From NCBI GenBank assembly GCA_011109175.1, contig RDEW01000004.1, positions 163,976-227,975 of the forward strand: a DNA stretch of 64,000 nucleotides. The letters run 5' to 3'. Below, piece by piece: positions 1 through 64,000 of this stretch. The position numbers and the translations under genes were made by a program. The notes under the pieces were generated by a model. The model made no database searches and was not told where the DNA came from. It was given only the letters and a program-made list of their open reading frames with translations. The stretch comes from Dicyema japonicum (Eukaryota > Animalia > Dicyemida). Position 1 is the stretch's first letter. Each line of letters begins with the position of its first letter.

Positions 1-578
1 AGATAACCTTGTTTTCTGTCGTGACTGAATGGCTAAGTCTCTTTGAATAGCCTTGCTGTTCCGGCTTCTTGATTCCCCTAATTATACGGAATCATGTTTT
101 TAATAATATAAAAAATCGTTTACTTTGATTTCTTAAACTATTTTTGTTTGCTACATTATTAACGACATAGATAAAATTATATTAATTATCCTTTAAAACG
201 AGCACCTTCAAACAGAGACCCCCCAATTAGACCAGACAGGATTTGAAACCAAGTGATGAATCCATAAAACTTCTCCATAGTCACCTCTTCCATACTCGTA
301 AGAAGACAATGTATTTCATCCATCAGTAGACATTATGTACGTCATCACCATCTCAACTTTATGACTAATTAATCACTTGGGTAAAACTGGTCAGATTAGT
401 AAACTCTTGAATTGCTTATTCTAATTACCCACTAATACAAAAATTAGTTGGAATAGTTAACGTATTAATTCTAATAATGTATTGTGGATAATCAAAAATC
501 AATAAAACATTATACTTAAAATTCATTAGAAAGGAGAAAATCAAAAATTAATAAAGAAATCAAATAGTCCATTAAGAA

Positions 579-3232
<2,654 letters not shown>

Positions 3233-3397
3233 GTCGTATCACTATTTATTAATAATACCTTTTGTTTTAAAAATAAATAATTAATTAATTTAGTAAATAA
3301 ATAATAATCCTTTTTTGATCGCTTTACTCTTTACATTTTTATTAAAAAAAGCTTTTTCACAAGAGCCATAATATATATAAAACACACATATCATTAG

Positions 3398-3540
3398 AGT
3401 AAAGAACAGTTATGTAGTCATTGAAAGGGAAGGATTCGAGGAATGTTACTTAACTGACTTTTTTTCTTTTTTGCTGAGTCCTAGTAGTCAATCCGGTTTC
3501 TCAGTGAAGTATTCGCTGATAACTGGGTCACTTGTGAAAC
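3398..3540 (-). mobile_element. Truncated copy of tRNA-headed SINE family (3' part)
   Basis: Reverse complement of the family 3' tail TAACTGTTCTTTAC and a degenerate GGATTGAC/CACTG core; compare 5683-5871 and 33305-33565. Confidence 0.45.
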
Positions 3541-5682
3541 CCAAAGATATTATTTTTATTTGAATTATAAATTCTACTTATTTTGATATTTAAGACTAAT
3601 CAATATTTAATTATTGCTAGTCTGTTAATATCAAAGTATTAAATTAAACTCCTATTTTATTTATAAACGTGATATTGTTATGAGTGAGGAGTGGCCGATG
3701 CTATTAATTGATTCAGGATTGTCTCCAATATAGCTAATACAGAAACTAAAGTTTTAATTATTATATCCATTATTGTCACTTTTTCATTATCGGAGAGATT
3801 GCAATGTAAAATTATTGATTTATATTTTTAAATTTTATATTTGTTAATTTATTTATAAGCACAAATGGAAAAAACATTAGTTAGCTGCCGCCCTCACTGC
3901 GTGGCTGTTCCTTCTAAAAATTGAGAGCGAAATTCGCTCAAACAACCAGCGTGTTCGCGGAGATTTCCAGTGCATTTTTAATTAAAAATTAAGTTAGTGA
4001 TATAATTTTTATCTGGAACATGACTGGCCTTCGAAATTCCTCAGAACAATATTATAAGCTGAAGGAATTTTTTCAGAACTGGTTCTATGCTATGACAACA
4101 AATCTCATCCAAAAATTGATTCTGTCAATCTTAAGGATGTAAGACAGACTGAAGATTTAATTGATATTAATGATAAATTCTAATGTAGGACTGTTGTTGC
4201 TAAGCAAAGATGTATTAAAATACTAACAATTGTCTGTGAGCTCAATTCAAAACTTGGCCTACATTTTCTTAGGATTCCTTTCTACTTTTTGCCTTCTTCA
4301 ATTCCTAAGAGACGTCATGTGATCAATTGTCCAGGGAGACAGCAAAAGAAATTTTTTTTCTATATTTCACTTGGATTTTGTCTGCACGAACAGACATTCT
4401 CCCTCGGATTAATTAGTTGTGACTGGTTGTGCTTGGTAATACAAGCTCTGGATAAGCTTCAGAATATATTAACCATCATCCTATACATGTAACTAGTGAC
4501 TGATAGTTTTACAATTTTTTTCGATTTTGGGACGGATGAGATTCGAACTCAGATTCTACATAAATCTGACACTTCTTTTGTCTTCTGAGTTCGTCATCTT
4601 GTTCATGCTCATGAGAAAAAGTGCTTTCGTCTACCATGAAGCTAGCTAGACATGTGCACGATACCACCTCAACCTTACGATCAATAAACCACTTAACTAA
4701 TTATTGATTTCCACTGTCGTAAGATGCGGCATTGCCTTTACGATAGCAACTGAATACATCCTAATTAGTTATTTCAGATATTCTCGTCAAAAAGATCCCA
4801 CCCATGAGGCGGAGAGTATTTCTGGTACTACATAGTTGTTGAAAGGAATATTCATTTAGTTGTTAACTATTTTCTAGTTTTATGATAGTAATGAATTTGT
4901 CTGTCGTACTCAGTCTGTCTATTCTACGTTGAAGAATTTAGTAGAAAATATGCTGGAATATGCAGATCTTTTAATTAACCAGGAAATCGTGTGGCAAATC
5001 AATAAATGATAATAAGCATTTAATACATTTTTTGTTTAATGAGTCTTTTATGCAACAGCATTATGCAAAATTCAAAGCCCACTCAGGAAACAAGAAAACC
5101 TCATTGAGTGTTCCTCTTTTATCATTTCCTTACTAATAAACGCTGTTAAGTCTTCCTAACAAATATATAGTGATTTTTTGGTCGTCTGACTTTTATAAAT
5201 GTTGATCCAAGCAGTTAATTGCAAACTTAGAAAATGATCTTTTAAGTGGTACTTCTCAAAAAGTCAAATAGTTTTGGTCCAATCTATGTCAAGACTGATC
5301 AGAAAAATCATGTGGTTTCGTTAGTAACAAAGTCATACCTATCTGTCAATAATAGATATTTCTGACTTTTTACTTAATACCACTTCACATTCAACATGAG
5401 AATGTATTTGCAAAAAAGCTATTCATTTAATTAAATTAATCACAATAAAATTAAAAAAACTAAGCAGTTGATATTGGGATTGAAAGATTTGCTGTGTTTT
5501 GAAATCACCATACACGTTGAACATATCAATAATTCGAGGTTTAATATCTCTCTGTTTTGGTGGTTTTCTTGTGACCCAACCATAGGGGTAAATATAATAT
5601 ATAAATAAATTTTAAGTAATAATATAAAAAACTATTAACTTTTTTATTGTTTGCTAAATAAGGGGGATAAAAACTATTAAAC

Positions 5683-5871
5683 TTTGGCGCAGTGTAACAA
5701 GTGTCTGGCAAAAGTTAGAATCTCGCTCCTATAAGGTTCCACGTATCTAAGATGCTTAGGCTTGACAGGTGACGCCGTCATCAGTGAACATCTCACTGTG
5801 GAACCGGATTGTCTGCAAAAAGACTCACACCCAACAAAAAGTTATGATAACTGTTCTTTACTTAAAATAAA
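5683..5871 (+). mobile_element. tRNA-headed SINE copy
   Basis: Box A-like TGGCGCAGTG, core GGTTCCAC...GTGACGCCGTCATCAGTG...CACTGTGGAACCGGATTGTC and tail TAACTGTTCTTTACTTAAAATAAA, shared with other copies. Confidence 0.7.
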
Positions 5872-6120
5872 GTGTGTTCTTCGTAAAGTGCAGTATTATT
5901 AAAACTTAAAAAATCTGCATACTATTCAGTAATTCTCATTTTGACTGGAACAATTCTCACTTTGAATGAAATTATTCTCATTTTGAATGGAACAATTCTC
6001 ATATTGAATGCGAAATAATATAGTTGATCTAATCTGTTTAAATCGTCTGAGAAACTTATAGTTTTTCCAGAATACAAAATGATCGTCATCTAATATTTTT
6101 ATTTAAAAATAACGTTATGA

Positions 6121-6280
6121 TAGTTAATCTTAACTTTTTCTTTTTTGCTAGTGTGTGATCCCTAAGACAATCGGATTCCGCAGTGATGAATCATCGAAGC
6201 ATGCAACTTTCTACCGGAATAGACAGAGATTCGAATCCTGAACCATCTGAATTTTTCCGCTGCTCATTTGTAACTAGTAT
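6121..6280 (-). mobile_element. tRNA-headed SINE copy (internally deleted)
   Basis: Minus strand has box B GGATTCGAATC and core CACTGCGGAATCCGATTGTC matching the family. Confidence 0.6.
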
Positions 6281-6566
6281 TGTAAAATTTCATTGGTCGT
6301 GAATTTTTTGAATTAGCCGACAAATTGCTTAAGGCAACGAATCGGGATTACAGTTGTCCGCGGAAAGGCTTACTCCGTAATGTCAGCAGCCGCTTCCCCA
6401 TAGTTAATGAATTAATTTTATTGTTAAAAATAAAAAAACTTATCTAATTGCTTAAGACTCTTGAAAATCATTAAAACATATTTTCAAGCAATCTCTGTTT
6501 AATCCTATCTTTGATGTCGAATTTGTTCAGAATATAGTGAAAATGTTTCATTAAAGAATGCAAAAA

Positions 6567-7974
<1,408 letters not shown>

Positions 7975-8229
7975 TTATGACTTACTTTTTAAATATTTTG
8001 CCTTTTTAATTAATTTCTATAGAAACTGATTATTTTATTAGTAATTTTTAATTTATTATAAAAATATTTATTTTTAATTTATTATTTCTAATGATTAAAT
8101 TTTCAATTATTCTAAATATGGCCTTCAATATCAGAAATCACTTTATTTGTGAAACTATCAAAAAACATTTATTCAAATTTAAAAGATAATATTGGAAAGC
8201 CTGTCTAGGTTTTGAATTTATTGTAAACA

Positions 8230-8870
8230 CATTTGTGGTCAATCGAATTTATAATATTTAAATATCCACTGGATAGACCAATTCTGACTTCTCCGCTGGG
8301 ATCTGGGGCTTTTGAAACCGAAGATTTTGAGAGGAGGGAATATCACTGGCTAACGGACAGGTCCAAGCACTATGGAGTTTTCAGGAACACGGATGAGTGA
8401 CGCAAGAATGACTCTTCCAAAACATTAGTCATGCGAGGGCGCCTCTCAATTTGTTCTGAATGTCTGCAAATATTAATAACCTATTAATATTTTGTATTTG
8501 ATTAAAAAATAAATTATAATAAATCTAAACTGAGATCTCGAGTGGACCTGACCATGATAACCATGTACTTGTAAAGCCTTTGTAGGTGATTTAAGGACAT
8601 TACTTATTTCCCCTATATTGGACTTATCATTTTTTGCTAATTTTCTCCTACAATTAGTGTTAACAGGTACAATTAGTGGGTGCTCTTTGGACATAAATTA
8701 AAAATAGACAAGGATGCTCCAGCTAACGTGGTCATGGATAACTCCTTCTTCGGCACTCTCTCATTCCGGGATGACCAAGTGCCACTATTCCTGGAAGGGC
8801 ATCTGGTGTCTTAGAGAGGGAAATGACTTGGACTGATGAGTTTGCTGACATTGTCAGTTTCAGGACCTCT
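8230..8870 (-). CDS. Hypothetical multi-exon gene, divergent from COE
   Basis: GC-richer open stretches separated by plausible 21-23-nt GT-AG introns (e.g. gtccactcgagatctcagtttag). No recognisable domain; boundaries approximate. Confidence 0.3.
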
Positions 8871-8997
8871 TGTTGTTATAGGGGAATGTTAATAATTGTA
8901 ATTAGTGTAAACATAATTATGAGTAAAATCTGATCCAATTAAAAAAAACAAAAATACTATTATTACATCATTTGAATAGAAATTCCCAACGCACAGC

Positions 8998-10498
8998 ATG
9001 ATAAACAGGTTATCGCAATTTTGTAGGGAAACTCAGGTGTTTTTTTTATTTTTAACAAAATACAGTGGCAGGTTCATTCTCAGACAAGTAATTCCCACGA
9101 CAGCCAATTAAGACGCTCGATAAAACTGACCAAATATGAATAAACTCTGCAGGAGTAAAAAACTGAGTAATTTCCTATTGATTAAAGCGTTGCTTACTAT
9201 TTAAACACTGCAAACCACAAGAGAATCAAATGGTCAATATTATTAGGTCTTCAGATGAAAACAGGTTAGTGGATCCTTTATTACAGATTGATAATCCCTA
9301 CATTTTATCAGCAACCTCCAAATAGTCTGCGAAAAAGCAACTTTTTTAGTTTTTCTCTGGTTTTCAAAAATGAATTTGATCACGACCTCCTCATTAAGGA
9401 TGCCTATTTCGTCGGCCTCCTCGACCAGTCTCACAGTAATTTTAACTATAATGTAAATTTTAAAAAATATCAAAGTCACTTGAAAATAAAAACAACGGAA
9501 TTTACTACATTGCTACAATTCTACAAGAATGTTCCCCAGAATGGAAACTCACGTACATCTTATCATCAGAGTCATCGATTCAAGAAATTACGAGGTCACT
9601 GCTCTACTCATTGCAGATCATTCGATATGAAGGACAGGACAATAATCCAGAAATGAGACACGTGCTTCTCACACATGAAGTCACTTGCAAGTATTTCTTG
9701 AGTTAATTTAGTCGTTGCAAAGGCAAGAAGAGCTGTGGTAACAAGAGTGAGACTCCGTCCACCCCCAACATAATAAATAAGTAATATTTCTGATAATCAA
9801 AAGTAAGGAATTAAAATTTTATATGAAATGTAATCAGAATTGTCTCAAGTCTGCTGGCAATCCACGTGACAACAGAAGATTTAAAGTTACAAAAGTAATT
9901 TAAACAAAGATTGGTGTATTCACTCCAAGAGACCCGATTAAGAATTTTTTAGCTTTATCTGATGAAATATTTGTTCATAATAACTCCAAACATGGACAAA
10001 AGACAATCTCCACGAAATGCACGAGACAAAAAAGTCAGTTTTGTGGTGAATTTAGGAACCCCCAAGATTACCAGCATATTCCCACAATCTGGCACCATTG
10101 ATGGTGGAACGACTGTTTGTGTATCTGGGGAACATTTCACTCAGAATACAATCGTTTACTTTCAAGATGTGTCCGTTTACACGTGGGTTTGATTAAATTT
10201 TATTCCCTATAGCACAAAAGTCAAAACTGTTTGTTAATAATAACCCCTCCTTGGACTCGAGCAGGCATTGTGAGGATTCTACTGTTAACGGATAATTCAT
10301 TCATTGACTACTCATCTGAAAGTATATTGTTTGAGTATACTGGTATTCTTGTGGATGTTAATCTTAGATAGACCATATTTGAGAGAAGGAGTCGATTATA
10401 TGCTTTCATCACCATCAATGATGAACTTTACTGAATATAACCATTATTACAATGGAACAAACTATGATGAATACGAAAATCAAAATTATTATCAATAA
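8998..10498 (+). CDS. coe: Collier/Olf/EBF (COE) transcription factor: DNA-binding domain with zinc knuckle plus IPT/TIG, no HLH
   Basis: [71 protein letters not shown] and an IPT domain after splicing 21-26-nt introns. Start codon uncertain; one frame break near 9534. Confidence 0.92.
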
Positions 10499-11104
10499 CA
10501 ACATTATTTTGACTAATTTAATTATTCATTAAAATATACATCAATTTATTTAATATTTGATTATTTCAAATATTCAGACTGACAATATTCAATGTGTCTA
10601 AGACGGGCCTCTTCTCGTGTCCCCGTACCCCTTCGATTTCTCCACAACACCTGATATACCGGACTGATCTCTGGGAACGTAAGCTTTTAGTAGATACTTT
10701 CCTGTAGGCCAATGGTTTCCTTTAGTCAATATGACTGGGAGGTAAATCAATATACAATGTTTTTCTCAGCACTTTAGAAGAAACGACGAGAATGAATCTA
10801 ACGTGGAAGATTGTACAGGATGTTTCAGTTTCATTTGCAAAATTATAATATTAAGACAAAGATCATCGCAAACGAATATTGTCTTAACAGCGGCTGGGAA
10901 TTTTCACGTCTCTTGGAATTGACGAATAATTTGTCGCTAATGTCTTTGTTTCTATTTCCAAATAATGCTCATATTAAATTGGTCGTGAATATAGTATTCT
11001 TTAAAATAATTATTTGATTAACAGAAACCAAAAAACTAGAGTTAGGAGGTCAGAAAAATTCTAAATAGTCAAAAGTACTTCATCGTTCGAGGTGACTAAG
11101 GGTC

Positions 11105-11980
11105 TCATTGTGGGAGTTGATGAGACAGGTTGCAGAATGTGAGGAAGATGTGGTTGTCTGTCCAATAACATATGGAAAGTGTGCAGTAATGATCTGGTTT
11201 TTGGAGAAGAGAGAACCATAAGAGCAGCACGAGTTTCTCCCTTGAATAATTCAGTGTGTATTTACTCTCACATATGATTACGGGAAACTGCATAGTGGTA
11301 AAAGTCACTGCCTTCCAGAAGGGATCAAATGCAGTTTTTGATGTTATTAGAGACAGATGCTTTTCCATTCCACGCCGCGAGAGGAGAAATACTCAATAAC
11401 TTTACCAAATCAGATAGAGTTAGAAGGAGAGCGTTTTCAACTGTGGTCGAAAGGGTCTCAACTGCAAAAAGACGCGGATCCTAAAGTTTGAGGGGAAAAA
11501 CATTCCAAGATTAGGTTTAAGATTGATTCTGTGTAAGGAGGTAAAAAACTGGGTTCACTTAAACAGAGATGATGACGAGATGCTGTTGGCGCAACGGTGA
11601 TGTTATGGAGCTGAACGAGATGTCTTGTTAGAGACACAATGGGTACGGATACTTTCTCAAACGAAAATCTGCTAAGTCACCGCTGTTGCGGGTTTTAGAA
11701 CATTTAATCACGATCATGAGGGTATAATAGCACAATACCCCATTCACAAAGATTGACAAAGAGAAATAAATGCCCATAAGGACACGTAAAAAATATGCTG
11801 CTGGACGACCCGATTGGATACGACCACTCCACCCAACGCTCCAACGTGCAATGGAAGGTTGAGTAGAGGCACACCTGCCTTTATGATCACAAGTGCACAC
11901 AACCAAGTAAGTGAAATTTTTTGATATTGTGCTGCACATTGAATGCTCACATAATGGGTAATTTTGTTTGAGTTGATCAT
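11105..11980 (-). CDS. Hypothetical multi-exon membrane protein (several hydrophobic segments)
   Basis: Overlapping ORFs with hydrophobic runs (WLCALVIIKAGVPLL; LMGIYFSLSIFVNGVLCYYTLMIVI) and micro-intron-like GT-AG segments. Family not recognised; ends approximate. Confidence 0.35.
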
Positions 11981-13140
11981 GCTTAAATAAATTTAATTTA
12001 ATAAATTATCGCAAAAATTATCCAATTTCCTAATTATTTTTTTATTCATAAAGATTTTAAAATATATATAATTAGTATATTATTGTACAATAAAAGCATG
12101 TTTCCTATTAATCTACTGCTGGTCAAGATAATTCCGTCTACTAAATCATCAGCGACAATTATACCGAGAAATTGGCTGTTGAGCGAAAAGACTTTAAAAA
12201 TTTTGCTAAAATAAAATCGGTAGAATCAACACCTGTCTGTCTAGTCGTTCAGGAGATCAGAGTGGAGAGGTACATTGATCATTGTCTTCTCGATTGGAAG
12301 TATTAGACATACCTTACATAAAGACTGTTTTCATCGAGATTTCTATCTGACTGGAATTGAAAATATGTAAAATAATAGCTGTGGATACATAATTTTTTCA
12401 AAGAAGCACGGGGAGATTCCCGTGACATATTTCATTAAAAATTATCATAAAATGTTCATTAGAGTCTCCATGTTGGAACCCGTTGGCTTGGAATGATCCA
12501 ATAGACGGCTAAGGTGTGACTCCATAGCTCCTACTAACATCGTCGGTAGTGCGGTAAATGGCGAAAAGGCTAAGAAATACCTATGTCTTCTCGACCGGTT
12601 CACATACAATTTATTGTTATCGAGACATCTGAAGTAATAAATAAGAACTCCGCTCATCCAAATCCTGCATGGTCCGGGCACACTCATAAGCCGCGGAACC
12701 CAGTGGCTATCGTGAGAGACGAGGCCGCTCGATTAAGTCCGTGGGAATAAATAATTATAACTTAATAAAATTGTATCATTTAACGATACAATAAAATTTT
12801 TAATTATATTAAAAATTATCTTAATTACTCATTATTTAATGGACATGCTGTTTAAGGGTAGACAAAGGCTGTTGGCAACTAACATAATTTGAATTTTATT
12901 GATTTTATATAAAATAAGTTCAATATTCATCTCTTAGTTAAAATACTCCCACCTTTCCTGTAGGCATATGAATATTTAGGGTTTCGCTTGTGGCGCAATC
13001 TTTACTATCTTTTCTATTTGTCTCCTCCATCCAATCTACCGCATATATTTTAGGACGAATGAATTTTTATTATCACAGAAATTAAGTAAGGTTAAATATG
13101 AAGACAATTGAAATAGCATGGGTCCTGCTTCGAAGTGCAT

Positions 13141-14173
13141 GGACTCCTAACTATACCATTTCAGGTTTAAAGTGGGTCTTACCAAAACCAAAGTGGGTCT
13201 TACCAAAAGCAAAGTGGGTCTTACCAAAAGCAAAGTGGAACTTACCAAAAGCAAAGTGGAACTTACCAAAAGCAAAGTGGAACTTACCAAAAGTAAAGTG
13301 GTACTTACCAAAAGCAAGTGGTACTTACCAAAAGCAAAGTGGTACTTGTAGGATATAGACGCGTAATATTTATCAGTGTGTCTGGTTTTATGTAGAGTCG
13401 ACTTTTCTCTCTGGAGTGGATCTTTTGGTGTTTTAGATCCACATCCATACTCTCTGCATTGGGGGGTTTTTGTAGAGAGCCTTAGTCCATCTATTTGCAT
13501 TTTCTGTCTTTATGTTGTTGTCGATCTCTGTGTTCTGCTCTCGTATTTTCCTGATGTTCTTTTCTGTTGGCGATTTTACCATCTTTAGATTATTTCGTTC
13601 TCTGATCAGATGTTTCGTCGTTGTGTTGAAACGTTTTGATGACGTAGGTTGTCTCCCCATAAGAATGTACTTCTTTTTCGCAGCGTTTATAATGGAGTTG
13701 AACCATTTCACTAATTGTTCGACGGAGGGAAAAGTGAGGAAATTTAATAGTCCATTACAATTATCGACGTATTCTTTGAATCCTCTCCAATTCGCAAGGC
13801 TGAGTTTGTTATCGTTGGGTATTGTCCTTTTATCCGTGACCTCGTTTTGAACTCCAAAAATATTGGATTGTGGTCACTCCTGGGGTCATACTTCACTGAC
13901 CAGTCAATAAGAGGGGCCACTGATAAAATATTACGCGTCTATATCCTACAAGTACTACTTTGCTTTTGGTAAGTTCCACTTTGCTTTTGGTAAGTTCCAC
14001 TTTGCTTTTGGTAAGTTCCACTTTGCTTTTGGTAAGTTCCACTTTGCTTTTGGTAAGTACCACTTTGCTTTTGGTAAGACCCACTTTGCTTTTGGTAAGT
14101 ACCACTTTGCTTTTGGTAAGACCCACTTTGCTTTTGGTAAGACCCACTTTAAACCTGAAATGGTATAGAGTCC
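13141..14173. mobile_element. Foldback-like element: ~240-bp inverted arms built of 21-bp tandem repeats, with a captured LINE fragment between them
   Basis: Left arm GGACTC..TATACCATTTCAGGTTTAAA-(AAGTGGGTCTTACCAAAAGCA)x~8-GGATATAGACGCGTAATATTTATCAGTG. Right arm is the reverse complement with ~9 units. The interior translates on the minus strand as a LINE linker. Confidence 0.85.
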
Positions 14174-14486
14174 CTATCCAACAATTAAATCCTCAGTAAT
14201 CTTGACATACAAAGGCAATCACAGCCCTTCATATATAAGGCCGCTATTCTCGCATCCACAGTCACCCTCACTGATCTCAATAGTTTTTCCCGCTCCTCAT
14301 TTAAATTCGCGTCGTACATGTAGACGTATTTATTTGGAAATTAAAAAAGTTAATTATTTGAAATATCAATCAAATAAATGTACTTTAATAAATAATATCA
14401 TGATTTATTTATTGATTTAAATTGGTCGCTCTTATAAACATAAACTGCAATCAATTAATTACACTTGAAGTTACGAAAAAACTGAA

Positions 14487-17400
14487 ATGAGTTCAGCAAA
14501 AATTAAATTTGTAAATATTTTCGTAAACTTAGGCGATAAATAAATTTATAAATGAAGGATATCGACTCAACATAGCCTCTTCCATGACGCCAGTGTTGGT
14601 TAGGTTCGAGCCAAGGGGGGCTCTTGTCGTATTCTCTAATTTTGAGGAATCAAAGTTATACGAAATTAGTTTGATTTATCAATCAGTTTTAGTTGAATTG
14701 AACAAAATTAAGGAAATTAGATCAGACATTTCGGGAAGGAAATACGAAATGAAAGGTCTGGAGGGTAAGAATGGAATCACCATTGTTTTCGGGGACCGGT
14801 TTCTAACCAAGTTCATGTGGCTGAGTGGTTATCCATGTTTTTCACAAAAGGGGATACAAATTTATTACTCCACATTACAACTGCCTTGAAAGTATTAACC
14901 ACCAAAGTTGTAAATCTCAAAGCCAGAAATTTCACTCAAAGCGGCAAAAAGGTGATTCAGAGGTACCTTATTTCGATTTAGTAGGTGTGTGTACAAAGAA
15001 ATGAGGTCCCCAAACAGTCTAATACTCCTAAAACACATTGGGATAACTGATTCAGTCGTAAAGTCCTTTCAGTCGGTTGTTTTGTCATCCTTGGAATGTT
15101 TGAAAAGGGAAGAAAAGGTGGAAGTAATGGATCTTTTCGACAGTGTAAAAGATACTCAGGGTCAGATGGATGATCGTAATTTTTTGTGATCAAGTAACAA
15201 AAATTTCACTAATTTAGTTGTTGAAATTTTTTTTCCGATAATAATGATCTACGTGATCCAAAAAGTAACCTTATCCACCACAACATGAAGCGTCCACTGA
15301 ATGAATACTGGATTGCCTCTTCTCATAACACGTAGGATGATTGACCACGTTAATAGGTACCTCACCGGGGATCAGCTGATGAGTGAATCGACAGCAGAAT
15401 CCTACATTCGTTGTCTCCAAATGGGCAGTCGGTGTCTCGAATGTATACATGTGTATTTTATCTAGTGGACTGCTGGAATGGTCCGAACAACTTCCCAAGA
15501 ATCTACCATGGTCACACACTAACATCTAAATGCACCACCTTGGAAGTAATACAAGCAATAAACAGTCATGCCTTCACACATTCAAAGTAGGGATAACTGA
15601 ATATATAGTTTCCCCCTCATTCTATCCATTGAATGCCACTTGAATGTTTCTCAGCAAAAAGTCCTGGCCCAACAATTCAAAGATGTCTTTGGAGGTTCAA
15701 TTTTGTTTTAAAAAGATAAACTTTTAACAAGAAAAAATAATAAAAATGAAACTGAACTGCCCTCTCCTTTCGCCCTCAAACGTAAAATAATAATCAAAGT
15801 CATTTTCCTTGTCATTCAAAGAACAAGAAAATAACGACATTCTCTGAGTTTAACCCGATTGGAGTTGGAGACGAGGAGATGTCCAACCTTCACCTTGATT
15901 CTTACGGAATGATCAAGTCTCCAGGGGAAGATAAAGTTACTGGATTTGCTGATGTGTTAGAAATGGATAAAATGCTACTTTTTTCTTTCAAAACACAAAC
16001 TTATTTGGCTCTTTCACCCCGACAGCCCACAAATGCAGTTATTTCAAAAAACGGATGAATTCTGGGAGTTTTACGACAGAGAAATGTGGTTCCACGGATA
16101 TTTTGAAAATGGTTTCAAAACGGCCAATGAAATAATCCTTTCCTACATTTTTATGAAGGATGGGGCCTTCTTAATATACAACACTCAGGACTCCCTCATA
16201 CTAGGCATACTGTAGGGGTTCGAATAAGTGATTAGATCGAACAGAAAGGTGCATACTCTTCGGATTTTGCAAACCAAAGAATTTGCGTTTATGTCATATC
16301 GCCTGGAAAACCAAGACCAGAAATTCACAAACCTTTATAAAATGGTGGAGTTTTATCAGAACAACAAAATAATTATAAAACAGCAAAACGGTAATTTGGC
16401 AGTGAAATTAACGAAACCTATTCCTCAGGTAGAGAACCACATAGATTACAAGTTGTCACTTTGGGGGTTATTTTGGTGGTACTATCCCAATTCACGGAGA
16501 AAAGACATTATCAATATATTCGAGACTACGAGGAAGGAAGGGTCATATTTGCTGAGAAATGGAAAGACGCCTCAAAATTTAATCTTAAGTTTCTGGTAGT
16601 TCTCAATTGCGGAATTTAAGGGACTCTCAAAGGATCAGGAACATTAAAATATTGCGGGACACCAAATATTATAATATGGGGTCCCACCCTTACATCAATA
16701 TCACACAAATTGTCAAAAAATACTCAAATTTTCCCATTCACGGAGACACGTGTCTTTTATATCCCATCACATATGAATTTATCAGAAATTTACAAAATGT
16801 GATTATTTTCTTATATTGAGATGTGTGTGTACAAAGTGATCAGCAACCACGAAAGACCAAAGTCAAATGAACTTTATTTGAGGGTAAACGATCACGTGGT
16901 AGACGTCGCTGAGTCAAAAATTTATCCTGACTTGTATTTTGGTGATCAAAGGAATAGGTTGATTGGGAACCATTTATGTCAATACAAAGGCTATCTTCAA
17001 AAATCCAAGGTAGTCAGGGTCATCTCGCAAGATGAGGCCTACAATGCTATCCACGAAGCCAAAAGAAATTTTCATTTTTTGTATCTGAAAGATATCAAAT
17101 TGATAAAAACTAGTTTGGATTGATTTCATTTTAGAGGATGCGACAACTATAAACGTGGAGGTGCTTGAAAATGCCGAATGTCTACGATTCAAATTTTCTA
17201 GCAAAGATGAAGCTCAAATTTGGAAAGACAAAATAACCTATCTTCTTTCTGACCATGCAAAGGTTAATTTGAAAGGTGATTCCAGGAAAGTACAGAGGAC
17301 CAAAACAGTGACACCACTCATCAGCTTTCCAAGGAACTTTCAGATCTGATAGTGTATTGTTGTTCCAAGAAATTCGATCCAAACAGTACAGAATAGTATT

Positions 17401-18274
17401 AAACTCAGAGACATCTCTCAATTATAATGAAATGCATTCGCTTAGTGAAGGGAAAATACCAAAATTCTCGGACAAAATAGAAAAATATCCTTTTTAATTA
17501 AACTCAATATATTTTTATTTTCCTTAACATTAACAAGCTTACTAAAGAAATACTCATCCGCGTATATCCCAGCGGCATTAGAGTTGATTCGTCCAACTAC
17601 AACCCCTTGAATTGTTGGTTTTTAGGATGTCAGATGGTCGCTCTCAACTACCAGACGGGGGATCTTCCAATGCAGCTTAATCAAAATCTTTTTGCAGATA
17701 ATGGAAGGTAAAGATGTTTCTAACTCTTAGGTGCGGATATTTGCTAAAACCAGACATCATAAATGGGTTCAATTTGGATAAAATAACAAATCAGCCAAAA
17801 ATGACTTTAAAATACAGGTGAGGCACAAATATAACGATTAGGTTCTCTTCTTGATGAAAATGTTACCTGTCTTCTTTAAGTATGACCAAATCCTTTTTGT
17901 GAAGGTGAGGACCATTGGCTGTCCGTACGACTGTCACACATCGGTGATATCATTTAAAGGTCTCTTGTGGGTATGACAATCAGTTAGCGGTAAATTGTTA
18001 ACTTGGGTAACTTTAAAACCGATTAGTTTCATCTTGCACGTGCCAGAGCTGTCTTTCCTTCGCTTTGAAGTATACAAAAATCTTAACGACAAAAAATTCA
18101 TGGGGCAATCAACATATTCAATCAGCACAATCAGGACAGGTATGTGTTTCTTGGCGTATTTAAGGAATCCGTTGTGTCCCACTACATAATCAACACTGTG
18201 AGAGATTCAGCTTGGACAGACTCGTCGTGCACGTGGATATTAAACATATTGAGAATAAATACGTGGACATATAA
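14487..18274 (+). CDS. PLCG: Phospholipase C gamma (PH, X box, SH2, SH2, SH3, split PH, Y box, C2)
   Basis: IKEIR PH motif; [32 protein letters not shown] box; two SH2 and one SH3 domains; [35 protein letters not shown] box; C2 domain. 3' end taken at first in-frame stop and may extend further. Confidence 0.93.
17485..17542 (+). other. U12-type (minor spliceosome) AT-AC intron in PLC-gamma
   Basis: 5' ATATCCTTT, branch TTTTCCTTAAC, 3' CTTAC. Removal joins GAA AA|T AAA GAA ATA CTC ATC CGC GTA TAT CCC in frame ([10 protein letters not shown]) and removes in-frame stops. No GT occurs in the segment. Confidence 0.88.
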
Positions 18275-18551
18275 ATCGAATAAACTGTTCATATTACATT
18301 TATTACCAGCATATCCTACATGTCCAGATTATTACATGATTCTCCAAGTTCTTTCATTTTTTGGTTAGACGAGATTTGAACCAGTCGTTACTGCAACCAA
18401 ACTTTCTTTGTTAGAATTTCCTCTTTCAAGTGTCTCCCGAGTCCGTCACCTCGTCTAAGAGAACAAGGAAGACAAGGATCCATCATGAGGCTAAGTAGAC
18501 TACGATAGAGGTCCTTCGGACAACTAATTGACTAAATATTTTGAGAAAAAA

Positions 18552-19879
18552 TTATTTAGTCGTTAAACTATAATCATCCTTGTTTTCCAAGAAGATTCCT
18601 TGAACCTGCGCCGGGGACACAGATGACTGGGTACTCAATAGATTCTCTGCAAATTCAGCGGCAGCATCGATAGGAGAGTCAGGATAAAATCTTGAAAATA
18701 ATGACACAATCTGTTGAGAATCGCAATATCCAATCTCCACCGTCAAATCAACTCTTCCCGGCCTAATCAAAGCTGGATCAAGTCTTAAGTCTGAAAAAAT
18801 AAAATACCTATCTAGATGATTAGTGGTCATGAAAATTATCCTCCCTTCTGAGGCCATCACACCATCCAGGGCGTTAAGAAGTCCACTGAAAGTTAGAGAA
18901 TGGGAATTAGTGCGGGCTATAATATTACATAAAATAACTTATAATAGAATCAATGTCCTCGATAAGGATGATACTGTTTAGAGGGGCAGACGATAGCAAA
19001 TGAATAAGTCTGTCATCAGAAATAATCCCCGATGCAGCACTGAGAAGACATAAATTGTAGCCGAGTTCACCTGTGTTTAATATGTTATTTACCAGCCAAT
19101 GCATATATAAAACTGCTTTTACACATCCTGGAGGTCCGTGCAATAAGTAACCTCTTCTGTATGGAACTCCACGAGTCCTATACCATTCTCTGCTCGATAT
19201 AAAGCCTCGAACGTCTGTGACTATTTTCTCTTTCAATCTTCCTCGAAGAATAACTGTTTCGAGCGACCTGGGGACACGAGGGTAGCCAAATTGTTGCCAA
19301 CTGGTCATTGGTGTGTAAATAACAGTCATTCCTGCCTACTGAAGAAAAAGAAAAGCATATACTCGAATTTTTAACTCCTCGTCACACGCTTGAGTGAGTA
19401 TGTCTTTAAATAGCTTGTCGGATCCCCCAAGTTTTGTTAAAGTAACTGTTTCAAATGGATTCCCTGATTGTCTATTTTCCCGGTTTCTTTCGACCTTAAT
19501 GGGGTGTCCTTTGTACCTTGATTTGCTTTAACATCAATAAACCAAAAGTAGTGAACCCCGTTGAGGGAAGAAATTCAAAACTAGTCCCCAATTTTTGAGC
19601 GTCGTGAGAAAAGTGAGTGCTAAGACTGACATGAGGGAAATTGTGTCGTTTGACAATATAATTCTGCACCCAAATATAGCTCGGATCAAGATTTGTAATC
19701 TGTGAGTAAGCATGTCATTGAACCTCTAATGTAGTCATGCAGTATCGTCTAAATGCCACGAGGGAATACTGCATGAGCTTTCGAGAAACAGCCAAAGCAG
19801 TTCCCACGCCAATTAAACCGAAACCAGCACCGAAATATTGATTGTCCTTCAACGAGTCTATTAATTGTACTACTCCCAT
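18552..19879 (-). CDS. BCS1: Mitochondrial chaperone BCS1 (AAA ATPase, complex III assembly)
   Basis: [22 protein letters not shown]-terminus, [41 protein letters not shown]. One base is missing in the Walker A codons (~19122). Confidence 0.95.
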
Positions 19880-20085
19880 TTAAAAGATAATGACGTTTTT
19901 TAAATAATCTTAAATAAATTATTATTAATTATTAGTTCTCGATTTTTAGTTCATAAATATTTTTTACATTCTAATCACTAAACAAATAATTTGAGTTTTA
20001 AGTTTACACATACTTATGTTGACCGCGTGGCGCCATGTAGTGATATGTGTCTAGTTTGTCAAAAAATATTTTCCTTTCCTCCGAT

Positions 20086-20149
20086 GGCGTCATTGGATCC
20101 ACCTTACTGACGAGACGCCCAGTGCCTGGCCGGCATCAGAAGGATCCAA
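20086..20149 (+). ncRNA. Candidate HDV-topology pseudoknot RNA (putative ribozyme or relic)
   Basis: P1 GGCGTC/GACGCC crosses P2 TTGGATCC/GGATCCAA; P4 GTGCC/GGCAT. Compensatory changes relative to the copy at 48747-48809. P3/L3 is non-canonical. Confidence 0.5.
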
Positions 20150-20420
20150 CAATTCTTTCCCCGGGGACAATTTCGTTACCTGGAGAAAAGTTCTGGAACC
20201 CTGGAACGAGTCAGGATCAAGGAGTTAGTTAGTTCGGTTACCCTTGGTCTTTGAAATAATTTTAATTTAAGTGGGTCAACTGCTTGTGGAGAAAACTGCC
20301 TACATTTGTAGCGAACAGACCCAACTTATTTCCTTATCAAGCAAATACCAAATAGTTTGCTTGGTAGTGGCTACAGGACGTGCGCCAAGCTACCGTTTCA
20401 AAATTTCTTTAATCAGGTGT

Positions 20421-20447
20421 GGTGATGTTGAACCTAATCCTGGACCC
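20421..20447 (+). other. 2A-like ribosomal skipping (StopGo) motif GDVEPNPG/P
   Basis: GGT GAT GTT GAA CCT AAT CCT GGA CCC, in frame and immediately upstream of the APE start; matches D(V/I)ExNPGP. Confidence 0.85.
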
Positions 20448-20534
20448 ATGTCATTTCAGCGAAAGTTGAAGATATTTCAGTTGAACATCAACGGTCTTTT
20501 TAAAAATGTATTGATTTCTTGCGTGGACATTGCC

Positions 20535-23442
20535 TTTTTTTTAAGCACTCCCGGGAAATCAAAAATTAATTAGATTAATTAAGTTCCCCTTGTGCCACGT
20601 CCAGTATCCTCCCACACATCCTCTTCCATGTTTTCCTGTTCCGGGCCATTGCTCGTAGTGAGTCAAGATCTTCACCATTTCGTAGAGTTTTGTTTATTCT
20701 GATAAGGTCATCATTTAGTACTGAAGGCAACGTCACTCTAGGCCTGCCACGGAATGATCCCTTCAGTTGTGTGAAATAGTTCTCCATTGCAATGTTTGGT
20801 GGAGTCAACATATCCATTCGTAAGATGTGACCAAAAAGTCTCCACCTAGCCTTGAGAATCTCCTCTGATAATGGCCTTAAGCCAAATCTTTTGTACAGTT
20901 CTGAATTTGATATCTTTTTCGGGAAATGTATTCTCAAGATGTTTCTTAGTTGATTTCTATGAAACTGATCCAGATTGTCCATTTCCCGTTTCGTAATCCC
21001 CCATGTCACACAGTTGTAACTCAGGACTGGAAACATGAATGTTTTATACAATTTTAGCTTTGTATTCGTACTTATGCTCTTCTTAGAACGCCAGATAGTT
21101 AAGAATTTTTTATATGCAGTAGTGGAAAGGATTTTTCTGTGGGTAACATCTTCTGAGTCTCCAAGTAGTGAACCAACTTTTTTATGCCTTCTCCATGATT
21201 CATCGTAAGTGCGTATAACTCGTACAAGTTTTGTATATTCAGTTTTGTCTTGGTGACAACTAAGAACCATTTAGAAAAGACATTTGGTAAGTTCTTGAGA
21301 ACGTGATGAAGAATTTCAACATCTTCAGAAACAAAGTCAGGATCGTCTGCATATATTAACTCGATTATTTTGTTGTTCTCAATTAAAGGCCTGAACTCTC
21401 TCAGTGCAGCCTCCAGGTGGATTATGAATAGAACTGGTGACAAAGAGTCTCCTTGCGGAATTCCACGTGAAGTATAAAAGAATTCTGAAGTAGTTTTTGT
21501 AATTTTGACATCATCCGTTGTTAGGAAGCTTGTGAGTACTTCAAGAAGTTTGCCTCTATGAACCGAGTCAAACGCTCTGGACATGTCTATTCCGAGAACA
21601 TCTATGCACTTTTTATATTTTTGGCATAGAGCACTTGACCATCTGTGTGTCCAAATGACATCGGCAGTGGATCTGCCTGACCGGAAACCACTTTGTCCTG
21701 GTGACAGAAAATACTCCACCTTGTCTTTGATTCTTTCCAATGTACTGATTGACAAGATTTTCCGCAGCGTAGTTAGTAGGATGATTGGTCTTAGGTTGGA
21801 AAGGAATTAACCAACCCTTGCCAATGTCTAACGTAGTGTTTTCTTCAAATATTTTGTTGAGTATATTGGTAATGATTGTTACCAACTTCACTGGGGCATA
21901 CTTTATAAGTTGGGCTGGGATATTCTCTGGTCCTGCCGATCTGTCATTTTTCAATTTTTTAATTGCATCCAGTGTTTCTTGTGTATTTATTGGGATGTCC
22001 AAACCATGGTTGACTTGTGCACCAAATTTATAGCCTATTTCGTTGTCCCAGTTGAGCATATGATAGTAATAAGCAGATATAGTAGCTGCTTTGTCCTTTT
22101 CATCGATAATTATTCTGCCGAGGATGACATTGATTATTATGACATTGCACTCTTTTTCTTATTAATTGAATAGCTTTGAACATTTTCACTCCATCTTTAT
22201 ATTTTTCAATTTTTTCAATTTGGTTTTCTATTTCTTTAGCCGTTAGGGATTTCTGAGTTTGCTTGATTTTTAATAATGTCCGGTTTCGTTGTTGCCGAAG
22301 TTCCTTGGCCTTTTCTGGAGACCTTGAGTTTTTTATCTTTAATCTCAAGGCTTTCTGGTTTTCTGATAGGACGCAAATATCATGATTGTAAAATTTACGG
22401 GGTTTTGTAATACTTCCCAACACATCACATGCTGTACCTTTTATCGACTTTGTCCCAAATAATATGAACAGGTTTAGTTTCGTCGATATCATTAAGTTCA
22501 AGATTTAGTTGATACGCATATTTCTGTTGAGTTGACTTGTAATAATTGGATATCATATTGCTCCTGCTTTTTATTGGAAGGTGTTTTCATTTGGTTATGG
22601 ACTTTGTATAGTCCAATGCGAGTAACCACAATTTTATGATCACTATTTGTCTCTAATCCTCCATATGACCTGGAGTCTACGAGGAGATGTTTGTGACCTC
22701 GTCTGCATAGTATGTAGTCAATTTGATTATATATTTTTATGTAATTTCCTTGCAAATCCTTCCTAGTTCCAGTCCACGTCGTCTTGTGTCTCGCTGGGTG
22801 ACGGAATGCCGTATTGCACAAAAACAGATCCAAGGAAGTGCAAAAGTGGATTAATGCCATTCCGGGCGTGTTTCGCCGATTTCTTCCATAAGATCCGATA
22901 CAAGTTTCTCCAGATCTGGCTTTTCCTGCTTTGGCATTCCAGTCCCCGGCAATTAAGCAAAAATATGAAGAACTGAGGGTCTTGTAAACTCTTATGAGGG
23001 CGGAGTAGAATTCGTCTAGTTCTTCTGGATTGGCAAATGCCCTGATTCCAGGGGCGTATATGTTGATGATTGTCACTGTAGAGTTTGGTTTGCTTCCCCA
23101 CCGGATTTGCAGTACCGCAATCCTGTCTGTAACGACCCACATCCGAGATATACGACTATACAATGTGTGATGAATAGCAAATCCAAGTCCATAGTGACGT
23201 TGTTGGAAGGGTAATCAAATGATAATTTCCCACCCGCATGCATGTGTTGTCAGTTATTTTTGTTTCCTGTAAGCAGCATACTAATACCTTATAGTGATCC
23301 AAATCACGTGACAGCTGAAGCTTCTTGTATGTTGGATTGAGTCGTCTTACATTCAGGGTACCCACAGAAAAAGGGCAGTTAGATATTAGACGTGAGAAAG
23401 ACATATGTGCTATAGAGGGACGTCACCACCTCAACCAAAAGA
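20535..23442 (-). mobile_element. Full-length RTE-like LINE (APE + RT), frameshifted
   Basis: GTLNVRRL, LQETK, GDWNAK, QIDYIL, SDHKIV; QSGFRSGRST, DMSRAFDSV, GIPQGDSLSP, YADD, RWRLFGHILRM, RGRPR. 3' poly(A); 8-bp TSD ACATTGCC at 20527-20534 and 23443-23450. Confidence 0.95.
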
Positions 23443-24559
23443 ACATTGCCTACATCCAAGAAACTAAACTTACACCGAAATTCAAGACTCCTCACTTCAA
23501 GAACTATCCTGTATTACGTTCTGACCGCGCCTTCAGTTCAGTTGGAATGGTTTACTTATTTTTGTACACACTTCTATTCCTTTTGTCGATTCTTAAACTT
23601 TTGTTAAATTTCTCATATCTGAAGATCCTCATATTGAAATTTCATCTATCAGGGTCAATATCAACAAGTCCTGTTCCACTATTGTGTATATCCCACCGAT
23701 TCCTTCGTGTCTTCCTAGTTATACGCCGAACTTACACTTTTTTCTATTGAAAACCATCTTATGTTGTGATTTTAATGCTCAGCGTCCTGCGTGGCTATCC
23801 TCCAACAAACCTGATAAACGTGGAGTGCTAATTATGTATGATATGGAGGATTTAGTTATTCTGAATAATCCCGTTCTCATACTCTTTGTGGTATACGTTC
23901 AGATCATTCTAATACTTCTCCGGGTATCTCCCTCTGCTCTCAAAGTATCGCTCTCGAAGCTCAATGGGATGTCCTTTATGATCTCCCAACTGACCACAAC
24001 ACGATTTTAATTACCTTCAACCATCAAAGAGGAGGATCACGAATACACATAAACTATAATCGTGGAAAGTGAGATTTCTATAGAAACTAGACTGAACATG
24101 TACTCAAAAACTATTCTTTGCTCTTTCCCGCTCTTTTGATGCTCACAAATTATCTAATTGCTGCGGACAAAGAAAATGGTTTATCGCTTCTGAAATTATT
24201 AATATTTTCAAAGAACGCGGGAGGATCAAATCGATGAACTCTGGTGAGGGTAGAATCGAATATCTTTATGAAATCAATAAACGTATTGACGACCAAATCC
24301 TAAAATACAGGGCCAATGAATGAAATGACTTTATTTCTAAATCCTTATACTGGATCCCGTGTCTTTTAGAGATCTTTCAAGAAGATACATTCCACACAGA
24401 CACCCCAGTCAAGTGATTTCTTAAGAAAAAAGTATGTTCTGTGACCAGGCCAACTTATTAATGGGTCATTATGCAAGATAAGCCACATTCCTACCCCAAA
24501 AGGACTCCAAAAGTTCGACTTGCTGAAGACGAAGTATCCTTGTTCCATCAGTAGTTACA

Positions 24560-25560
24560 TCTCTGGGAGCAGTTTTTGTCAAATTGGACATCTCAAACTA
24601 GTACGACAGCGTTAGACATGACCGTCTAATGAAGGCATGCCACAGTCTGCTTCAGAGATATGTAATCTCGTATTCATAGCGAAAGACGGGATACCGCTTT
24701 TAAGTTCGAAGAAGAGGTCGTCCCGTCAAGGACAGGCCATCAACTAAGAGACCCGTTTTTAAGACGAGGCAATGTCCGAATCGACGTTACCGAGAATAAA
24801 CTGTATCTTAAATTGTAGTATAAGGTTTCCTGCAAGTCTTCCATCATGGAGCTGAAGAAAGGTCTCAATCAGCAACGCCTCGCTGGCGTGTATTGAGGAA
24901 AGTCGACGTTGACTTACCAACTCCCAAACTCGGATCAAGTTATGGTTTAAATGACGATAAATGCGATTTTTTGATACAGTTACTGTTGCTGAGATATTTA
25001 AATCCACACCCAACTGTCTAATGTACCCCCTTTATAAAATTTGGTAATACAAATACACAACTTTTATAAATTAAAGGTATTCACTGTTCATATATAGTAC
25101 AAAGTGCAGGACGATTCCAAAGGGATAAGGCGATTAACGGAATTGTTAAACGAGCCCTGAAGTCTGCTGGATACCCCTCCACACTTGAACTCGTTGGCTT
25201 GGGCAAGGAGACGAAAAACGGCTGACGGAATCACAATTTTCCCATTCAAGGAGGGGAAACCTTTGGTATGGGATGCTACTTGTGTCGACCCCCTTTGCCA
25301 TCCAACATTGTCGGGAGCGCGGTAGACACACTATATGTCGCGAAAAAAAACGATGATGGTAAAGGAGTAGAAATATGAAGCGTTACGAGACCAATTTACA
25401 TTCAATTCCATTGTTGTTGAGACAACTGGAGGAATAAATGGGATATCGCTTCGTTTCCTAAAGAAACTTGGACGACTAGCTACACTAAGAATCCACGACG
25501 CACGTGAGACCTTGTGGTTTCTCTAGCTGATCTCTGTTGCAATTGAAGAGGCAACGAAAC
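24560..25560 (+). mobile_element. Degenerate HERO/NeSL-type (R2-group) non-LTR element: RT remnant plus restriction-like endonuclease
   Basis: VFVKLDISN*YDSVRHD; KRALKSAGYPSTLE; (R)xDGITIFPFKEGKPLVWDATCVD; KYEAL..F..IVVETTG..FLKKLG..ISVAI. Confidence 0.75.
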
Positions 25561-25688
25561 GTCGATAATGTCAGCGGGGACCACGTTGGATGGATTCTTG
25601 TGTTAATTACATAATTATGTATTATAGTAATCAATGTTTATCAAAGAAGTAAAACGTGGACTAATCAATATTTTAAATAATATAAATA

Positions 25689-26474
25689 CAGTAAATTAAT
25701 CCGAACTGCAATAATCCGAATTTTTTGATTAGTTAGCAAAATTTTATAGTTTCCTTACAAAAGGCTTCAATAAACCGAAACTTCATAATCCGAAAGACAT
25801 TTATTAAAATAATTTATTTTATTTTTATCATACATTCAAATGAATTTACATTTAAATTTAAAATCTAACAGTACCATATGGTTAGAAAGAGGAGAGAATT
25901 TTCTATTGCATGGAAAAGTAATATTTGTGAAATAAAAAATACATCAAAAATGACTCTCAGAGAATTATCCCATATTTGTGAAATAAAAATGAACATTTAT
26001 TTGGTAATTTCTACACCTTCAGAAATTCTTAAAAAAATGGAAAATTGTGAAACTACGATTAACAAATAAAGACAGCCAAGTGGTAAACATCATCATCTTG
26101 ATAATTCACTTGTTGAATGGATGAAATTAATGGTTTTATTTCGTAAGATATCATCATTTCACAAACTAGACTATTTGGTGAAAAGCTCGGAATCAAGGCT
26201 ATACAGATTTAAAGAAAAACTTAATCTTAAACTAAAAGTTCTTCATGGAGAAACAAAACTTACACAAGATGAGATTAATTTGATTAGACAAAATATGATT
26301 TGTTAAAAATAGTTGACCCCGACGTATTGCTAAACGAAATTATTGATGCTAAAATGGAGAGATTATAATATATATGGAAACATAAATATTAACTACAATG
26401 AAATTAATATATTTATTCCCTTCACAATCCGAAAGGCTTCCAATTTTTTTAGTTCGATTAATGAAGGGTTACTG
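25689..26474 (+). mobile_element. pogo/Tigger-type DNA transposon remnant (internally deleted)
   Basis: TA|CAGTAAA..ATCCGAA left end and TTCGATTAATGAAGGGTTACTG|TA right end. HTH/CENP-B-like remnants (MVRKRREFSIAWK; LDNSLVEW; RLYRFKEKLNLKLKVLHGE). Confidence 0.7.
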
Positions 26475-28599
26475 TATATTGTGACGAAAATACCTATAAT
26501 TGTAGTCCACAATCCCAAGGTATGTTCCTTAATGAGTAATTATTTAGGTAGTGGTAATGGAAGAGAAACAAGCTGCCTCTCCTGACTTGGATCATAATGA
26601 ATAAAATCAAATTGTTATCAGAACTCATAAACACCGAACATTGTATTTTAGAGCATAAAATACTTTTATAATATTCAATATCAGTTGATTCCCTATAAAT
26701 CAACTCTTAATGTATATCAGGAATTATTATTAATTCCCATCGATAACTTTAATATTACAAATTAACTATTTATTAAATGTCGGTTAATATTTCACAAACC
26801 AAAGTCCTCGTTAAATCACATAGATTTGTAATATCAACCATTTATTGTTTGGGCTTTATATAGTAATACACAGTAATTACTGATGACGGCTCAATATTTA
26901 GCACTGTGACTTCAATATATTTAAAATAGAATACAAAAGATCTAACATTAAAATAATTTTTTTAAATAATAATAATAATTTTTTAACAATTAAACAAATG
27001 TCATTTGATATAAATTGTAAACAAACTGTGTATTTATAGTATTACTTACATAACATATTCACGTAATTACTACTAATGTTATGTAATCTCCATAATATTC
27101 GAGAAATTACAGAAAAGACTACTGACTCTGTGGAAAAGCGAATTTTTATATATTTGAATGTATATAAAATATTAATTCGATTATTATTAATTTACTTTTT
27201 TTTGTTTTTAATAAATTTGGATATTATTACTTAAATCTGAATCAGTGGATCATTAAGTCTGCCATTAGAGGACTGGAGTGTCATACGCTTTTGATTGGAC
27301 GTTTAATAGCTGCCGGCCTCCTACGTGTTAATGTTGAGGTAACTAAGGACTGACTTTATTCTATTAACTAAGTTTATTGATATTTATAAAAGTTTCAAAT
27401 CCTAAAGTAAGAAACCAAAATCGTTTGCTTACCTTATTTACAAGTTGATTGGTGGACTATCTGAACTTCATGAACAAACCCGCATGGTGCAATGTGGCTA
27501 CTTGATGAATATTTCTATTTCTTTTTTAAAGGCGTCATTGGATCCACACTGGTTTCAACCTCAGCTTCTCTGATAATGTCCTCTGTATCACTGTGCTCGG
27601 ATGATGGCTCTACTGGAACACATAAGGATCACTACTGGAAACTTAACCCAATCACTATTAGTCGAACTCACTGCCCACTGTACTTTCCTTGAAAACAATT
27701 TTTATTTGATTAAATCATTTTTTAATTTTTAATCCATTAAAGGTCAATTTTCAGGACAAGTCATCCATTGTGACCTGCAGGCATTTAGCACGTTACTGGA
27801 GGTACTCCTTTTGATCACTAGTTTTTTGTTTTGGAAGAGCCATCTTGTCACTCTAGGCTCTCCCTTCCTTTTAGTGGGGGTTTTTCAATCTAAACTGAAA
27901 CTGTGGTGGTAGTGGTCAAAACCTCTTCAACTCTCTTTCAGATTAATGGTCATGTCCTCATCATTCTGAGTCGTCAACTTCAACAAGATGCATAAACGGT
28001 TTCCTCTTCCTAAGTTTTAACTTGAATAAAATAAATTAAAATTTTATTGTGAATATATTAGTTATTATTTTATGCTAAAATGATGGACAAATCTTCTGAA
28101 AGAGTACATTTAATTGAATTTAGTCGTAATTAGAAAGTAAAAAATTTTGGCACCCTTTACGAAAAATATCCCATTAAAGTGCATAAGATAATGTCATTGA
28201 TTTCAATTATTTAGTTTTATGTTGTCCTAAAAAAGACGTTGGAGAACATGTTGGTGGAGTAAAAGTTTGGGATGCACACTATCAAGGAAGATTTGGTTAC
28301 AGACCAATCACCTGGTGGAATTGGCAGTTCAGTTTAATGACGTTCCAGTTAACCTGGGTTAGGTTAAAACAGATGGGATTCAGGTCAACGACTCCTCTTC
28401 TAAGAAGAGAAAAATTTATAAGCGAGTAGTAATTTTTGATTTAATTGTGTTTTCCGTAAAAATAAAACTCTTTAAAATTATTGAATCTTTAATAAAAGGT
28501 TGACAATCGCTCAATAACTCAAAGTATTTTTAATCATTCATTATATTAAATATATAATGAATAATTTATGGAAGTATGAAACCAAAATAGAATTTTTGG

Positions 28600-29030
28600 T
28601 TTGAATTATAACAAATATATGGCGGAAAACAAATCAAGAATATAAAAAATGCATCATATCGACAGTGAAACATGCAGTAGGCAGCATAATGTATAGAGCC
28701 TGAGTAAAAAATATCTCTGTAGTTATTTCTTGAAAATGTATCAAGATGTCCCAAAAATTATGTTGATAAGTTATGCACAAAGAAAAGACTTAAAAAATTA
28801 AGTTTTAGACGTTGTTCAATGATTATTTATAAACCCTCAAAAGAGGACAAAAAATAGATATTCATTGATATCCCTACACACGGAAATCTTTAGTAAAAGG
28901 CGAAAGATTTATACGTTATGTGTAGAAAACAGAACAAAATTCAGATACAGGACAAACTTCCAAGTTATGAAACGAGCTGAATTTATGTTGCATTATGAAT
29001 TGATCTATTATTACTGGATGCTTTAAGATA
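28600..29030 (+). mobile_element. Possible Penelope-like RT C-terminal fossil
   Basis: Broken translation VGSIMYRA..I and IDIPTHG resembles PLE post-RT motifs; many stops. Confidence 0.25.
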
Positions 29031-29959
29031 GAGATATTAAAAATAAAACTTATTTTTAATAAATAAAATTTTGTTACCCTTATTAAATAATTATTATAAA
29101 TACTTTATCAATAGAATTCAATAATAATATTAGATTTTTTTGTTCTTTTGTAGTAAACTATTATCATCTAGGCAGTAGGTCTATTGGATTGCCAATATTG
29201 GATTGCCACCCACTGCGTGTCGCTTTCCTGTAAGTTCGGTTTTATTCGGACTGTCCTTCGGCATATTTTTCTGTTGGACTTCTGGCTGAACGTCTGATGA
29301 CATCGGATCCTATGGTCGTGGTTTCAAATCCTAAAGATGGAGTTTTCAGCTTAGGTCAATTCTTGTCACAGATCATACCTGTGAGACGACGACTCCTTTT
29401 GGCAAGACACAGTAGTTGAAAGGGATATTCCTACTTTTCCCTAACCACATCTTCTGATGAAGATTATACATATTGAAAACTATTCCGCTGAAGAATGAAT
29501 TGATGTCCACGACGGCAGGACTAGGACGTGGGACAAAAATGGAAGAAGGCGGACCTACATCTCTACCTCTTTTCGGAAGCGGAAAGCCTGTAATTAAGTA
29601 TTGGAAGATGAATTTGGTCGGCACAAACAGATGTTCTCCCTTTGGTTCCTTCCTTGGATTAATAATAATTAGTAGTAAAACTAATAAATGACTGAAATAT
29701 GTAAATTTTAACTATTCTAGGCGTAATCTGAATTGGTTCTTGCTTGTGCTTTTTGTTAGTGAATTTGAGTATTTGTAAAGTTGGTGGTTATGTTTGAGTG
29801 ATTGTTGGAGATACGTATTTCGAAGTGATCATGAGATGGCAGAATCTTTTTTATGTTAGTTAGTTACTTATATATTGCGGGCTTCACTAACTTGGAGACA
29901 GAAAATACCGGTCTCTCCCATAGATAGTTCAGTTCCTGGAATTGTAGACGAACAGAGTA

Positions 29960-30801
29960 CTAATTCAGAAAATTAAAATTGTGGTTAGCTGTCAACCCGG
30001 AGAGGTTGTAAAATGAGCATATGACATCTTTTTCATTATTCAGTATTAGAATGAGACTAATTCGTGAATAAGGACCACAGGGGTATGTCACCTTTAAAAA
30101 ACAAAAATTTAACAGCATCTTCTGAATGATTGTGTTATCCACTTTGGTCCTCAAGACTAAACCCTCGATCCGTTCTACTACCACGCTCCTTACTAAGTTA
30201 ATCAGCGTTTCCTCTTCTTCTAGTGCTTCTTCACTTCTTGTATTGTCATCCTCCCCGTCTTCTAGAAAATTGGTTATTGTCTCTTTCTTAGGAAAAAAAT
30301 ACAATCCTCCACATCAGTTCTTCAATGATAAAGATAAATGTCTCTTCATATCGAGTTTTCGTAGACACAGAAATGCTTGATAAGGCTTTTTCTTCATTTT
30401 GGCACCTTCAACATAATCTCCTCTACATCCAAAACACACCCTCAAATAACGCAAATGATCAACATTGCTGATCCCACTCACTCACCTGTTGGAAAAACTT
30501 TCTAAAGTGTGAAATTCTCATGGCTTTCGATTTTTTTATCGAGAGACTAAGCCACGGGATTTACACCACCAGAGAATTTCTTCCAAAAAATTTTAGTTAG
30601 CTAATCTGATCTTTGGGAGCGAATACTATGCGCCCGCTCAAAAACCGCCATCATCCAATCAGACTTCCCAGAGGTCGTTGAACAGGTTGACAGAAAAATA
30701 ATTATGGTTCTTTTTAGTAACCAAATTGAAATTTTCTCACGTGAAACATTCCCACAACTCATGAACCTCTCTATTTTGCGAAACATTAATAATAATAACA
30801 C
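29960..30801 (-). CDS. Hypothetical gene with acidic stretch
   Basis: Open stretches with EDGEDDNTRSEEALEEEETL and micro-intron-like segments; no family recognised. Confidence 0.3.
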
Positions 30802-31948
30802 CAGAGACCACGGTTACACAAGCTAACTAATCACGTGATCCCAGCACGCTCCAGCAGAGACCTCATCTTGGCCCGATGCTCCTCCCTCGACCCCACACAA
30901 GCACGTATCGATCGAGTGACTGGACATTCGCAGTCACGACGGCGTGTTCCATGGTCCATTCGTATCAAAGTTTCAAGAGGCATTGGGGGCTGGAACTCTC
31001 AAGAAATCGAGCGTTCCGTGATTTTAGAGGCTCTTTTCCGGCTAGCCTCGATCTTCAAGACATTCGTCCAAAAATGAATGGGCCCATATACCACATGCAT
31101 AAGAGAAGCATGGTTCAATGAAGGCATTTCAGAACATTAGTTTTCTTTTCGCATTTCGTAATTACGTTTTCAACATGGGGAGAGAATGACATAAGTCACC
31201 CCAAGGATCCTTTGGGATTTTCTGAAAGGAATAGCTTCGTTGTTTGCTTTCAGTTCGACCGTCCGTCTTCCCAGTCTCTTGTCTGAATTAATCGTAAGTT
31301 TAATTACCTTAAAAACCTAGAAATAATTTTTTTTATTAATTTTATATTTATTAACATCTAAGTATTTTATTAAGGCTTAATTTTTCAATCTGACCGGATT
31401 TTTTACATTTAGATCTCTACATGTTTTTGACAAATATGTAGTCCACCATCGAAAGCGTTTGTGTACTATGCGTGTGTATATCTCTTTGATGTATTTAACA
31501 TTTTTCTCATCACGAGGAATTTGTAAGCTTAAAATTACTGATCTTTTCATATTTGAAAAAAGTTTACCAGGAAAATTCAATATTGATTGGAACTAATTTA
31601 TACAACCTGTTTCACATATAAGCGAGGTTGTTGAGCAAGATTATCTAACATAAAAAGCCCTTTCAAGTCAACAATATTTTCTCGCAAATTGGTAAAATGG
31701 CTGTCTCCTTTCCTTCATGGCAAGTGAAAATTTAGTCATACTTTGAAAAAATATTATTTAAAATAAAATTAAATGTTAAGAAACACTAAAATCCATAAAT
31801 CTGCATATATTATTTGAAAATTATAGTAATTAACGAAAAAGGTCATTCAACTCCCTCAATATAGAACTGAGAGATCTCTTGAATTCGGAATCCACGATCG
31901 TGTCAATCTTAGAAGATAAACGACCAGTTATGGCTCTCCCATTTTCCT

Positions 31949-32705
31949 TCAACTCCAGAACCTCCTCTCTAGATTGGTAGGTTCCCAAAAATATTGATTA
32001 TTTTGTAAGTAAAATAACTCTTGCTGAAATAGACAAGCAGCAATGAAGAGATTGAGTTGGGGTCCGATGTTTTGGGGGATCAAGGACTGTTGTAGCTGCT
32101 CAAAACAGTGATTACTCAAAGGGGAGTGCTCATTCAGATTAGATTGAACCGTTTGGCTGTCTTCAGGTTCTTTGATTTTGGTATTTGATTTTTTTTCAAG
32201 AATATCGAGATTCACTTTAAGGGATTCGAAGGTTGTGATGACCCGTTCGTTTATAATGGGAGCCAAGACCTAAGGTTATCGACAAAACCATACAATTTCA
32301 TTTTTTTCATTTTCATTAATATTCTGCAGCCTAAATCTCCTATTACTATCCATGTTGAAGCAGTCTCTCAGATGATGGTGAGACTTGATGTGCAACTTCA
32401 GCGTACTTCCCTGACTGGTACGATGCCCACATTCTCCACAAAAGTAAGGTCTCTCTCCTAAAGTTAATTAATATTTCAAATTTCGTAGTAAATTGCATTA
32501 AAAGCCCAAATGGAGTGATCCACCAAGAGATCGAGTCATACCTGTGTGAATTCTCATGTGGACGTAGAGATTGCTGTAATGGGAAGACTTGTATTTGCAC
32601 AACACGCAGATAAAAGATTTCTTTTGCTTTTTCATAACTCCATTTACCTTCGACTATCAACCAAGATTACCTTCCCCTCTTTAAACTGGAGACCGAACCA
32701 TCCAT
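31949..32705 (-). CDS. C2H2 zinc-finger protein (two fingers, TGERPY linker)
   Basis: FICVLCKYKSSHYSNLYVHMRIHTG|ERPYFCGECGHRTSQGSTLKLHIKSHH after removing an 84-nt intron; Q-rich C-terminus. Start uncertain. Confidence 0.82.
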
Positions 32706-33304
32706 AAAATGTATATTATTTTACATGTATAACGATATAATATACTTTATACACGAATTACGTCACACTTCAATTTAATTCTAATAAATTAATTATCTAC
32801 CTTATTCTTACGGGGTATGGGAGAATTTAGTACTTAGGGGGTAAGAATATTTTTGTTTTTGACTATCGATCCCCGCCAAAGTGATTGATGTAACGTTGGA
32901 TCTTATGGTGACCACGGAGATCAACTGAAGGAGTCAATGGGTTTGACCATGGGTTCTGAGTGTAGCCAGACGGGAGGCTCATAGACGCTTCTCTCGAGAA
33001 AGTCAGTGACTTTATGCGTATACTTCCAGTCGTCTCGATATCAATGAGAATATTTATAAATAAAAACAGTTGTGGAGGAGTAATATAGCCACGTGACTAT
33101 GACGGTAAATTATGTTATCTGATAAACGTGAGGGAGTAACACAGTCACGTGACTATGACGGTGATGAAATAAATATTTTAAAATTAATTAAAATTGATTT
33201 CACAACCAATGTGAAAATAATAATTGTCTAAGTTTATAAAGTTTGCTTAATAATAGCCTTTTCACGAGAGCCATAGTATTTATAGCTCCGCATAGGCAGG
33301 ACAC

Positions 33305-33565
33305 TTTATTTAAGTAAAGAACAGTTAATTTTAACTAATCGTAGAACCAAGGAATGATCTTCACTTCTTTTTTTCTTTTTCTTGTGTGTAGGTCATTTCT
33401 AGACAATCCAGTTCCGCAGTGAATGTCCACTGATGACGGCGTCACTCGTCAAGCCCTTTTAGCATCGTACATGCGTGGAACCTTCCACCAGGTGAACAGC
33501 AGCGAAAATCGAGCCCATGACCTAAGCCACTTTGCTGGACACCTAACCACTATGCCACCCGGCTT
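33305..33565 (-). mobile_element. tRNA-headed SINE, best-preserved copy
   Basis: Minus strand: GGTGGCATAGTGGTTAG (box A), GGGCTCGATTTTC (box B), structured core, A-rich stretch and TAACTGTTCTTTACTTAAATAAA tail. Confidence 0.8.
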
Positions 33566-33807
33566 AATTTATAGTTTGCTTACGTCATCGAATAATGAAG
33601 TTTATTAATAAAATTACTTGTGAATTATGTACAGATTACTTAAATCACTCAAAAGTGGTCCCCGCCAACATGATCGACGTTGCGTTGCTTCCACGATTGA
33701 AACGGAGATCAACTGGAAAAGTCACTGAGTCTTAATGCATCGTGACTTTTTAGTGTAAGGTGATGCTAATTAATCCAGGGCATATCCAAGACACTGAAGG
33801 TGTTATT

Positions 33808-33976
33808 GACTTCTTGTTTTTTCTTTTTGTTTGCGTGTGAGTTCCAGAAGACAATACGGTGCCGCAGTGTTGAAACTCGTCAACCCAAAGCATCGTAGAT
33901 GCGTTTAACTTTAACCTCAGCGAGATTCGAACAGGGTACCTCATGATTTTAGTCCACAGCTCGTTACACTGAGCCA
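33808..33976 (-). mobile_element. tRNA-headed SINE copy (degenerate)
   Basis: Minus strand TGGCTCAGTG box A, GTTCGAATC box B, and CACTGCGGCACCGTATTGTC core. Confidence 0.65.
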
Positions 33977-34639
33977 TATTACATGTTTACAAAAAATTTT
34001 TGAAACATCTTGGATTTTTAAATTTCCCAATAAGGGGTCGAGGGAAATCAGCATACTTGAGGGGTTACTGTCCACATTTTTAATATAAATTGGAAAAAAT
34101 TAACACTTTTCCACCAATCTCTGTTTAGCTTAGTCTCGACTGAGAATCCATAACGAAGGAGATTTTTGGTCATCTGAGTTCTTCGAGAAGAGGAAATTTA
34201 TTTAACGTTGAATGTCGCAAGTACGATTTCTCCAGGGTGTGTTTTGGATATTCGTGCATTTGAGGGACATCAGCACTTCAGCCGTTCCTGTTAAGATAAT
34301 GTGGAATCATACTTCCTCTGCTCAGGGGATTTTAGAGGGAAGTCACAACAACTTTGCCATGAATGATAAAAATGATCTAAAACATGTTAAAATGGAATTG
34401 GAAAACGCAGATAATCTAGACAGATTCCAAAAAATCGCAATCTCGAGAAGAGCGTGGAAGAGTTTAATTGATAGATTCTAAATGATGCCTTAATCTCTAC
34501 CAAGGCCGCATTTTTTGCAATTATAACTGCAAAACTCTGATGGATTTTTTGGATAAATTCATAGAGACACTGATGTGGAATGCTCAACTTACACGGAGAA
34601 GTGCAAACAGATAAATCTGTCGACATTAACTCCTTTCTT

Positions 34640-35380
34640 GCAGACTATAAAGAAATTTTAAATGCATATAATGAAAAAACGAATTTTACTATTAATTGAC
34701 CACTCTCCTCCACATTGTTTCCCCCGAGGAACTTGGAGTATATAAAAATTAAAAATAGTACGGGTTTGCTTCAACCCTGGATATTGGCATTATAAAATCT
34801 TTGAGTAATTTTATCAGACGCAAGTTACTTTATTTGACAGACTTATTAGAAACTCATATTTGGTCTACAAGAAAGTAACCTTAAAGGAGTCTTTGTAATA
34901 ATGGTTTGTGAAGACTATCGACAAGACAATTAGGAATTGTAATAACACGAAAATCAGGAATTGATGTTAATAAAACGGCAATCGGGGGAACATTCTCGAT
35001 CTTTTGAAAGTTGAAGATTTATAGAATATTGTACTCTGAAACAATTATTGAAAATAGTTAATAAGAATCGGAAAACATAAGACTGTATACTATTTTAGTT
35101 AAATTAACTGCAATAGAGGGAACTTTTGTATAATGCTGAGAATGAAGTTTTTATAATTTCGTAAATAAGAAAGTACATACCAAGTCGTAATAAGAAAGTA
35201 CAAACCAATTGAAGAAAAGAAATAACAGTTGGGAACTAAATTTTAATTTAATGAAAATTAATATGTTTTTTGTTCATTTAAGGCATTTTTCCAAAAAAAT
35301 CTTTGTTCATTGTTCTTCAAAATTATTGATCTATTTTTTCAATTGGCAACAGAATTCTAAGGAACCAATAACGGCCTATT
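34640..35380 (+). mobile_element. pogo/Tigger transposase C-terminal fossil and 3' subterminal region
   Basis: LLLIDHSPPH and STGLLQP-DIGIIKSL (DDE_1-type). The 3' region aligns with 61130-61398 and the reverse complement of 37352-37640. Confidence 0.65.
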
Positions 35381-35702
35381 ATTATTGAAGAAAAGAGAAA
35401 GACAGCAGAGAATAAGAACAATTGGTGTTGCCTCTCACGATAGCAATAGAGATCAACTTGAAGATTAAGAAGACAGCAGAGAGTATTCTTAATGAGATGA
35501 AGTGGGAGTTGTCGAACGATGAGAAAGGCTGAGTTATCCCTACCAACATAAATATGGGTTGGACACACTAGGAGATATGGAAATGATCGACGAAGGAGGT
35601 GCTGTTTGTAAAAATAAACTTTAGTTTTTTGTAGAAATTAACTTTTAGATTAGTTTAATTATAAATTAAATTAAATTTATAGCGCCAAAAAATTTTTGTT
35701 CG

Positions 35703-36996
35703 ATGTCGCAGGTGTAATTTAATTATATTCTAGCCAAAAGTGGAAGACTTCGAAAAACTAAGACTAATAAAAAAGGGGGCGTTTGGTTCTGTCTATCTCG
35801 TCAAACGAAAGAACCGTTCCAACAGACTCTTCGCCATGAAAGTTATCGACAAACAATTTATGCGAAACAAAAACATGTCTGGCCAGGTCACATGCGAACG
35901 GAATGCACTTGCAATCAGTAAATGTCCCTTTGTCGTCTTTCTCTATTACTCCCTACACGATGACAACAACGTCTTCCTGGTATAATTCACAGTTTAGTTT
36001 TGATCATGGAATATCTTCTTGGTGGAGACCTTCGCTCACTTCTTGACACGTGCGTTGTGTTTGACCAGAAAATGACTGTCAGTTACGTTGCAGAGATCTT
36101 TCTTGCCTTGGAGTACCTCCACCGCCACGGAATCATTCACAGGTTCTTAGTTGGTCTCCTATAGCAGGGATCTGAAGCCAGAAAATATTCTGATCGCTTC
36201 CAACGGTCACCTAAAACTTACGGATTTCGGACTCTCAAAAGTTCAGCTTGGAAGAGGGGAGATTATTCTTCTAATTATCAGAAATCGTAGAGTCTGACCT
36301 CTTTATGACCCAACTACTGGAAGTGAAGGTCGCAGAGGGATTATCGACCGCACTCCCGGTCAAATCATTTCCCTCACCTCCAGTCTAGAGCCGGTAGTCG
36401 TTAATTCCTAGTTAGAAGACTGTAACTGGGAGAAATGAACCTCGTCTTTCGGCATTTGCGAGTTCCCCGTACTCCAAGAAATGTTCGATTATCGTTGAGT
36501 CACCAACCTCAAATCAGGTTTTGGGGACCTGACTACTTAGCACCAGAATGCTGACGAATGGAAGTCATGGTTCTCGATGTTGAATTATAGAGTAGGGCCT
36601 GAAGTGATTGGTGTCCCTTGGTGTATGCACGTTTAGTTTCTGACTCTCTTTCGGTGGGGATTCTGTTGCCAGTGTGTTTCAGCACGTGCTTAAGAATGGT
36701 TGTGGAAGGTCTTAATTTGGCAGAAAGAATTGAGATCGAGGAAGGATTGATTTCTGAGATGGCTGAGGACTTTATAGATGGGGCTGCTGTGTTATAATGT
36801 TGAGGAGAGGGAACGGATTGCTTTGAGTAGTAATTAATGTAACGTAGATCTGAGGAAAACATGTATTTTTGAGGGGAATAGAATGGGGATAGTGTTGATA
36901 GTATTGACTCCCCATATATTCCAAGAGAGAGGATGGGATTGTTTCTCATGACTGTTTCGTAAGGGTACCCCCTTTGCTTGGATTTTTGAAGAAATG
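35703..36996 (+). CDS. MASTL: Greatwall/MASTL-like AGC kinase; 3' half broken by multiple 1-nt deletions
   Basis: [68 protein letters not shown](P)DYLAPE, DW(W)SLGVC. End approximate. Confidence 0.85.
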
Positions 36997-37351
36997 ATTT
37001 TTTTATTTTTATTTAATTTTTATTTCTTTTTATCAATATTTGACGGTATTTTGGAAAGTGGTGATGTGCATTATAGAATTGTCCCACTTGACTCAAATGA
37101 GTTATTCATGCGATCATTGTTCATCAATTTCATTGAATTTAGTTTTGGAATTATTGTGTATTTATGTTTTATATCAGTCCTATTCAAAGGTCGGATCTTT
37201 ATTTAAGGTCTTTTATAGCTCTTGGAGAACTCGTCTGGAAGAAAAAATCATGGAAAATTGAGACGCAGATACTGACGGGTTTTTCAGGTATATAACGAAG
37301 AATTTTTCGAAAAGCCTAACACTAAAACATAATCCAGCGTTTAATTAAATA

Positions 37352-37653
37352 CAGTCGACCCTCGCAATTGGCCATTTTGGTTCCTTTAAAATTTTGTGGC
37401 CAATTTGAAAAATGGTCAATAATTTCTAAGAACTGATAAACAAATACTTTAAAAATGCCTTAAATGAACAAAAATAACGTATTTATGTTTTATTAAAATA
37501 AAATGTAATTCTTATCTGTTTTTTCTTTTTCGATAAATATTAAAGAAATTAGAAACTTCATGTTCATTCTCTACATTGGCTAAGAGTCCCTCTCTATTTC
37601 AGTTAATCTAACTGCAATGTCTATTTTGCCTTTTTCGATTGTGTTCACTATTT
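37352..37653 (-). mobile_element. Tigger-family terminal fragment, split by the RTE insertion (continues at ~40698-40760)
   Basis: TA|CAGTCGACCCTCGCAATTGGCC terminus and co-linear match to the reverse complement of 61080-61398 on both sides of the RTE. Confidence 0.75.
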
Positions 37654-40600
37654 TTTGTGAGGTGGTGACGTGCCTCGTTTCTTCTCTGTGCAACGGTTAA
37701 GAAAAATGTCTGAAAAACACTCATCATACAATCGAGAACTCAGGCTAATGACGTTCAACGTACGTGGAATATCGAAAGATTGGACAAGGAAAGTACTTTG
37801 TGACGATCTCGAGAAATACAAAATATCTATTGGCTGCCTACAAGAGACGAAAATCGAAAATGGACGCGATGAGACATGGAACAATTACCGACTGATTCTC
37901 TTCCCAACTGAATGCAAGCACTACGGCATGGGATTTGCCCTACACGTGGATTACCTCAAAAAATTACATCGCTATTGGAGAGTCAACGACCGAATATGTG
38001 TCCTACAAGTCAAACTAAATGAACTATGCCCGTCCAAGAGTCTACTAACCGTCATAAATGTCTATGCACCACACTGTGGACGAGTAATCAAGAACCCCGT
38101 GAACTCGAGGAATTCTACTCAGAACTATCAAGCACATACTCTAACAATGCTTCCTCGTCTCTTGTCTTTGTTGCGGGAGATATGAATGCAAAGGCCGGAA
38201 TGCGAATGGGGCCCGAAGAATCCTCTATTGGAAGACACGGGCGCGGAAGGAGAAATGCATCTGGAGCCTCTCTGGTAAACTTCTGCGAGGCAAATAGCCT
38301 TTTCCTGTGCAACACGGCCTTTACGCACTCAGCTTGCCACAAGACGACGTGGCACGGACAAAGAAAAAACTCTGTCGGAGAGACCGTGAATATATATAAT
38401 CAAATCGACTACATTATCTGCCGAAAGTCTGATAAACACCTGATAAATGATGCACGTTCCTACCAGGGAACAACAACCGACAGCGACCACAGGATCGTCA
38501 TTGCAAAACTTTGTGTAAAAAAGCACCTGACTGGGAAAAAATACATTGAAAACGCGAAGAAGGCGAGACAAAGACCCAATATATACTTTCAGACAGAAAA
38601 ATTGTGGTTAGAGCCAACTTGTAGAGCTAAATATCACGAACAAATCGAGACTCTTATGGTGAAAACCGCACCGGAATCATCAGTACGAACTCTGTGGGAT
38701 CAAACAAAACAGGCAATCTCCAAGTCGGCCAAAATATGCCTTGGAGTCCGAAATCATCACGCCCTAAAATTGGATCACCACCCGAACGTGCCAAATATGG
38801 CAAAGCATTGCAGAGAGCTACGACTAAAAGCGGCAAACACGTCAGACGAGAGTAAAAAAAAGAGCTTAATATCCAACAAAGGGAACTAAAGTGGAAAATC
38901 AAAAAGATGAACAGAAAACATTCACGGGAAATTATTACATCCCTATTAAAAGATGTGGAATGCTAAAAGACAATTCAAGGATGTATGCGGCTTTGCGGCT
39001 GCTGCGGACAAAGAAAGGACAAAACATCCTTCACATCAAAGACAAAGATGGAAAATTCGTGGGTAACCCGAAAGAAAAAGCAGAATTGATTGCACGACAC
39101 TTCGAAACACTGTTGAATAAAGAAAATAATGACTTTCCCCCTTTCCAAGGAAAGCAAAGGCGCTAAAAATCCCAATCACAGTGGAAGAGGTGGAATTAGC
39201 GATAAATAAACTGAAGAACAACAAGAGTGCTGGGCCGGACAACATAAGCCCTGAGCTCCTAAAATATGGGCCAAAAAAACTTAGCGACACAATTGCAAAA
39301 ACCCTAAATGCCGTCTTTGAAACTAATACCGATCTAGGACTTGGAAATGGATTATTAATACCCATACAAAAACCGAACAAATCAAAAGGACCAGTAGAAA
39401 ATCTCCGCCCGATAATACTTCTGAATTCGATACGCAAGGTGCTGGCAAACATTGCACTAAGCCGGATAAAGGGTATGGCGAATCTATACCTACCAGCAAG
39501 TCAAAGTGGGTTCCGAGAAGGGAGGTCTACGGCAGACATTGTATGGAGCCACAGATGGCGCTGCGCAACGCACCAAAGATTCAAGAGCGCAACAACCGTG
39601 TTGGGAATAGATCTCTCCAGAGCTTTCGACTCAATAAACAGACAGAAACTGATGAATGTGCTTGAGCAAATATTGGATGAATCGTCGGTTAGGATAATCA
39701 GACTACTACTTGCGAACACAAGACTATCTGTGAGGACAGAAGGAGCAACTTCCCGCAGTTTCAAAACAACGATTGGGACACCCCAGGGTGATTCCCTCTC
39801 CCCTTTACTATTCACCATATACCTTGAATCTGCACTCCGCGACCTCCGTAAATGCTATATAGGAGACATAGAAGAGACATCTTATGCGGATGATGTGGAT
39901 TTTGTATCACGGGATGTGACCGCACTCCAACACCTGCTAGAAAATGCACCTGCGGAGCTTGAGAAATGGTTTCTCAGCGTAAATGTTAACAAAACTGAAA
40001 TTACGGAAATCAAAAGAGAAGACGATATTACTCAAGAAAGATGGAGACGTACTAATAAGCTCGGCTCTCTACTAGGAGACGCTGAAGATGTACTGGAGGA
40101 AAACACTGGCAAATGCGGCAATGGCTAAACTGAAGAAAGGATGGCTAAGGGCCAAAGGACTTGGAATTGACATCAGATGCAGGCTTTACAACGCGTTTGT
40201 GAAACCGATCCTACTGTATAACGCTGGGACATGGGGAAGTTCCTTCAACGAACTATTGAAACTGGATTCGTTCCATAGAAGGCAACTAAGAAGCTTACTC
40301 GGAATGGAGTGGCCACGTAGAATATCAACCACTGGTATCTACAACAAAGTGTATGTGTTCTTACATCAGCAAGGATGTGATAGATGCCCGGTGGAGGCTA
40401 TTTGGGCATGTACTAAGAATGAACCCGGACGCACCGCTAACAAAGCGATGGAAGATTACTTTGACAGATGCGAAAAACCTTCCGCGGACGACCTAGATCG
40501 ACACTTCCGACAGCCCTAAACAAAGACTTAAATCGTGTGAGAAAAAATTTAAAGACGGAGACGACCTGGACGAATTGAGATCACTCGCATTCGACAGAGG

Positions 40601-40697
40601 AAGATGGAAAAGACTAACTATAAATATTGTTTCTTTGAGTGTTGCACATGCGGGGCTATAATCATTATGGCTTTCGTGAAAGTGCTTTAATAATAAA
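37654..40697 (+). mobile_element. Full-length RTE-like LINE (APE + RT)
   Basis: MTFNVRGI, LQETK, GDMNAK, QIDYII, SDHRIV; QSGFREGRST, DLSRAFDSI, GTPQGDSLSP, YADD. Short tattt TSD (37649-37653 and 40698-40702); few frameshifts. Confidence 0.95.
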
Positions 40698-41329
40698 TAT
40701 TTGCTGAATCTTCTAAAGGATTTTCATTAAATATTTCATGCTATGATTAAAAATTCGATTAAAACAAGCGAATTCGGGAGGTTTAACTGTATTTTAGTAC
40801 ACGAAAAGTTGAAGAATTGGATTACTTAATTGAAGTTGGAACTATCTCCCAGACAAGTAGATATGGAAAAGTTACACAAATACGAGCTCCTCGAAGGAAA
40901 CTCTTTATCCTGTATGACTTATCCCTTGGTTATGATGTGGGAAGGAATTGTCTCAAAATGCTTCAAGAATATTGTGGATAAATTATCCACACAAGAAATA
41001 GTGAATCAAGTCAAACGTACTTAAAGAAGCCCTCAAGAGTATGAGTATCGAATATGTGACTAAGATGCGATAGGATGAATTCTACTTCTTCACATATTTA
41101 AACTGGCATGCATTTGTTATGAAGGCACTACACGTGGATAGAAGGATGACTGAATTGTTTGAGAATAGAGGGAACAAAGATCAGTTTTTTATTGTCGCAT
41201 AGCACGAGAACCCGGGCCAATATTTGTGTTGTGCTGATAAGTCAAACTTATCTCTACAAATCGTTACCGGAGCCATAATAAACCTTCCCTAACCCATTCT
41301 CTATTTTTCTATTAACGAGAGTATCTTGT

Positions 41330-41700
41330 CTTTCTCCGTGGTTAGGTACCACGCCTCACAACCATATAGCAAGCTGGACAGGATTATCCTCAAGAATATA
41401 AATAAGCACGTTTTTTTCCGACACATAATTTTCGAATACATAAGAGTGCCTGTAGCGCTCCTTTTCTTCTTAGTTTAACGTCCTTAAGAAATGAGCCTTC
41501 ATGGACAATCGTAACTACCAGGCTTGGACATAAGTAAATATTCTCTGTGGGTTGACTTGTATGTCCATTTTTATGATATTATTCGCATAAATAAGTAGCT
41601 TTGAGTTCCTTTCCGGTTGTATTGGAAAATCCGACATAAAGATATTGAAAAGGATCGGACTCAAAACAGAGCCCTTTGGTACGTATTTGTAAATGAGATT
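41330..41700 (-). mobile_element. Degenerate LINE RT fragment
   Basis: NVPKGSVLSPILFNIFMSD..LLIYANN and LLYGCEAW on the minus strand. Confidence 0.7.
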
Positions 41701-42733
41701 CCTTCTAAGATGAAGGGATAACTCTCACTGCTGAGACGGCAAGAGAGCAGGTGAAGCTCTTTGCAGTCCACAACGGGTCCACAGCGGCACGGATCAGGGT
41801 GGCACATGTCGAATCCGAGACAAATAGATATGTCAATTCATAGGGCATCCTGTTCCAGAAGCGAAGTTGATGTGGTCTTTTTGAATTTATGATTAATTTT
41901 GACAAAAAGTGATTAACGTGGCTACTGGTTTGATGTGTGAATTGCCTTAATAAAATTCAAATGTAAGTTACGGGTGTTCTCAGTTTGTTACCCCCCAAGT
42001 GTCATCTTTTGCCAACATAATATTGGTGAGGTTACTACTGAAAAGGAGATTTTGTATGGTGATGTCGCTGCTGCTCTTCGTGTTCTTAAGAAAACTGACA
42101 ACAAATGGACAACTAAGCCCACATTCATATTTAAGGTGATTGGATTACAGAGAACAAGACATTATGGATTGCTTCAAGTAGACTTCCAATGATAGAGGGT
42201 ATTAGACGGACATCCATATTTAATCCAGGCCTCATTGGTGCACGGGGAAAATTATTAATCTACAAAAATATTTAATAGCTAGAGGCAATTAGGGAATTCC
42301 CTTTGGCAAGAAATGGTATTCAAATAAATAGCCAGGTGGTTAATTAGTCACAAGTTGTGATGGTGGCGTATCTCTCTTTCATAATTTCGTGCGAACTGCC
42401 CTCTTGAGAAGAACATCAAGTACCTCTTAAAAATTTCGATTCCGGCAATCCCAAAGGTTTGTAGTATCATACTCTCCTGAAAGGATCGGATGTTATTTTT
42501 CACAAGAGAAAAATCATCACAATCAGAGTCGCGAGAAAGGCCGAGAGTAAAAGGAAGCAACTATACAGCCTCATCCATCTAGAAAGTTAGTGGAGAAATG
42601 GTTTCATTTGTACGAGACAGTTTTCGGGATCTTTACTAAGATAGTTGAGAATAATAACGTTATGAAAATTAACTCTGTCCAAAGGTGTGAGTGTGCTAGT
42701 TTTCATTTATCTAAGTTATTCCATTGTCGAGAC

Positions 42734-42760
42734 CAGGGGTTCTCAAACTTTTTCATCCAT
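42734..42760. mobile_element. hAT (Charlie/Buster-type) terminal inverted repeat, orphan end
   Basis: CAGGGGTTCTCAAACTTTTT is a typical hAT-Buster terminus; partner end not found. Confidence 0.4.
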
Positions 42761-43202
42761 CACACTTATTAGCAAAATTTACAAAAATTTTGTTGGTTGC
42801 AGCATAAGCCCATAACGGGTATTCATGTAGCCACGATGTTCCACGTGTTCATATGTTCTTTTTTCTTCACCGATATGAGTCTAGCCTGGATGACAGTGTC
42901 ATAAATGGCAGACAAAAATCTGATACTTATCGACTGGACCTCGCTGTTGTACACTCCGACTGAAAGTACCACTGATCTACGATGTTTCCTGGCCTAACGA
43001 ACGACACCATAATCAGTGATCCCTCAACTCACATGGAACTAAAAAAATAAATTAAGACCATTCCTTGGACTCCTTCAGCGATTAGTCAGGAAAACACGGC
43101 CAGTAGGTGATCCCGTCCACTCCAAACAACCACCTCATCTTCGCTCGATTTTCTTCACAGGATCCAACAAAAATAGTTTCAACAATAAATTTATTAATAA
43201 AT

Positions 43203-43656
43203 TCAGTCACTACAAATTCCTAGTAAAACAGAGTCAGCCTCATTAGCAGAAACCCAATGCTTGGCACCAAAATTTGCAACTTTTTCATGACTCGTCAGCA
43301 ACAAATACACGCGGGTGTTTTTTTCCAGTAGACTTGACATCCCCTTTTTATATTTTACAATAGCATTAAATTTCCCCCATAATCCGCGTGGACGTGAGTA
43401 CTCGTTACTGCCACTATCCTTCCAATAACAATTTTTCCCTCTGGATCTCCAAGTCGAATAAATGGGGACCTTTAATCTCATATTTTTTATCCATACTTTT
43501 TTAAATGATCAATAAAGGACTCATCAAGTTCTTCTGATTTAAAATCTGCTTTAAAATATAAAATCTACTTTCAGTAGAATATTTTAATGCATTGAAACGA
43601 TCATAAAATCTCGTCTTACTTCTCAAGCCATTTAAAATTGAAGGGATCAACCTCAT
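43203..43656 (-). CDS. Small protein resembling mitoribosomal mS34 (MRPS34)
   Basis: Spliced (25-nt intron) product has STESRFYILKQIL, NCYWK..RPRGLWG and YLLLTSHEK, recalling mS34 RESRLLQLL, PCYWRL..GKAWG and WRLVPKHEE. Recognised from memory only. Confidence 0.45.
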
Positions 43657-43849
43657 CACAATAAGTTTCAAATAATAATTTTTAATAAAAATATTATACA
43701 ATTCGTTTATTTTAAAGTTAATTTATATTTCACTTTAAATTACCTGGGATAATTATAGGGATTATTGTTGTACATTTATCCCCGTCGACTCACTTTCTTT
43801 GGGTCTAAACAAACAAAAGGAGAATTATTTCTACCCTGGGTGATCAAAT

Positions 43850-44310
43850 TCTGATTCCACGAACCATCCCAAAGATTGATTGAGCCCTACCACGTGAAAT
43901 TCGTGTCCATAAATTGTGGTCACCACATGGATTTACATTCGTATACTTACAGGATTCGACAATCGTACTCTCCACTATGCCCATCATGCTTTCATGACGA
44001 CCAGAAGATGGGTCACCTTTTCTTTCGTATAGGTTCACCTCCGAGTTTTGCATAGAACCAAATATACCTGTTGGATCTCTGGGAGCATTCATTCTTTGCC
44101 GTTAAGTTCTGTACTTTCACGGAAAGTGCTGTGTGTTTCTTCTAAACCTACTCTGATACAACTCTCACCTCCGAATACTTTACATGGAATTTCCTTACTT
44201 ATTACAATTTTTGATAAACTAGGCACAAAAGTCACAACTAATTTATCCAAGGAGGGTACCCAATGAGGCATTGCATGGAGAGAAAAACCAGGTCGCCCTC
44301 CCACCAACCG
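43850..44310 (-). mobile_element. Degenerate transposase, Merlin/ISXO2-like
   Basis: KLGG...IVES...RGR..IFGMV motif order; homologous to 53280-53420. Confidence 0.4.
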
Positions 44311-44427
44311 TTAACACAGATCATGTATTTCAAACGCTTTCTTTATAAAAGCTCAGGATTCTTGGATATATCTGAGAAGAAAACATCATTAGCATATATA
44401 AGTAACTGTGCATTGTAAAATCTAGAC

Positions 44428-44720
44428 CAGTGGTCGGTAGGCTTTTTGCCAAAATTTTATTTTTTATGAGACGCGGGCTAAACGAGAAAAATTATTAAAT
44501 TTTCACAGAAGTGAATTTATTTTTTAATAAAGTATTTAATGTCCAGAACAGCGAGACGCCAGAGCTGCGGGGTCAATGCTCAAAATACGAAAAAAATATT
44601 TTTCATAAAACATTTTATTGGAAGAAATTATTAATAATAAAAAAATAAAACTAATATAATATTTTTTGAAAATATCAATTATAAAATATGGTTCTGGTGG
44701 AATTAACACAAGAAGCAATT
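44428..44720 (-). mobile_element. hAT-Buster transposon 3' end with TIR
   Basis: tctagac|CAGTGGTCGGTAGGCTTTTT terminus. Minus-strand FRILSIDPAALASRCSGH* resembles the Buster/GTF2IRD2-type C-terminus. Confidence 0.55.
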
Positions 44721-45640
44721 AAAATAATTAAGATATTCAGTGAATCAGTACAACTAGATAAATCCATTGACCGGAGAGAAAAAACAAATATCATGCGATT
44801 TGCTCGAAGTTTCAATGAATCCGCGGCTTACATCACTAAAAATGGTCGAGAGTTGGGATTCTTTTGTATTGAGGAAGCTGAATTAAAACTAAAATACATT
44901 GAAGTTTTATATTTGTTGATTTAAATTAGGCTCAACATAATTTAAATCACTTTGGACGTGATAAATTATATAGTTTATTGTCACTTACCATTTATGGTGC
45001 ATGACGTAGTGAAGTGGCTACTGTGGTATCTAAATGTGTTTATTATAAATTGTTAATTCTAACAATTCTAGTCTAATGCTTGCGACTAAACCAGTAATTA
45101 CGCCTATTATTGCTTATGAGAGACCGATACATTGTAGATCTTGTCGATTTAAGGCGATATTCCACACAAAATGAAAATTATTCCTGGGTAATTATTTTGC
45201 AGTATAATTAACTGATTCTTGTTTTAATTGATTCTTTTTTAAAATTAGGTGTGGTAGAAAGTGCTGTTAGCAAATCTGCAAATGTGATTTGCCGAATCCT
45301 GAATGGAATTTTTTGCATAATTGGATCTCCAATTATTCTCCATACAAATAATGGAAAGGAATTCAAAAATTCCCATATAGAACAACTTTGCGAAAAATAC
45401 AATATTTCCCACGTTTCGGGAGGACCACGTGCTCAATGGATCACGGACAAGTCGAACGGTATTTTTTGTTTAATGTCAATAGATTTAATCAATAATCAGA
45501 TGGATCTCATCGGCGAGTGCATCGAGAAGCATCTTTGGATGATATATCAATTTGATAAAAGACACTGTTCGCGATTATAACCATGCTGTCCACGATACAA
45601 CAAAACAAAAACCATTTGAAATTTTTTTCAGTGTGAATCT
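44700..45640 (+). mobile_element. Degenerate DDE integrase (Ginger/gypsy-like rve core)
   Basis: IGSPIILHTNNGKEFKN..LCEKYNISHVSGGPR..; YNHAVHDTTKQKPFEIFF. Confidence 0.65.
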
Positions 45641-46540
45641 TTCTAAAAATCTGAAAAAAAGGGAATTAGAAGCGCTACTAGATTTTGACGGCCGTGTGCA
45701 GCATATCGAGTCCGCACATAGATTTTTCTTGTCCTCCGAATTTTTTCAATTAACGACAAGCGGTCCTCTTCAGCAGGGAATGTTTCCTCACATGTATGGC
45801 AAGTAGAGTAAGTGGAAATGGTAATTCATGGTGGCGGAAGACACAGTTCAGACAGGCCATAACGAAAGCACACAGGCAAAAGACTTGGACAACTCCAAAT
45901 ACCATGAAGAAGTCAAAAAATTTCATTTGGCTCGGGATTTGTATCTTGTCAAGAATCAGAGATCGGACAGAGTTTACCATCCATAAAAAATGATGTAATA
46001 CGCATAACTTCTCAATGATTGAGATTCACCATTAAACACTGAGAGACAAATGTTCTGAAATGTTAACTATCCACCTGGATGGAGCTAAGACCTGAATCCT
46101 AGTTGCATCAGATGTTTCATTTGTTCAGAACTAAGAACTTCCAATTCCTCTGGAATCCGTCACTTTGTCATAGAATTAAGATATTCTGTGCAATAGATGT
46201 ACGTCACCACCCTTCAGACTAATTAACCACTTGGCTAGCTTTCTGAAAAAAACAACAATTAAAAAAATTCCAAAGACCACGGTAGTACCGAAATAACTAC
46301 TCAAATGATCCGGAATGTTGCAGCAAAGATCCCATTAGATACTCCTCCCTAGAGCTCACACGGGCACCTATCAAGCGTAGAACTGGATCCTCATGAATTA
46401 TTTATTTTATTATTTCTTTAAAAAAATTTTTTTTAACAATTAAACAAATGTCAGTTGAGGAAGCCTGCTGCGGATTATTTAAAATATAATTATTTTTTTG
46501 AAATTATTTGAAAAATAACATTATTAATTAATTGTTAATT

Positions 46541-48526
46541 TTACCTCTTGCCAGTAGAGGCTATGACCTGTCTATATCTGTTAATGAGTTCCATTTTGTC
46601 CTCCAGCATCTTTTTATCACTCTAATTAATAAATAGGACTGTCAGACTAATTTCTTGTCCTTCAGTTTGTTCGACTTCTCAATCAACATCACTTTTCGTT
46701 CCTCCCTCATCAACGCAAGTCTTTCTTTCAGCTAAACGTGTTCACCCGAATAACCTCCACTACGGACATTTCTGACAAAAGTCCATGATTTCCCGTTTCC
46801 GTGAAGTCGTGAAAAGTCGAATTCATCTTCACACACAGCAAGGATTCCTGTAACTTAATTTCGGCTATTAGTTTCTGTTTTCATCCATTTCCTCCTCCAT
46901 CTGAATAAGTTCCCCAAAAACCTCTCTTTCATGCTCTTTTCTTTGTTTTTCGAGTTCCAGTTGGTCGTTTAATTCTATTTAACCATAAATTACTACTCTG
47001 CTGCCTATTCCTTGATTTGATCTCTTCTTTGGACTCCTTCACGTGCTCCTTTATCTTCTCGAACTCTTTCTTTAAATCACTAATTTTAAAATGTCCCGAA
47101 TACTTGGTTTTCTTTAGTTTGTCCATCAAATTTGCGTTTATTTTGTCCAGTATTTGTTTTGTCTGGAATTTAGGTGTTTGTTATACCTCTTCCTTAACCT
47201 GGGCCCCGATCTCTTCCTTATTCACTTTCCGGTTCTCAACTGACTTGGTCGCTTTGTACCGTCCTTCAATCACTGATTCATGCAGTCTATTCCTCTTCTC
47301 CTCCTCTTCTTCTTTCATTTTCGACGTCTCCACCTTGAGGTACTGATCATATTCATATGAATCTCCATTTCCTTCCGCCAAGTCGGTAATTCTGCGGAAT
47401 TATTAAGTGGTTACTTTTTGATCTCCGAATCGCGGATTTTTTCGTAAAACTGAGCTTCCCTTAAAACTGACGCCTTTGTAGGCTTAATTTCAGTCGGTTT
47501 GGTTGATATTAGCTTCCCTGGCTTACTTCGTTTGACTTCTTCGACTTCCACTGATTTTTTGGTTTGGATCGACACCCTCGAAATGTTCAGGGATAACTTA
47601 GGCTTTCGACGTCTTCTCTGAGATATATTTGCAGGACTTCTTACCCGATAGGATGCGATTTGGGAATCTGACTTTCGCGGTTCTGAAATGTTATTTTCTT
47701 CGACAATTTCCTTCGATTTGACTTCCGTTGGCTCCAATTTTTCGCTTTTTTGCTGAATTGGATCTACACCATCTTGTGGTCTCCACGTGGGCTGAGTTAA
47801 CTGAGTATTATTGTGAAAAATCAACCAAATCAGGGATCAAAATAGAAGGTGGTTTTGGTTTCGTGAGGTTAAAAGGAACTTGCCGTATAACCCGTTTATC
47901 CTTGACATCCTGCACGTGGACTTTGGACCCTATCAGAGAGGAGTTCAATGCGGCAAACTTGGAGCTATTCAGGGATTTTAATAAACTTTACTGGTTGATG
48001 TGACTGGTTATGTTAGTTCTTATAAACTCGGCGTCATACAAACAGTTCCACTCGTCCACGTGGTAATTGAAACTGTCCTCTGAGAGAAAATAGTTTAAAA
48101 ACTGAAATAACTAAAAATGGGGACTCTGTTCATTTTTAGAGGAGGTTGAGAACGAAGGATATTTTTGACTTCCGCCCAGTCGTAAACCCCAACCCCAACG
48201 ATCACCAAATACGACAGGACTGCTTATTTAGGTTAGTTTACCGATGTAGTAATAATACTCGGTTTTCCTGATCGTGTTCTTGTTGGAGTACCCTTCCACG
48301 AAGTTGTGAAGTATTTTCTTGAAATTTTGACATCCGTAGAATATTCCGGCTATTTTAGAACAGATCGTTGGGTCTTTGACCTAAATTTGAATTTTATCCC
48401 CCTACTTTAAATTTTTTGAAGTAATTTTCTATAAACGCTCCTTCGCTGATGCTTCCATCATACAATTCCAGGCTTCTAGAGCACAACTCCAAGTAAATAT
48501 CAATTTTAGATTTCATCCCTCGTCAT
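46541..48526 (-). CDS. CFAP99: Cilia- and flagella-associated protein 99-like
   Basis: GIFYGCQNFKKIL, ILRSQPPLKM, VDEWNCLYDAEFI, SVLREAQFYEK and EGNGDSYEY followed by a coiled coil, matching CFAP99 motif order. Micro-introns and some indels. Confidence 0.7.
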
Positions 48527-48658
48527 GGAAACAAATTATAATATTTTAATTGGAAAATTAATATTTTTATCTTCAAATAATTGTTCAATTTAAATTAAAT
48601 AAAAAAGGACATTATTCTTGGAAATTATTTTAAAGTTTAATTTTCTAGATTCTTGGTA

Positions 48659-48973
48659 GCCGCGTGGCGCCATGTGGTGTAGCGTGGTTAATTGGTTGAA
48701 GTTTTCTGCTTTCTTGTCTGTTCTTCCTGTCTCTTCCTATTAGAGTGGCGTCATGTGATCCACCTGTCTAGGTGACGCCCAGTGCCAGGCCAGCACGAAA
48801 AAGGATCATTTTCTCTCCCCCACTCCACTGGAGGGGTTTCCACAACTGCATGTAATGGACGTCTTACCTTTTATGCTGATTCTGGATGGACTCTGTAGAA
48901 GTGGAAATTGGATACACTTAATTAGTTGTTTACTTTAACTTCTTTCTCGGTGTATCCGGGGTTAATAAATAAA
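48659..48973 (+). mobile_element. Short non-autonomous retroelement sharing the 5' structured RNA with the Ingi-like LINE
   Basis: Starts CCGCGTGGCGCCATGT like 20023; has the same pseudoknot at 48747-48809; ends in a tail nearly identical to 62588-62648; degenerate TSD-like flanks. Confidence 0.6.
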
Positions 48974-49599
48974 TTTCTAAATCTTGTGACGTACTCTTTC
49001 AAAGTACAAGCAATTATAAGACCCCTTCGTAGAAGTAGGGAAGAGAGGGATCTTTTTGGATGCCTACGAATCGTCTCATGAGTCAGATGAAGAAAATGAC
49101 GCCTCTATGGATTGAAGATAGCAAAAACACTTAAGAAATATTTCGAATCTTTGATTTACACGAGTATTAATGTCTTCAGCTATAGATAAACCAGAACTCT
49201 TCACTACCACTCCCTCACCTGTCTCGTATAAGTAAGTAAATTTCTTATGATTCATTATTACATGGAACATCACAAATAGGTAGAATATCGGTCTCTTCAA
49301 TCGGTGTAATGATGGGTAAAACATGACACAGTCGATAGGCGTGAATCAACTGTAAAAGTTGGCGGGAACTAAATGTGACTTATGGAATGATGAAATTGCC
49401 AAGAATGGCTATCCAGGTACAATTGAATCAGTACTGAGATATAATTCCTCTGCAGACACTTCCGGTAGACCACAGGTTTGTTAGCGGATCATGCAAGGAA
49501 TCATGCTCTGACCATGGAATCCAAAGGTTGTATATTATGTGGCATTATAGGACCCATGCTGAATGATGTGATGGCGGAGTGTCATAAGTGCCAGGCAAT

Positions 49600-49850
49600 G
49601 AGGTTCCGTAATATACAGAAATTCCAATAAAGCATGGATGGACTCAACAATTTTAACACTTTTTGCGTGAATGGAAAATTATCAAAAGACAAACAAAAAT
49701 TTATTATCAATGCCCTTCCACAAATTCTGTGCAGAATTAAAGCAGATTAAAGTCATTTTTGACTGATCATTTTTACATCCAATGGACTAAGTAGTGATTA
49801 AGGTATTCAAGTCTCATTTCAACATGATGAGGTCTGTCAATATTACTCAA
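49600..49850 (+). mobile_element. pogo/Tigger DDE fragment
   Basis: AWMDSTI and FLHPMD*VVIKVFKSHF remnants. Confidence 0.45.
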
Positions 49851-50269
49851 AAATTGAGGCCGAAAAGAATGCTTATGTTGCAGAAAAAATCAATTCAAAA
49901 GATGTCGTATCATTCAGTGAAATAATCGAGGACTCCGTTTATAAACTGTTTCAAAGTGGAGTAGTAATAATAATTGTGAAGAAACAAGAGTAGAGTCTTT
50001 GTGAACTCAAAAATCAAATATTGAAGGTCAAATTTCAGGAGATATGTCTAAGAGTCGGGATAGAAAATAATGAATTACTTCAAAATCAAGAGGTTAATTA
50101 ATAACATACAATATATGGAATATAATAATAATTGTCAGCCCTTCCGCAGACCTCTAACAATGTTTCCATTACTCATTTCAGCTTAGGCAGAACTCAATTT
50201 ATTTTTATTATAAACCAATTTTATTTAACGCAAAAACTAACAGTTAACAACTGCTGACTGCTCTCTTGA

Positions 50270-50570
50270 GAACGGATTTCCCTTGACGATTTACAAGGAA
50301 ATGCGCTCAATGAGCCAATTCCTTTCTCTCCTTCCATTAGCAGGACCAGCGAGCCGATTCTGTTAGCAGAATCAGTCACCTATTTTTTATGATTCCTGAC
50401 GTTTCCACGACAACTGGTTCAAAAATGAACTGTCCATCGAGACATGCGTATTTCTTTAACTTTAGGGTCTCAGCTTTCTCCGAAGCAGAGCCTGAGCTAG
50501 TTATTGTCGTTGCAAGGTTGGAGGGAGAGAGGCCATCTACACAGGTGGCGTCCCAGGAAAGGTATTTACC
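50270..50570 (-). mobile_element. HERO/NeSL-type REL endonuclease fossil
   Basis: LSWDATCVD..AEKAETLKLKKYACLDGQFIFEPVVVETSG on the minus strand. Confidence 0.72.
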
Positions 50571-50579
50571 ACTTTTCCC

Positions 50580-50810
50580 TTTATTTAAGAAGAACAGTTA
50601 TGCTAAATAATCCATGGCAATCCAAGACATCGAGTTTTCTTAACTTCTTGTTCCGTTTTTTTTGCTTGTGTGAATCCCAGAGACAATCAGGTTCATCAGT
50701 GATGAATCATTGATGAAGGCGTCACTCGTGAATCCCAGAAGTATATGCATGGAACATTCTACCGAAATGGACAGCATAACCTGTAACTATATGGATTTGG
50801 TCCGGCACTA
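50580..50810 (-). mobile_element. tRNA-headed SINE copy
   Basis: Reverse complement of core GAGTGACGCC.TCATCA.TG...CACTG..GAACC.GATTGTC and tail TAACTGTTCTT. Confidence 0.65.
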
Positions 50811-51494
50811 ATTACACAGATATTTATTAGTCACTTAATGCAAAGAAACAATCCACGGTTGGCTAAGTACCTCAGCAGCCAAGAGACAGTAGAGATTAAC
50901 AAGGACAAGGACAGCTTCCCTAGAAAACAGCAAAATTGAATAAATCAAAAAATCTAACAGTCACTTGTCAAAATATTTTCTTCTGGCCTCAATTGCGTGC
51001 TTGTAAGAGATGAGATCGACCATATTAGTACGACACCATATTGTGGCTACCAATTTAAAGTCATTCTCAAATTGGAGATCCCCGATAAACATGAGACAAC
51101 TCCCAACAGAAGCCTGTAATCACGGAATAACTTAACCTCGTAAGGTTCCACAAGCTGAGTCATGACAACGAGGGTATTTACACCACTGGAGTCACTAAGA
51201 GTGCACGTGTGTTCTTTCAAATTGTAGGAGACTAATCTTTCGATGTATTTTAACCAATACCTCCGGTAACGCGCACGCGCTTATTCATAAGCTCATGTGA
51301 CTCAGAGTTCTTGATTTCTTCAACAAACACCACTTTCGGCAACAGGAAACCATAAAAGTTTATTAATTTCAAAACACAAATTAATTTTTATTATTTTCAA
51401 TAATTTAACAAACATTTGAATTTGCAAATTATTATTCTATTTTGATTCATTTAAATTTAGATGGCAAAATTAATAATTGTTTCCGTAGCAATCG

Positions 51495-53077
51495 ATGAGC
51501 CGAATAAAGAAGGTTTTTGACGTTGTTGTCCACAACACGCAAAATTACCAGTCCTCTAAGGGTCCTTTGACTAAATCTCCCTTTAAGGAATCCGAAGTGA
51601 TCAAAAGCGAGGAAATCCAGCCCAATGTGCTGTGTGTCAGCATTCCTCGAGTAGAAGAAGAAATCCAAGACTGGCAAGAAAAGGCATTGAACAAAACATT
51701 TGAGATTCCCGACTTAATTTCTCCTTTCATAAGCTTTGAGGAATTGCCAGCTGTTGATTTTTCAGAACTCAACTACATGACATTGGATAAAGATAATCAG
51801 ATCCAAAAGTGCGCGAAAAAATGTCGGGAATTGACTCTACCATTCAGATATGAAAGTAAGATAAATATCAAAAAATTGGCGCCAAAAAGTGAAGGAGGGA
51901 AAAAATGTTCAGAGTTAACATGCATAAAGGACAACGAAAGATTTTCTGTTTTTGTGAGAATTTTTCCATCAAAAAATAAAAAGGAAACTTTTTTATTCTA
52001 CAATGAAAGTCAAATTACAATTCAAACCAACGGAATCAAAGTATATTTCCAATTTGACTAAAGAAACGGGAATTTTCATTTAAGCGGGTTTTTTCGTCCA
52101 AATGCACAAACGAAGACGTTTACTACAATACAGTTTCCATGATGAGAGGGCCTTTTCTTACCGGAGAATCAGCCACATGCTTCACATTCGGACAGACCTG
52201 CAGTGGGAAGACATATACGTTGTTTGAAATGGAAAACTGTCCTGGGATTTGCTTCCAATTCGCAGCACACGTGCTTTCCAGTCTGGACTCACTCAATGTG
52301 TCCGTCTATGAAATTTATTACGAGAAGATAATCGACTTGCTCTCAGAAAATAGTAAAAAGTAGCTTTCTTTGTCATCTAGTTCCCTCCTGATGTGTTCAG
52401 ACGAGGAGTCTAATCTACAGGTCCTCAATCTAACGGTTTTGGAGATTTCAACCATCGAGGACCTGGTTGGAGTGATTTCTGACTGCCTGAGCCGACGAGT
52501 GGTGGACAGCAGTGATAGCTTTGGGCACTCATCGTCGAGATCTCACATGGTGGTGAGATTTGAGAATCCCCACTACAACAAGTAAAGAGAAATTCAAATT
52601 CTAGTCAGTTTTATTTCATTGATTTGGCGGGCTCAGAACGCGTACGTATTAACAGTGACCCAACCTGGTCTATTGATGCTGGAAACATAAATTCTACCCT
52701 TCTGGCTGTATTATACTTATATAACCCCCAAGCTGAAGGAATGTATCCGAGGGTACTCAAAAAATCGACCTCACGTGCCCTTTCGCAGGAGTAAACTTAC
52801 CAGACTGCTAAATCATGTGTTTGGGGAACACAGAATTTTCTCTGTGTGTACTGTGCGGGAGGACGAGGCTGAACAGAGTTTAAATACCCTGGAATATGCT
52901 GAAAGACTGAGTGGACTGACTGGGAGGAGTTTTAGTGATCCCTTCGTTGCTGAAAAGTCGGTGGAAAAGGTATGGAGACGAAAGATTGGAAGGAGGGAAG
53001 AGCATTTGAATGAATGTAGTGCCTTTAGCAAGCAATATGTGCATAAATTGGTCAAATCCGCTAGAAACATTAACTGA
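51495..53077 (+). CDS. Kinesin, kinesin-13 (KIF2/KIF24)-like, divergent
   Basis: ATCFTFGQTCSGKT, YEIYYEKIIDLL, SSSRSH, FIDLAGSER, LLALKECIR, HVPFRRSKLT, SLNTLEYAERL. Four introns of 21-24 nt. Confidence 0.9.
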
Positions 53078-53279
53078 CTTTATATATTTTTGAATAATTT
53101 GTTTTGACTTCCAAGTAGGGGACGACTCCTTGCTTTGCTCAGGATTTCACATTCGCTTTCATCACTAAACTACCAGTAGTGTGCATCATAGGTGAGCTCA
53201 CCATGGCGTTGGACACCTTGGCCTGGATAAAGGAATACAGTTAATCCTATTTAATATAATAGAAAACTTGGCATGCCTA

Positions 53280-53420
53280 CGTTTTGGTCACCACGTATGT
53301 TCGTATCTGAACAAAATCGGACAATCGTCCTCTCCACTTTGCCCATCATGCCTTCTTGTTCGGGTCCGCCTTCGAGTTCTGCACAGAACCAAATACACCC
53401 GTCGGATTATGGGAGCGTTC
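53280..53420 (-). mobile_element. Second Merlin/ISXO2-like fragment
   Basis: DNA-level similarity to 43920-44090 (GACAATCGT.CTCTCCACT.TGCCCATCATGC; GAACCAAATA.ACC). Confidence 0.4.
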
Positions 53421-54146
53421 GCTCTTATTTTTTGAACGTTCTTAAACCGCAAATTTTTTCACTCGAAGGGACCGGGGGTAAATAAATAGAAAAGTATTTC
53501 ACTACTCACTGAAATGCCGTTTGGGGAAAATTCATATGCACACGTGTACAGATATGCTATCTGTTCACAGTTTTCTATGAAATTTTGAATTTGTCCTGTC
53601 TTTAGTGCCAAAAATGCTCCCAAAGTGGCTAAAAGACAATTATTAGAGAACCTATCATAAAATCTGGGAGACCATCGACATTAACTCTTGAGCTTACTGA
53701 TTTCCACTAAAAGTCTTCAGAAACTGATGGGGGTCAAAGGTGGAAGATTAAAGTGAGGAAGTAAAGACAGGGAAAAATCTCATAATATGGAAACCGTCAG
53801 TACGACAAAGAATCCTCATGTCTTAATTTACCCTTTAGAATATTCCATCCAAACTTGTTTTAGCATACAAATCACCAAGATCATCATAAACCTCATATAA
53901 AAGATTGATCAGTGATCTTCCATCTGCACATGTCTTAACTTTCCGTCTTCAATCGATCTGAATGAGCAAATCTCGTCTCCCACATAGTCCTTAAAAAGTA
54001 ACATCACCAGTTGTTATTCCTATGAAAAAAAACTTTAGTTTTGATCTTTAGATGGGAAGGACCTTGTTTCCTGAGTTTATTGCGAGGAACACCTCAAAGT
54101 CACGAATTGACTTTACTAGGTCATGCCAATTGATGAAATGTCAATA

Positions 54147-55979
54147 CAGTATGACCTCTATTTGGGGCACCTATTTAAAAAAATGCCCCAAAAACAGAGG
54201 TTTCCCCAAAAATGGAGGTTCGGCATTTTCTTTAGATTTATCTACAGTTTAACAATTTAAATTTGCTTTTTATTAAATTTATAGATAAATAATGTTTTTT
54301 TATATAGATTTTTCAGAATTATATTAAAAACAAATTTATTTAACGATAGGAAAATAGTCTGTTAATTTCCCTCCGGTTGCGGATTTTTTCATTTGCATTC
54401 CTAATATTTTTCTGAAATTATAATAATCTTTCAAAGTTTCAGGAAACAAATTGAAAATGTTCTCTTTAAGTGTATTCATCGCTGTTATTGTTTCCAAATG
54501 AGAATAGGTACATTTTACTCCGTCGTATATATTCTCGTCATCATTTTCTACTTCATTTTCAGTATATCTGTAATTATGTTATCTAAACTCTCCAATTCAT
54601 TATTCACCAATGATAGAGTTTGAAAACGACATCAATTTTCTTCCAACAATTAGTAATTGATTCAGAGTGTATTTGTTGTCTTCCCAACAATAATGATTAT
54701 TTGTCTGAGATTTACTTGCTTTAAATTCAACATTGTAAACTTATCATCCTCAAAAGATAGGGTAAAATCCATCAAATTATTTAAATAATTGGATTTGAAC
54801 GATTTAATAACTATCTAAGGGTTGAATTAATGATGTTGCATTTTTTGGCAGAAAAAATAGCTCAATGTTAGAAAAATGATTATTCTTGTGACAACTTGCA
54901 TTGTCAAGCAAAAGGACAATTTTTCGGTTGTGTTGAATCATTTCTTCGTTGACAATGTTCAACCAAGTAATAAATATATCAGATGTCATCCAACAATTTT
55001 TAGAAAACGAATATAAAACTCCGTGCTCTTCAGGGTTAAAATTTTTCATACAACGTGGGGATTTATATTTTCCTATTAATAATGGCTTCAATTTTTCGCC
55101 ACAAGCACTGACCGACAAAAGAATAGTGACTTTTTCTTTACTCTTTTTAATTCAAAAACAATATTGATCTGAAGTTACAAATGATTTTGATGTTATTCTT
55201 TTAATGTACAATCCCGTTTCATCGCAGTTGAAAATATTTTGAATACCATAGTTATTAACATAGTCATCGTACTTATCAAAAAAATTCCAAGGCAAGAAAT
55301 ATCACACGAATTTTTTTCACCATTTATTGTCTTAAATGACAAATTGTGTCTTTTCTTAAAATTTTCAAGCCAACTATTCGAACCTCTGAATGAAGTATAG
55401 TTCAAATTCCTAGCTACCTTTATAGCAATGTTTTCAAGAATAGGTACTGAAACGGGAATAAATTCTTCCCTTGCTTTAAAAAAGCATTCACAAACAATTT
55501 TATCGAATTTCTGTGACAGACTGTCTCTTCTCTGTGAAATTTGACTAAGACAATTTGATTGTACGGACCCATTATTTATAAAGTTCATATAATTTTGTTT
55601 AATTCTAGATACTGCTCCTAAACAATAGAATTATCAGATAACCTTTACTAATTTATACTTTTTGACAATATCTCGTTCGCTCATGAAACAATTTTCGTTG
55701 ATTTCTTGGGCAATTTTAAGCTTTAACTCCAGAGTAAGCGTTCTCCCCATGACAACAAAAACGCAAATCTAGCACGCGAAGTTTAAGAAAATTTATATAA
55801 TTAAATTTAATATTAATTGCAAGACTTTATATAAATTAAAAAAAATTAAGTGCCCCACTAAGAGGTTCAGGTAATTTCCAAATTTAGAAATTACTGTATA
55901 AAAAATGATCTAATTTTCAAACTGCCCCAAAAATAGATGTGCCCAATGAGGAGGTCCGCCCCAAATGGAGGTTGCACTG
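54147..55979 (-). mobile_element. pogo/Tigger DNA transposon, near full length, TA TSD
   Basis: TIRs CAGTATGACCTCTATTTGGGGC and CAGTGCAACCTCCATTTGGGGC flanked by TA. Transposase from ATG 55750 with HTH, WLENFKKRH, FNCDETG, LLLDNASCH, LIQPLD; several frame breaks. Confidence 0.92.
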
Positions 55980-56664
55980 TACTACATTCATTCCGAAAAG
56001 TAGCCAATCGTAAATTAATAACTTAGCCACAAATAACTCGCCGGCAGGTTTTTATGAGTTAGCCTCCTTTGGAACTCTATGGGGATAGTTCGACTTTGTT
56101 GTTATGGTTACGGATGGCACTATTTTCCCGTTAAGTTTTAGTCTTCCAATTCAACTTCCACTCCATTCTTGGGGACACAAGCAAGTGCAAACCATCCTCA
56201 ACTTGTGTAATCTTAGTGCAATCCTTGGAAATCGAATCAAGACATCGAGTCTACGATAACTGAGATCTTAAGGATCTTTGACTGATGATGAACCTCATGG
56301 TAGTCCGATTTGGGTTACGTCGTTATTTCAGCATTCAAGTGAACCATATATCGTAACGGATCCTCCTTGATCTAGTGGGCATGACTTCGTTGTCTCTGCG
56401 GAGAGCATGGAGTGGTCAATTATGCGGATATAGCCTCGGAGTGGATATAACCTTTCTAAAAAACCCAAGATTTAAAGATAATCTTTTATAAGGAGATAAC
56501 TTTGTGATAAAAGTCACAATATATTTTTTCAGTGATAACGACGAATAAAATATTATCTTATTTTTTTTAAATAAAAATTATAAAGAATAATAATAAATAT
56601 TTAAAAAACTTACTAATTTATTCAAGAATTTGAATTCACTTTGTTGTTATATTTCGCATATTAA

Positions 56665-57245
56665 ATGGCAAGTAAAAAGACAATGAAAAAAGCCTCAAAG
56701 GAGGCAACAAAGAAGCACATCAAACATATTTGCGATGATTGAGACTGACCAGATCAAGAGATTCAAGGAGGTCTTTGCAATTATCGACCAAGATAACGAC
56801 GGAATTATTTCAAAGAATGACCTCAGAAACACATACAACAGTCTAGGTAGGAAATTTATCTCTATTGGCAGGAATAAATCCTAAAGAGGGTGATCTCGAC
56901 GAAAATGCTGGCTGAAGCTCAGGAAATCTTAATTTTACAATGTACTTGGCCATGTTTGGGGAGAGACTGAAAGAATCTGACCCCGAGAATGTAATTGCCA
57001 GTGCCTTTGCCTGTCTGGACGCTGAGGGAAATGGTAGTGCTTCCGTTTTATTTCACAGGGTACTTAATGGAGGACGAACTGAGGGGATATTTGACTTCAA
57101 TGGGGCAGCGAATGACTGACGATGAGGTACCGCACCGTCTGACTCGTAGATCGACATAATTTTCAGGGATGCCAAAGTAAAGGACCAGAAGCTGTTGTAC
57201 AAGGAGTGTGCGGCTATGCTCAAGCAGGGGCGGAAGGATGAATAA
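56665..57245 (+). CDS. MRLC: Myosin II regulatory light chain
   Basis: (A)[64 protein letters not shown]. Three 23-25-nt introns; at least three 1-nt indels. Confidence 0.9.
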
Positions 57246-57626
57246 ACTAATTTGATAATTTAACAAAAGTTGTTCTGTGTGGTCTATTAGAATTTATTAT
57301 ATTAAATTTCCGTTATTGGATAGAATTATTGATTAATTTAGAATTATTTTATAAATTTTTTTGTTGCATCAAAATATTGATCTAATTTTTTCTACTTTGA
57401 TTGAGTCTAAAGGACTACTCGGGCTCTTGGCATCCTCTACCGATAGGTTATCATTTATTTTAGGAAGCTTCATCCTGCCCGGACCTCCTGTGGAAGCGTC
57501 CAGCACTAGGGACCCCTGGGACAGCTGGCCTCCTACAAGGAAACTAACTAATGTTCCACATTTGAAGAGTTGAAGAAAGTCATGCGTTTGTTGGGCTGCG
57601 TTTTGGAAACCGCATCGATGTGTATT

Positions 57627-58484
57627 AGCCGTGTCCATCAAAATGGCCTCCATTCAAAATGGCCTCCAATTAATTTTTTCAGGTTTTGGATAAGTTCATC
57701 AATAAACCATCACGAGATTTTAGCAAAACGACATCTTTAGGTAAAAAAAGTCATCTTTTTTAAATCTTATAAAAATTGATTTTACCAAGGTCCTCGACAT
57801 CTTTAGGTAAAAAATCATCTTTTTTAAATCTTATAAAAATTGATTTTGCCAAGGTCCTCGACATCTTTAGGTAAAAAAGTCATCTTTTTTAAATCTTATA
57901 AAAATTTATTTTAACGGGTCCTATGGGTAAGTGGAACATTTTACCATGGTCCATATCTCAATTGGAGGCTGGCACAAACGTTTTTAGAAGTACATTTGGA
58001 CACTAAACAAGATTCCAAGAAATTTTGTAAAAGAAATTGATAAAAGAAGAAAGCATAATGATAAAATTCTTAAGATACGAAATGGAGAAAAAATTCTTAG
58101 AAAAACTAAACATATTGCTTTATCTGAGAATACATTGAGATTTGTTTAAGAACAAATGTTACTTAACTTGGATCCGATAGAATATATATTCAATTTAGTT
58201 ATATATTCTATTACATTTATAATTATTTTCTATTTTTCCTTTTGAAAATAAATCTTTCATTTTAAATTTAAATAAAAATATTTTAAAAAATAAATGTTTA
58301 CCTAAAGATGTCGAGGACCTTAGGAAAATCAATTTTTATACGATATAAAAAGATGACTCTTTTACCTAAAGATGTCGAGGACCTTGGTAAAATATCTCGT
58401 GATGTCTATTGATGAACGTATCCAAAACCTGAGAAATTTTATTGGAGGCCATTTTGAAGGAGGCCATTTTGAATGGGAACCGTA
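57627..58484. mobile_element. MITE/foldback-like element with long TIRs containing ~65-bp subrepeats
   Basis: Left (TCAAAATGGCCTCC)x2...(CGACATCTTTAGGTAAAA...CCAAGGTCCT)x3; right arm is the reverse complement with ~2 units; TA-like ends. Confidence 0.8.
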
Positions 58485-59431
58485 TTAGCACTTGGAATTT
58501 AACCTATGTATGTCCGACCGCTGAACAAATTTTAATTGAGTAAACTCTAAGAGTTGGAAAGCATTTGGGGATCAACGTAAAACATCCCCAATGCTGACTA
58601 CTCAATCGAATGATAAGGGGGTAATCTAATTATTGGCTTTTACTAAGGATTCCAGTCCGAAGATACTATAACCCAACATCACCCGACATATCCATTTCTT
58701 CCTTAAAAATTGAACCACAAATTGGAGGAACGTTTTCTATGACTTCCACGATGATTACAATCCGATTACACTATGGATTAACCGCTTTAAAAGCCCACGT
58801 TGGATCGAATTAGTTCACACAATAAGAGGTTGACGGACAGAACATAATCATCAATTTAAGCATTTTCGTTTCCCATATTCATGACCTCCGAAATTCTAAT
58901 TTTGAGTATCCTTTCAATATATTATCTCACATTAGCTGGTATTGCCTCCAAGTTTATGAGAATTAACAGGGAATCGTTGGTTTTTTATTAATTCAATAAT
59001 TCCTAAAGAAAATTCTCGATTTGTAAAGGATCGTTATTAATTGGGGATCTTTTATGGCTTCTTTTCACTCTGACTGAGCAATCATTTGTTACTAAATCCA
59101 TCTACGATTTCAATTTCGCTTCCTTATTTGGTAGAATAGTGGTTTATGGGTTTGAACCAACTCCCCATCTTCAAAATCAGAGAAACCTGGTGGATGCCCA
59201 ATATCAGAAAACATTTTTTTTCAATTCCGAGGCTCCAATTAGTATATCAACATGGTGGTGAAAGGATCGTCTCCTCAAACTCTATTCCCAACAAATGTAA
59301 GAAATCGCATATTTAACCTGATCTAAAACTTGGTTTCCCATACATCATACCCCCATATAAACCAAAAGTTTCCCATACATCATACCCCCATACTCATGAC
59401 GGGCGCATTATCGTAAAGTTAGAACTTCTGT

Positions 59432-59864
59432 TTTTTTGGTTGAGGTGGTGACGACGCCTATATTACACTATGTCTTATTCGTATTCCTTACCGACTTCTC
59501 CGTTCACTCTGGGATCTTTTAATTGGATCTAACAAAATATGACATCTCTGTCTGCTGTTACAAGAGACAAAAACGACCGTACAATCAACAGAACTGTTTG
59601 GCAGATTCCATCTTTTCACCCTCCACTGGTCTTCTCACATTATGATTTCGGATTTTCAGTCCATCAGATCTGATTCGCTGTGTACAATAGTGTGGGCAGC
59701 ATCTGACATTATAATGAAAATGGCGGACACATGAACTACCTAGAGAACTAATGCGCAACGGAAGATCATGTTCGCAGCTGACGAAGAGGATGACTCGGAA
59801 TACGGCACAAGGGAAACTTAACTAATTTTATGTTTTCTCGAGAGTGCTTTTTAATAATTAATAA
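59432..59864 (+). mobile_element. Internally deleted RTE derivative retaining both termini
   Basis: 5' TTTTTTGGTTGAGGTGGTGACG, APE start remnant (V..LQETK), 3' GGCACAAGGGAAACTTAA and GAGTGCTT. 12-bp TSD TAGAACTT(C/T)TGT. Confidence 0.8.
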
Positions 59865-60667
59865 TAGAACTTTTGTCACGCATAAACAACCTGGGGGTTT
59901 GATTGTCGACATTCTGTATCCCGGGAAAAGTTCACATATAATATTTTACTACCGACCGGAGACAAGATGATATAGAACTCAATCTTTAGGGAGAATTTAC
60001 CACCATACAAGGAAAACAAAACTATGGAACTAACCTTTAATCTCCTGAACTCATTTTCCGCCAAAAAGGACGTCCTCAAATATTATAAAAACTGTCTTAA
60101 CGTCAGAGCTTCAACCGTAACAAAATGTGCCTCCACCCCGTATAACTTCCTGAAACCGACGCCTATGCTTCGCGGGCCTATGGTGTGTCAGTTTCAAATT
60201 ACAAAACTGTAAACTCTCTAAGAAAATGGTCCGTCTACCTCACATCAAAATTCACTTCTTCCCTATTCTACTCGACTCATGTCTGCGGTGTCGAATTTGA
60301 TCGTCTTTTTAGATCAGCGGTAGAAGCCGTTGAAACCGGAAGAAACCCACATTCTGGATAGAAGAAAACAGTGGGAACCATGGAGAAATATCACAAAATT
60401 TTGCGTGACTGTCCTAAATATGGGGATCACTTGATTAGTCGGTTTAACTATTTCTCGGTGTTCCCTTTTTTGGAGTTAAAAAATCAAGTGTGGGGAGTTA
60501 GCAAAAAACTAATTGAAAAAATTGATGTAGAAACTGTTCACTCGGCAGACAAAAATGAAAAGCATCGCGAAATTCTGTTTTAAGGGCGAAACGACAAAAA
60601 AGGCAATGTCGTGTAAAATTCTTAAGACGAAAAGGCATATTTTTTTAAAAAAAAAAAAATCAAAATA

Positions 60668-61398
60668 CACTCGACCCTCGCAAATTGGCCAATTTTTAAT
60701 TTAAATTTAAAAAAATAAAAATTTAATTAACACATGTAATCCAATTCCTTTCGTGGATGCTGTACTCGACTTACTTTTAAAGAAAAAACTGAAATTGTTA
60801 ATTGTAAGGAAGAAAATGATGACATTACGTGACAGCGATTAGCTGATAGATTCTCAAGCATATTCCGAAAGACAATATTAATAAAAACAATAAATAATCT
60901 TTTACTGAAGAAGGACACTAGACGATCAGGAATTGTTTTAAAGTTTTTAATAACTCCAATAACGAAATTTTTGAAATTGATATTAATGATGCAATAATCA
61001 GAAGAACAGACATTTTCGATCCTTTCAAAGTTGAGGATTTTTAAATATTGAATACACAAAATTAAACATTTATTGAAAATCAAAATCCTTTAGAAGATTC
61101 TGAAAATAGTGAACAAGAATTTGAAAAAACAAGTCATACAGACAAAATGATATTGCAGTTAGATTAACTGAAATAGAGAGGGAACTCTTAGCCAATGTAG
61201 AGAATGAACATGAAGTTGCAAGTATTATCGAAAAAAACAGATAAGAATTACATTTTATTTTAATAAAACTTAAATACGTTATTTTGTTCATTTAAGGCAA
61301 TTATTTGCTATTGTTCTTCAAAATTATTGATTTTATTTTTTCAAATAGGCCACAAAATTCTAAGGAACTAAAAATGCCTAATTTGCGAGGGTCGATTG
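60668..61398 (+). mobile_element. Non-autonomous Tigger derivative, TA TSD
   Basis: TA|CACTCGACCCTCGCAAATT ... AATTTGCGAGGGTCGATTG|TA; same family as 37352 and 34640-35380. Confidence 0.82.
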
Positions 61399-61805
61399 TA
61401 CACGTGAAATAATAAAACAGAAATTTCTATCCATACAAGATCTTAGTGGCAAATGACCGTCATGTTGGATGTTCTAAACTTAAAATAAAACTGGTAGTTC
61501 CCTGGTTCAGTGGGCAACAAATTCTTAGAGTTATGGCAGAATTCAGTTAATGACTTTAATGGTTTCCGTAGGATAAATTGGATTTCATTAAGAAACTGCC
61601 GATAAATCAATTAAATCGATTGAGAAACCAGGGGGTAACAGAAAAGTAGCAGCCAAAGGGGGATGTTCAAGAGATCATCCAAACGTATCTCACATGGGCA
61701 GATCATACCAAGAGGTGGGTCTCTTGTGGTCTAGCAGGCAGGATGGGGGTATTATAGAAATGACTTAAAGGAAGATTTACTAAGAAAACATTTAAAGGGG
61801 TTAAA

Positions 61806-62442
61806 TCAGATTTTAAATAACTTTTTGAATAAATATATGAGATTTTTCGATTTAGTGTCGTATATCATATTACTAGAAATATTCTTGGATGGCTGGGAGG
61901 CTTTCCTCAAAATATAATTCTTGGATCTTTGGTTTTTTAAATCAAAATATATTTTGAGAATCTTTGAGAAAAACATCTTCACTGAGTCACCGTCCATGGT
62001 AGAGAAAATATAGGTGGTAAAGGGGAGCTTGGAGTCTTTTTCAATAGAGATTGCACTAGTGACTGGGTCCATAACATTCGCCACAAATGCTATGAACGGT
62101 AAAAACTTTTGTCGCAGGTCCTCGATCTGCTTCAAGATATCCATCGCCTTTTTGTAAGAGAATCTGTCCCCTTCTTATAGACTATAAGTATAATATCAGC
62201 CTCCATGATTGAAATTTCATCATAACTGTGCTGGAAAATGCACCACATGTGTCCACCATCTTGAATGATGTGTCGCATTTGTTGTCGATGTTTACTTCAT
62301 AGGTGTCCCCAACTGTTGGAATATAAGTCACCACTTTCGCCCCCCACAAATAATTTGAAATTAGCGATGTTTTTCCCACCATTTTGTATCCCATCACATA
62401 AATTTAAAGCTGTATAACTATTGCCAACCTATTGTCGCTCAT
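61806..62442 (-). CDS. Ras-superfamily small GTPase, Di-Ras/RASD-like, divergent
   Basis: G1 GYKMVGKT, G2 YIPTVGDTY, G3 DTCG, atypical G4 NVMD; some indels. Confidence 0.72.
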
Positions 62443-62587
62443 TCCACAAAACACAGTCTATGACACGTGTCTTTCTATTTAGCAAGAATCTATTTTAGGA
62501 GTAAGCGCACAATAAAGTGTTCGAAAATATCTTATCGATTTCGATATTATTAGATTTATTTAATTGATTTATTATTAACATTTAAAT

Positions 62588-62648
62588 CGGATGCACTTAA
62601 TTAGTTGTTTACTTTAACTTCTTTCTCGGTGTATCCGGGGTTAATAAA
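62588..62648 (+). mobile_element. 61-bp 5'-truncated retroelement tail with 12-bp TSD
   Basis: Near-identical to 48911-48970; TSD TAACATTTAAAT at 62576-62587 and 62649-62660. Confidence 0.75.
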
Positions 62649-63479
62649 TAACATTTAAATTAATTAACATTTTGAATTGGAAACGTGTTTCGCAACTAGT
62701 GCCAACTCCGTTCGAGGAACTTTGAGGAGAATGGGAGCCCATTTGAAACCTCAAATTTCCGAAAAGTGGATCATCCATACAGGAAGTGTGCCGGCTCTCG
62801 GGAGGAACACCGAGAAAAGATGAGGCGGGTGCTTAAGGAGGTCGGGATCACCTGACAGGTGATTCTTGTCTTCAAACAAATAAATGGGAAATATGGGATC
62901 ACGTGGGTAGTTAGTTTGGTGCTATCGTGGTCTTTTGAATTTTTCATTTCCGTGCTGTTTCTGTCTTAAAATTTGGACACGAAAAAACTCCCTAATGAAC
63001 TGTGTATTCTATTCAAATCTTATAAAAACTCAAAATGTGGGCTTACGATTAATTATTGGCTGTAACCTGTGTACATCGGTACACCATTGCTTTTGGAAAC
63101 TTTTATCCTTCCAATGGAAGATCACCTTTGCTTCGAAACCTACAATTCCTGAATGACTTAACAAATCATGTGCGTCCATGAAATGACCTACTGAAGAAGA
63201 AATCTAAGATTTATTGTTTCTACAGTATGGACAGCTGCCAGATGCTAGAGAAGACTCTCCCATCTCAGAAGTCCTCCATAACAAAGACGATCCATGATTT
63301 TACATCAGCTCAGGCCTTTCTTTGCTTAAGAAGAAACACCTTGCTTGATAATCCTCCCCACCAATATATGATTCATAAGCCTAAGTGACTTGTAGGAAAA
63401 CCCAGCACTATCAGCCCGACGCTTGATGGCAGTCGGCCTTCTACATGTTATGATGTGGGGAAACCATTTAATTGAAAAA

Positions 63480-64000
63480 ATGCAAGCGTGGTCTCTTGCG
63501 AGTTACCCGAAGGGGCGTTCCTATTTCGAACAGGAATAAAAAGAATAGTCAACTTCTCCCCACCACTCTGGATCGTCATTTGTAGTGGTTCCCTTAACTT
63601 ATGTGACCCCACATCAAACGTCATCAAACTAACCCGCCTTCATTATTGAATAATTTATTATGCGGTGACCTTAATGCGCGATACCCTTTCTAGTTAACTT
63701 CAAAGTCCTCTTACAAACAAGGCGAGCTCATCACAATGTCTTGAATGACCACCTAAACTCTCGCACACTCACCCTCATAAAACGAAGAAACCTTGTGATG
63801 CTGACCGATGGACTCGAACTCTTTGAAAACCATCAGTTAACTTAATATAAACATCAGCTTGAGCACAGAGAACATCAGGAACAGATCGACACCTGCTCAG
63901 TCACCTTAACAGGAAAAATTCATCTCTCCAATTCTGGAAAACACTAAAAATGATTAAATTAGAGGATGTAAACGGAATCGAAAAGCTTTCTCCAGAACAC
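63480..64000 (+). mobile_element. Degenerate LINE APE domain, runs off window
   Basis: LLCGDLNAR motif with an upstream RGxGV-like remnant; many stops. Confidence 0.45.

Follow-up and report, generated by a model that had tools for sequence, protein, structure and literature searches.

Introns of the U12 (minor) class have AT-AC or GT-AG ends and a branch adenosine placed about 10-20 nt before the 3' splice site. Those of the AT-AC kind, found in animals, plants and protists, share a whole set of properties with the segment that we describe here: a donor of the form RTATCCTTT, a TTCCTTRAY box near the 3' end (branch-site consensus from PMC8848931), AT and AC termini, the absence of a polypyrimidine tract, a phase other than zero, and a host gene that belongs to a family, that of PLC, in which minor introns are abundant. 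As many as 60% of human PLC family genes carry minor introns (PMC6865273), and Plcb2 and Plcb3 are both minor-intron genes in the mouse (PMC8848931). Typical animal minor introns, by contrast, are far longer than the 58 nt of the segment considered here. Very short ones are known from the protist Blastocystis, whose minor introns are likewise mostly AT-AC and measure ~42 bp on average (median 39 bp; PMC10639083).

Myxozoans are the only other animals with introns shorter than 30 nt, and they are counted among the animals that have lost minor splicing in a pan-eukaryotic survey of minor introns from which Dicyema and the Dicyemida are absent and which left out introns of less than 30 bp (PMC10639083). 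In the literature searched, no minor intron is reported from genomes whose major-class introns are ~23 nt long, and U12 is not mentioned in the papers on dicyemid genomes. The segment described below, which lies in a PLC-gamma gene of Dicyema japonicum, would thus be an intron of an ordinary kind (i.e., U12-type AT-AC) in a lineage where this kind has apparently gone unrecorded; dicyemids, in contrast to myxozoans, would then have kept minor splicing.

Results

The window, i.e., the whole stretch of D. japonicum DNA that was analysed, is 64 kb long, and all positions refer to it unless another gene is named. The segment and its surroundings comprise the following features:

14749-18189, + strand: host gene, PLC-gamma-like, with 19 introns, a CDS of 2964 nt, 987 aa and one terminal stop
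17386-17408, + strand: flanking U2-type GT-AG intron, 23 nt
17409-17484, + strand: upstream exon, 76 nt, ending in the AA of a split Asn codon
17485-17542, + strand: putative AT-AC intron of the U12 (minor) class, 58 nt, in phase 2, with the Asn codon divided as AA/T
17543-17707, + strand: downstream exon, 165 nt, starting with T; matches Pfam PI-PLC-Y positions 52-105 (E = 9e-24)
17708-17730, + strand: flanking U2-type GT-AG intron, 23 nt

The model of the host gene assumes that three 1-nt assembly indels are corrected: relative to contigs from each of the four Illumina DNA runs, the window has an extra T at 15180 and at 15227 and is missing an A at 17808. All three are homopolymer sites inside the PLC-gamma gene, and its reading frame is broken if they are left uncorrected; homopolymer indels are typical of a merged PacBio assembly. 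Separate exons of the gene match Pfam PI-PLC-X, PI-PLC-Y and SH2, the last with a score right at the cut-off (21.2 bits), and the model is collinear with residues 132-972 of a PLC-gamma protein (P0127, E = 4e-104) across the linker. The order of parts is that of PLC-gamma, with X and Y halves, a long SH2-bearing linker between them, and a C2-like part thereafter. GC content is ~36%. The 18 remaining introns are all GT-AG, range from 19 to 26 nt (median 23) and have hardly any conserved signal past their GT and AG, which agrees with published logos and descriptions of D. japonicum introns (PMC13644364; PMC2483917). The nineteenth is the AT-AC segment, whose length is 2.5 times the median of the major-class introns of this gene.

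Three elements within the segment (ATATCCTTTTTAATTAAACTCAATATATTTTTATTTTCCTTAACATTAACAAGCTTAC) correspond to signals of the U12 class:

17485-17493, + strand: 5' splice site ATATCCTTT, matching RTATCCTTT at nine of nine positions
17520-17528, + strand: branch-site box TTCCTTAAC, matching TTCCTTRAY at nine of nine positions
17541-17542, + strand: AC 3' terminus, in frame

The donor core is ATATCC and the core of the branch box is TCCTTAAC, and between the two boxes lies an A/T-rich spacer of 26 nt without evident function. As a whole, the segment is 81% A+T and contains no GT dinucleotide. The presumed branch A, at 17527, is 42 nt from the 5' end of the intron and 15 nt from the C at 17542, a spacing that together with the AT-AC ends falls within the range of U12-type introns. 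Other AC or AG ends 3' of the branch box (AC at 17534, AG at 17537 and 17547) are out of frame. All of the signals named in a preliminary description of this DNA (the 5' site, the branch sequence, the length of 58 nt, the lack of GT and the AC end) were present, the distance from branch A to the end being 15 nt. Read contigs from four DNA runs (X1-X4, all from one sample) span the segment with zero differences, and the sequence of the segment is therefore real; these runs are genomic DNA of mate-pair and paired-end type, having Nextera mate-pair adapters and being collinear with the window, without joints. A search of the 64-kb window for a second copy of the 58-mer found none, and an origin from a repeat or transposon was ruled out on this ground.

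The extent of an intron at this site is constrained by the reading frame. The frame of the upstream exon (13502+3k) runs into a TAA at 17495-17497, and that of the downstream exon (13500+3k) is open only after a TAA at 17499-17501. Given this change of frame and the two stops, an intron must cover 17495-17501, and its length must be 1 mod 3, as is the case for 58 nt. Excision of the 58 nt yields a stop-free junction: the predicted splice, 17484/17543, joins ...AAAATAGAAAA to TAAAGAAATACTC, and AA/T, in phase 2, rebuilds the N that is conserved in the Y-box motif NKxxLxRxYP. When aligned with 20 PLC homologues, the rebuilt N-K-x-x-L-x-R-x-Y-P matches the conserved [YFH]N.x.L.R.YP at every residue, and its N-to-P distance of 10 residues equals that of the homologues.

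Whether other excisions would serve equally well depends on which ends are admitted. In an enumeration over the region that was confined to pairs with recognised end dinucleotides, the in-frame GT-AG or GC-AG pairs were 17445-17547, 17445-17583 and 17434/17440-17572/17581, with lengths of 103-148 nt, and all of them remove conserved Y-box residues (the SxSE...NK part); an AA end at 17545 is also in frame, and the conserved Asn is lost with it. If end dinucleotides are ignored, there are 1453 in-frame, stop-free excisions, and several pairs with recognised ends also work. An HMM of the 20 homologues, scored on these 1453 excisions, ranks the 58-nt junction 400th; the homology score fails to single out the junction because the homologues are ~6 residues longer exactly there. 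Placement of the junction by homology alone was therefore dropped, the HMM being non-discriminating where the linker of the homologues is longer. The earlier claim that the frame is restored by no other excision thus goes too far, but this one is the sole excision with recognised, properly spaced signals that keeps the conserved residues. From the letters of the locus, i.e., the consensus signals, their spacing, the restoration of both frame and homology, and the want of a workable U2-type alternative, the segment reads as a probable U12-type AT-AC intron, as had been proposed.

Taken singly, the donor motif and the branch motif each occur in the 64-kb window at their expected frequencies. An 8-mer donor combined with an 8-mer branch box no more than 100 nt away and an end that matches is produced by chance at a rate of 0.027 per 64-kb window (40 in 1500 second-order Markov simulations), and a looser definition of the combination gives 0.11 chance occurrences per window. 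At 0.027 per window, chance combinations are to be expected somewhere in the 67-Mb genome, some tens in all, and the motif combination by itself makes a case for an intron that is suggestive. The case becomes convincing because the combination is on the coding strand, falls precisely where the frame has to change, belongs to the right length class and restores a conserved residue. Four other U12-like sites in the window, at 14555 (-), 24534 (+), 48155 (-) and 58906 (+), were rejected as being without coding context, and looser scans of the 64-kb window found no further U12-like motif site with coding context.

Intron positions were compared in six PLC genes whose proteins came from the HMMER search described below, three of them PLC-gamma (L001, L003, L006) and two PLC-beta (L005, L007), all five without an intron at this site; the PLC-gamma genes differ in this respect from their Dicyema counterpart. 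In L005, a U2-type intron lies 14 codons upstream of the site. The sixth, a fish gene (L002), encodes the protein P0139, whose best solved relative is PLC-beta2. At 16809-17110 of its own sequence this gene has a 302-nt intron of the U12-type GT-AG kind, starting GTATCCTTTTAAT and ending TTTTACTTAATAATTTAG, with the signals GTATCCTTTT ... TTTACTTAAT, followed after 8 nt by AG. This intron, in phase 2, lies inside the Glu codon of VE^YNKRQMSRIYP (the caret marking the intron), and with RxYP as the anchor the intron studied here (IEN^KEILIRVYP, also phase 2) lies 6 nt 3' of that position; a MAFFT alignment places an indel exactly at the offset between the two. This vertebrate PLC-beta2 minor intron thus shares with the Dicyema intron its location in the Y box, its phase, a position no more than two codons away in the alignment, and a donor of the U12 type with TTTTAAT after it, and it differs in its GT-AG subtype, its length, a degenerate branch box, its presence in a beta paralogue and the 6-nt offset. 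As to whether the site would coincide with that of a U12-type intron in other animal PLC genes, the answer is a qualified one: an intron of the same class and phase is present in the fish gene, but its position is not identical. The two could go back to a single ancestral intron that underwent a small shift or deletion, or could have independent origins, and we regard their near-coincidence as supportive of the U12 reading but not conclusive.

A separate observation concerns the annotation of the fish PLC-beta gene L007. Over positions 17500-18140 of that gene, the annotated protein P0115 joins ...KKPNSDE straight to FVEYNKK and omits two evident Y-box exons, the second of which is ERNKYFEMSSFVETKGMDTLKSAPIE. 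The public gene model looks wrong in this stretch.

An Rfam search of the 64-kb window for components of the minor spliceosome recovered no U11, U12, U4atac or U6atac gene, the only hits being U1 and U5. The U5 snRNA gene (28832-28937, - strand; RF00020, 80.9 bits, full length) is uninformative on minor splicing since U5 is common to both spliceosomes. The other hit (11755-11914, - strand) is a divergent U1 snRNA whose score of 58.5 bits (E = 6e-12) falls short of the gathering score, 69.5, and whose last stem is poorly paired; an identity as U11 was considered for this match to clan CL00005 and rejected, its 5' end, UCACUUACUUGG (ACUUAC), being that of U1.

Proteins of this organism were sought by HMMER, with the Y-box exon against 1.84 billion representative proteins, and by a word-index search that used the 69-aa ORF spanning the acceptor, and neither search returned one. 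One further run, X5 (2017, from another study), holds 12 M contig letters and contains a share of 0.65 of the words sampled from 16500-18300. The share expected for spliced mRNA is 0.71 if all nine introns are removed and 0.76 if the 58-nt intron is kept. With its share near that of spliced mRNA, the run may be RNA, and a value of 0.65 cannot separate removal of the 58-nt intron from its retention.

Discussion

The segment at 17485-17542 is very likely a real intron, of whatever kind, and from the sequence of the locus we consider it likely to be a genuine member of the U12-dependent class in the PLC-gamma gene, with the junctions given above. This suggests that an animal whose ordinary introns are ~23 nt long retains a minor spliceosome. 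Excision from the RNA, and minor snRNPs to carry it out, are what we infer for this organism. The mechanism, carried over from the established intron class, would run as follows: U11 would pair with the 5' splice site ATATCCTTT and U12 with the branch box TTCCTTAAC, the two acting as the U11/U12 di-snRNP; U4atac/U6atac.U5 would join after it; and the branch A at about 17527 would attack the 5' splice site, whereupon the exons would be joined at 17484/17543 to give AAT (Asn) and the Y-box sequence.

A possible alternative explanation is that the segment is a real intron with the same junctions that is removed by the major (U2-type) spliceosome, the minor machinery having been lost and the signals being relics. 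Fast-evolving, intron-reduced lineages often lose minor splicing, as in the case of the myxozoans with their introns of less than 30 bp (PMC10639083; PMC13644364), and the 64-kb window has no minor snRNA gene. However, two perfect U12 9-mers are unlikely to have been kept without selection in a genome where U2-type introns retain little beyond GT and AG, and the AT-AC ends and a length 2.5 times that of the other introns of the gene also speak against it. We judge this explanation to be improbable.

Still less probable is the use of another splice in the same region, either the GT-AG pair 17445-17547 (103 nt) or the ATATCC donor with the AA at 17545. Both options are in frame and stop-free, and AT-AA is a known, rare end pair of minor introns, which counts for the second. 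The first, however, would have four times the length of any other intron in the gene and would cost 16 residues, including the conserved SE of (S/H)SxSE and the N-K, whereas the second would lose the conserved Asn and place the 3' end 18 nt from the branch A. The least credible reading is that the segment is unspliced, belonging to a pseudogene or a mis-assembly in which the motifs co-occur by chance: the chance rate of the combination (0.027 per window) and the three 1-nt assembly indels inside the same gene speak for it, but the four DNA runs match the window over the whole segment, the rest of the gene when corrected for the indels gives a clean ORF of 987 aa in which X, SH2, Y and C2-like parts are present, and a chance motif would have had to fall on the coding strand, at the exact site of the frame change, to be 1 mod 3 in length and to rebuild a conserved residue.

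If the segment is a U12-dependent intron, as we favor, then its size invites comparison with that of the introns around it. The preliminary description had taken it to mark a size floor of ~58 nt for U12 introns. As a general limit this does not hold: the value comes from a single intron, and the minor introns of Blastocystis, with a median of 39 bp (PMC10639083), are shorter than 58 nt, which argues against a mechanistic floor of that size. Its length and the 42 nt between its donor and branch site are consistent, for this one intron, with a larger minimum for U11/U12. A more speculative extension, which we regard as rather doubtful, is that dicyemids keep a working U11/U12 spliceosome and that their minor introns resist miniaturisation, owing to a class-specific length limit that would stem from the di-snRNP having to bridge the distance from 5' splice site to branch site (42 nt here).

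The finding also bears on the annotation of compact genomes. Intron classifiers that drop introns shorter than 30 bp or assume GT-AG ends may break genes of this sort at their minor introns, and gene predictors trained on introns of 20-30 nt may do likewise.

If confirmed by RNA, the intron would be a first example of minor-class splicing in Dicyemida. Its significance would be raised by a genome-wide set with retained minor splicing and a class-specific length limit. Were the U12 reading true, extreme shrinkage of major-class introns would not require the loss of the minor spliceosome, unlike the situation in myxozoans, and dicyemids would offer a natural system for the minimum length of each intron class inside one nucleus.
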